DNA from: the human T2T-CHM13v2.0 reference genome, Homo sapiens
Reading direction: 5' to 3' (one strand)
Assembly (NCBI RefSeq): GCF_009914755.1
Contig: NC_060936.1
Length of the DNA: 64,000 bases
Shown here: positions 1-64,000 of the stretch, piece after piece
How the letters are laid out: each line of letters starts with the position of its first letter
Numbering within the stretch: position 1 is the first letter of the stretch
Program-made: the position numbers and the translations under genes
The notes under the pieces: generated by a model
Told to the model about the DNA's origin: nothing
What the model saw: only the letters and a program-made list of their open reading frames with translations
Databases searched by the model: none

Positions 1-1639
1 CTGCAATGAGATGAGACTTAGGGAACACATTTGAGTAATTTGAGTACTTAACCCCTTTTAAGTTAGGCAACAGGGAAGGACGTCCAGGACAGGCACTTAA
101 CCAGCCTCTCCTCTCTGGCTGATACTGGGGCCAACCTTGACTCCTCTCTTAGCTTTTCACTGTCAGCTCTTGGCCCCAGGGCACTAATGGAGTAAACCAG
201 CCCACGCTCCTACCTGCTGGGATGCCACATCCACCTTTTCCCCAACACAAGTCTGGAAGCACTGAGCGCATTTTACAGCTGTGTATACAGGCTTGTGTGT
301 GTTTTGCTTTGATTGTAAAGCAAGGTCTAAAGTGCTCCTGTTTTATTAATGTTTAGATGAGTGTCCTGAAGCCATGGAGTAAATTGTTACAAGTACCTAT
401 ACAGCACCTTACATTTGTATTATCCTTTACTGTTTAGAAAGCACTTTTGCATACATTTGATCTAATAACCCAGGGCAATTTTTTTTTATCATGTTATCAA
501 TGAAAAACTGAAGTTTGGGGAAGTAAATGATGTACGTGCTCAAAGTGTCATAGCTACTAAGTGACGGAGCTGGGACTCTACCACAAGTCTTCTAAAGCTT
601 CTGTGTTCTGTGACCTATAGCAGGCTTTGGAATTTATATATAGAGATCCGAGAAATATCCGTACTATGCCAGACACAGTAATAAGTGTCTTCATATTTTT
701 GATCTGATATAAACTCCACAGCAACCCTGAAATGATCCAGGACTACAAAAATTTCCATTTATCCAGATACATGTGTACTACATGAAGAGGACTGGGGAAG
801 AAGATGAGTAATGGTAATAAATGAATCCAGAGAGACAAAGACAATTAGATGAGTGTTTATTATTCCCATTTAACATATAAGAAAAAGGAGGTTGAAAGAG
901 GATATGTGAATAGCCAATGGAAGAATTTTAGTTGGAACCTAAAATTCCAAAAAGCAATGAATTGATCATTCCAAAAGCATTGATTCGATTCACCAACACC
1001 TGGCTGAGCTCTTTTGAATTCTAGCATCTGTACTTTTCATAAAAGAAGGTGATGAAAGGTAACGAAGGAAGATCTGAAAAATAATTGAAGTACAGATGCA
1101 AAAATACCAATGGGCACTGCCTCACGCACAGACAATTACAGCAAAATAGTCTGAGTCTGGTAGAATTAACCTCATACCAACTAAGGGAGCAGCTTAATAT
1201 TTCCTCTTGTCAGAGATTTTTCCAGATGAAAGAATTAAAGACAAGCCCGAGTCAGAATAATAAAGCAGGTAAAAACTTGTATTGAACAAAGACAGAGAAC
1301 CATTCTTGTGATTGGCAAGCCATTGGTCATGGTTCAGTAACACAGTGAGATGGTCTCATTCCCTCTGTGACTCACATGATTCTCTTCCAGAAAGACTGTG
1401 CTGCCAGGATGCGAGTAGCTAGCTCAAATAATTGCAGGGTACTCTCTGCCACTGGGACTCTCATTTCTATAAAGATTACATCTCTCCCTAATCAGAGGAG
1501 GGTTTTCATATGACCCAGCCAAAGAACCCGCCTTTGACATCTCAGGCAAATTAAGGGGAGATTTTGAGAAACAAGTGCAGGAAATTAAGATTCTGGTGGA
1601 GCTGCTTAGCTTATTTGAGAGGAGAATATAAACATCATA

Positions 1640-1835
1640 ACTTACATGCCACTGTCACAGTGTTAAATCTCTGCTTGCCTCATCTTAATTAATCCTCACA
1701 ACAACCCTATGAGGTAGGTACTATTATCATCTACATTTTAAAAGCAAGAGCACTGAGACACACAGAGGTTAAGTAACTTGCCCAAAGCCACACAGCTAGT
1801 AATGGCAGAGCCAGAATTCAAACCCAGGTGTGCAG
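1640..1835 (-). mobile_element. MIR SINE
   Basis: Close match to reverse-complement MIR core: TCCTCACAACAACCCTATGAGGTAGGTACTATT...GAGGTTAAGTAACTTGCCCAA...GAATTCAAACCCAGG. Confidence 0.9.
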
Positions 1836-2719
1836 GAGAGAAAGCAGATTCTGTTTATTACAGCATCACATGCCATCATCCTAGTTTTAGGGTCTCTAAT
1901 GAAGGAGAGAGAAGAGACCTGGACACTCAGGGTGCTTTCCTCCCACAGCACCTTGTCTTCCCCTAGTTCCTACGTGAGGTCCTTAGCAATTCAGTACAAA
2001 AAGAGAAGAAACTAGAAATAGCGGGGAAATTGAATAGAGCAGTGATATCACAACTGTTCACTCTATACATTCATTTTTGTTTTCTCCATCCCTATTCTCC
2101 CATCTTTTTGGGAGAGACCAGAAGTTTCTATAGGAACATGTTTAAGCAAGAAGAAACCAGAAACTGCATACTAAGTGTGGCAACCTCCATGTCCGGACTT
2201 GCTACCTCCCTGATCTACAAGGACCCCAGTTACTTAGCATTCAGGGTATCCTATCAGTCAGTCTATGCAGAGATGGCTGTTCCTGGGCTATTTCTATAGA
2301 TTCCCTACTTCATTTGCATTTATTTTGCCTGCATGTCAGTTTCAGTAAATGCTTTAATTAATTATATACTTTAAAGTGCTTGACCATGTGCCATATAGAG
2401 ACAGGGTACAATTTTTTAAATCAATGAGGGGAAAAATCACTTACAGGGCTTATCAGCTGGAACATTTGTGTTTCACATATAAAAGGGGGGCTAGGAAAGA
2501 AATACCCAAGCCCCAAAATACCCAAACTCTACAACTTTGCCTAGATGGGGTTTTGCCTTGCAACGAAGTTTGTTGTGAAAGCCCTCAGAGGTGTAAGAAT
2601 GAACCTGCTCAAGCATGGAAACTTCAGGAAGTAGGAAGGAGTGACTGGCCCCTAAAAAAGCAGAACCAGAGATCTCCATCAAATGTTATCTTGCTGCTTG
2701 GAGAAAAAGGCTATTTTTA

Positions 2720-3590
<871 letters not shown>

Positions 3591-5156
3591 TATGAATCGA
3601 AGGTTTAGGGGAAACCATCACTAGTGCTCAAGTTTGCCACTGTTTTCTGAGAATCAAGAAGCTGAATGAATCACAAATCACTACCACCAGTGATTCCAGC
3701 TGCCTGCCGCACCACAGCAAATGATTTCCAGGGGGTTACCTAGAGATTGCTACAAAACCTCACATCCCATAAAGCCTTTACATCTACCCTCTACTGCTGG
3801 AGGAAAAAATGTGTATCATTTTGCTCCTCTTCTGGGTCCAGATCTCTCACAAGTGCCTTCTAGTGACAGAATCTACGTGGGACCACTATTGGCAAAGAAT
3901 TGTGAAAATGTAGTCAGGCTACTAGCCCTGTGATAAGAGGAAGTCATAGAATAGAGCAAGAATGAATCTGCATTGCCCAAAGGCATAGGCAGGGATATCA
4001 CTACAACAATCCGGAATTTAGGAAAATGTGTGGAGGTAGTTATAATCCACTACTGAAAACTCTATAATAGGGAAGGCATGGCTATAGTTTAATGGAAGCA
4101 GCTGATGAACCAAAACCACAGATGAAATATTTTGGCCACTATTTTGCACCCTGACTAATATTCTCAAGCTGGCCAAGTACTTTTTTGCAGATTCAAAGTT
4201 TCAACAGCCTCCGGAAGGAAAGGAACGTGCAGCTGAAGTCTCTTTCCAGCCCTTCCTGTTCTTACCAGAGTTCCTTGTGAGAATCCTATGCATCAACAGT
4301 TTTAATTATTGGTAAAAGAATTCTGGGCTCTATTTTCCACTCTCAGTGAAAATTCCTACCTGCTGGCTGCCTAACCCACTAAAAGCACTTTTCTGCTTAC
4401 TATAATTTCTTGAGGAAAGGCTTTAATTTTAATGACTGAATTAGCTGAAATGACTTAAGAGAAATTTGTTAATTTTTAACTTAATTTCAATGATCACAGT
4501 TACATTCTATCCCTATATCCTGAGGGCAATTACTTCCAATACTCATAACTCTTTCTTGACTCCATATTTCTCAATATTATGCTGATACTGCTAGTTCTTG
4601 ATTTTTCCATTTAGATGTTATGTATTGACTGTCTACTATAAAAAATGAGGACTTCGCTTTCTTATCATTCAACATACACACATACACAAGCATACAACTT
4701 GGTTTTTCATTCATCCTCCCAAAATAACTTTTTGAGTTAAGTCAATATTCAGTATTACATTATTACGATAGGACATTTATTCACAGCTGCATCATGTTGT
4801 TTTCTGTTACTATATATCTTTTCTTATAAACTTTTTTGTTTTCCTTATATTTTTCCCCCTTGCTTAAATTTTCAGTAATCACAAAGTCATTGGCAAACTT
4901 TCTACCATAAGGAATAATCAATCTCCTTTCAACAGGCTGAAACATATCTCCGAGAAGATGTAATACCGAGAGATATGTTTTGCTCTGGGAGAAGGAACGG
5001 CCACTCTCCTGAGGGTATCTCCAAGAAATATGTTTGCTCTCTGGACTTACTGCCCAGCTACCATTCTGAGACAACCTGCTAATATCAGCCAGGGACTTAG
5101 ACATTGTATCTCATGAAATGTTCCTGGGCACTCCCTTGAATCTCCTCTCCACATGA

Positions 5157-5228
5157 GGTGGTGGTGGTGGTGGTGGTGGTGGTGGTGGTGGTGGTGGTGG
5201 TGGTGGTGATGGTGGTGGTGGTGGTGGT
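5157..5228 (+). repeat. (GGT)24 trinucleotide microsatellite, one GAT interruption
   Basis: Read directly from the sequence. Confidence 0.98.
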
Positions 5229-6179
5229 AATAGCTATGTTTTCCCACAGTTGGGCCAGAGATTCCCCTCCACATTCTTACTACCCCCTGTTCTTCTTAGA
5301 TGATCCTACATGTGTCCTGGGCATGTGAAAGTAGGGTGCTGGTGTATTCCAGAGCCTGAGAGCCTTCCAGTGCCCCTGTGGCCAGTCTGTCTGAATGGGA
5401 AATAATGGAGAGAAACCAAAATACAAATGTGTGTGAAGGGTTTCCAAGAAGTTGTTATCCAAACCATTTCTGGAAATAGATGATAACATTATTTCCTTAA
5501 ACCCAGGATGCCAGAAAAAGAGAGACAGACTGTAATAAATGGCATGATGTAAAAATTAGTTTCGAAATCCCAGTGTTTTTCTCTTTTTCAAGCCAATTGC
5601 TTTGTGCTAAATGATATCACCAGGGGTCTATGAGTGAGTTCTGTGTAGGCCCAGTGCCCAAAGCCTTTTTACAAATCCATTTTCTAAAATCATTGATGAG
5701 GCCGTTGCTCCATGGAGTACAGACTCTGGCTCCTTTCCTCAAATTCAAACATTAGATAATAAATACGCTATCACAAAAGTTTGGTTAGCTGAGGCTCCCT
5801 GGAAAGCCAAATAGCAAAACCAAAAAAAAGCACAATTTTGCCACGTATTCCATGGAGAATACAAAATGCAACTGACTTAGACCTGGAGTGAGTGTCATTT
5901 CTCCCCATTGCACACAGAACACAGCGAAACCCATCATTCTGTAAACATTTATATATACATATACATATATATATATACCCACACACATATCTATATATAA
6001 TAGTATGAATCATAATATCAGGCTTAGCTAACATTTTAATCACTAACACTCTAATAAATGGTATTTCTGCCCTACTAAAAGTAGGGCAATAGATTAGCAA
6101 TAGAGTTCCATGAGCCCCCTTCACCCTTAAAAAAGTATATAAATCAATTTTAGAAGACTTTTATGTTCAAAGTACTTTT

Positions 6180-6330
6180 CTTAGGTGAAGAATAACTTAC
6201 ATACAGTAAGATATATAACTATTAAGTACACAGCTTGATGAATATTTACATATGTAAACACCCATGTTACCACCATCCAGATAAAAATATAGACTATTTC
6301 TATCACCCAGAAAGTTCCTTTATGCCTGCA
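6180..6330 (-). mobile_element. Old L1M (L1MC/L1ME-type) 3' fragment
   Basis: TTAAGTACACAGCTTGATGAAT...CACCCATGTTACCACCATCCAGATAAAAATATAGA...TCACCCAGAAAGTTCC is typical of reverse L1M 3' ends. Confidence 0.7.
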
Positions 6331-6595
6331 TGTTATTGGGTTCATTTTTAATGGTAAATATACTTTATTGCTAACTTTATATTATGAGAATATTTGATTA
6401 AACAGAACTCTGACCATTCCAGGTAGAAAAGAAAACGAACATTTATCGAGCAAATGAAATTTTCTAAGCACTTTGACATTTCATGCTAATCCTGTTAGGT
6501 GTAATTATCTCCACTGAGCCAATGAGGAAACTTGGGCTCTGAGAGTTTAAGGGGCCTTTCCAATGTCTTACAGTCTGTAAGCAGCTCAAGGCCTT

Positions 6596-6858
6596 TGTTT
6601 TTTCTTTTCTTTTTTTTTTTTTTTTTGAGACGGAATCTCGCTCAGTCCTGCACTTAATTGATCCTCCCACCTCAGCCTCCCAAGCAGCTGGGACTACAGG
6701 TGCACACCACCACGCCTGGCTAATTTTTAAATCTTTGTTTTGTAGAGATGAGGTCTTGCTATGATGCCCAGGCTGGTCTCAAACTCCTGGCCTCAAGCTA
6801 TCCTCCGCCTCAGCCTCCCAAAATGTTGGGATTATAGGTATGAGCCACTGTGCCTGGT
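6596..6858 (-). mobile_element. AluJ-like element with internal deletion in the right arm
   Basis: Poly-T, GAGACGGAATCTCGCTC, then a jump to GATCCTCCCACCTCAGCCTCCC. Left arm is J-type. Confidence 0.9.
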
Positions 6859-7122
6859 CTGTTTTTTCCCTGTGATCACACTGCCAGGCAATATAGCTTA
6901 CTGTATTTTGCAACTAAGAGAGTGTTTTTGTTTCCATGTGTGTGTGTGTGGTTTTTTTTGTTTGTTTGTTTTTTGTTTTTTTGGTTAAGTCTCATTTATG
7001 CCCAATACTAAAAAATGATAAAGGATAAATGAAATCCATAGAAAATAAAAAATACTTATCTACAGGTAACCTTAAAATATCTTTATTTATTAGTTTGCCT
7101 TAAAAATACCTTAAGAATAAGA

Positions 7123-7357
7123 CCCAGCACTTTAGGAGGCCAAGGTGGGTGGATCGCATGAGCTCAGGAGTTTGAGACCAGCGTGGGCAACATGGCAAAA
7201 CTCCATCTCTACAAAAAATACAAAAATTAACCAGGTGTGGTGGTACATGCCTGTAGTCCCATCTACTTGGGAGGCTGAGGTGGGAGGATCGCTTGAGCCC
7301 AGGAGGCAGAGGTTGCAGAGTGAGACCCTGTTTAAAAAAAAAAAAAAAAAAAAAAAG
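7123..7357 (+). mobile_element. AluJ, 5'-truncated, with 3' internal deletion
   Basis: CCCAGCACTTTAGGAGGC...GGTTGCAGAGTGAGACCC plus poly-A. TSD AAGAATAAGA. Confidence 0.92.
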
Positions 7358-7628
7358 AATAAGAGGGAAAAAGAGAAAGATAGTGCCCATATCCTAACTA
7401 TGCCTTAAACACAAAAAGATGTTGTTTTTTAATCTCTTTGAAATGGCTTACCTTTGATATTGATTTTCAAGTTCAGGGCCACGAGTAAAGGAATAGTGTT
7501 AACTAGACTCAAAACAACCTGCAATTCACCTGATCAACAAGACCAGGAACCAAGTGGCCCAGGTCATGGGAGTAGTGGTTTTGTGGGACCCTGGTTAGTG
7601 GTCCTTAAAGGCCGATTTTTGTGACCTC

Positions 7629-7727
7629 AGGGGTTTGTGATAAACCATCCCAGTTTGCCTGGGGCTGACACAGTTTTAGCAGTGAAAATCCAGTGTCCCA
7701 GACAAACTGGGCTGGCTAGTCACCCCA
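7629..7727. mobile_element. hAT-Blackjack MITE relic (MER81/MER94-like)
   Basis: Palindromic CCATCCCAGTTTGCCTGGG ... CCCAGACAAACTGGG...GTCACCC. Confidence 0.7.
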
Positions 7728-8075
7728 TGCATAGGCACCGCCTTTTTTTTTTTTTTTTGGCCCGCCTTTCAAATCACCTTAACAAAATGTTGGTTTGATC
7801 TTTGGGATTCCAAAGGATGTTTAGGAAAGTGAAGAAAATCATAAATGCAAATTAAATCAATTTGTTCACCAAAAAGAGGTTTCTTTAAAGAGGACACCTA
7901 AATGCTTCTGCTTATAGACACATAAGAAATAAGAAGAATGCAGAAGCACTGTCTCATTGCTTCCAGGGAGAAGAATTTGGTGCTGGCTGACCAGGCAAGG
8001 ATGGTAGTCTCTCACGGCATGCCCTTTTAGAGCCATTTGAATTAAATGGATGCGTATTCATGATTACACTAATTC

Positions 8076-8275
8076 AGTGTTGTGGAACTGTGTTCCTCAG
8101 CAGGCCTTGAGGGACCATAGGGTGGGGAATTAGGGAAGTAATAGAGATAATTGCAGACACCCTTCACCTGCTTCAAGCAGCTTTGTATTAGCTGTTTTAC
8201 ATTTTGGCTTCTTCACAAGATTTCACTTAAATAAAAGGTTTTATGATATTTTTAAAAGTCTGAAAACCATAGCAC
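8076..8275 (+). mobile_element. hAT-Charlie MITE relic (MER112-like)
   Basis: CAGTG..GAACTGTGTTCC ... AAGATTTCACTTAAATAAAAGGTT ... AAAAGTCTGAAAACCA. Confidence 0.55.
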
Positions 8276-8349
8276 TAGTCCTTTTACTTACAATCTGTAA
8301 ACAGCAACCCTTTCTAAACAATCCTTTACAGAAGAGAGACACCAAGGTC

Positions 8350-8590
8350 TACTGAAAAACTGGGGACATGGCATCAAAGGAGTCAGGTTCCAATCCTGGG
8401 TCCACGCTTGCTGTCTGTGTGACCGTGAGTAAGTTTCTTTATACCCTGGGAGCCTTAGTACCTTCATCTGTTTTCAAAAAGTATATGTACCTGTGTGTAA
8501 TATTAGCCCATTGTGAGAATTAAATGCTATACTACTCATGAACCAACAAGCACTGTACCTGTGTACATAGCAAATACTCATAAATGTCTA
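8350..8590 (+). mobile_element. MIR SINE
   Basis: GGTTCCAATCCTGG..CTGTGTGACCGTGAGTAAGTT..TGTGAGAATTAAATG..TACTCATAAATG. Confidence 0.75.
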
Positions 8591-9373
8591 ATCTGAAACT
8601 GAATCAGTGTTAAAAAGGCATTAATGCAGAAGTAGGTTATTAAAATACTATTAAAAGGATGTGAAGAAAATAATAATACCACCTGCATATGTTTATGTCA
8701 GGTTCTGTTCAAAGTATTTTATACTAATTAATTCAATTAATAAAACAGAGTGAAAGTTAGAGATGAGTGGAAGATTAAAGGAATGGAAAATTGGCCCTAT
8801 GAGGATACTGGACCAGAGATGGGGATAATGGTTTACATTAGGACAAATGTAATCTCAGCTGATCTGTAGGAGATCTCAGCTAAAAATAAAGAAGAAATTA
8901 TTTGGCTATCAAGCCAATCAAATGCTGGTAAAGAGTTTGTTAGGTACTGTGACTCCACAAGGCCATTTACCTAGGGAGGGAGCTGAAATATGAGGAAGCC
9001 AGGAAAGGGACAAAGAGGCCGATAGGCTAAATCCAAGTTGGCAGAGTGTGGCCTAGATGAGTGCCCTGCCCTAGAAGGAGAGCCATAACCAAATGCCAAG
9101 CCAAAGGACCACAATGAGAAGGCTGCCCAGTCAAAAAACTGAGTCATGAGTCATGGGTTGGGGTGTAACACCCTGAAACAGCATACCAAAGGCAAGAAGG
9201 CAGTGTCTGAAAAAGCCAGCTGGGCCATGTGTGGATCTCAGCAGATTATCAACAGCTCTGCCCTACATCTCTTGCAGCCATGCAGTTCACTGTAAAGCAG
9301 TCCTATTTATGAATTGTTAGCTCATACCAAGACTCTTCCAGGAAAATTTACTGGGCTAAATAGGTGCATGATT

Positions 9374-9657
9374 GGCCAGTCGCGGTGGCTCACACCTGTA
9401 ATCCTAGCACTTTGGGAGGCAGAGGCATGCAAATCACCTGAGGAGTTTGAGACCAGACTGGCCAACATGGAGAAACCCCATCTCTACTAAAAATGCAAAA
9501 AAAATTAGCCGGGCATGGAGGCACATGTCTGTAATCCCAGCTACTAGGGAGTGTGAGGCAGGAGACTCCCTTGAACCCGGGAGGCAGAGGTTGCTGAGAG
9601 CCAAGATCATACCATGAACTCCAGCCTGGGTGACAGAGCGAGACTTGTCTCAAAAAA
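9374..9657 (+). mobile_element. AluS
   Basis: Full dimer with small deletions. Confidence 0.95.
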
Positions 9658-9826
9658 TAGTAATAATAAGTAAAATGACTTCTCTAAATGGTAGCTATTT
9701 ATCCCCTCTTATCTCAAAACAGAGTTTGGATAAGGTAATCACAATGTATTTTATAATTCTGTGAAAAACATGGAAGAGATGAATAAAAAGAGGGTGGGAC
9801 AAAGAAAGGGACTAAGAATTTTTTTT

Positions 9827-10121
9827 GGCCTGGCGTGGTGGCTTACACCTGTAATCCCAGCACTTTGGGACGCCAAGGCAGGTGGATCACAAGGTCAGGC
9901 ATTCGAGAACACCCTGGCCAATATGGTGAAACCCCGTCTCTACTAAAAATACAAAAATTAGCCAGGCATGGTGGTGCCTGCCTGTAGTCCCAGCTAGTCA
10001 GGAGGCTGAGGCACAAGAATCACTTGAACCTAGGAGGCAGAGTTTGCAGTGACCCAAGATTGCGCCACTGCACTCCGGCCTGGGCAACAGAGCGAGAGAC
10101 TCTGTCTCAAAGAAAAAAAAA
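9827..10121 (+). mobile_element. AluS (Sg/Sc-type left arm)
   Basis: Full dimer, GGATCACAAGGTCAGG, A-tail. Confidence 0.95.
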
Positions 10122-10223
10122 GATTTTTTAATTGCCATTGATAAAAATTATATTTTTAAGTTTTAATATGAGTAACCCATCTAAAAGTGGGAATAAATAA
10201 AAATCATACTGTTAACCTAGTAC

Positions 10224-10730
<507 letters not shown>

Positions 10731-11519
10731 TTTGTAGACACTCTCAGTATTCGAGGCCTTGTACCAAAAATTAGTGAGAGCTTTTTAGCCAGCTACCTGC
10801 TTAGGGTACTAGGACAGTAGTGTTGGTTTGTTCTATTTGATTCAGGTACTTCTCAACAGTAAGAGAAAACTTTTTTTTAACACAGGACCTGATGAGAAAA
10901 ATGAGACAATATATAAGGAAATACAACCTCCTATGATAAATGAATTGAATCCATATACCTTACTTATTGTAAGCAAAAATACGTATGGTAAAATATAAAT
11001 AATCACAGGTTTAAATGTCCTCCTCTCTAGAACATTGGTAAAGCCCTTAACCAGGACCACTTGGGAGAGAAACTCTGTCCTTATCTGAGTCCAAATCTGC
11101 ATCTTATTTTATAGTTTTCATCCATGAAGGTCTTTTTTGGCTGTTTCCTGTTGTCAGTGCTAATATGTTCATTGTAAAGAACTTTGAGTTTTTATGTCTA
11201 CAATTACTCAAAGTCCAATGCCTAATACACAGGTTTTCTTCCATTTAAGTCATCAACTATATTTCTAGTATTGTTCCAGTCTCTGCTCGTAATTGCTTTT
11301 GTACGAGCCTGTATAACCAAAGAAACTTCTAAAGATACAGTCCTCTTATACGACCACTTTCAAATGGAACTGTTCCGCTCAAAGCTTCAGATCTTTCCTC
11401 AGGTGAGGCAGAGAGAGAAATCACTTCTAAATTGAGCATTTAGCCTTCATTACTATATTCCCTATATCACAATGTACTGTAAATGGTTCACTTATCTTGC
11501 ATTTATCCCAAGGTACTAT

Positions 11520-11860
11520 AAATTTATGTTTAATTATTTGATTGTTTATCTCTACCATGAGTTATAATAAGTCTAGGAGGACAGGGAGCATCTGTATTGT
11601 CTATTGCTGAATCACCTATACCTAACTTGATGCCTGGCTCACATAAATGTTTCATAAATATTTGTTGAATTGAAGAATGGACGGATGGATAATTGTTCCC
11701 TGCTTTTCCACAGAATATTTCCTACAAAGTTACTATCCACCCTTGAGGCCCCAGAGAACAGACAGGGTAGCACATTCATTTGTGTGTGTCCTCAGTACTG
11801 AGACCAAGGGCTGACACAGAGTAGTTGTATAATGAATGTTTGATGAATGACTGAATAACC
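11520..11860 (+). mobile_element. L2 3'-end fragments (two)
   Basis: TGCCTGGCTCACATAAATG...AAATATTTGTTGAATTGAA and GAATGTTTGATGAATGA tails. Confidence 0.65.
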
Positions 11861-12609
11861 TAAGGCAGAGTTCACTAAGCCATATGATTCATTGCCTTGT
11901 TGTTCAATACCTTCCACAAAAGAGTTGCCTAAGCTTGTATATAATCTGAATCAAATCAGAGGATTCAGCAGAAATTCTCTGAACTTGAATAGTCTGGCTT
12001 GTGAAACAGCTGAATATCTAAACATTCCCAAGTTCCCAAATTGTATGTAGACTAAATAATTTGCAACCAGGAATTGTCCTTGTTAGGGAGATTAGTGCTG
12101 AGAATATCCCAATTTGTACACTACTAAGTCCAAGAAACAAATTACATGTCTATTTGCCAGAGCCATGGTTTCCGTATGGCATCATCTCAGATGAGTCAGG
12201 ACCAAAGAGGTCATCAGTATCAGAAATGCAGTGACTGATTTCCTGCACCGTTGAAGGCTGAGAAATAGGATTTGGGAATTGAGCTTTATAGTCCAAATAT
12301 TCCTTCCATCACCTTACCCCCCCATAAATGCATGCACTCAATTGAAGTCAGATTACTCAGGCTGACTATAAAAGGCAAGATTTTCCTGTTTCCATTTTCA
12401 AATATAAAATAGCCACCTATAGGAAATAAAACATGATTCACAGTTAGGTAAATACTCTATTGTTAGTGAGTCAATAAACATGAATCAGTCGTATACTTAT
12501 AAAGACAACCTGAAAGAATTTGAGGCATAGGATAACAAAATAAAAATTAGAGCTAACATCTGTTGAACATTTTGCTGTTCACCAAACATTGCACTAACAA
12601 TATGGAATA

Positions 12610-13118
12610 TATGACAGTTAATTTTAGGTATCCACTAGACTGGGTTGGGAATACCCAGGTAGCGAGCAAAACATTATTCCCGGGTGTGTCTGTGACGGTG
12701 CTTCTGGAAGAGATAAGCATTTGAATCAGTAGACTTAGTAATCAGCAGACTTCCATCCAGGCTCTGCACCGACTAGATGATGATCACCCACATCCTCTGG
12801 ATAAAAAGCCAGAGGGAGAGTCAATTCATTCTCTTCTGGGTTGGGGATAGCCATCTTGTCCTGCCCTCAGACGTCGGAACTCCAGGTTCTCAGGCCTTCA
12901 GCCTTGGACTGAGAGTTGCACCGTTGGCTCCCCTGTTCCCAGGCCTTTGGACTCAGACAGAATTACACTACCAGCTTCTCTGGTTCTCCAGCTTGCAGAC
13001 AGCATATCAGGATTTCTCAGCCTCTATAATCACATGATCCAATTCCCTTAATAAATTCCCTCTTATATCTATATATATCCTATTGGTTCTCTTTCTCTGG
13101 AGATCTCTGACTAATACA
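12610..13118 (+). mobile_element. MLT2 (ERVL) solo LTR inserted in a MIR
   Basis: MLT2 start GTTAATTTTAGGT and end CCTATTGGTTCTCTTTCTCTGGAGA..CTGACTAATACA. 5-bp TSD GAATA. MIR halves at about 12550-12605 and 13125-13265. Confidence 0.88.
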
Positions 13119-13953
13119 GAATATATCTTAAATCTCCATACTAACCCAAGAGGTAAAGTCTATTATTATCACCATTTTATAAATAAGAAAACTGACATCC
13201 ATAGAAGTCAAATAATTTTCCCCAGATGACACATTATATAAAAGAGGGGCCAGGATTTAATCCCAGAAAGATAAAAAGGTAAAAATCTAAGCCAATCATT
13301 TAACATCTGAGTCAAGAAGCAGAGAAAAATCAGTGAACACCTTTAAAAGTTCTTTTGGGGTTAAGGGAGTCTGGCATACAAGTAGGATTTCCACTTCTAT
13401 GCAGTTCAGACAGGAAAGGAGATGGTCCCAAAGTGGTAGGTGTGGCTGGGAATACAACCAATTTGAATCAAAAGGAGGAAAGAAAATCAGTTCCAGATCC
13501 AGAATACTATGTGTCTCTCCCAAGGCCTATTCCCCTCCCACAAAAAAATTGTCCAATTTTTAAAATTTTCTCTTAAGGATCACATCTATAAAACAAATCA
13601 CTGGAGGCTCAGAATAGGTACGTTTTACAAATATTATTAGCTCCTGAATATAGGTATCTTACTTACTAATCTTAATACATTTTGAAACCATGAGAATCAC
13701 TAAATAAAGGCAGATCTTTTACCCATGATTCACCTACTAATCCAAAGCATCCAGCTAAATAGAATTCCCATTATTTCCAATAACACTGCTCTGCTCAGAA
13801 AGCAAGAGGCCTAATCATAATCTACTCTCCGGTAGCCTCCAGCAGGTGAAATGTGTTCAACAGTCCCCAGCCTTCAGGAGGGCAATTCAGTGTGCACGTA
13901 GATACAGCCAATAGCATCTGTTATCTGTTCCATCAAACTTGCCCAAGGGGTGG

Positions 13954-14977
13954 TGTTCAGGAACTCAAACCACGTTTTTCCCCTGCTCTCACGTCGACAG
14001 CATAACAATCAACACAGAAGACTTCTGTGACCCCAAAACATGTGAAGATTTCTCCCCACTAGCAAACAAGGAATCCATTCTGCAGCAGACAACAGCTCGG
14101 TGTCCTCCAATTCGATTCCGGCTTTATCTGCTTGCAGACAGCGTCAGATCCCACAAGTAGAGGGCTCAATCATGAAAACTGGCCCCTGCTTCAGCCACCA
14201 GCCACAAGCCCAGGCCCTCAGAAATTTGACTGACCAGCTTTAAGTTGGGGTTTCCGTGACCCACCTCTTTGGGCTCAATTAATTTCATGGGATGGCTCAT
14301 AGAATTCAGGGAAACATGTTTACTGGTTTACTATAGAGGATATCACAAAAGATACAGATGAAGAGATAAAGGGAGTGAGGTATGGAGGAAGGGGCACAGA
14401 GCTCCTCAAGGTACACCAGGAACCTCCTCATGATCAGCTATCAGGAAGCTCCCCAAATCCAGTCCTCCTGAGCCTTTTATGCAGACTCCACTGGATAGGC
14501 ATGATTGAAACATAGAAAACCATGTAGAAATGTGATTGGACAAAAAAGATGTGATCTAAACCCAGCGAGGCCCGTCTGTTCAGATTCTTCTTGGCCTCTC
14601 TGTGCAGGCTTCCTTCCTCTAGGGTATGAGTCAGGACCCTCTCTGGAATATAAGTTCTTATGACCCACAAGTAGATTGAGTCCTGCCTTGGGCAAGTGGA
14701 AGGAGAAGGTCAGAGAGTGATTCTGTTTCCTGCGGCCTGCACCTGAGACCTAAAGTGCCCCATCATTATAACAAAGGACTATAAAAGGGCTAATGGAAGC
14801 TATAAGCCAGGAAACCATGACATTCATATATATAAACCATATATATGTTTTCATTCATATATATAAACCATATATGTTTTCATTCATATATATAATGTTT
14901 TCATTTATATATAAACATATATGTTTTCATCCATATATAAATATATATTTGTTATATATATGTTATAAAATATCACA
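13954..14977 (-). mobile_element. MER21-family solo LTR
   Basis: CACAGAAGACTTCTGTGACC, CAGATCCCACA, GGATATCACAAAAGATACAGATGAAGAGA motifs. Ends TG..CA. TSD GGTGG/GGTGA. Confidence 0.85.
14820..14965. repeat. AT-rich degenerate minisatellite (~30-bp unit TCATTCATATATATAAACCATATATGTTT)
   Basis: Read directly from the sequence, about 4-5 decaying copies. Confidence 0.85.
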
Positions 14978-15351
14978 GGTGACACAAAGTAATGTACCTG
15001 CTATTTTTTCTTTGGTCCTTAACTGCTCTGAGGAACTAGTGTAGCCCTGATTTTCCTATGGGAATTGTGTATTGGGCACAGGTGAAACAATTACAAGTAG
15101 CAATGCTTCTAGATGTCCCTTGTAATAGCAGACCAATAAGCATTCCTCATAGAGTTAGGTCACAACTCAGACCCAGCTCTGATGTCTCAACTTCAATCTG
15201 CACAGAAGCTTCCCAGCACAATTCTAATGGGCAGACTAGGTTTCTGTAGTCCATAGACAAAGGCAGGAGGTAAAGTGGGAACCTGGATCTAGAAAGCCAA
15301 GGACAAAAAGACCAAAGCAAGTACAGAAACTGGAGTAAATAAGTTATTTCC

Positions 15352-15897
15352 AGGCATGGTTACTTTCATCTGTCAACTTGACTGAGTCTCAAGGTGCCTA
15401 GATATTTCATCAACGATTATTCTGGGTATTTCGGTTAGAGTATTTTTAGATGAGATTAACATTTAAATCAGTAGACCGAGTAAAGCAGTTTTCCCTCCCT
15501 AATGTGTGTTGGCCTCATCCAATCCTCTGAAGGCTTGAATAGAACAAAAAGGCAAACTTTCCTCCTAGTAAAAGAGAAGTCTCCTGCTTTCAGACTCAAA
15601 CTGAAATATTGGCTCTTCCTGGGTCTCAAGGCTGCTGGTCTTCAGACTTGAACTACACCATCAGCTCTCCTGGGTCTCCAACTTGCTGCCTGATCTTACA
15701 GATCTTGGGAGTTTCCTACCTCTATAAATGCATGAGCCAATTCCTTATAATCAGACAACCAATTTCCATTTCCCTCTCTCTCTGGGTCTCTCTCTCTCTC
15801 TCTCTGTCCAGATAGATCCACACACACACACACAGATATACACACACACACAAACACACACCATATTCGTTCTGTTTCTCTGGATAACCCTAATACA
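15352..15897 (+). mobile_element. MLT2 (ERVL) solo LTR containing a (CT)n(CA)n tract at ~15775-15860
   Basis: TGTCAACTTGACTG, GATGAGATTAACATTTAAATCAGTAGAC, end GTTCTGTTTCTCTGGATAACCCTAATACA. Confidence 0.88.
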
Positions 15898-16439
15898 CTT
15901 CCCTTGCACTTCAGCCCCTCACACCCATGACCCATGACCACACCTTTGGACCTTGTTACCACCTGGATCTGAAATTTAGCACTCCTCTACCCAACTCTGA
16001 CCACGACTTCCTATCCCTTCAGCTCCCTGGGTCCTTTAAATCCACCACACCCTCCCTTTGACCTCCCATCTTGGACCAACTTAAACTCCTCCCGTACTCA
16101 CTTCCTGCCCTACCTGCCTTGGCCTCAGATCCAACACTCAGTGTCTCTTAATATTTGCAACTCCCTTGCCTATAGTCAGCCACTTTTGCCCACCAAAACC
16201 CAAACTCTGAATCAATCCCACTGCCTGTCTACCTTTTCCACGTTTAGATCCAGAGTGCTCAGTGCTGTTGGAGAAAATCAGAAAACCGCACATGCTGATG
16301 CCCCTACAAATTTCAGCTTCACTGACAACACACTCTCTGGTTTCTCCTCTTCTATCTCTAGACATTCATTCTCATTCTCTGTTTGGGATTCTTCTTCTTT
16401 CACTGGCCCCAGGGGTCCATCCTCCAGCCCCTTCTGTCT

Positions 16440-16720
16440 ACACAGTGGATATGTGGGGAATTAGTTCCAGAACCACCCTCCTCACTCTTCCTCCCAGCCA
16501 CCACCCCATGGCCACCCACTCCCCACCCTGTACCAGAATCTGCAACTACTTAAGTCCCACAGTTGGCCCTGCAGGAACCCTCAAATAGGAAACGTAGGCC
16601 CTCCATATAAGTGGGTTTCACATCCCTTGAATACTGTATTTTCTACTTTTTACTTATATGTAAAAAATCCACATGTAAGTGAACCGGCAGTTCAAACCCA
16701 TGTTGTTCAAGGGTCAATTG
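16440..16720 (+). mobile_element. MER8 (TcMar-Tigger MITE)
   Basis: AAGTCCCACAGTTGGCCCTGC ... GAATACTGTATTTTC ... CAGTTCAAACCCATGTTGTTCAAGGGTCAA. Confidence 0.8.
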
Positions 16721-17141
16721 CCTACACTTTTTGGATGATCTTATCCACCCCCATGCCTTTAAATCTTCACCCATATCCTAAATTTTTATTGATCTACATC
16801 ACCAGTGCTGGTCTGTCTCTGAATTCCAGATACAATTGCCTCCTAGGCAGCTATAAACACTCAAACTCCACATCTGAAAAAGGAGCTCTTAGCACCTTCA
16901 CCTTAACCACCATTAACAACCTATTCTTTTTATATTTCCTATCCCAGTGAATGGCAATATCACCCACCTGGTTGTTCAGAATAGAAACCTGGGGCTCACC
17001 TCCACATCCAGCAACTAAATTCTGCAATATTAATACCCCTTTAATATCTTCCAATTGGTGTACACGTGATATTGTTTCTTCAAGGCTTTATTATTTTCTC
17101 ATCTGGGCTAATGCCTTAGCTTTATTTGCTCTTCTCAGAAC

Positions 17142-17461
<320 letters not shown>

Positions 17462-17639
17462 TGAGCTTTCTATCATTGGTAAATAATATTCAATAAATAT
17501 TTTTGGGTGTCTATTATGTGTCAGGAACAGTGCTGGGAGATAATGAGAAACAAAAGCAGACACAGTCCCTGTCTTCCTGAAACTTACACTCTCTCATGTT
17601 CTTTTTCTAACAAATGAATTTCATATTCACTCCTTGCAA

Positions 17640-18005
17640 GACATGAGGTCTGGAGCCAGATGCCTTTGGTTTGAAGCCCAGTTCTTCCATTAGACCATGC
17701 ATGCTTGGTCAAGTTAACAAGCCTGTGCTTTAGCTTTCTCATTTGCAAAAGAAGAATCATGAGAGTGCCCACATCCAGGGCCAGCAGTTGCCGATACACA
17801 CAGTGACAGTGGTGGGTAGCAGTGCTTCACAGCTGGCATCCCTCCTGCTAGGATGGCTGCCAATGAGGACCAGTCCACGCCAGTTGGTAAATATTTTTAA
17901 CTCTCTCTTCCTTATTCCATAGAGTTGGTGTGAGGATTAAACGAGCTAATACATGTGAATGAATAGAAGAGCACTGGCACTGAGAAGTACTCCATTCCAT
18001 AAATA
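17640..18005 (+). mobile_element. MIR, interrupted
   Basis: CTGGAGCCAGATGCC..GGTTTGAAGCCCAG...; resumes at GTGAGGATTAAACGAGCTAATACATGTGAA. Confidence 0.7.
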
Positions 18006-18290
18006 TTCACTGATTTAAATTCAACAGGTGATTTCCCATCCCAAGGTATCAAAGCTCTCCATTTCTTGCTACCTGATCATCTTACTTTCTGTTCCAGCCA
18101 TACCAAACCTCTTAGTTCTCTAAAAAGGCCACTTTCTTTTCACCCACCTTTATATTTTTATATACGCTGTTCCCTTTGCCTGGTCCACCCTAACCTCTTC
18201 TGTGTCTGCATACAAATATACACATAAACACCTGGAGAATGCCTACTCTTTCTTCAATGCTTAGCACATATTTCTAAAACTCCTCAGTGT

Positions 18291-18648
<358 letters not shown>

Positions 18649-18774
18649 CTAGGTGCACTGACTCTGGTCACTTATTAGCAAACATCAATTACTATGGGCC
18701 TCTCAGCCTCCCTTCCCTTAACAGCCTCACTCGTCTTTCCTTTGAGAAATGGCTCTTCTCACACTACCTACTCT

Positions 18775-18960
18775 GTGGGAGTCTGCAGTATCTTTAATTA
18801 CAGTTGCCACCCTCCAGGCACAGTAGCCAGATCCAACGAAACACAGCATCCCCTGGCCCTTGTGATAGTGATTGGTCCAAGAAGTGGGCGTGTGACACAA
18901 ACTTAGCCAATAAAAGTCCTTGCCCTCCCTTGGATTGTTCTAACTAGAGCAAGCAAGGAA
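18775..18960 (+). mobile_element. LTR16-like ERVL LTR fragment
   Basis: AGTGATTGGTCCAAGAAGTGGGCGTGTGACACAAACTTAGCCAAT motif. Confidence 0.5.
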
Positions 18961-19319
18961 GATTTTTTTGTCTCTGGGATCAGGTAAATAGAAGGATGTG
19001 GCACAGGGGTTACTTACAGCCACATTCTCCACCATGGAACCAAAGAATTTTGATATATTTTTAGAATATATTGGCCTTACCTCTATCAAAGGCCATTGCC
19101 TCTCTAACTGGAGTTTTCTGTTTAACAAGAGATTCAGTCAACAATGAATGTTTGTGCCCATTCGTTGTAACATTCGTTGTTAACAATTAATCTCTTGCAT
19201 TCAGATATACATAATACTGAAAATTGGGCACAAACTAATTACATCTCTGGCCACACTTTATATTATATCAATATTAAAAATAGTATGATATTCTTGCCAT
19301 AAGTTGACAACAGGAATAG

Positions 19320-19660
<341 letters not shown>

Positions 19661-20544
19661 TGAATCTTTAGAGGAAGGAACTGTCCTTCACACACATTTT
19701 GAGGGGAGAATGCATAAGTCTGTCCACAATTTGAAACTTAGAGACTGAAAACTAAGTTATACTCAAACAGAGCTCAAATCTTTCCTTTAATGTGAAAATC
19801 TTTTGCATATGACCCTTTAGAGCTAAAGGGGTAGGAGACATTAAAAGAAACAAAACAAGGCATTTTTCTGTTTATTTCAGAAGAGAAAAGAAAGAAAACA
19901 ATTTAGTTAAGCTAGAAAGTAACTTATCTGAAATGAAAAAATGCAGTTTCTAAACCTTGTTTAGCCATTGAGTCGCCAGAAACATAGCAACTCTATTGTG
20001 AATCCTCTCTTCCTCCCCAGCCAGATCTATAAATTAGAAATAATATTATGCGTCCTGGCTAGTCTCACTACAGCTTAATGAGGTTATTTCTAAGAAATCC
20101 TTTCATTTCAAAAAGTCATAGGAAAATTCAAAGAACTTTTATTGTAAAAGGACTTAATTTGATTAAAAAGCCCTCCATGCCTACTTTGTGAGTCATGCAA
20201 ATTTCCCACTGACTTTCTGTGTGTCTCTATTATCAGCATTAAATATTTATTTAAAGTCTATTGAAGTAAAAAATTATTCTCCCAGCTCTCAGCCCAAGTT
20301 GATTTCTAATGACTATTTAGTTTTTATGATGATTTTTACATTTTTCATTAACAATAGAAGAATCTAGTGTTAAATTGAAAGTTATCAACATTGGCCCCTT
20401 GCAAGTTTTCTGAATGTTGAAAAGATCTTTTTTTTTTTTTACCATATCTTTCCCTAATTGCATGAGAATAAGGTTACACTTAATTATTATTTAGAATTTC
20501 TATAGTACATTTATACAGGCAAATACCTTAATTGAAGTAACCAG

Positions 20545-22410
20545 GATGTACTGCCTTCTCAACATCCACTTGAATATCTAATAAGCATCTCATGGGAACA
20601 GATTGTGAGGACAGAAAAAAAATAAATAATAATAATAATAAGTATCTCAAATTTAACATATCAAAAAAAAAAAAAAACTTTCCTGATATTCACCCCTTCC
20701 CAACCTGCTCCTCCTGCAGTCTTCCCCAACTCAGTTAATGGCGACACCATTCTTTCAATTGTTTGGGTCAAAACCTTGGGGTCATCCTTGACTCCCTTCT
20801 TCGTCTCACACTTCACATTCAGCCCACTAACAAAGCCCATCAGCTCTACTCTCTAAATATACTCCAAATGTGCTGCCAGCTTAGTCCTACTGGCTGCCAT
20901 CCCTCACCTGAATCACTGCAGCCCCTGACGACTGCCCTCCCTCCTCCCACTCCCACTGCTTCAGTCTATTCTCAGCATAGCAGACATAGTGAGCCTGCTG
21001 AGCAGCCTACATTAGAAGATGTCTTCCTCCACTGCCCCCACCCACCGTGGCTGCCCAGCTACTTGGAACAAAAGCAGAAATCCAGACTATGATGACAACG
21101 TAAAATAAAAATAAAATTTTAAGCCCCCCAAACCATTTGAATGGACCCCCTCCTCTTGGCCAAGGGCATTCCAAAGTTAATCTGAAAAACTAGTTCAGGC
21201 CTCCATGGGAAGTGAGGGCTGGGCATGCCTCATTATGCCCTCCTCCCTTTGGAATTCAGGTACAACTGACCATTATATTATTAACATTAAAACAGAGAAC
21301 CTAAGACTTTTTGTAGCAATAAGACGCCAAATTCTGGCCTGCCTCTAATATAGCATCACAGGACACATAGCAGGCCCTGAAAGAAATCAAAGTATTTTAC
21401 CCTAAAATGTGTTTATTTGATATATTTTGAAACGGCCCTGCAAAGCTGTCTCTTGTGGGGAAAATCTACATTCTGTAGAGAATCCTTTTCCCCTTCCAGG
21501 TCTTTTCCCTGATCCAGGAGAGAATTAGCTAAGAGTCTGGCATCTTTTTAAGTCTGATAAGAAACATTTACAATTTTATTTTCTCTGAAGCCTACCTGGA
21601 GGCTTCATCTGCATAATAAGAACCTTGGGATTATAACCCCTTATCTTAACCCAGAGACTCCCATCTATGAATTCCAGGTCTTTAGATAAAAATTATTTCA
21701 ATCATTTGCCCATCAGAAAATCTTTGAATCCCCCTATGACCTGGAACTACTCCCTGCCCCACCACTTCAGTTGTCCTGCCTTTCCGTACTGAACCGATGT
21801 ACATCTTACGTGTATTGATTGATGTTGTATGTCTCCCTAAAATGTATAAAACCAAGCTGTGGCCTGACAACCCTGAGCATATATTCTTGGGATCTCCTGG
21901 GCCTTTGTCACAGGCCATTGGTCCTCATTGGCTTGGAATGAATCTCTTCAAACATTTTACAGAGATTGACTCTTTTTGTGGACAACAAGGACTCCCGTGA
22001 ACTTTCTAGCCTCCAACCACCAGATCTGCTCCTTCTTTGGGACTTTGTACTTTGCTCTCGGCACTCTCTTCCCTACAATATCTGCATGGAAGTTTCCCTC
22101 ACTTTTTTTCCAGTCTTACTCAGAAAGGGGCATTTGAGTAAGACATCTGAACCAAGTTCCCTGGCAATTTTATCTAAAATTGCAGCTCCCCACTCCTGAT
22201 ATGTCCTTTCCTCAATCCTGCCTTATCCTCCTACCCCCTTCAACACTATACCTAATCCCCTACATACTTAGTGTAATCTGACATAATGCTATTTAATCAC
22301 CTGTCTCCCTTTCTAGAATGCAAAAAGCAGAAGGGCAGATATTTTATCCCTTTTATTCATGACTCTGTCTTCAGGGTCTAGCACCAAGTATGGGCTCAAC
22401 AAATATTAAT
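20545..22410 (+). mobile_element. L2a 3' region, split by a MER4D LTR and a short retro-insertion
   Basis: CCCAACCTGCTCCTCCTGCAGTCTTCCCCAACTCAGTTAATGGC..AAAACCTTGGGGTCATCCTTGACTCC; L2 tail near 22400. Confidence 0.8.
21099..21984 (+). mobile_element. MER4D-type ERV1 solo LTR
   Basis: AAAATAAAATTTTAAGCCCCCCAAACCAT..GGCCAAGGGCATTCCAAAGTTAA start and TTTTACAGAGATTGACTCTTTTTGTGGACA end. 4-bp TSD ACAA. Confidence 0.9.
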
Positions 22411-22514
22411 TCTCAAAAAAAAAATATGAAAGAGCTTCCAGCTACCTTCACCATAACACCAGGGATGATGTCTTCTGCTATTAAATTTGCACCTTGCCAC
22501 ACATGCTATTCTTT

Positions 22515-22672
22515 CTATATTTGTAATTTTCTTTTTTCTTTTTTTTTTTTTTTTTTAAGATGAGGTCTTGCTATGTTACTCAGGCTGGTCTTGAACTCCT
22601 GGCCTCAAGCAATTCTCCTACCTCAGCCTCCCAAAGTACTGAGATTACAGGCATGAGACACCATGCCCAGCC
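22515..22672 (-). mobile_element. FLAM_C / free left Alu monomer
   Basis: Only the left monomer plus T-rich tail. TSD ACAT(G/A)CTATTCTTT. Confidence 0.85.
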
Positions 22673-23059
22673 CAAACATACTATTCTTTTCCTAGTGGAC
22701 ATTTCAGACCATGAAAATAGAAGAGTAACTGTGGCAAAGGGGAGTTGGGTGGGAGACGGATGGTGCTTTGGCTCACATGTGATTTGTCTAGATGGCTCTG
22801 GATGCTCTATATCAGCTGGAAAAAACCACAGCAGCTTTATGCAGAAATAATGAGCACCCAATCAGAACTACATGTGCCTGAGGACAGTAGAAACTTTTCA
22901 GAGCAAATCAGCTCAAGGAGCAACAATTTCTCCACTGAATATTGACTAGAATGGAACCTACCACCAGCCTACAAAGGTGAATCTGAAAAGTCTTTGGGTA
23001 TCATTCAAATAACAAAAATCACTGAGGCCCTGGTAGTAAAATGGAAACAGTATAGTCCT

Positions 23060-23560
<501 letters not shown>

Positions 23561-23684
23561 ATTCAGCTGGGACTCAACATTTGCCTTATATGCTAATGAA
23601 AGCTAAACCCAATTCTGAGAAGACTAAACCCATATAATCAAACTCCTATCTGTTTTAATCTTCTGTTAAATTTCTTCCTCATAG

Positions 23685-25721
23685 TCCTAGCCAGGGCAAT
23701 CAGACAAGTGAAGGAAATAAAAGGCATCCAAATTGGTAAAGAGGAAGTCAAACTGTTGCTGTTTGCTGATGATATAATGGTATACCTAGAAAACCCTCAA
23801 GACTCGTCCAAAAAGCTCCTAGATCTGAACAACGAATTCAGTAAAGTTTCAGCATACAAAATCAATGTACAAAAATTAATGGCACTGCTATACACCAACA
23901 GTGACCAAGCTGAGAATCAAATCAAGAACTCAACCACTTTTACAACAGCTGCAAAAAAATTAAAATAATTAGGAATACACCTATCCAAAGAGGTCAAAGA
24001 TCTCTATGAGGAAAACTACAAAACACTGCTGAAAGAAATCATAGACAACACAAACAAATGGAAACACATCCCATGTTCATGGATGGGTAGAATCAATATT
24101 GTGAAAATGGCCATACTGCCAAAATCAATCTATAAATTCAATGCAATACCCCTCAAAATACCATCATCATTCTTCACAGAAAGAGAAAAAAAATTCCTAA
24201 AATTCATATGGAAAAAGAAAGCCCACATAGCCACAGCAAGACAAAGCAAAAAGAAATCTAGCGGCATCACATTACCTGACTTCAAGTTATACTCCAAGGT
24301 TATGGTTACCCAAACAGCATGATACTGGTACAAAAACAGGCACATAGACCAATGGAACAGAATGAAGAACCCAGAAATAAAGCCATATACATACAGCCAA
24401 CTGATCTTCCACAAAGCAAACAAAAACATAAAGTAGGGGAGAGGTCACCCTATTCAACAAATGGTGCTGGGATAATTGGCAAGCTCCATGTAGAAGAATG
24501 AAACTGGATCCTCATCTCTCACCTTATACAAAAATAAACTCAAGATGGATCAAAGACTTAAATCTAAGACCTGAAACCATAAAAATTCTAGAAGATAATA
24601 TCAGAAAAACTCTTCTAGACATTGACCTCAGCAAAGTTCATGGCCAAGAACCCAAAAGCAAATGCAACAAAAACAAAGATAAATAGATGGGACTTAATTA
24701 AACTAAAAAGCTTCTGCACAGCAAAAGAAATAATCAGCCAAGTAAACAGAGAACCCACAGAGCGGGAGAAAATATTTGCAAACTATGCATCCAACAAAGG
24801 ACTAGTATCAAGAATCTACAAGAAACTCAAACAAATCAGCAAGAAAAAAAAAAATAAATCATCTCATCAAGAGTGGGCCAAGGACATGAATAGACAATTC
24901 TCAAAAGAAGATATACAAATGGCCAACAAACAGATGAAAAAAATGTTCAACATCACTAATTATCAGGGAAATGCAAATTAAAACTACAATACCATACCAC
25001 CTTACTCCTGTAAGAATGGCCATAATTTGAAAATAAAAAAAAATAGATGTTGGTGGGAATGTAGTAAAATGGGAATACGTTTATACTGCTATGGGAATGT
25101 ACAACCACTATGGCAAACAGTATGGAGATTCCTTAAAAAACTAAAAGTAGAACTACCATTTGATCCAGCAATCCCACTCCTGGGTACCTACCCAGAGGAA
25201 AAGAAGTCATTATATGAAAAAGATACTTACACAGTCTTGTTTATAGCAGCACAATTCATGATTGCAAAAATATGGAACCAGCCTAAATGCCCATCAACCA
25301 AAAAGTGGATTAAGGAAAAGTGGTACATAAATATATACTATGGAATACTACTCGGTCATAAAAAGGAACAAAATAATGTCATTTGCAGCAACCTGGATGG
25401 AGTTGGAGAACATTATTCTAAGTGAAGTAACTCAGGAATGGAAAATCAGACATTGTATGTTCTCACTGATAAGTGCGAGCTAAGCTATGAGGAAGCAAAG
25501 GCATAAGAATGATATAATAAACTCTGGTGTCTTGTGGGGACAGGTGGAAGGGGGGTTGAGAGATAAAAGACTGCACATTGGGTGCAGTGTACACTGTTCG
25601 GGTGATGGGAGCCCCAAAATCTCAGAAATCACACCTAAAGAACTCATCCATGTAACAAAATACCACCTGTTCCCCCAAAACTATTGAAATAATAATAATA
25701 ATAAAAGAAAAAAGAAAAAAT
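23685..25721 (+). mobile_element. LINE-1, L1PB1-like, 5'-truncated (dead ORF2 C-terminal half plus 3'UTR and A-tail)
   Basis: ORF fragments [21 protein letters not shown] (RT motif), [48 protein letters not shown]1PB-type 3'UTR. Imperfect TSD ending CCTCATAG. Confidence 0.95.
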
Positions 25722-25876
25722 AAATATTTCCCTCATAGAAAATACTCTTCATGGTTTTCATACACAGCTCAGAAAGCTAAGTTAAAATGTACTTACTACT
25801 CACATCTTAAAACTTTACACACATGTGAGCATGTCCCAACTCTCAACTCACTGGACAGAGCAAGTGGGGAGCCTGC

Positions 25877-26288
25877 TGTGAGCCAAAAAGTATTTAGATA
25901 GGTCTCAATGAGCTTAGAAGTTTATTTTTCCCAGGATAAGGACGACATGCCCAAGAGAATAGAACACAGAATCACCGAAACAGTGCATGGTCTGTGCCTT
26001 TCTCCAAAGATGATTTTAAGGGCTTCCATATTTAAAGGGAAAAAGGGAGGGTATGGTAACCCACATGTTGCAAGAGAAAAGGAGCAGGTTTGGTAATAGT
26101 CAATTATGTATTCATCTCAAGATAAGATGAACACAGAGTAGCTACCTGTGGTGATATTTAACCTTTTATCTGTAGCTATCTGCTTAGGAACAAAAGGAAA
26201 AGCAGTTTCTGGAGTGACTCAGCTTTCAGCTTAATTTTTTCCTTTTGGCATAGTGAATGGGGTCCTGAGTTTTTATTTTCCTTTCACA
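25877..26288 (-). mobile_element. MER4A1-type ERV1 solo LTR
   Basis: Reverse complement starts TGTGAAAGGAAAATAAAACTCAGGACCCCATTCACTATGCCAAAAGGAAAAAATTAAGCTGAAAGCTGAGTCA. Confidence 0.88.
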
Positions 26289-26934
26289 CCAACCTCCACC
26301 CCAGGTGACATTCACTGTCCCCTCACAGGATCCCAAGTGTCCTTGGTGCCTACAATGGTAGGGTCTGACAACAGTGAGAGTGGTAGAGAAATTCCCAGCA
26401 ACAGCAAGGGAGGAAACAAGGATTCTGTGTCTGCCAGAGAAGGAGGGAGGGGACAGCCTATTTGTGTGAAAAGAACACAATAATAATTAATATGGTTAAT
26501 TATTGCCCAAATCCCTTAGTAGACCAAGAGCCTCTCAAAAACTAGACTATATCTTATTAATCTATGTATTCAGAGAATCAATCATGGCACCTGGCACATA
26601 GTAGGCCGGGTGTTGGAGTAAGCAGAGCAGTTTTTGTATTATATGACATAGTAAAGAAAAAATTCCTGGTCCAACCCTCAGTCAGTGGTTCCAAAACTTC
26701 TCCAGAAAACTGCAATGTGAAATTTAACACTTCAGGGCAGGGGTGTGATTTGCAATTTCAGAATCACAAGCTGTACTGTTCTACTTCAAAATGTCACAAT
26801 GGAAGAAAAAAAATTAAAATTAAAATCTTTTAAAATCGTTTATTTTAAGAAACAGGAGAAAAATCTACTCCCATTAGGAAGAGGTAAAACAACTGAGAAT
26901 CCACGGAGATACGAACAAAACTGTTTTATAAAGA

Positions 26935-27057
26935 TTTTGTACTGGGAAGTTATCTCAGTCATGAAACAGAAGCAAGCTGGCTTCAGCAAAGTCCCTGTAA
27001 AAGCGAGGAGTGGGGGAGCGTTCTGTGCAATCAGCCTCAACCTTCCTGCTCTCCCTG
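26935..27057 (+). repeat. Left arm of a 123-bp inverted repeat (non-TE)
   Basis: Manual alignment to the reverse complement of 27598-27720: ungapped, 113/123 identical. Confidence 0.97.
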
Positions 27058-27483
27058 CAAACACATGTATTTTAAATGCAATGATTTTAGCAAGGGTTTG
27101 AGAACTGTTATTTGTTAGATGAAGACTATGTAATTAAACCCACCGTTCTGAAAGAAAAGCTTTGTGGGTACTTTTTTTTTTTTTTAATCTTCTGTGGCTG
27201 GGCTGGTAATTTTTTCCTGTCTCACACCTACTCAAAACCCAGGGGATTTGTCCTTGATGCCTGGCATGAATATAATTACAGTACAGTTCTCTAGTGCATA
27301 GTTCAATCACAGCAGACAACTATTGATTTGTGTGTAAATCGGAATACATGTAATTTTCTCCAGACGAGGAGTTGTTAAAATGCATTAACAGCCTCGGGTT
27401 TCATGTTTTGGATATGGTGACAGTGGGGGTGTTGGTTGTTTTGCTTTATATTTTTCATTTTCTTTTTTTTCCTTTCCCCCAAG

Positions 27484-27601
27484 AACTGAGATAAGCTCTT
27501 TCTGAGCAGGAAAGCTCCACCGACTTGTTCTGACAAATTCCCATTCCAGTTTCACACTGGGTCACACGCAATCAGAAGAACAACGTAAGCAGGACTTCAG
27601 G
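27484..27601 (+). other. Candidate non-coding/poison cassette exon in the inverted-repeat loop
   Basis: ~40-nt pyrimidine tract then AAG| at 27483. Donors AAC|GTAAGC (27584) and AGG|GTGAGC (27601). Stops in all three frames. Motif evidence only. Confidence 0.35.
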
Positions 27602-27720
27602 GTGAGCAAAAAGGTTGAGGCTGATTGCACAGAACGCTTCCCCTCTCCTTGCTTTTACGGGGACTTTGCTGAAGCCAGCTTACTTCTTTTTCATGACTGA
27701 GATAACTTCCCAGGACAAAA
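27598..27720 (-). repeat. Right arm of a 123-bp inverted repeat (non-TE)
   Basis: Manual alignment to 26935-27057: ungapped, 113/123 identical. Confidence 0.97.
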
Positions 27721-27844
27721 AAATGTGTATTTATTTAATGATCCTAAAAGATTTTGTTTTCACATTTTTCTTTGAGTTGCAATAATAATAACACAAAATG
27801 TTCATTTTCTTCTTGTTTACACAAAACACTCTCTGATTGCTAAG

Positions 27845-28155
27845 AGACCACATAGTATAGTGGAAAAGGACAAAATTAGGCAGCTGAGAAGACCTGGGTA
27901 TGATATCGGGTCTGTCTTGGCCCTGGGGAAGTCACATACCTTCCTTAGGCTAAGGTTTTCTATCTACAAAAGCCGACTGAGCATCAGTGGTTTTCAAATT
28001 GTACACCGTGTATTTAGGGTACAAATTTAGGGAAGGATACTTGGGTCTCTAGGACCCCACTCCCACCACATACTTTAGCCACAACAGGTCAGTTCTTATC
28101 TGTTTACATACTGGATTTCCACAGAGAAAGGGTTTCATATTTTTATATGTTTGAA
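27845..28155 (+). mobile_element. MIR fragment followed by a MER112-like hAT relic (~27985-28155)
   Basis: AGTATAGTGGAAAAG..GACCTGGG..GGGAAGTCAC; CAGTGGTTTTCAAA..TTATCTGTTTACATACTGG..GAAAGGGTT..GTTTGAAAA. Confidence 0.6.
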
Positions 28156-29839
28156 AAAAATCTCTGTCCTTTCCAATTCTCACCTTCCATAATTCTGTGG
28201 CTTTTCTCTGGGATCACAGATAGCTTCAATTTCCTGCAGTACATAAGCTCATTAATGCAGACCACTATACAAAGTGGAAAACTGGTTCATGCATGATGGT
28301 TTTCTCCAATATGATCACCTTCACCATCAAAAATATGCATTTATTAAGCATTCATTCATGCATAGTGCCATGTGCGTTACTTTTCAGCACATGCAAAGTG
28401 TATAGGCTTTGTTTTAAATTTGAGAGGCTGAATGATTTTATAGATTTTGGAAATGAGAAATCCTGATAATTCTTTCAATGTAGTATAGCTATTAAGTAGC
28501 AGAGGCAGTGATAAAAATGAATAATATATTTGAAAATGCTTTTGTAACACAAACTATAATGGTCAATAAGCAATTAAACAGTTTCATCTGGAATCACTGT
28601 TGCCACGGGATATTAATGGTTCCCCATAGTACCAAACAAGAAACTATCGTGGCTCTATGCAAATAAACAGATTTCAACATCCATTCCAAGTCGGAAGTAA
28701 ATCTTCTCAGGAAAAGAGCATCTAAATACCACCTATTACCACAGGCACTGGAAAGAACATTAATCCCCCAGAACATATGATATAAATTCCAAGAGCAAGC
28801 CGCTACTGGGGAAGAGGTGAAATATCGAGTTCAGGTTGGGAACATAGAGATCTGCAGCGTTACACACCCACAGTCAGAATTGGCAATTCACATTGGGAGG
28901 GAGCAAAGCCTACCATAAAAAATTAATGAATGAAAGCCCAGTATTCAAAATGCACTTTAAGCAATACTTAAGCAAAGACTAACACTTAGCAATAAAGATC
29001 ATAAAGCAACAAGGAGATAACTTACAGTTGACCACAGTAATAAAAAGAAATGAACCATATTGGACTACAATAGAAACTGTTACCTTAGCCATACCAGTTG
29101 GTGTTATCACTAGGTCCACTATGAGAAGAAACCAGAGATCGATATTGGCATCAGCTCAAATCTTTTTTATACCATTGTCTATCTACCTTGTTGAAGAAAC
29201 ACTGTCACCAAAGCTAGAATGCAGCTTTTAAAAATCGAGAAACCATAAAGAATAAATACTTATCTAGGTGTCCTTTTTCTACTGTCTATTTTTGCCTTAA
29301 TTTTTCTACTTTGTGAGCTGGTTTGGCCAACAAATTGAACAATTCAATTCTATGCTGAGTCTTTAGATTTAATACAATTCTTGATCTATCGACATTTGCC
29401 AAAACAAAATGGTCCCATGCCTCACAACTAGGATAAAATATAAAATGAGGTTTCCCACCAAAGAGAAATAGCCCAAATACTCCAGTGTTTAAATAATTTT
29501 GAATGCTTTAAGGGGGGACTTTAGAATTCTGATAATCTTATGTACAACCACAAATAACACAATTAGATTTCTTTTCAAATGTTACAGAAATTCGTAAGAG
29601 GTGGCACTAAAGTTATTTAAAATCTACTACCCATCATGGAAGTTAAATTTTTTAAATGTGCACCGTGTAGCATTCAGTACCATAGTACAATCCTCCTTCT
29701 AGGAAATCATGTGGTGAAAGAAAAATCACCTAAAAAGCAGACAGTTCATGGACACCAGTTTGGCTACATCAAGCCATGAGTCTGTGGCTCCTGGAATCAA
29801 TGAAAGAACATCCTGTGGGGTTCATTTCCATCTGAAACC

Positions 29840-30543
<704 letters not shown>

Positions 30544-32589
30544 ATGCTTCGTAAGTTTGGATCTTCTTGGTGCAGGGGTAATGTACACAAGAATAGACGA
30601 CCATAACAGACTCCAAGAACTGACCTGATCTTCACTGGGAATTCCCCAAATCAAGGATTATGCTAGATCTCTCAGGCTGAAGACCCTAGCTCCTCTATCC
30701 CACATCCCTAAGCAGTTCTCTAAAGCCAAAAGGAAATTCAGGGTCTGTAGGCTTTCAAACTATTGTCCCCCCAACTAAATTGCTTCCGTGAGATAGGTTA
30801 TTCCCTGCCTTCTTTCCCCAAAATGTTTTGGACATTCGATCCAACTGCCAAAATAAAATAACAAATCATGAGCAATACACTGAGGGAATTAGAGTAAAAG
30901 TTGTTTGTAGCTTCCATAGGATAGAAAGTTTGACAGGTTCATTCCCTTTTCAGTACTAAAGGCTGACATAGCACATAACCATCTTGGTATAGGACAGTTT
31001 TCCTCACAAAGCATTTATTTCAGGCTCTTCAATTATTAAAAATTACTTCTATAAAAAGTAAATATTTTAAGAAGAAATATTTCTTCAAGTCAGTGCTCAT
31101 ATTTTGATGGGAAGGGGAATTTCTTTCATTTTTTTGTTTATATTCACTGTTCATTTATCACAGCACTGGGCTGTCATGATAACAGCTTCTAAAAACAAGA
31201 CTCCTTGACATTTTACCACAACCTTGGAAGACTGGGGATTTTTATCCACTTTTCACTCAGATGTATGATTTTATGTAATGTCAAAGAATTTTGAGTGCAT
31301 TTTTTCAGAAAAAAAACTCTGCTAACCAGACTTATGATCAAACTAGAAACATTTTGACAGAGACCACCATTAGCAGAAAGTTATATGAAAAATAAAATGA
31401 AATGAGAAATGATGAAATACTGTTTTCTTTCTTTCTCTTTCTTTTTTTTAAAGCTGAGAGAGTCCATGGAAACAATAGCTTAGTAAACCTCTTACCCTCA
31501 ACAACCGCGAGCTTCAGAAAATATTCTCTGAACTTAGCATTTGGAATAAGGCTTTATACTTAGCTCTTTGTTTTCTCCATCTCCTCTGATGGTAGTGATA
31601 CGTTTTTTAAATGCCTAAAACCTTTCCTTGTACCTAAGAATTCCCTAGGTTTCATGAATTATTGCAAATGGGTAATCACAAGTGCAAATGAGGAATTTGT
31701 AACACAAGTACCCATCTGTGCATGCAATTAACTGCCTCCAGCAAGTAATTGCCTGTTTTTACAAAAGCCTACTTAGAAACCTCAACTTAAGAATGTATTT
31801 TTTTTAATAATTCTGCCATAACACACAGCAGAACTTTTTCTTGGGACCAACACTTTCAAACAAGCTGCCAAATAATCTATAATTTTTAATCTTATAAAGA
31901 TTATACCTAAGCAGCCAATCCCACTGTAACTGATTCCAGAGGAGCCTGACACTTCTAGACATACTCAGGGAATTTTTCAATCAGTACCAGCCTTTTGTCC
32001 AAGAGACCCCAGCATGGCTAATCCTCATGGGAACTACTCCTGTTGAGGCACCTTTGGGAGATATCTGAAGCTTTTAGTATTGTTTTCATCAATTCATTCA
32101 AGAAATATCTGTTGAACACCTATGAAATACAAAGCCTTCTGTTCTAAGCTCCATGCAAAATATAAAAATGAATTTTAACATTGAATCTTCTCTTAAAGAA
32201 CTTACAATCAGAAATAGAAGACTTAAAGCTAATTATTCAAAATCCAAGTACCTTTGTAATTCAATATTGTGAAGGTGTACCTGTTACCTTACTAGGCCAC
32301 ACCTACCTAGCAAAACAGTCATGTGTTTTGGGTAAAAATCATGCTTGCAGCAGGATCTGAGCCTCCGTTAAGTTGTGTCACTGATCCCCTACTCCCCTGA
32401 AATTGGCCTGCTTGCCTTCCCTTTGCAAGGTCCCCCAGTCTCCTTGATAGTCATAAACATTTTTCATTAGCTGCTATTGACTTTGCTCTCCTCCATCTGC
32501 TGCCAAAAGTCTTAATCCATGGCTATTTTTGATCTTGTGCCAAGCTGCTACTTCCTTGTTATTACCAAATACCCTATCGTTCCTCTCAC

Positions 32590-33605
32590 CACTGTTGCCT
32601 TACCTTTAAATATCACCTACATACTGAAAACTCCCAAATTAAACTTCCCCTGATGCCCAGACTCATCTACCTGCTTGGTCAACGTCTCCACTTAGGTATC
32701 TGATTATCATGTCAGACTTGTTTCCTAAAACTGAACCAAACCTGCTCCTCCAATGATTTCCCCATCTCAGTGATGGACAGTTCCACACTTTAAAGTTACG
32801 ATCATCCTTGCCTTCTCTCTTTCTCTCACACTAGACCTCCAATCTGTCAGCATATCTTTTTGAATCCACCATCAGAGGGGTCAGATTCCCACCACTTCTC
32901 ACATCTCCACTGTTAACCACCCTGATCCAAGCTGCCATCTCCTCTTGCCTGGATTATTGTAATTGTCTCCCAATGGGGGCCCCTGCTTCTACCTTAGCCC
33001 TGCTAGAGTTATTCTCCCACTCAGTCATCAGATGGCCCTTTTAAACATCAGTATTTCACTCTTATGATCAAAATCTTCAAAGGGCTTTCCGTCTCACTTA
33101 GTCAAAGCAGAATTTCCTATAAGAATCAGCAGAATTTCCTATAAGAATCTACAAGATCCTTCATTGACTGCCCTACAACCCATCTTTCTTTTATCATCTT
33201 CCACACCACCACCACCCCCAGTCATTAGGATTCAGCAAAACTGGCTTCCATGTTCCTCCTTGCACACACTAGGCATGGACCTCTTCTCACATGTTGAGAT
33301 CCTCTTCCCCAGGTGTCTGTGACTCATTCCCACCCTTCTTTCAGGTCCTCTTATCCTAGGGGTCTTCCCTGAGCTATACAATAATTCCTGCCCCCTGCTC
33401 ACTACCACTCTTCCAGTCCTGGACCCACTTTATTTTTGTCTGTAACCCTTCTTGCTGTATGATATATGCTTATTTTCTGCCTCCCTTATTAGAATACAAG
33501 TTTCACAAGGGCTGAAGTTTTGTTCTGCTAAGTTTTCTAGCATCTCAAATAATGCCTGCCACATAGCATTATGTGTGTATGAATGAATAAAAATGAACTA
33601 ATGAA
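32590..33605 (+). mobile_element. L2a 3' region
   Basis: AACCTGCTCCTCC..TTCCCCATCTCAGTGATGG..CTCTTGCCTGGATTATTG..; tail TGCCTGCCACATAG..GAATGAAT. Confidence 0.8.
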
Positions 33606-34779
33606 CATTCCTAAGGTGAAAGAGGCTCCTCTCCCCATCAGAATTAAAATCCTTATTTGGCTTACAAAATAATGTCCTTGCCCTCTTTATTCTTATCTTT
33701 CTCATGCAGAAAAAACTGGAAGAATGTCTCAGATTGCCACAACTTGAAGAGTTACTCTCAAAGACAATAAACTAGCATCCTAGAATGCGGTCTGGGTTCC
33801 TCTAATCTCTAACCTCGGGTTGAATTCTTTGCCTTAAAGGATAATCCCCAAGAAGCTGAGGGAGCTCGTTGTTTGAGTCTTACCTTCACCGTTCTGGTGC
33901 TCAGGTTTCAGTCACCTTCCTCTTCCTGCGCTCTCCTAGGCCACCTGTCAGTTCTTCATGATAATAAGATCCCTAGTCAGCTCAAATCTCCTGCCTTAGG
34001 ACTACCTTTGAAAACACATTATACACACAAGAAGAAAGGATGGAAAAAGTAAACTTTTTCACTTAACCTTATACTTACCCCTTAAATTCAAAAAGCAATA
34101 GCGTTGATTAACACTAAGCTCAAATTTTCAGATACTCAACTTTCTCACTAGGAAACTGAAGCACTATCTTCCTCAGTAGGTAATTATAAGTTGCTAAGGA
34201 GATGTGACAAAGTGATTGAAGGAAACCAAAAGGGATACAATCTTCAGAATCCAACCACTTTTAAAAAAGAGTAAAAATGAAAAGAAACTCTCCCAAATGC
34301 CAAGAGAAATATAAAAACAAATTATATATGAATTGATGTGCTAAAAAGACTGTGCTCTGCTAAAATTGGGGTACTATTTTTAAAGATTTAGTTTGATTTA
34401 TTCCATTATGTCTAAGGTAAAAAAAAAAAAAAAGTTTGAACCATTATCAAAGCTCAGCAAATCAATTTCAGTATGTGCCTTTCAAAAATTTCTCTTACAT
34501 CTAAGTTAATAAGCTTACTTTTTTAAATTATGGTTCAAAAACTTAATTAGATAAAGATATTATTGTATATTTTCCATTTATGTACCAATAATGTAGCTTT
34601 CCCTATTTTTAAGATACAGCAAGTTACAGAACATAATTCTGTTGTTCAACAACAATAAGATTTGAGGAAGAAGAGAAAGAAAACAAGAACGAATTACTAA
34701 AATAGAGAAAATTCTATGGCAAAAAAGTTTCCTTTCTATAGTTTAAATACTGGCCCTTCTGCATGAAATAACAAAATAG

Positions 34780-35073
<294 letters not shown>

Positions 35074-36161
35074 CAAAATTTTTCTTATTATAAAACTTTC
35101 TCACAAAGGCAAAATCAAGCTACGTATGAAGAAGAAGGGGTAGGAAACAATAGGAGGCCCTTTTACAATAAATAGCCCTATGGTTTTTGCTTTCTTACTG
35201 GATAAGAAAGCAATAAAAGCTTTCTTTACTGCAAAAAAAAAAAAAAGTTTATGCTTTACTGCAATAAAAGCACAATTACATGGATGGGGTGCTCTGGGGG
35301 CCTGCAGAGCATTTAATCACAGATTTTCCCCCTCAGGTTCTGATTCTACAAAAAGGACATTAAATAAAGTGCCACATGTTCACATTTTCAGTTTAATTAC
35401 CTCTTTAAAATGCTAAGATTTTTGAGCCACATGGGACTCATGTAGATTTTCAATTACATAGGAATCAATATTTTAAATCATTACATTCTCATTACACCTT
35501 CCTGCAGTTCATGCATTACCCTATCTATATTTAATATTATGCGTTTAAATAACTTGCCTAAGCCCATTTAACAAGTTAGTAAAAGAACAAAAATGAGACT
35601 TGCCGCAGCAATTCTGCATACTAGTTGAGTGACCTTGGGTTGGAATCCAAACCCCTGTGGGTCCCTATAAAAGAAGAAAGTTAGACCAGAAGATCACAGC
35701 ATCTTTTCTTGCCTAATAGCCAATGATTTCCTATTCTTGATTTTACACTCAAACCTCTTATCTGTAATGTGTTTGAAGGTAAGACTCTCAAAATTCAGCA
35801 TTATTGTCTCTCTCCGAGGACATCCTGAAGATAAGCCCTTCAAGCTCTTCGTCAACCAAAACCCTCATTTATATGAGTGCTTATTCCTTTTATAATTTCT
35901 TGAAAGAAGTTTTTTGACATCAGTGAAAATGAACACCCTCTCTGTTCACTATATCCAATAACCCATAGTATAACACTACCATCCTCAGACCTTTCCAAGT
36001 CTTCCTCTTTCACCTCTCAGCTCTCATTGAGCTAAACAATTTTGATTCTTCTTGATTTTTCTCCATAATTTGTTTTCCTACACCTTTGTCATTTTCTTCA
36101 GCCTTTGAATTATCCATCTTTAAGTAATATAATATGGAAACCTAATTTATTGTTTGAGTAG

Positions 36162-36567
<406 letters not shown>

Positions 36568-36742
36568 TAACTATACCGAGCTACATTATTACCTTATAGT
36601 CAGCTTTTCATTTCACTATCTCCAACTCTATCTGGTGGCTCTAATCTATAATCAGTAGTTATCTATTCTCTATGTTTTATAGTTTCATTCTCCTCCAGAT
36701 GTAAAATCCAATGACAGAACAAAGTTCTGGCCAGTAGGGTCT

Positions 36743-37130
36743 TGTTATGGGCTAAATTGTGTCCCCCCCAAAATTCACAGGCTGAAGTCCTAATCCCAAG
36801 TACAGTAGAATGTGCCTGTATTTGGAGATAAGGCCTTCAGTGAGGTAACTAAAGTTAAATAAAGTCCCAAGGGCAGGTCCAACCCAATATGACAGCTGTC
36901 CTTATAAGTGGAAGAAATTTGGACACAGACATGTACAGAAGGAAGATCATATAGGGACACACAGAGAAGACAGCCATCTACAAGCCAAAGAGAAAGGCCT
37001 CAGAAGAAACCAATCCTACTGACACTTTGATCTCAAACTTCTAGCCTCCAGGACCGTGAGAAAACAGATGCCTTGTTTAAGCCATCCAGTTTGTGGTACT
37101 TTGTTATTACAGCCCTAGAAAACAAACATA
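36743..37130 (+). mobile_element. MLT1B-like MaLR solo LTR
   Basis: TGTTATGGGCTAAATTGTGTCCCCCCCAAAATTCA ... TTTGTGGTACTTTGTTATTACAGCCCTAG. Confidence 0.88.
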
Positions 37131-40100
37131 AGAAGAGACACCTCTCTCTTGGTTGTGACCTTCGAGGAGAAAATGACATTGCTGCCCTCCATATTCATTG
37201 CTGCTAGAAGGAGGAGTAAGGTGGAAAGCATGCCTCATTCCAGCACACACACAATATCAGTGGCTCACACAGTGTTCCACTATCACCACCCACATGCCCA
37301 GTCCCACTGATACAAGTGGACAGATTTAGGACTTTCACAAGAAGAAAAGCACATTTCTCAGTAAATTAAACTAGATCATCAATGTTTCACCCTTATTTTT
37401 TTCTTTATACTCAAAGAAATATTAACAGCCTAATAAATCTCAGGTAGGTAGCTAAATACCTAAAAATTTTCCAGAGAAAGAGTAAGACCAAATTTACTCT
37501 TGATGTCTTGCCCCTAATCTTAGCACCAGTGACTATTGTACTAGATGTTTCCTCAAAGTTTTTATTCCAGGGGTCCAGCTCAGTATACCCAAGGGAAAGC
37601 AGACTTGGGTATACTCTTTTCAGAGAAGTCTAACATTTGAGCCTGGAACCAAGGCTAGAATTCCTAAGAAGAAAGGCTTACTCATCAGATTTTCACAAAA
37701 CAGCTCAATGCTTTTCATTTTTCCATTTATTTTTCATTTTCATTTTCATTTTTCCATTCATTCACTTTTTCAGGAAATATTTATTGTGCATCTAGTGTGT
37801 GCAAGGTTCTGTAGTAAGGGCCAGAGGTATAAATGATGATAAAGCATCAACATAACAAAAAACCATAAGAATTGTCCCCCCAGAAAGCTAGAGCATGAGG
37901 ATTTCTAAGAAAAGGGAAGAGTGAGAAATCACAGAAATCAAAAATTTAGGATTATGAGAGAAAAAACATTCCAAAGATCAGCTGCCCTATTTTTTCCAGG
38001 ACATTTTATCAGTTCAGGAAATCAAAATAAAAATATCACATCATTTGAACAGATATTCAGATGTGATGGGCAAACTATAGTCGTGTGACAGCTCACAAAG
38101 AGAGATAAATATTTTCCTCTGCCTCCTTCCCTCTCTGACAAATATGCTGATCGGCTCCTTTGCAACTCCCCCAAATACATACTATTTACATTCATTGAAG
38201 ACAGCCAAATCGTTTTACAAGTGTATTTCAGTGTTTTGAATCTTCTAACATCAGGCAATCCCTGTTACTTTCTTTGAAACAAGTTTCCACTATGCAGAGA
38301 GAATAAATAAACACACTCTGTGCTGTTAGCAGGTTCACTCTGTTGTCTGGGTTGCGGGGAATGGAGGTGGTGGCAGTGGCAGCACTGATGGCGATGGCCG
38401 GGCTCAACCCGAAGGGAACAGTGCTGCTTTTTCTTGCAGCCCTGGGAGAGAATCGCAGAGTGCTGCAGGAAGAGGGAAGATCCTGAACCCACTCAAGAGA
38501 GCGCCTCAAGGGCAATGGTGTTCTCTCTTCAGGCACGTGATCGGGAACAAAGGAATCTTTATTCATCTCTTTCTGCTGTACTGGTTTGCTTTATATTCCT
38601 TATAAGCAGCTGAAAAAGACCATGAGCAGCCCTTTCAATCAGCTGAGGAAGAGATGAAAGGTTTCAGAAGAGAGAAGCTGTCAATTCTGAGAATGGTTTA
38701 TTCACATTATAGAATAATCTTTCAAGAAAAGAACTCTACAGGACTGATCTTTTAATTATAGAGGGATAAATACATCTGTGAAATCTACCAATTTCACTTT
38801 GGATTAAATACTCTTACTAAAAGCCAGATATTCAGTAAACAAAGATCTCAATTTGGAAATGGCTTTTCTCCCTAATACGTGTCTTCTAGCTAACGTCCTA
38901 CCCCATTCCACCCCCAAATTCTAGTTGCTATTTGAGAAACAAAAATACATAACCTATTAGAGATGGAGTTTGAGGGTCTTAGATATGTTTCATTTGCTAC
39001 CAAGCAAGCTCTGGATTCTCAAAAATGTTGATCAATTATCTGTGAATAATTTTAAGATCACAGTGTCTTATAGGGAATATTTTTTGATTTATCAAAGAAT
39101 CTCAACATATTTAATCCTATGCACAAATCACATCCCAGCTGTGGTTGAGAAATACAAGCAAGAATCACAGTTAGAGTCTTTGGTGTACCTTCACGGTGCC
39201 AAAGACAGGGTGGACAAAGATACACACTCCATAAATATTTATTTACAGAAATGACATTGTTCATAATTCCAGAAATTCCACCAAAATTTTAAATTGCAAT
39301 TTCTTCTAGTTCTTTTTGGATGTAAAACAAGCATAGAAACAGTGCCTGGCTCCTAGCTGGTTGTGTCTTTCCTGGCTCATTTTTTATGTAGTGCCTCTGA
39401 CTAAAACAGCCCAGAAGCAATTCTCTTGTCCACAAACAAGGGAGCCAACAGCTTTCTGTGGCCCTTTTCCATCTCCCAGTATTCTGGATGAGTCAACCCT
39501 CTTCCTTGGGGGTTTCTGGAGACTTTTGCAAGTGCCCATTTCAGAAAATCCCATTTCCACTTGAAGTATTTATCCCAGAAAAAGAAAAGATTAAAGAAAA
39601 AGAAAACCCTGAGTTTTCTCAAAAACTATTTATTTGCCATTGATGTTCCTGCTTACGTTTTGTGGAAATCCTTCTCTAACTTGATATTTACACAATATTG
39701 TAACATCTCCTTTTTGTGTTATTTCTTAACTTTGAAATAAATGGAGATTCTTTAATAGATGACATTTAGACAGATGTCATTCCAACAGTAGGCTGATTCT
39801 TCCTATTACTTAGAAATTGTTTAAATTCTGAGGCATTCTCATTTATGTCTATTGGCATCAGTTAACCTGTGGTTCCAAAAGCTAGTGCCAAGTTTTGGTT
39901 CTTCCTGTTTGCAAAATCAACCTTTCCCCATGTCAGCTGTTCCTAGGGTGGAGGCGGTCACAGAGTTCCCAGCAACACTTCTTGTCAATGTACCCTGTGG
40001 CGAACATCTCTTCTGTTCCCTAGATCTCATCCCTAGATCATTGTCCATTCTTCTCAGATGCTTCCCTCAGCATTCAGGGCCCAGGCTCCAGGAATCAACA

Positions 40101-40217
40101 TTGCTTCAAAATAATCTCATAACTAGCTTCTAGACCAGTTTTCAGCCAGTCTCTTTTTAAATCTTCTTCACAAAAATTTTGAGGCTAACCCATCCGATTT
40201 TAATCTAAGTAAGGAGA

Positions 40218-40705
40218 GGACAAAGATTATTTACTTGACCAAATTTTGGGCAAGCTCCTGAAACTTCTCCTAGGCTCATCTGTGTACTTTCTTATAAAGT
40301 CCAGTTTTAACAAAGAATCCTGCTGAGTCAGTTTAGCAAGCACTTCCACCCTTGATATCCGAGCACCCTCTGTATCTGGCTGGGTTCCTCCTCCTCCACC
40401 ATCCCCCAGGTGATGTCTGCTTACCCTGGCCTGTCTTCAGTAAGAATCCTGTTAGGTCAGTTTAGCCAGAATCCTCCCTTGCCCCTGAAGTTTCCTCTTA
40501 GTAATTTTTTTTATCTAATGACCCCCACCGTGCTTCTTCCATATAAATTCCCACTTGCCCATGCCGTATTCTGAGTTGAGCCCAATCTCTCTCCCCCACT
40601 GCAGAATCTGATTGCAGTGATCTCTATACCTATTAAGATGGTCCTGAATAAAGTCTCCCTTCCTGTGTTTTAACAAGTATCATTGACTAGTTTTTTTCTT
40701 TAACA
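40218..40705 (+). mobile_element. MER31-type ERV1 solo LTR
   Basis: GACAAAGA..CTTGACCAAA start; CCATCCCCCAGGTGATGTCTG; GAGTTGAGCCCAATCTCTCTCCC; AATAAAGTC; end TTCTTTAACA. Confidence 0.8.
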
Positions 40706-40965
40706 GAAAGGAAGAGATGGTATCAAGACATTTTCTCTTTATTATGGGTAGGTATGATATCACCTGTGGTAACTTTCATTTGTTCTGTACTTCCATAAAG
40801 CTAAGGAGCTTGGCTGAATAGGCTCAGCAGCCAGCTCTGGGCCCACACAGTCCTCTGTTCATAGAGGGGAAAGTGTCAGCTCACAGTTCTTCACTCATTC
40901 TCTCCATTCTACTTTGTCATTCCTCTGCTGTTACACTGACCTGCTGCCAGGTAAATGAAACTGAC

Positions 40966-41272
40966 TTTTTTATTTTTATTTTTTGAGACAGAGTCTCACT
41001 CTGTCACCCAGGCTGGAGTGCAAGTGGCATGATCATAGCTCACTGCAGCCTAGTACTCCTGGGCTCAAGTGATCCTCCCACCTAGCCTTCCAAAAACCTC
41101 CACAGGTGCACACCACTACATTCGGCTTTTTTTGTTTTGTTTTGTTTTGTACACAGGGGGTTTCCCTTGTTGCCCAGGCTAGTCTCCAACTCCAACTCCT
41201 GGGCTCAAGCAATCCTCCTACCTTAGCCTCCCAAAGTGCTGGGATTACAGGCGTGAGCCACCACATCCAGCC
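40966..41272 (-). mobile_element. AluJ
   Basis: GATCATAGCTCACTGCAGCC, GGGCTCAAGCAATCCTCC. Confidence 0.92.
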
Positions 41273-42547
41273 ATAAACTCTGACCTCTTGGGCAGATGGA
41301 ATTTCCCTCAAACATAGTAGATTCCCCTGGCATAGGGTAGAGGGGGGATCCTTGAGAAAAACTGGATCATATTCTGCATGGCATATATTTCAAATATTAT
41401 ATTCTTACACTGTATTGTATATATTAGTTTGTAATTCTGTTTTCCCCTCTAAAGTGTCAACTTCATCAGGGGATGTTACCTCCTTAAAGGAAAAACTATA
41501 TTTTATTTATCATGGTTTTCTCAGTGCCTTACACATTGTAGATGCTCAATAAGTAATTGTCCATCTTCATGTACTGTTGTTCTTTTACACGGTCCTCAGG
41601 AACTCAGCAGAGGGGACTTGAGACAAAGGAAAGGAGCTTAATGGACCTCCCTCACAGGAATAACATTTAATAAAATAAGACAATAGGAGAGTAGGCCTGG
41701 GAACCATAAAGAAAGAAACCCCTAAAACAAGATTCAGGGAGGGGAACTATAGAAAAGAGGGAACAACCAAGGGCCATGTGTCAGCAATAAGAGATAAATA
41801 TCTTAGAAAGTACTGATCTAAGACAAGCCCAGATCCCCCAAGTGCCATTTCAGAGCTTAAAGCAACTGCAAAAGACGAGGAACGGACTTTATCAGTAAGG
41901 GTCATGTTCCTCACCTCACTCCCACATTACACCCTACACACATCTCCCTCACTCCACAGGGACTTGATGAATATCATCTGTCAGCCTCCTTCCTTTCCTG
42001 GTTTCTCAATGAGCCTGTTTCCCTTCTCTTCCTTTATAACCCCCCCCCCCCACATGCATTCTTTGATCTTGATAGGGCCTTATCTATCCCATATCCTCTG
42101 AAAGATAACCAGCTACTCAGAATGGCCTCTTCCTCACCACTGTCAGTTCCACCCCCGGCCACCTTGGCAGCAGTTCCAATCTTGCTTCACCTTACTCGCC
42201 ACAGGCATTTAAGCACACCCAATGGGCCTAATCTTTACTGACCAGCAATGCCTGAGTAACTGATTTGAATAACCTAGATTTTTTTCTCTCTGGCCTGTAA
42301 AGAATTTCATGGAAAACCCACAGGCCTCTGCTGCTGGCTGCCATGATGAATAGCCATGTTTATTTTTCTGGTGTCTCTGTCTGTTTCTATTACACTGATG
42401 TGCTGTGTCCTGGTATCTCTACCTCTATTACATGGATGCACTGTGTTCTGGGAGTCTGACAAAATAAAAATATAACAATAACAACAACAGAAACCCTGCA
42501 AAATCTGGAGGATATCTTAAAATGACAGCCATCGTTGTCAGGACTAT

Positions 42548-42705
42548 AGCATAGAAGGAGAGAGCTTGGGCATCTACCAATCTTGGATTTGAATCTTAGC
42601 TCTATTATAAGACTTTTTGCAAATTACTGAATCTCGCTGAGCCTTAGTTTTTTTAATCTGTAAAAGAGGACAAGAATACCACCTTCCTCGCAGGGTTACT
42701 GTGTA
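42548..42705 (+). mobile_element. MIR SINE
   Basis: GGATTTGAATCTTAGCTC..CTGAGCCTTAGTTT..ATCTGTAAAA..CTCGCAGGGTTACTGTG. Confidence 0.7.
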
Positions 42706-43349
42706 CTTTTAACCATTCTGCCCACTACACAACTGCAATCCAAAAACATTGCACTTGGTTCCTCCTTCACTTATTTCCAAGAGATCCATGAGATCCCTGG
42801 TATCACAGAGTGAACCATGCTAGCCTAAAGGAGATACCATCCGAGTTCTGTTCATTATTTTTAACTATATTTAAGTGTATTTGATTCTTCAACAACTAGA
42901 GCCTAATTTTTTTGTATTCAATGGAATTTTTTTCAGGAAAAGAATCTGCACTAATTTATATGACTGATATACAGAGTAAACATAAAGGTTCACGAAGCCA
43001 GTGGTTCACAAACTGAGGACTACACATACCCTGGAGGCCTCAAGGAACACAAATTCATGCACTCGTTACGATTCATGTGAGGACTGAGTGAACAATGCTA
43101 TGTAAACACACACAGATATATCCACATATATTCATATATATGCAACATTGCTGTTTCAAATATAGGTTGTTTATATAGAGGCTATTAATAAAATATATTT
43201 TAAAGTGTTATTTAATTTATAAAAGCTTTTATCATTGCCTATTTTCTCAGCCAACATTTGCTATTATAACACGTTGTGGTTCTACATTTTAATATTAATA
43301 TTAATAATTAAATTGTGACACTGTTATTACTAGTAATGTCTATTATTAA

Positions 43350-43605
43350 TTGTTAATAATAATAGCCAACATTTATTATGTGCCAGGCACTGTTCTAATG
43401 ACTTAACATACATTATGTACTCACATACTCATTAAATCCTCACATGATCCTATACAGTAGACCTATTATCATTTCTAATTTATGTATTAGGAAACGGAGG
43501 CACAGAGAGGTGATGTTAACTTGCCACAGAGCTGGTAAGTGGCAGAGCTGGGATTCAAGCTCAGATATCTGGTTCCAGAGTCCAAGCCCTCTGTTTTCAC
43601 ATTTA
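43350..43605 (-). mobile_element. MIR SINE, near full length
   Basis: AATAGCCAACATTTATT..TGCCAGGCACTGTTCTAA..GGAAACGGAGGCACAGAGAGG..GTAAGTGGCAGAGCTGGGATTCAA. Confidence 0.88.
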
Positions 43606-43818
43606 ATCAGTGGAGAACTCAGGTTTGCAATCATATATTGGTGTCACTGTTTTTAACCAAAAAATTATTTGTGACCTTGACGTTGATTTTATTTTCTATG
43701 AAAATGAGCATATTTCTAAGAAGATACAAACTTTGATATATGTGTGTACACTGGCATATATACAACCAGACGTACAACCAGGAAATCTGTGATAACTAAA
43801 TTCAAACAAAATAATAAT

Positions 43819-44066
43819 AGCTGAACAATGAGAACACAGGGACACAGGGAGGGAACAACATACACTAGGGCCTGTTGTGGGGGTGGGGGAAGGGAGAGCA
43901 TCAGGATAAATAGCTAATGCATGCGGGGCTTAACTCCTATGTGATGAGTTGATAGGTACAGCAAACCACCATGGCACACATTTACCTATGACCTATGTAA
44001 CAAACATGCATGTCTTGCACATGTATCCCAGAACTTAAAATAAAATTAAATAATAATAATAATAAA
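43819..44066 (+). mobile_element. L1PA (older primate, ~L1PA10-13) 3'-end fragment
   Basis: GAACAATGAGAACAC..GGAGAGCATCAGGATAAATAGCTAATGCATG..CAGCAAACCACCATGGCACA..GAACTTAAAATAAA. Confidence 0.92.
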
Positions 44067-46014
44067 AACAGTTCATGCTGGCTGGTCTGCCTACATATGC
44101 TCCAATCCAAGTAAGTCACATGGGCCAGAGTAAGTTTCCATTAATGGCATTTCCTTTGATTCTCATTTTGTCACCATCTTGCTGCTTTCACTTTTCTCTG
44201 CCTCTGTTAGGTAATTGGCTTTCCAATATTGAGCTATTTGATCCAATATTGAGCTATTTCCTAAATTGGGAGGTAACAACAACAGAAGCAACAACTACTG
44301 AGGAAGTTAAATGCAATAAAAATAGAATGACACATTTCAACTTTTCACCTCTCCACTTGAGATACATGAACAGTCACACTCACCTTCCATTTAGTTGATT
44401 GAACTTTCGAGAACATTCATTGACTCTCTGCCATGTGCCAGAAATTATGTTTGGAGCTGTAAATATGTGAATAGAACTAACAATGCACCAATACAGCACT
44501 GTCTAAAAGATTCCAGGCAGGCCATTCACTCAACTTATAACTGTATTGCAAGATAGAATGTCATCAATACCATTCACGGGACAAAATTCTATATGAGAAT
44601 TGTCATTCTGAACAAGAAGCGGTAACTCCAAAAGAATTAGTCATCTGATAGGAAGCCTTCCTTTCTACTCTCTCCCAAGAGCTCTCTGTAGCATTCCTGT
44701 AGCCACCTGGAATCCACATTCAGATCAGCAAGGCAAGACCTCCTTATGCAGATCAGAGAGGCAAGACCCCCTTACACGACTGTGGCCACTTTTACTCCAG
44801 AAACAAATTCATTTAGGCTGACCTAAAAGGTGACCTTTTTAATCCATGTTCTCTGCTGATCTCCTCCACTTCCTCCCAGTTTTTCTTTCTTTAATTCAGT
44901 ATTTTTTCTCCTCACCTTTCTCTTCTTCATTGTCCTCCTTCTCTTAAGGTATGCTATTCCCCAGGATTATTTCCACGAGGTGACTAATGTCATATTGTGT
45001 GATGCTTCTTAGTTACCATTTCAGAAAGTGACATTTTTCAACCCTGTCTCCAAATTCTGAGGATTGGTGCTATTTAGAAATGTATAGCCCCTTAAGCCTT
45101 AAATATTCTATATTTGATGGCCCTAAATCATCCTTTCTTGTCCTTCTGAATCAGAATGAGTCAGAAGTTGGATAAAATATCAATGTCAAAAACAACTTTA
45201 GAAAAAGTAAGGAATCCAAAGAAAGGTTTGATGTGAAGAAAAACATAAACAATGAGACAATCACCTGCAGGAACTCCCACTACACAGACACCTAGGATAC
45301 ACGGACTCTTTGGGAAAGTATACTACAGACAGCATACTGAAAGTATAAAGAAATAACTATTCTGGGTGAATAGCTACAATGGCACTGATCTGTAGTCTTT
45401 CCCCCATAAATCCTAGAATTTTTACTTTTTCTTAGCACTCTAGTACTCCTATTAATTCATTTGCAAACTTTCCACTTTTATTGAGCCCCAGTCTTTTGGG
45501 CTAAAAATATTTGGGCTGATTTTGCCCCTGGAATATAAAAGTAGATGTTACATTTAAAGTTCAGAAGAATAGTCCACTGAACTTTCTATGCTTCATTTGA
45601 GAGGACAGTGTTGATGCTGACTCTTTAACAAACTTGGCAAGGTATGTTTAAGAAGTAATTCTAATTTTTATTTGTATTGTATAAAAGACAATGTGATCAA
45701 GTGAGAAGGTCATGTAGAATACGAGAGATTTCTGTGTTCTAGGTTGAGCTTTCTAACTATCTAGGATTAAGTTGGTTAAGTCATTTCACCTCTCTGGCTT
45801 CAGTTTTCTCACCTGTATTTAGTACATAGAAGGTGTTCTGTAAATATTTGTTGAGTGAATGAATTAGTAATAGATACTACTTTGTAAGATTATCATAAAG
45901 AGCTAGACTTTAAGCTCCTAGTGGAGTAAGCAGTCATGGCTATCTTGGTTACCACTGTATTCCCCAGCACATTCCCAGGTGTATAGCAGAATCTCATCAA
46001 AAACATGGTGAATT

Positions 46015-46270
46015 CCCCATGCTCTCACTTACAAGTGGGAGCTGAACAATGAGAACACCTGGACACAGGGAGGGGAACAACACACACTGGGGCCTGTCAG
46101 GGAGTTAATGGAGGGAGAGTATCAGGATAAATAGCTGATGGATGCTGGGCTTAATACCTAGGTGATGGGTTGATAGGTGCAGCAAACCACCACAGCACAC
46201 ATTTACCTATGTGACAAACATGCACATCCTGCACATATATCCTGGAACTTAAAATAAAATCAAATTTAAA
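46015..46270 (+). mobile_element. L1PA 3'-end fragment inserted in L2
   Basis: Same 3'UTR class as 43819. TSD AAAAACATGGTGAATT. Confidence 0.92.
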
Positions 46271-46789
46271 AAAACATGGTGAATTAATGAGTAAATGCAC
46301 AAATTAATAAATTTTATAATAGTTTCCCTATTTTACGAAGTTATTAAGAATAACTTGATTTTAGGTTCCCTGTGAAGACAAACCATGTTGATTATATTTA
46401 CCACTGTTTCTCCAATGCCTGACAACACTCTGGCATTTGTGGATGTTCAATAAGCAATTTTTAATTAATGAATGCTCAGTAAAAATAGATGTAAAATTAC
46501 TTCAAAAAGTACTAACTACAAATACCAACAGCAGGCATTAAGAGTCTGTTTCCCCCACATGCCAACACCAATAATCCCTGTAGAGAGATGACTGGCCTGA
46601 GATAGGTGTCATCTCTATCGGCTGAAACAATTTACTCCAAAGAACATGAGGCATAATGATTTAGAAGAGGATGAGGCAGAATCTGCTAACTCACAGCTGG
46701 CTCTCAGGCTGGAAACAGCCCCATGGTAAAGCTCAATACAGTCCAAGGATATACAGTGGCAGTAGTTACCTTTCTAAGGAACATAATCC

Positions 46790-47505
46790 AGATGGTATTC
46801 ATTTCCAGATCCAAGTAACAGAAAATCCTGACTTAGTGGGGCCAGACCACAAAGAACATGTATTATCTCAGATTGCAAGAAGCAGACCAGCTTCAAGTGG
46901 GTAAAGTCCGGGGCTCAACATCATTATCAATGAGCCAGGTTATTTTCTTCTTTCAGCTCTGCCATTCCCTGGGATGTGCCCAGCTGGTTACTCTGAGTTT
47001 AAAAATGTCTGTCACATGGGCGCCTGTAGTCCCAGCTACTCGGGAGGCTGAGGCAGGAGAATGGCGTGAACCCAGGAGGCTAGAGCTTGCAGTGAGCTGA
47101 GATCGCGCCACTGCACTCCAGCCTGGGCAACAGAGCGAGATTCTGTCTCAAAAAAAAAAAAAGTCTGTCACAGACGCAGACATTACTGGATGACGCATGT
47201 AGTCGAAGAAGAGGGGGTAAGTTTTTCCTGTAACTCATTTTTATCAGCAAAGAAACCATCTCAGGAGCTTCCCAGGTGAGCTCTCCTCAGATCCCACTGG
47301 CTGGAACTATGTCACATTTCCATTCCTAAACCAATCAGCAACAAGCAAATGAAACTATTAAAATTGGCTTAGACGTGTCAGGATTTATCCCTAGACCAGA
47401 AGATAGAGGGAATCTTCCATGAGATTTATGGGAGAGGGAGGTGGCAATCAGGAAGAAGAAGCTGTAGGAATCTGGCAATTAGATAAGCAAAATTGTCTGC
47501 TACAG
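46790..47505 (-). mobile_element. Old MaLR LTR (MLT1K/L-like) split by an AluY fragment
   Basis: CAAGTAACAGAAAATCCTGAC; ACTGGCTGGAACTATGTCACAT..CCTAAACCAATCA. Confidence 0.55.
47018..47162 (+). mobile_element. AluY, 5'-truncated (right arm only)
   Basis: GAGAATGGCGTGAACCC..GAGCTTGCAGTGAG. TSD around GTCTGTCACA. Confidence 0.92.
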
Positions 47506-47569
47506 AGATAAAATATTTGTGCTTTCAAAAGTGTCATTTAATGAATCTAATTAAGATTTTATGGGTCTA

Positions 47570-48265
<696 letters not shown>

Positions 48266-48857
48266 ACGGGGGTGAAAATTTCCTTTCTCGACACTTTCAT
48301 AAGAAAACACCAAGTTAATCAAATTTCCCACCCTCTTGATATAACTAAATGTTCCCTGTGGATTCCAGTCCACTTTAATCTAAAAGGATATTAAAGAGGT
48401 AAGCACATTTTCTGCAATCTTACAAAGCCATTTAGCAATAAAAATTTGTGCTGAAGTGGGAAACTCATATAAAAGAGTTCATTTTTGATATGAAAAAGAA
48501 TAATTTTATTACTTGCATAGAGAATATGATTTTCAAATTCTTGAAATTATAGTATAAAACATAAACCCTAAGGGGCCAAACATTATATTCCTGATAGACA
48601 ATTACAGCATTAAACTTCCATCCATATGATAACATTTATATCTTTGGTGACAATCCATTTTCTTTTCCAATTAATCTGTATTCCCCTATCACACATATAA
48701 AAAAAGATGCTGTTGGTCTAAGACTTCAAAAATTGACATTTCGTCTTCAATAAAAACCCAGAGGAAGGCAGCTAAAAAAGTTCTACAGTATTAAACTTTT
48801 CCAGTGGATAAAATGCTCAACAATGGATGTTGCTTCCATTTATAAGTCACACCTACT

Positions 48858-49100
48858 CCAGTAGCTCTCAAATATTGTTGCCTTTGAGCCACAGTAAATA
48901 CATATATATCTCACAACCCTACACATACACATACACGTCAAACCTTCAAGGAAACAACATTGGCCCATACTACTTTTGAATCATACTTCTGTGTTCTATC
49001 CTATACTGTTTCACTTTTTTTACCTGCTCATCCCAACCTAGTAAATTGATTTCAGGATCCAATAACGGGATACAACCCTCTGTTTAAAAAACATCACTTA
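48858..49100. mobile_element. hAT-Charlie MITE relic
   Basis: CAGTAGCTCTCAAA start; TAAATTGATTTCAGGATCCAATAACGGG..TGTTTAAAAAACA end. Confidence 0.5.
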
Positions 49101-51303
49101 TTCAAGCCTCTGGAAAATCTCACTATTCTTTTTTATAATATAAACAACATGACATGGCATTATTTATGAAATGCAATCACAATACTATTTCATTTAATCC
49201 CGTGGGAATCATTATTAACTTCATTTTATAGCTGAGAAAACAGACAGTATAAGTGATTTGTCAGGACCACACAGCCAGTGAGTGCTGGAGGTTAGAACAG
49301 CGGGATGTGGCAGACCTCAAAAGTCAGAGTCCTGATTTGAAATAGATGTTTTAAAAGAAAAAAAAATAGATACGATATTTACTGCAGTAAAGTCTTTAGG
49401 TTTCTTCAATTGGCAGCTGTAAAAATAAAAGCATAATTCTCACACTGGTCTAATTAAAAACGGCCAAGTACAATTGTTCATGGCTAATTACCTCTGTCAG
49501 ACCAAATGGAGAGTCATACAATTCATGAGACAGTCCATTAGACCTAATTAAGGGAAATTATTTCGAGACGACTCTGAGGCAATATTAGAGGATGTTTTAT
49601 GCTAAGATTTCTAAAATGTTTTGTAGCAAATACAGCTTATGAACCAAAGGAGAAACCACAAAACTGCAACTCTGATCTAGAGCGATTCAAACACTCAGTC
49701 TGCCCCATCCTCTCTTCTCCCCTAACTCCAGGGAGGGGTTGGCCCTAAAGATTTTCTGTCAGTCATCGAAGTGTCTTTTCTGTATGACATTAAAGTTATT
49801 ATTTGTACTATTAAATAGTAAGCAGGAAAATTCCTTTGAGCTCCACGTGTAACATTTACTCTTCTAGACAAAGGGCAAAACCACCTAAAGAATTGTCAGC
49901 CCGAAGACACAAAGATGAACAATGAACTCTCTGCTTCTCAGTTTAGACAACAGAGGCACTGCAGGCCAAATTCACATCATGACACATGACACACAAACGT
50001 TCTCTTCAATCTCCTTTAAAAGAAAATAGAGCAGAGGCTTTCTTGCATCTCCCTTTGACTGGCGGGGAGACATTCAATAACGCCTTGCTCCATCCCTGTA
50101 CTACCCAGCTTTCGAAGTGTCACAGGTGAGAAAGTTAACCAGTGAAGGACAACCGAGCAGCTGTGGGAAACAGAGAGGAGAGGAAGCAGGGGCCGGGGAT
50201 AAACAATTGCAGGGTCACTGGAACGTTGTCCTCCATCCACTCTGACAGATGAAAGGCTGACAGGCCCACTATTTGTGGTACAGAGGTCACAATGCCCCAT
50301 GATTAACTGTGCCGAAAGCGTACTTAAATCCGAGATGTCCTGCACAAATAGGAAAGCATTGTCCTCACTCACCTCAGTGGAGGCTGTCAGATGCCCAAAC
50401 TATTCTGGCTTCCTTGTCTCAGTAATACTTTTCAAAAACCCATGAAACTCAAAGGGATCTGAATCCACAAGATCATATTTTTCAGAACCAAATACCAGAA
50501 CTTGAAGTCCATCAAAGGTGTGTTGTTGTTTTATTTTTTATTTGCATGAAAAGTTGTGTATGACTACGTAACCAAGTTGCATTGGTATAGATTCTAAAAA
50601 TCACTTATATTAAATAGAATAAAATCACATGAGGTAGATGCTGCCCTAGAAAACCCAGGGTATGCAGCCTTCAGGAAATCAAAATAGTAAAAGTATTGCA
50701 GATTTGCCTCTGTGAAGTTTGGTAGAGACCATTTCTACTCCCCACAACAGTAGAACATTCAAAACAGGATCATATACATTGAAAAAAAAGGAACCTTCAT
50801 TTAGACATTTCCCTGACTCCCCCATTAAAACACAGACTCTATGGAGACAAATAAAATGTCGATTTCTCTGATAACTTTCTCACAAGATTTATAGTGCTTT
50901 ATATATGCTATAGACAATACTAATATGTGTTTATTTGATGCATTGTTTGAGACTGTGGTAGAATCTTTACCAGAGAAAGAACAAATTGTTACAAGTTTGA
51001 GTTTATATTTGGGTTACAAATCTAGAAAATTTACTCTGTGGGAAGGGAAATATATTCACCCATGATTCTGTGAGCTGTCCTTGTCAGCATGTCAATATAA
51101 TCAGCTCCCCTGGCTCATCTAGAAAAGTCAGTAAGTCTGGGATCACAAAGAACAAGAATCCCAAGAGGGACTCAGGTACCCCACTGGAAATTAGAGAGTA
51201 CATAAAGAAATAATCAATTAGACAGTGAAGCTGTGAAGCAGAAAGGACACTCTATACTCCCAGTCCGTGGCGTCCTATGAGACCAGTAAAACCACAAGAG
51301 CCC

Positions 51304-51634
<331 letters not shown>

Positions 51635-51984
51635 CTAAGATGGAACCTCTCCCTCAGGTAGCCATGCCAAGTAGGCTAACTTAGGGATAGATAACTACCA
51701 GAACTCCACTCCTGTGGGTGCCCAGAGCCATGGGAGCTCTATCTACTTCATGAACTCCTTTGGGTAAGCCTGCCCACAGAATGACCTTGCACCAGTAAAG
51801 GCAGTTTGGGGAGTACCAACCCTAGAGATGCTAGTACCTAGAAAGGGTATAGTATCCAAGGGAGATCCTGGTTCCTGTGATCTTAGGAACATGCAAGAGT
51901 TTTGTGTCCTGGGACTAAGAGGGCTAAGAAATCAGAGTCTCTCATAAACTTTCTAACACTCAGAAGTGTCGATACTATTGACAA

Positions 51985-52210
51985 ACATGCACTACAGTCC
52001 AGGTAACGTTACAATCATTGTGTTACTATTAATGCATTTAGTCATCACAACTACTCTCTGAGGACAGTAATCATTATTATGTCCATTTTACAGATGAGGA
52101 CACCGAAGTTTCTCAAGAGTAAATAAATTACTCAAGTTCACAAAACTATGGTAGAACCAGAGGCCCAACCCAGGAAGTCTGTCCACAGACCTGAGGCTCT
52201 TAATCATGAC
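51985..52210 (-). mobile_element. MIR SINE
   Basis: CCATTTTACAGATGAGGACACCGAAG core. Confidence 0.75.
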
Positions 52211-53640
52211 TTTCTACATCTACATGTGCAGTATACATGTGTACATGTGTGTGTCTGTGTGTGTGTGTTACGATGATATTCAATCCACACATTGTCATAG
52301 AAACTGAATTGTCCTAAGGCATATACTTTTAGCAGCAGTACCTAACATTCACAAAAAGAATGGTAAGCATGATAAAAAAGAAAAAATAACAGGTCAAAGA
52401 ATTGCCAAACCTACAGTGCAGATTAAAGAAATTCCCCTACAGATTCAGTGGGTCTCCAGAGGATTTGGTCTATCCAATAAACAAAATGCTTTCCCCCAGA
52501 GGAGTCATTCACATTAATAACCGTGAGCATGGAGTAGAATTTTACTTGGCTGGACTTTGTCTATTGAATACTTCACTTAATGCTGTGGATCAGACCAAGG
52601 AACAAAAATGAATTTCAGCTTTGTTGAAATCAGATCCCCAATTTCCTTGGTTGTCAATGTGATTAATAGGAGACCCAAATCACCTTAATAGAGAAGCAAC
52701 ACTCTCTACCCTCATCCTGATGCTGAGTGAGGAGGGGGCATCACTGAAGTAGGTAAGGATGGAGCAGATGTCTGGGTACCGGCAGTGTCTTTCCCTTTTG
52801 TGTACCACTGTGCCCTGCTTCAAAGCCATAAACAAACTGAGCAGAAAGGCTCAAGATAAATGACCTGATACCATTTAATGCCTTCAGGGAGATGGATGCC
52901 TAAATCCATGAGATCCATAATTTTTGGCTACATCTTTTGCATTTCCAGGGACAAAGCTTCCATGTTGTCCTTGGGTACCCCCATCTAAGCGTTTTACAAC
53001 ACCAATAGTAAAACAATTCTACTTTCTGCCCAAGCGTAACATTTAGTTTAAATTAAATCCATTTCCTTTGAATGTTCCATGAGCTTAGAAAACTGTTTTG
53101 CGCCCTCATAGTAATACCTATTACTGCAGGCAAAGCAATATTGTTTCTTTGCACTTTTCATTATGTATCATTTTTGTTATATTTCTTGGGGATTTCTCTA
53201 AGCTTCTTGTGTTTAATTTTGGGGGTTTTTTTCCTTTGCTCCATATTAAAATATTTTTTAAATCATATTGAAATAATACATGTTTATGGTGGAAAATTGA
53301 GAAATATGAAAAATCCCAAAGGAGAAATTTTTCAAAACCCATAATCCTGCTTCGCAGAGCTAATAACTATTTTGACGTATATCTTCCAGTCTCATAAGCC
53401 AATGCACATATGTGCTTTGGAGACTATTTTCCCTGTCACTAATTATTACCCCTACAGGGTAGGCATCTTCAACCTGAGTCTGTGTATAGACTTTACATAG
53501 TCCATGAAATTATACACAAAGTTACAGACAAAATTTTATGTAGGTACGTATGTGCTTTCTTCCCAAGAAGGCAGTTGACTGCTTTCACCAGATGCCCAAA
53601 AGGGTGTATGAACTGAAAACAGTTAAAAATTCTTATTTAG

Positions 53641-53987
<347 letters not shown>

Positions 53988-54185
53988 AACGTTTTACCAT
54001 ATTACCCGATCTTGCTATATAAATTATATTGCAATAAACACTTTGTAGCTAAATTTTGCATCTGTCTCCAGTGATTTCTTTTGAGAAAAAAAAATACTGA
54101 AATTGGAATTGCTCCAAGAATATTCACAGCTAAAGGTTTTTAATACATGTTGTCAAATTGCCTTGTAGAAAGGTGGTATCATTAG

Positions 54186-54555
<370 letters not shown>

Positions 54556-55339
54556 GGATTATTTTTTAACTTTGCCAATTTTATTGGCTAAACTAAAATA
54601 CTAATATTTGAGACTTTTTCTTTTTAAGTTCAGGGAGCAATATTATTTGTAGCACAGTCATGGCTGATGTACTCAGAGCATAGAGGAAGAATTACATCTG
54701 CCCTGGATGGTCTTAGCTTTATTCCCCCACAATGACATGATATTGCTGATTCATGATCAGCAATGATCATGATCGTTGATCATAGATCAGCCCTGACCCA
54801 CAGGTCTTTTAAAGCAGTGATGGTGGCTAGCCAATTCTATAATTATTTTTATGGTTTATATAAGTCCTTACTCTCACCCTTATATAATTGGATTTCATCC
54901 TGTTTGCCTAGGGTTGTGCTTCCTATTTAATAATATCACACTGGTCTGTTTGATGTTACATCACCTATAGGCTAAATAAGCACACCTTCAACACCTTTAG
55001 TCAAGACGTCAATGATTCCAAGGGCGATAAGACCACTTGACATTTGCCCCTCACATTGATACCAGGTCATTGGAAACTACGCTTCTGGGAGAATCATCAG
55101 GGAAATGTTCTACTTGCCTAATCACAGAAACTCTACAACTAGACTCTGGCTAAACAGAACATAAATTATACTGAAATCAATAAAGACAGGGTGAGCAAAA
55201 AGCCTTTGTCATGATTAAGAGTGTATGCACTTGCAGTTACATATCTGGGTTAAATGCCAACTCCTCCATTTGCTGTCTATATAACCCTAGGCAACTACTT
55301 CCACATGTCTAAGCTTTTCACACATAAAACAGATTTATA

Positions 55340-55790
<451 letters not shown>

Positions 55791-56165
55791 TATTTTAAAA
55801 ATAATAAAAAGAAACTTGTTTGGTGAATATGTCAAGAGCATGCCTTCATGTTGGTTGCTGTGAAGTTGCAATATTCTTTCTACACAGTATTTTGCAGACT
55901 CCCCTATATAAATCAGTAACCACCACCTCCATACCACACACTCTCTGTCTCCCTTATCATGCCTTATTTTTTTCTCCATTGCATGTCTAATCATCTGACA
56001 TATGACATATTTACTTGTTTGTTTTTTATCTGGCTTCTCTCACTAGAACATAAGCCCCACGAGAGCAAACATTTTCCATTTGCTTCCTGCCTTAGTGCTA
56101 GCACATTGGGGAATAAATGGATAGTTTCATTCTGAGGATGGAATGATTCAGTCTGTCTACAGCAG

Positions 56166-57088
56166 TATATTAGTTTCTTAGGGTTGCCATAATAAAGCAC
56201 CACTAACTGGGTGGCTTAAACAGCAGAAATGGATTGTCTCACAGTTCTAGAGGCCAGAAGTCCAAGGTGTCAACAAGACTGATTCCTTCTGAGGGCTGTG
56301 AGGGAGAATCTTCCACACATCTCTTCTAGCTTCTGGTGGTTTGCCGGCAATCTTTTGTGCTCTGGATTTGCAGACACATCACCCCAATCTCTGCCTTCAT
56401 CTTTACTTGGCACTATCCCTGTGTGTTTGTCTGTCTCTATGTCCAAATTTCCTCTTTTTTTAAGAAGACAATTATATTGGATTAAAGCCAGTCCTAATGA
56501 CATCATTTTAACTTGATCATCCATAAAGACCTGCTATGGTTTGGATATTGCTTGTCCCCATGTAGAAATTTGATCCCCAATATGGTGGTGTTGGGAGGTG
56601 GGACTTAGCGGCAGGTGTTTGGGTAAGGAGGGTCAGATCCCTCATGAATGAATGGCGTGGTGCCATTCTTGAGGTAGTCAGTAAGTTCTCACACTCTTGA
56701 GACTGGATTAGTTCTCTCTAGAATGAATTCATTCCCACAGGAGTAGCTTGTTAAAAAGAGTTTGGTTTCCCCAGTTTTTCTCTCTTGCTCCCTTTCTTGC
56801 CATGTAACCTCTTTGCATGCGCCTACCCTTCTGCTTTCCACCATGAGTGGAAGCAGCACAAAACCCCTAACCAGTAGCAGAGCAGATGCCAGTGCTTTGC
56901 CCCTTGAACTTCCCAGCCTATAGAACTGTGAGCTAAAGAAATCTATTTTCTTTATAAACCACTCAGTCTTAGGTATTCTGTTATAGCAATACAAACAGAC
57001 TAAGACAATCCTATTTCCAAATAAAGCCACAGCCCCTGGGAATCAGGACTTCAACATTTTGGGGGTGTACACAATTCAACCCATAGCA
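56166..57088 (-). mobile_element. MLT1C-like MaLR LTR split by an MST LTR
   Basis: TATATTAGTTTC..GGGTGGCTTAAACAGCAGAAAT..TCTCACAGTTCTAGAGGCCAGAAGTCCAAG; resumes CTATTTCCAAATAA..ACAATTCAACCCATAGCA. Confidence 0.85.
56532..57007 (+). mobile_element. MSTB-like MaLR solo LTR
   Basis: TGCTATGGTTTGGATA start; GGTATTCTGTTATAGCAATACAAACAGACTAAGACA end. Confidence 0.88.
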
Positions 57089-57668
57089 AGCAGATAGCAC
57101 AGTGCCTGGCACTCTGTTGGCACTCAACTATTAGCTCTTCTCATTTGTTCATGCAATGGGATCATTATCTCACAGAGAAAATTAATTGGGTCTGGCATGA
57201 CAGGTTCTTGCAAGTCACTATGACATAAACTTACTCTGAGGAGACATTAACCAAATTTGCTACCCATCTCATGCCTTTGACTCTGAATAACAACCAACAG
57301 GGAGGAGGAGCCACGATGAAATCAAAGTCTTCGCAATCATTGCATTCTTACCCATTATTTTATAGCCAAGAAAGAAGAGCTCAAAAGGTAATTACTTATC
57401 CAAGGTTAAAGCAAAAGCAGAACTAGAACCCCGGCTTTCTCACTCCTGGATCCTTTCTTCCTTTATATAAATCTATCTATATATATTTAAAATTATCATG
57501 ATGGACACATTTTAAAATGGGCTGATTATAGAAATAGGTAGTTCATAGATTAGTCTGAATGATTAACACCAAATAGAAAAAAAAATAACTAGAAAAATAA
57601 ATCTCCAAATCAAGAACCAAAAGAAAAATAAATAAATAAATTGAGATATTTTTGGCCAAAATAAACTA

Positions 57669-57854
57669 CTGCATTTCATCAAATCTAAGATTCCATCTAT
57701 TATAAGACACACCATTATTTTAGCTACCAAAAAAGAAAAAACAGTACTACTGATCAATGCATGGCCTATATCTATGATAAGAAAGAATTTGCCTCCCAAA
57801 TTTTGAGGTGTTAAAGTATGAAAATGTATGAGTCTCAAAAGCTACAAAACACGG
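57669..57854. mobile_element. MER104-like TcMar-Tc2 MITE
   Basis: TA|CTGCATTTCATCAAATCTAAGA ... AAAACACGG|TA; TA target duplication. Confidence 0.6.
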
Positions 57855-59639
57855 TAAAATTACTCCTTAGAAATTGGGCCAAATCTTTCATTTATATAAA
57901 GCGTCTTTCCCAGACTGGCTAATGATAATGCTGCTGATAGAAGAACAGGTAAAACAGATTTTGAAACACACAGCTATATTAATCAAGACCCCCCCTTAAG
58001 CAATTGAAGACAGTCAGATATTCTCCTAATGTTTCTACCAAACCAAACATGTGTTTTGTACCTCCAGGGACAAGAAGAAACCAGCAGGAGAGAACATTTG
58101 GATCAAAGAGATGAGAGTGGAGAAGAGAGGAACACAGAGTGATTCTCTGCCAAAGCAAACATATATAGGCAGAGGGAAGTGGGGGAATGACATTTCCTTA
58201 GTAGATTCTCTAAAGTAAAAATACAAAGAATTCATCTGGAGCTGAAACAACAGCTGTAGGGTCTTGATGAGCCCCATGTGAGGGCGAGGAACCTGTGAAG
58301 TTTGCTTTCACTGTCTCTATCCTGGCAGAAGACCAGAGCTGCCTCTGGCTGGTATTTACAAAGAACTGGTGAGGAGCCAGCTGGCTGCTGGAGGCATGTT
58401 TCCGTATCATTCCTCACATGCAAAATGCTCTGCAGCTGGAAAAGAGTCACAATGGCTGCAGCCAATCAAGCCTAGGCAATATGTCCAGCCTTTCCTCCCT
58501 TTGTCCCCTCAACCCCTTCCTCAAGAGAACACAATTGGCAAAAATCCAGCAGTGTCCAATGAGGAAGGGACTGAGGAGGCCATGGGAGGATGGTTAAGCT
58601 AGCAGAGACAACTTGCTGTGATTGTCATTCACTAAATATTTACTCAACATCTACTATGTTCTGGGTCCTTGGGATACTGATAAACAAGACAGCGTGTATA
58701 TTCTGGTATTTTTGATTTGGAAAAATTTTGTGCCCTTGGCTCTTCACATCAACTTCCAGTGGTGAGGGAAGGAAATTGCCACTGCTTGTCCCTTTGTTCA
58801 GTCTCTTCAACGGGTTCACATTCTCCCACCTGCTCTCAGGAACAGCCATGGGAATACTGGCTCGGCAAGGCAACTCAGGAAATCTAACAGCCCTGCTAAG
58901 CGAAGAATTTAGTATTTCATCATAAACTTGAAAAATCTAGGAGTGCCTCATAGGAGAAAAAGGAAGGAGGAAAGAGGGACGTGATTGAGATTAACAAGAA
59001 ACAGTATGGCCTCAGCCTCCAACCATGTGCTGAATAAGTTAGTGCAATTATCTTGGGAGGGTAAACACTGATGGCCATTCAAGCTGACAGTGGGAGCCGG
59101 ACAGTTGACATTTACAACAATGCTCAATGCAAATCAAGGCACTTGCCCCAGAAATGGAATTTCATAGATTTATTCTTTGAAAGGCCATTTCTTTCACTAG
59201 TCTGGGTCAGCAGTTAAGCTGAAAGAGAAATATTTCTATCATTTGGCAAATTTTTTTCCAAAGCATCTAGTTGATTAGGCAAGAGAGGCCTTTAAAAAGT
59301 CTGATTTCTTGTGTGGTTGTCAGGCAAACAGAATGAGAAAATATCAAACAGCAATCCCATTTCCAGAAATGATTAAAACAAATATTTCCTCTGAAGTCCC
59401 TGGTGCTCTGCGTGGTGATGGGGGACCTCACAGCCCAGGTGTTCTGGAGCCGTTCCAGCCCTGCAAATATCATTTTAACATGCTCCCATAACTCTCAAGT
59501 CTTCACCTTGAATAAGCTAAACTTTCCATGCCCCTGCTGCCTGCTGTTCCACAGAAATTGATTAAAACCCAGAGCTGTCATTCACAAGTTGGGTGACCTT
59601 GAAAAGTCAGAAAGCCTCAAGCAAAGCCTCAGCACTTTG

Positions 59640-59895
59640 TAACTGCTGTTCCCTTCACCTATATAGTGGTGACCCCCACAACCATCTGCTACTCTCAGAT
59701 GCATGAACCTATTTATTTGCCTCACAGCACTCAAAATAATACTTGAAATTATCTCACTATGGGTTTGCTTATTTATCACAGTCAGCTTCCTGAGCACAGA
59801 GACAATACCTGCTTTATGTATCTCTGAATCCTTGGCGCTTAAAATGATTCCTAGCACCTAGTAGATGCTCAATAAATATCTGTTAAATAAATAAA
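59640..59895 (+). mobile_element. L2 3' end
   Basis: CCTAGCACCTAGTAGATGCTCAATAAATATCTGTTAAAT. Confidence 0.7.
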
Positions 59896-60045
59896 AATCA
59901 TTCCAATTATTTGAGCCAAAGTTTTATGATAATAATAATAAAAGTTAACACCTATCTGGTAGGGTTGTTTTAAAGATCAGGTGAGATCATGTTAACAAAA
60001 GCAGAGCCCAACACATTAACAGGTACTCAAGATATATTAATTTAA

Positions 60046-60047
<2 letters not shown>

Positions 60048-60076
<29 letters not shown>
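60048..60076 (+). repeat. (CA)n microsatellite
   Basis: Read directly from the sequence. Confidence 0.95.
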
Positions 60077-60080
<4 letters not shown>

Positions 60081-60151
60081 CATGTGCTGCATAACAATGT
60101 TTTGGTCAGTGACAGACTACATATATGGCAGTGGTCCCGTAAGATTTAATG

Positions 60152-60458
60152 GGCCATGCACAGTGGGTCATTCTTGTAATCCCAACACTTTGGGAGGCTG
60201 AGGCAAGAGGATTCCTTGAGGCCAGGAATTCCAGACCAGCCTGGGCAACATAGCAAGACCCTGTTTCTACAAAAAGTTAAAAAATTATCCAGGTGTGGTG
60301 GCACATGCCTGTAGTCCTATCTACTCAGGAGGCTAAGGCAGGATCGCTTGAGCCCAGGAATTCAAAGTTAAAATGAGCTATGATTGTGTACTGCACTCCA
60401 GCCTGGGCAAGAGATTGAGAGCCTGTCTCAAATTAAAAATTTTAAAAATAAAAATAAA
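60152..60458 (+). mobile_element. AluJ in Tigger3
   Basis: J-type dimer. TSD AAGATT(A)TAATGG. Confidence 0.92.
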
Positions 60459-60589
60459 GATTATAATGGAGTTGAAAATTTTCTATTGCCTAGTGATATC
60501 ACAGCACAACTTATTATTCATGTGTTTGTGATGATGCTGCTATAAACAAACCTATTGCACTGCCAGTTGTATAAAACTATACCACATAT

Positions 60590-60881
60590 AGCTGGGCATG
60601 GTGGCTCACACCTTCAATCTCAGCATTTTGGGAGGTTGGGGCAGGCAGATCACTTGAGGTCAGGAGTTTGAGACCAGCCTGGCCAACATGGTGAAACCCT
60701 GTCTCTACTAAAAATGCAAAAATTAGCCAGACGTGGTGGCAGGTGCCTTAATCCCAGCTACTCGGGAGGCTAAGGCAAGAGAATCACTTGAACCCAGAAG
60801 GCAGAGGTCACAGTGAGCCAAGATCACACCGCTGCACTCTAGCCTGGATGACAGAGCAAGACTCCATCTCAAAAAAAAAAA
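60590..60881 (+). mobile_element. AluSx/Sz in Tigger3
   Basis: Full dimer. TSD AAA(C/G)TATACCACATA. Confidence 0.95.
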
Positions 60882-61575
60882 GTATACCACATACAATTAT
60901 GTACAGTACATAATACTGATAAAGATAATAAATGACTATATGTTAATGGTTACTTTAGAGTATACTCCTACTTATTTAAAGAAAAAGTTAACTGTAAAAC
61001 ATCCTAAGGCAGGTCCTTTAGGAGGTATTATATTTCAGAAGCAGGCATTGTTATCATAGGACATAACAGCTCCATGTGTGTTATTGCCCATGAAGACCTC
61101 CCAGTGGGACAAGATGTGGAGGTTGGAAGACAATGATACTGATGATCCTGACCCTGTGTGGGCCTAGGCTAATGTGTGTTTGTGTCTTCTTTTTTAACAT
61201 AAAAGTTTAAAAAGTAAAAATAAATTTTAAAAAGCTTATAGAATAAGAATATAAGGAAAGAAAATATCTTTGTACAGCTGTACAAGGTGTTTGTGTTTTA
61301 AGTGTTATTTCAAGAGTTAAAAGGTTTTTAAAAATTTTTTAAGTTTATGAAGTAAAAAAGTTACAGTAAGCTAAGGTTAATTATTATTAAAGAAAGAAAA
61401 TATTTGTATAAATTTAGTGTAGCCTAAGCGTACAGTGTTTACAAAATCTACAGTAGTGTACAGTAATGTCCTAGGCTTTCACATTCACTCATTCACTCAC
61501 CACTCACTAACTCACCTAGAGAAACTTCCAGTCCTGCAAGCTTTATTCATAGTACATGTCCTATACAGGTGTAGC

Positions 61576-61879
61576 TTTTTTTTTTTTTTTTTTTTTTTTT
61601 GAGATGGAGTCTCTTTCTGTCACCCAGGCTGGAGTGCAATGACGTGATGTTGGCTCACTGCAACCTCTGCCTCCCGGTTTCAAGCAATTCTCTGCCTCAG
61701 CCCCCCGAGTAGCTGGGATTACAGGTACCCGTCACCTCGCCTGGCTAATTTTTGTAGTTTTAGTAGAGACGGGGTTTCACCATCTTGCCCAGGCTGGTCT
61801 TGAACTCCTGACCTCGTGATCCACCTGCCTCAGTCTCCCCAAATGCTGGGATTACAGGCATGAGCCACCATGCCCAGCT
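61576..61879 (-). mobile_element. AluS in Tigger3
   Basis: Full reverse dimer. TSD AGGT(G/A)TAGC. Confidence 0.95.
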
Positions 61880-62241
61880 AAGGTATAGCATTTTTTATCT
61901 TTTGTACTGTATTTTTCTTTTTAGGTATGCTTTTTATGTTTTGATATGTTTAAATGCACGAATACCATTGTGTTACAACTGCCTACAGTATTCAGCATAG
62001 TCACAGGCTGTACAGCTTGGTAGCCTAGGAGTGATAGGCTATACCATAAGGCCTAAGTGTGTAGTAGATTATACCTTGTAGGTTTGTGAAAGTGTACTCT
62101 ATGATGTTTGGCAATCACAAAATCGCCTAAGGACGCATTTCTCAGAATGTATCCCCATCATTCAGCCATACATGACTTTACATAAAATACATACGCACAT
62201 TTTTTAAATTAGTGACAATGTACAGATGAATAAGAAACTCA

Positions 62242-62545
<304 letters not shown>

Positions 62546-62988
62546 GAAACTCATATTAATCTGTGTAACACAAGTTTGCCAAAGCCTTATAAAGCTAAGG
62601 GTACACATGGGAGTCAGATCAAGAGTAATTGCACCAATTCATTCACTCTTGTTTCTACCCACACACTTCAGGACCCCTTTCCAGAATTGCTATTTCCTTC
62701 AGATTGTTCTGTGAGTCACTAGGCAGTATCAGGTGTTATCAAAAATGCTGTCAATGTGCCCACTCCTTTTTCCTTCCACTCCCTCCCACTTGTGGGAGGC
62801 CTAAGCAGAGGTGACTGCGGAAGGCTGCAGCAGGGTGCTGCCCCTGGGCTTACACAGACACCACTCCTGAGGGGCTGCTGTTGTCCAGGTATTCCCGAGC
62901 CCTCACTTTGTGGCAGACATGCTGTGCCTAACACAGAAGTGGGAGGATGCACCCAGTGTCCGCTCTGAGCCCAGCCCAAGCCAAAGTA

Positions 62989-63049
62989 GCTATTTAAAAC
63001 TCCCTGTGTCTGTAGTTAAGGGCTATTTAAAACTCCCTGTGTCTGTAGT
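62989..63049 (+). repeat. Tandem duplication, 28-bp perfect unit with 33-bp period
   Basis: GCTATTTAAAACTCCCTGTGTCTGTAGT at 62989-63016 and 63022-63049. Confidence 0.95.
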
Positions 63050-63259
63050 GAGGCCTAGCGTTCTCCTTTCCATTAACCTCTCTGATAGGCCATATGAGCA
63101 AATCTGGCAAGCACACAAACATTCATTTTCAAGCAGGTGCAAGAGTCATGGAGTTTGTTCTTCAACTCAATACACTTCAGTGCACTTCTCAGTGCACTGA
63201 CGATTGTGGCCTCTGAAAAGACTGTTGCCTGCAAATTTCACTAGCAGCATATGGGACAG

Positions 63260-63673
63260 TGATATGGTTTGGATGGGTGCCCCACCCAAATATCATATTG
63301 AAATGTAATTCCCAGTGCTGGAGGTGGGGCCTGGTGGGAGGTGGTTGGATCATGGGGCAAAGTTCTCATGAATGAGAATCATCCCCCCTTGGTTCTTTAT
63401 ACAGAGTGAGTTCTCATGAGATCTGGTTGTTTAGAAAATGTGTAGCACTATCCCCACCCACCCCCCCCCATCTTCTCCTATTCTTTCCATATAAGATGCT
63501 GGCTCACACTTTGCCTTTCACCACAAGTAAAAGCTACCTGAGGCCTCTCCAAAAGCAGATGCTGCCATGATTTCTGAACGGCCTGCAGAACTGTGAGCAA
63601 TTAAACCTCTTTTCTTTATAAATTACCCCATCTCAGGTATTTCTTTATAGCAATGCAAAAACAGCTTAATATA
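63260..63673 (+). mobile_element. MSTA-like MaLR solo LTR
   Basis: TGATATGGTTTGG start; TCTCAGGTATTTCTTTATAGCAATG end; 5-bp TSD GACAG. Confidence 0.92.
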
Positions 63674-64000
63674 GACAGTATTCTGGTAGCAGGCAGGTAC
63701 AGCTCCCCTCTGGTTAGAATCAAGATAAAATCCTCTATTAAGCACCTGACAAGAGACCCAGTATACCCTAGGTCTAGAACACCAGTTCAAAAGGGAGTCT
63801 ACTACCTTTGCCAGATTCTTAAATCCTATTCCTGTGATATTGGAGATGCCTGTACAATATTCTACCAATTCACATTTTATGAACAGCTGTTGTTTCAGCA
63901 AAAGGAAAATAATTTCTGATATCCTTTACCCCAATTACCATATCCTTCAGGGCTAATCAGAAACAAAGTGCTTGCAGTAAGTAGGTTCTTTCATACACTT

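What the first reader, a model, noticed from the sequence alone, without database searches (positions are those of the whole stretch)
26935..27720. Non-TE 123-bp inverted repeat (92% identical, ungapped) around a 540-bp unique loop
Seen: 26935-27057 aligns without gaps to the reverse complement of 27598-27720 with 10 mismatches, including perfect runs of about 20-28 bp. The arms are complex sequence that retains CpGs and matches no SINE, LINE, LTR or MITE I recognise. If transcribed, it would fold into a ~120-bp stem on either strand; 3 mismatches become G-U pairs on the + strand and 3 others on the - strand, so strand is not resolved. Known: duplexes this long are substrates for ADAR, Dicer and Staufen, and intronic inverted repeats drive exon skipping and back-splicing. 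Inference: it is (a) a constrained long-range RNA duplex, (b) an inverted duplicated enhancer homogenised by gene conversion, or (c) an uncatalogued long-TIR element. It is the only long non-Alu self-complementary structure I found in 64 kb.
Basis: partly seen in the sequence, partly recalled or inferred. Interest (0 to 1): 0.85.

Follow-up and report, generated by a model that had tools for sequence, protein, structure and literature searches.

The report
Single-copy inverted duplication, human chr12 desert
A 123-base stretch in a gene-poor part of human chromosome 12 is repeated in reverse orientation 540 bases away; it is real and not a transposon, but it looks like an old copying accident decaying at the neutral rate, not a working element.

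Summary
Window 26935-27057 pairs without gaps with the reverse complement of 27598-27720: 113 of 123 positions match, around a 540-nt spacer.

It is not a transposon.
- Arms, spacer and both flanks are single-copy in the T2T human genome. The same tool found neighbouring repeats at 74-87% identity.
- There is no target-site duplication.
- The repeat ends sharply, with no homology beyond the arms.

Nothing in the sequence points to selection.
- The 10 mismatches are evenly spread.
- Six are transitions and four are transversions.
- Two lie at CpGs.
- Three give G-U wobbles on each strand, so neither strand is favoured.
- Rfam has no match.
- The one ORF over arm L is broken in arm R.
- No gene is annotated in the window.

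Best reading (0.6): a one-step inverted duplication, by replication template switch or break repair, in a primate ancestor. The arm divergence (K2P 0.086) suggests about 40 million years, within a range of 20-80. It has since decayed neutrally.

Conservation in other species, transcription, RNA editing and chromatin state could not be tested here. Non-repetitive inverted repeats of this size are already catalogued genome-wide (PMC11838218). Interest is low to moderate.

The parts
26935..27057 (.). Left arm of the inverted repeat (123 nt, GC 0.50, 2 CpG)
   Evidence: In the genome it matches only itself and the right arm. The sequence-only model R1 finds only the two arms in the window.
27058..27597 (.). 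Unique 540-nt spacer (GC 0.38, 7 CpG). It holds a T-run at about 27170-27186 and a pyrimidine-rich stretch at about 27439-27480.
   Evidence: Single-copy in the genome. No internal copy of the arms. Only a weak TTTTTC tract by Tandem Repeats Finder.
27598..27720 (.). Right arm, the reverse complement of the left arm (113 of 123 identical, GC 0.47, 2 CpG)

Best explanation
This is a single-copy inverted micro-duplication of ordinary intergenic DNA. One mutational event copied a 123-nt stretch in reverse-complement orientation about 540 nt away. Candidate mechanisms are a template switch of the replicating strand within one fork (the 'four-point' model), microhomology-mediated break-induced replication, or a small inversion with staggered breaks.

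The two copies were identical at birth and have since drifted apart at about the neutral rate. That places the event in a primate ancestor, roughly 40 million years ago with a range of 20-80.

It has no demonstrated function. If the region is ever transcribed, the arms would form a duplex of about 120 bp. At the DNA level the arms could occasionally mediate inversion of the spacer.

Shown here: the repeat, its uniqueness, the missing transposon hallmarks, and the unbiased mismatch pattern. Inferred: the mechanism, the age and the neutrality.
For: 1. Uniqueness. The arm query finds 2 of 2 candidates, namely itself and its partner. The spacer finds 1 of 1, itself. Each flank finds only itself. 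A 25-mer from the arm end, allowing up to 3 mismatches, finds the two arms plus one 3-mismatch site elsewhere on chr12; my own calculation puts the chance expectation for such a pattern at about one site. The reversed-pattern control finds none.

2. Positive control. The same tool, given 25500-29200, reported 52 matches from the 40 candidates it scored out of 4649. These are repeat copies at 74-87% identity mapping to window 25500-25742 and 25877-26296, plus the two arm-arm matches.

3. No target-site duplication of 4 nt or more at any end offset of +-6.

4. Sharp, ungapped boundaries, with no weaker homology beyond the arms.

5. Mismatch pattern as expected without selection:
- 6 transitions and 4 transversions.
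- 2 of 10 at CpG sites.
- 2 of 6 CpGs decayed.
- Longest perfect run 28, against a simulated mean of 32 (P = 0.65).
- G-U-compatible changes split 3:3 between strands.

6. The reading frame open over arm L has a stop in arm R, and the ORF has no Pfam match.

7. Rfam has nothing in the element.

8. Template switching is documented to create inverted repeats, with or without an inverted spacer, in one step in human and chimp (PMC5453318, passages read).
Against: No other vertebrate genome was available, so neither neutrality nor the age was tested against orthologues.

The arms are richer in G+C (0.47-0.50) than the spacer and flanks (0.36-0.39). The element's CpG observed/expected ratio (0.32) is above the window mean (0.19), though only at the 88th percentile. 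Both could reflect a regulatory element or GC-biased conversion.

Documented template-switch events are mostly tens of bases long (PMC5453318, PMC8755829). A 123-nt copy placed 540 nt away is at the large end.

No microhomology can be seen at the junctions. After this much divergence, that says little either way.
Confidence: 0.6

Rival explanations
1. A regulatory DNA module (enhancer or silencer) was duplicated in inverted orientation. Both copies are kept similar by purifying selection and/or gene conversion, so the duplication is older than the arm divergence suggests.
For: The arms have higher G+C than their surroundings, and the CpG observed/expected ratio is mildly raised. The 1.5 kb around the repeat has no young transposon insertions. 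RefSeq lists two silencer elements elsewhere in the window (hub annotation), so the desert is not inert.
Against: Mismatches are evenly spread, with no conversion-like patches (P = 0.65). The longest perfect run is 28 nt, which from my recollection is well below the homology usually needed for efficient mammalian gene conversion. CpG decay (2 of 6) is about what neutral decay predicts for this divergence. No functional element is annotated at the locus. The two RefSeq silencers show no similarity to the arms (one search lists no hit there).
Confidence: 0.17
2. A functional long hairpin RNA: a transcript through the locus folds into a stem of about 120 bp and is used by ADAR, Dicer or Staufen, or steers splicing of an unannotated transcript.
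For: The predicted duplex is strong: arm-arm duplex energies of -218.1 (+ strand) and -213.5 (- strand) kcal/mol, and whole-element MFE of -337.2 and -334.5. Its size, pairing and loop (123 bp, 92%, 540 nt) resemble the medians of edited non-repetitive dsRNAs in a genome-wide catalogue (144 bp, 87.5%, 509 nt; PMC11838218 Table 1).
Against: No gene or lncRNA is annotated in the 64-kb window (hub annotation). Wobble-compatible mismatches split 3:3 between strands, and 7 of 10 mismatches disrupt pairing on either strand, so there is no sign of selection for pairing. Rfam has no match. In the catalogue, most predicted non-repetitive dsRNAs are unedited (492,832 of 497,429).
Confidence: 0.08
3. A DNA transposon or MITE-like element with long terminal inverted repeats. 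It would be either a lone insertion or an ancient, exapted copy whose termini stayed similar.
For: The architecture, long inverted ends around a unique core, is transposon-like. The genome search is blind to very old families: the stretch from 27845 that I recognise from memory as MIR-like found no relatives.
Against: Ends that are 92% identical imply a recent insertion. Sister copies would then be under about 10% diverged and easily found, yet none exists (and 7 as positive control). There is no target-site duplication of 4 nt or more at any offset. No transposase-like ORF is present: 5 ORFs of 30 aa or more overlap 26700-27950. Only the longest, 100 aa, was scanned, and it had no Pfam hit.
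Confidence: 0.04

Closest known systems
Inverted repeats created by local template switching during replication (four-point model; Loytynoja and Goldman 2017, PMC5453318; passages read)
   Same: A reverse-complement copy of nearby sequence, made in one step and leaving an ungapped inverted repeat with a spacer. It is single-copy, has no target-site duplication, and can fold as a hairpin.
   Different: Events documented between human and chimp are mostly tens of bases long with short spacers. This one has 123-nt arms and a 540-nt spacer and is far older, so its junctions can no longer be read. Origin by this route is inferred, not shown.
Non-repetitive predicted dsRNAs of the human genome (dsRNAscan; Andrews and Bass, PMC11838218; summary, passages and Tables 1-2 read, supplements not seen)
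   Same: An inverted repeat outside annotated repeats, intergenic, with size, pairing and loop close to that catalogue's edited non-repetitive class.
   Different: It falls below their putative MDA5-substrate threshold (over 300 bp and over 96% paired).
Human long inverted repeats (LIRs) as catalogued with Lirex and IRF (PMC5414712, passages read). Wang and Leung 2006 and 2009 were seen only as citations there and in PMC4319165.
   Same: It meets the quoted 'recombinogenic LIR' thresholds: stem over 30 bp, identity over 85%, spacer under 2 kb. The Lirex demonstration table lists a repeat of very similar size (122 nt, 4.7% mismatch, 811-nt spacer).
   Different: Most catalogued LIRs come from Alu or other repeats; this one does not. 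It is intergenic, not intronic.
Inverted Alu pairs
   Same: Closely spaced inverted repeats able to form long duplexes. They account for 18 of the 20 inverted pairs in the 264 kb examined.
   Different: Each Alu-like arm has 69-79 other matches in the 264 kb. The arms here have only each other.
MITEs and non-autonomous DNA transposons with long TIRs
   Same: Inverted ends around a short unique core.
   Different: No target-site duplication, no other copies and no family.

Membership tests
Class II DNA transposon / MITE with long TIRs | Terminal inverted repeats | tested here: met
   123-nt arms, 92% identical.
Class II DNA transposon / MITE with long TIRs | Target-site duplication directly outside the TIRs | tested here: not met
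   No direct repeat of 4-12 nt at any combination of end offsets +-6. A 2-nt TA duplication cannot be tested statistically.
Class II DNA transposon / MITE with long TIRs | Multiple dispersed copies of similar age in the genome | tested here: not met
   Arms, spacer and flanks are single-copy. The tool finds other repeats at 74-87% identity.
Class II DNA transposon / MITE with long TIRs | Match to a catalogued family (Dfam/Repbase) | not testable with these tools
   No eukaryotic repeat library is on hand.
Template-switch / break-repair inverted duplication | Reverse-complement copy of a nearby single-copy segment, ungapped, with sharp ends | tested here: met
   ungapped, with no homology beyond either end. 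The spacer is 540 nt.
Template-switch / break-repair inverted duplication | Outgroup genomes carry only one arm (or the spacer in the other orientation) | not testable with these tools
Template-switch / break-repair inverted duplication | Microhomology at the switch points | tested here: inconclusive
   No shared bases beyond the arm ends. With about 4% change per arm, junctions of 1-3 nt cannot be read.
Functional long hairpin RNA (hpRNA, ADAR or Dicer substrate) | Transcription through both arms on one strand | not testable with these tools
   No expression data are available here. The hub annotation lists no gene in the window.
Functional long hairpin RNA (hpRNA, ADAR or Dicer substrate) | Substitutions biased towards keeping pairs on the transcribed strand | tested here: not met
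   3 wobbles on the + strand and 3 on the - strand. 7 of 10 mismatches are unpaired on either strand.
Functional long hairpin RNA (hpRNA, ADAR or Dicer substrate) | Membership of a curated RNA family | tested here: not met
   Rfam 15 at E up to 1 over 26000-28700 gave one chance-level hit, outside the element (RT-3, 17 bits against a gathering score of 40.5, at 27781-27919).
Conserved non-coding element / conserved dsRNA | Both arms conserved across primates and vertebrates | not testable with these tools
   No alignments or phastCons scores are available.
Inverted Alu/SINE pair | Arms belong to a high-copy SINE family | tested here: not met
   The left arm has 1 other match in 264 kb, against 69-79 for the Alu-like pairs.

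The most novel reading that the evidence does not exclude
The two arms are an anciently conserved palindromic module, kept alike by selection: either a paired regulatory element or the stem of an unannotated hairpin transcript. This would be a rare non-repeat, deeply conserved duplex of about 120 bp in a gene desert, possibly acting on PHLDA1 or KRR1. Those gene names and their position near this locus are recalled; no call gave them. Nothing in the human sequence alone excludes this, because the decisive comparison with other species could not be run.
Probability: 0.08. Interest if true: 0.7.

Novelty: new member of a known kind. Interest (0 to 1): 0.22.

Why it matters
As it stands, it matters little. 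It is one well-preserved example of how replication or repair errors create hairpin-capable DNA from unique sequence, raw material from which new hairpin RNAs can arise. A preprint on de novo miRNAs from template switching (10.1101/2023.04.19.537475) turned up in the search listing only.

It could serve as a clean dating and mechanism case if primate orthologues show the empty state.

It would matter more if both arms proved conserved beyond primates, or if the locus were transcribed and edited. It would then be a rare non-repeat long dsRNA.

At the DNA level it meets the published thresholds for 'recombinogenic' long inverted repeats. The 540-nt spacer could therefore be polymorphic in orientation.

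Tried and rejected
- **Transposon with long TIRs.** Rejected: no copies and no target-site duplication.
- **Coding exon.** Rejected. The 100-aa ORF at 26799-27101 has a stop in the same frame in arm R and no Pfam hit.
- **Known RNA family.** None.
- **Further degenerate copies of the arm nearby.** None. The sequence-only model over the whole window with filters off gave a next-best E of 0.3. Sensitive blastn against 264 kb gave nothing.
- **Extended, gapped homology beyond the arms.** None.
- **Assembly artefact.** Considered and rejected by inference only. I expect a fold-back artefact to give a perfect palindrome with no spacer, whereas this repeat has 8% divergence and a 540-nt spacer.
- **Base rate from a 1-Mb genome sample.** The sample of 264 kb is therefore too small for a rate: 0 comparable non-repeat pairs in the 200 kb outside the window.
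- **Whole-genome search with a profile of the arms.** Not accepted by the tool.
- **Wang and Leung 2009.** Not held in the library.
- **Supplementary tables of PMC11838218** (conserved and long dsRNA lists). Closed.
- **Full-text search for a 25-mer of the arm.** 0 papers.
- **AT-skew change across the spacer.** Noted, but the strong positive skew upstream may simply reflect the repeat content there. No conclusion was drawn.

Full report
**Observation**

The repeat is there exactly as described. The repeat finder reports arms 26935-27057 and 27598-27720: 123 nt, 92% complementary, 540 nt apart. A base-by-base comparison gives 10 mismatches and no gap.

A gapped, low-stringency comparison of 26000-28700 with its own reverse complement finds no further homology outside the arms. 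The next best pair is a 36-nt A/T-rich match at E = 0.022, and it is not colinear. The boundaries are therefore sharp.

The match is far beyond chance: E = 1.0e-42 in a search of the whole 3.1-Gb genome.

Three mismatches become G-U on the + strand and three others on the - strand. On either strand seven stay unpaired (mismatch list; folds).

Within the window, one search lists 22 nearby inverted pairs (arm of 60 nt or more, spacer up to 5 kb). Apart from this one, most arms are 170-320 nt and fall in the stretches the hub lists as masked, so they look like Alu pairs.

**Is it a repeat family?**

The window lies in the T2T-CHM13 human assembly, which could be searched.
- The left arm finds two places only, itself and the right arm (2 candidates, 2 scored).
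- The 540-nt spacer finds itself only.
- The 638 nt to the left and the 980 nt to the right find themselves only.
- A 25-mer from the outer end of the arm, with up to three mismatches, finds the two arms plus one 3-mismatch site 3.6 Mb away. My own calculation puts the chance expectation for such a pattern at about one site. The reversed-pattern control finds none.

As a positive control, 25500-29200 was given to the same tool. It reported 52 matches from the 40 candidates it scored out of 4649. These are repeat copies at 74-87% identity mapping to window 25500-25742 and 25877-26296, plus the arm-arm pair.

The tool is not sensitive to very old families. A stretch from 27845 that I recognise from memory as MIR-like found nothing. 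This does not rescue the transposon reading. Ends that are 92% alike imply a recent insertion, so sister copies would be easy to find.

Three further checks agree.
- There is no target-site duplication of 4-12 nt at any end offset of +-6.
- A sequence-only profile of the two arms, run over the whole window with filters off, finds only the arms; the next best hit has E = 0.3.
- Sensitive blastn of 25400-29400 against 264 kb of contiguous sequence gives no hit to the element other than arm to arm.

**Signs of selection**

I looked for any and found none.
- The mismatches are 6 transitions and 4 transversions. The K2P distance is 0.086.
- Their spacing fits random placement: the longest perfect run is 28, against a simulated mean of 32 (P = 0.65 in 20000 simulations). 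There are no conversion-like patches.
- Three CpG sites can be traced in the arms. Of the six copies, four survive and two have decayed to TpG or CpA.
- From what I recall of primate CpG transition rates, roughly ten times the average, a per-arm non-CpG divergence of 3.4% (8 of 117 sites between the arms) predicts that about a third to a half would be lost. 'Retains CpGs' is therefore not evidence of constraint.
- The element's CpG observed/expected ratio (0.32) is above the window's (0.19), but only at the 88th percentile of 786-nt tiles.
- The arms have higher G+C (0.50 and 0.47) than the spacer (0.38) and flanks (0.39 and 0.36). This is the one feature that leans towards a regulatory element or biased conversion.
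- The wobble-compatible changes show no strand preference (3:3).
- A 100-codon ORF crosses arm L. The same frame has a stop in arm R, and the ORF has no Pfam match.
- Rfam gives nothing inside the element.
- According to the hub's annotation, no gene lies in the window and no functional element is at the locus.

**Best explanation**

This is a one-step inverted duplication of unique intergenic DNA that has since decayed neutrally. Local template switching at a replication fork is documented to create inverted repeats, with or without an inverted spacer, in human and chimpanzee (PMC5453318, passages read). Break-induced replication has been proposed for related small inversions flanked by inverted repeats (PMC8755829, abstract and passages read). 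Those events are mostly tens of bases long, so this one is large for the class, and its origin by this route is inferred.

With K = 0.086 between the arms and a long-term catarrhine rate of about 1.0-1.2e-9 per site per year (recalled), the age is about 40 million years. By my own calculation, the binomial uncertainty on 10 of 123 mismatches widens this to roughly 20-80 million years.

This predicts that apes and Old World monkeys carry both arms, and that more distant mammals carry one.

**Context**

Inverted repeats of this kind are a catalogued class.
- A genome-wide scan predicted 5,134,754 inverted-repeat dsRNAs in the human genome, of which 497,429 are non-repetitive.
- The 4,597 edited non-repetitive ones have medians of 144 bp, 87.5% paired and a 509-nt loop (PMC11838218, summary, passages and Table 1 read).
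- The present repeat (123 bp, 92%, 540 nt; arm-arm duplex energy -218 kcal/mol) sits with that stronger class.
- It falls below their putative MDA5-substrate threshold of over 300 bp and over 96% paired.
- That paper's 'non-repetitive' label, as described in the passage read, excludes simple repeats, LTRs, LINEs, Alus and other SINEs.
- The repeat also meets the quoted thresholds for 'recombinogenic' long inverted repeats: stem over 30 bp, identity over 85%, spacer under 2 kb (PMC4319165 and PMC5414712, passages read).
- The Lirex demonstration table lists a 122-nt repeat with 4.7% mismatch and an 811-nt spacer in a 200-kb example region.
- In my own small sample, 264 kb of contiguous sequence holds 20 inverted pairs (arm 60 nt or more, identity 80% or more, spacer up to 2 kb). 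Eighteen are Alu-like (69-79 other matches). One is a 62-nt low-copy pair. This is the only one whose arms match nothing but each other.
- The sample is too small, and was ascertained through this finding, so it gives no usable genome-wide rate.

**What remains open**

Conservation in other species, transcription, editing, small RNAs, chromatin state and population polymorphism could not be examined. No vertebrate genome other than this assembly and no functional data were on hand. A full-text search for a 25-mer of the arm found no paper. This shows only that the string is not printed in the searched library.

**Verdict**

The finding is real, single-copy, not a transposon and not an artefact. 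It is most likely a neutral relic of a primate-lineage inverted duplication (0.6). Rivals:
- A regulatory duplicate under selection or conversion (0.17).
- A functional hairpin RNA (0.08).
- A transposon (0.04).

Interest is low to moderate. It would rise sharply only if the arms prove conserved beyond primates or if the locus is transcribed and edited.

Noticed in passing
window 51302-51620 and 54242-54557: Two Alu-sized (about 319 nt) masked repeats in inverted orientation are 92.5% identical across a 2.6-kb spacer. The other Alu-like inverted pairs in the window are 73-86% identical. They are probably two young Alus. This is the strongest potential long duplex in the window if it is transcribed.
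   Followed up: no
window 27845-27950 and about 28259-28281: A stretch that I recognise from memory as the 5' part of a MIR-like SINE begins about 125 nt right of the repeat. A 23-nt direct match to its start lies 414 nt further on. Rfam gives only a chance-level hit here (RT-3, E = 0.49). The genome search found no relatives, which shows that tool's blindness to old repeats.
   Followed up: partly
window 25500-25742 and 25877-26296: Two interspersed repeats lie just left of the locus, with many genomic copies at 74-87% identity. Their families were not named, because no repeat library was available.
   Followed up: no
window 24000-29250: AT skew is strongly positive at 24000-25500 (0.2-0.49). 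It turns negative across the spacer and right flank (27000-28500, down to -0.22) and is positive again at 28500-29250. This may only reflect repeat content and orientation. No conclusion was drawn about an inversion.
   Followed up: no
window 12081-12375 and 37090-37384: The two RefSeq 'silencer' features are both 295 nt long. They share no sequence similarity with each other (best 9-nt match, E = 0.37) or with the arms.
   Followed up: partly
window -12314..-12253 and -11275..-11214 (G000 C12:75813686-75814786, locus L022): A 62-nt inverted pair (82% identical, 977-nt spacer) with only 3 other matches in the 264 kb. It is the only other low-copy inverted pair in the sample.
   Followed up: no
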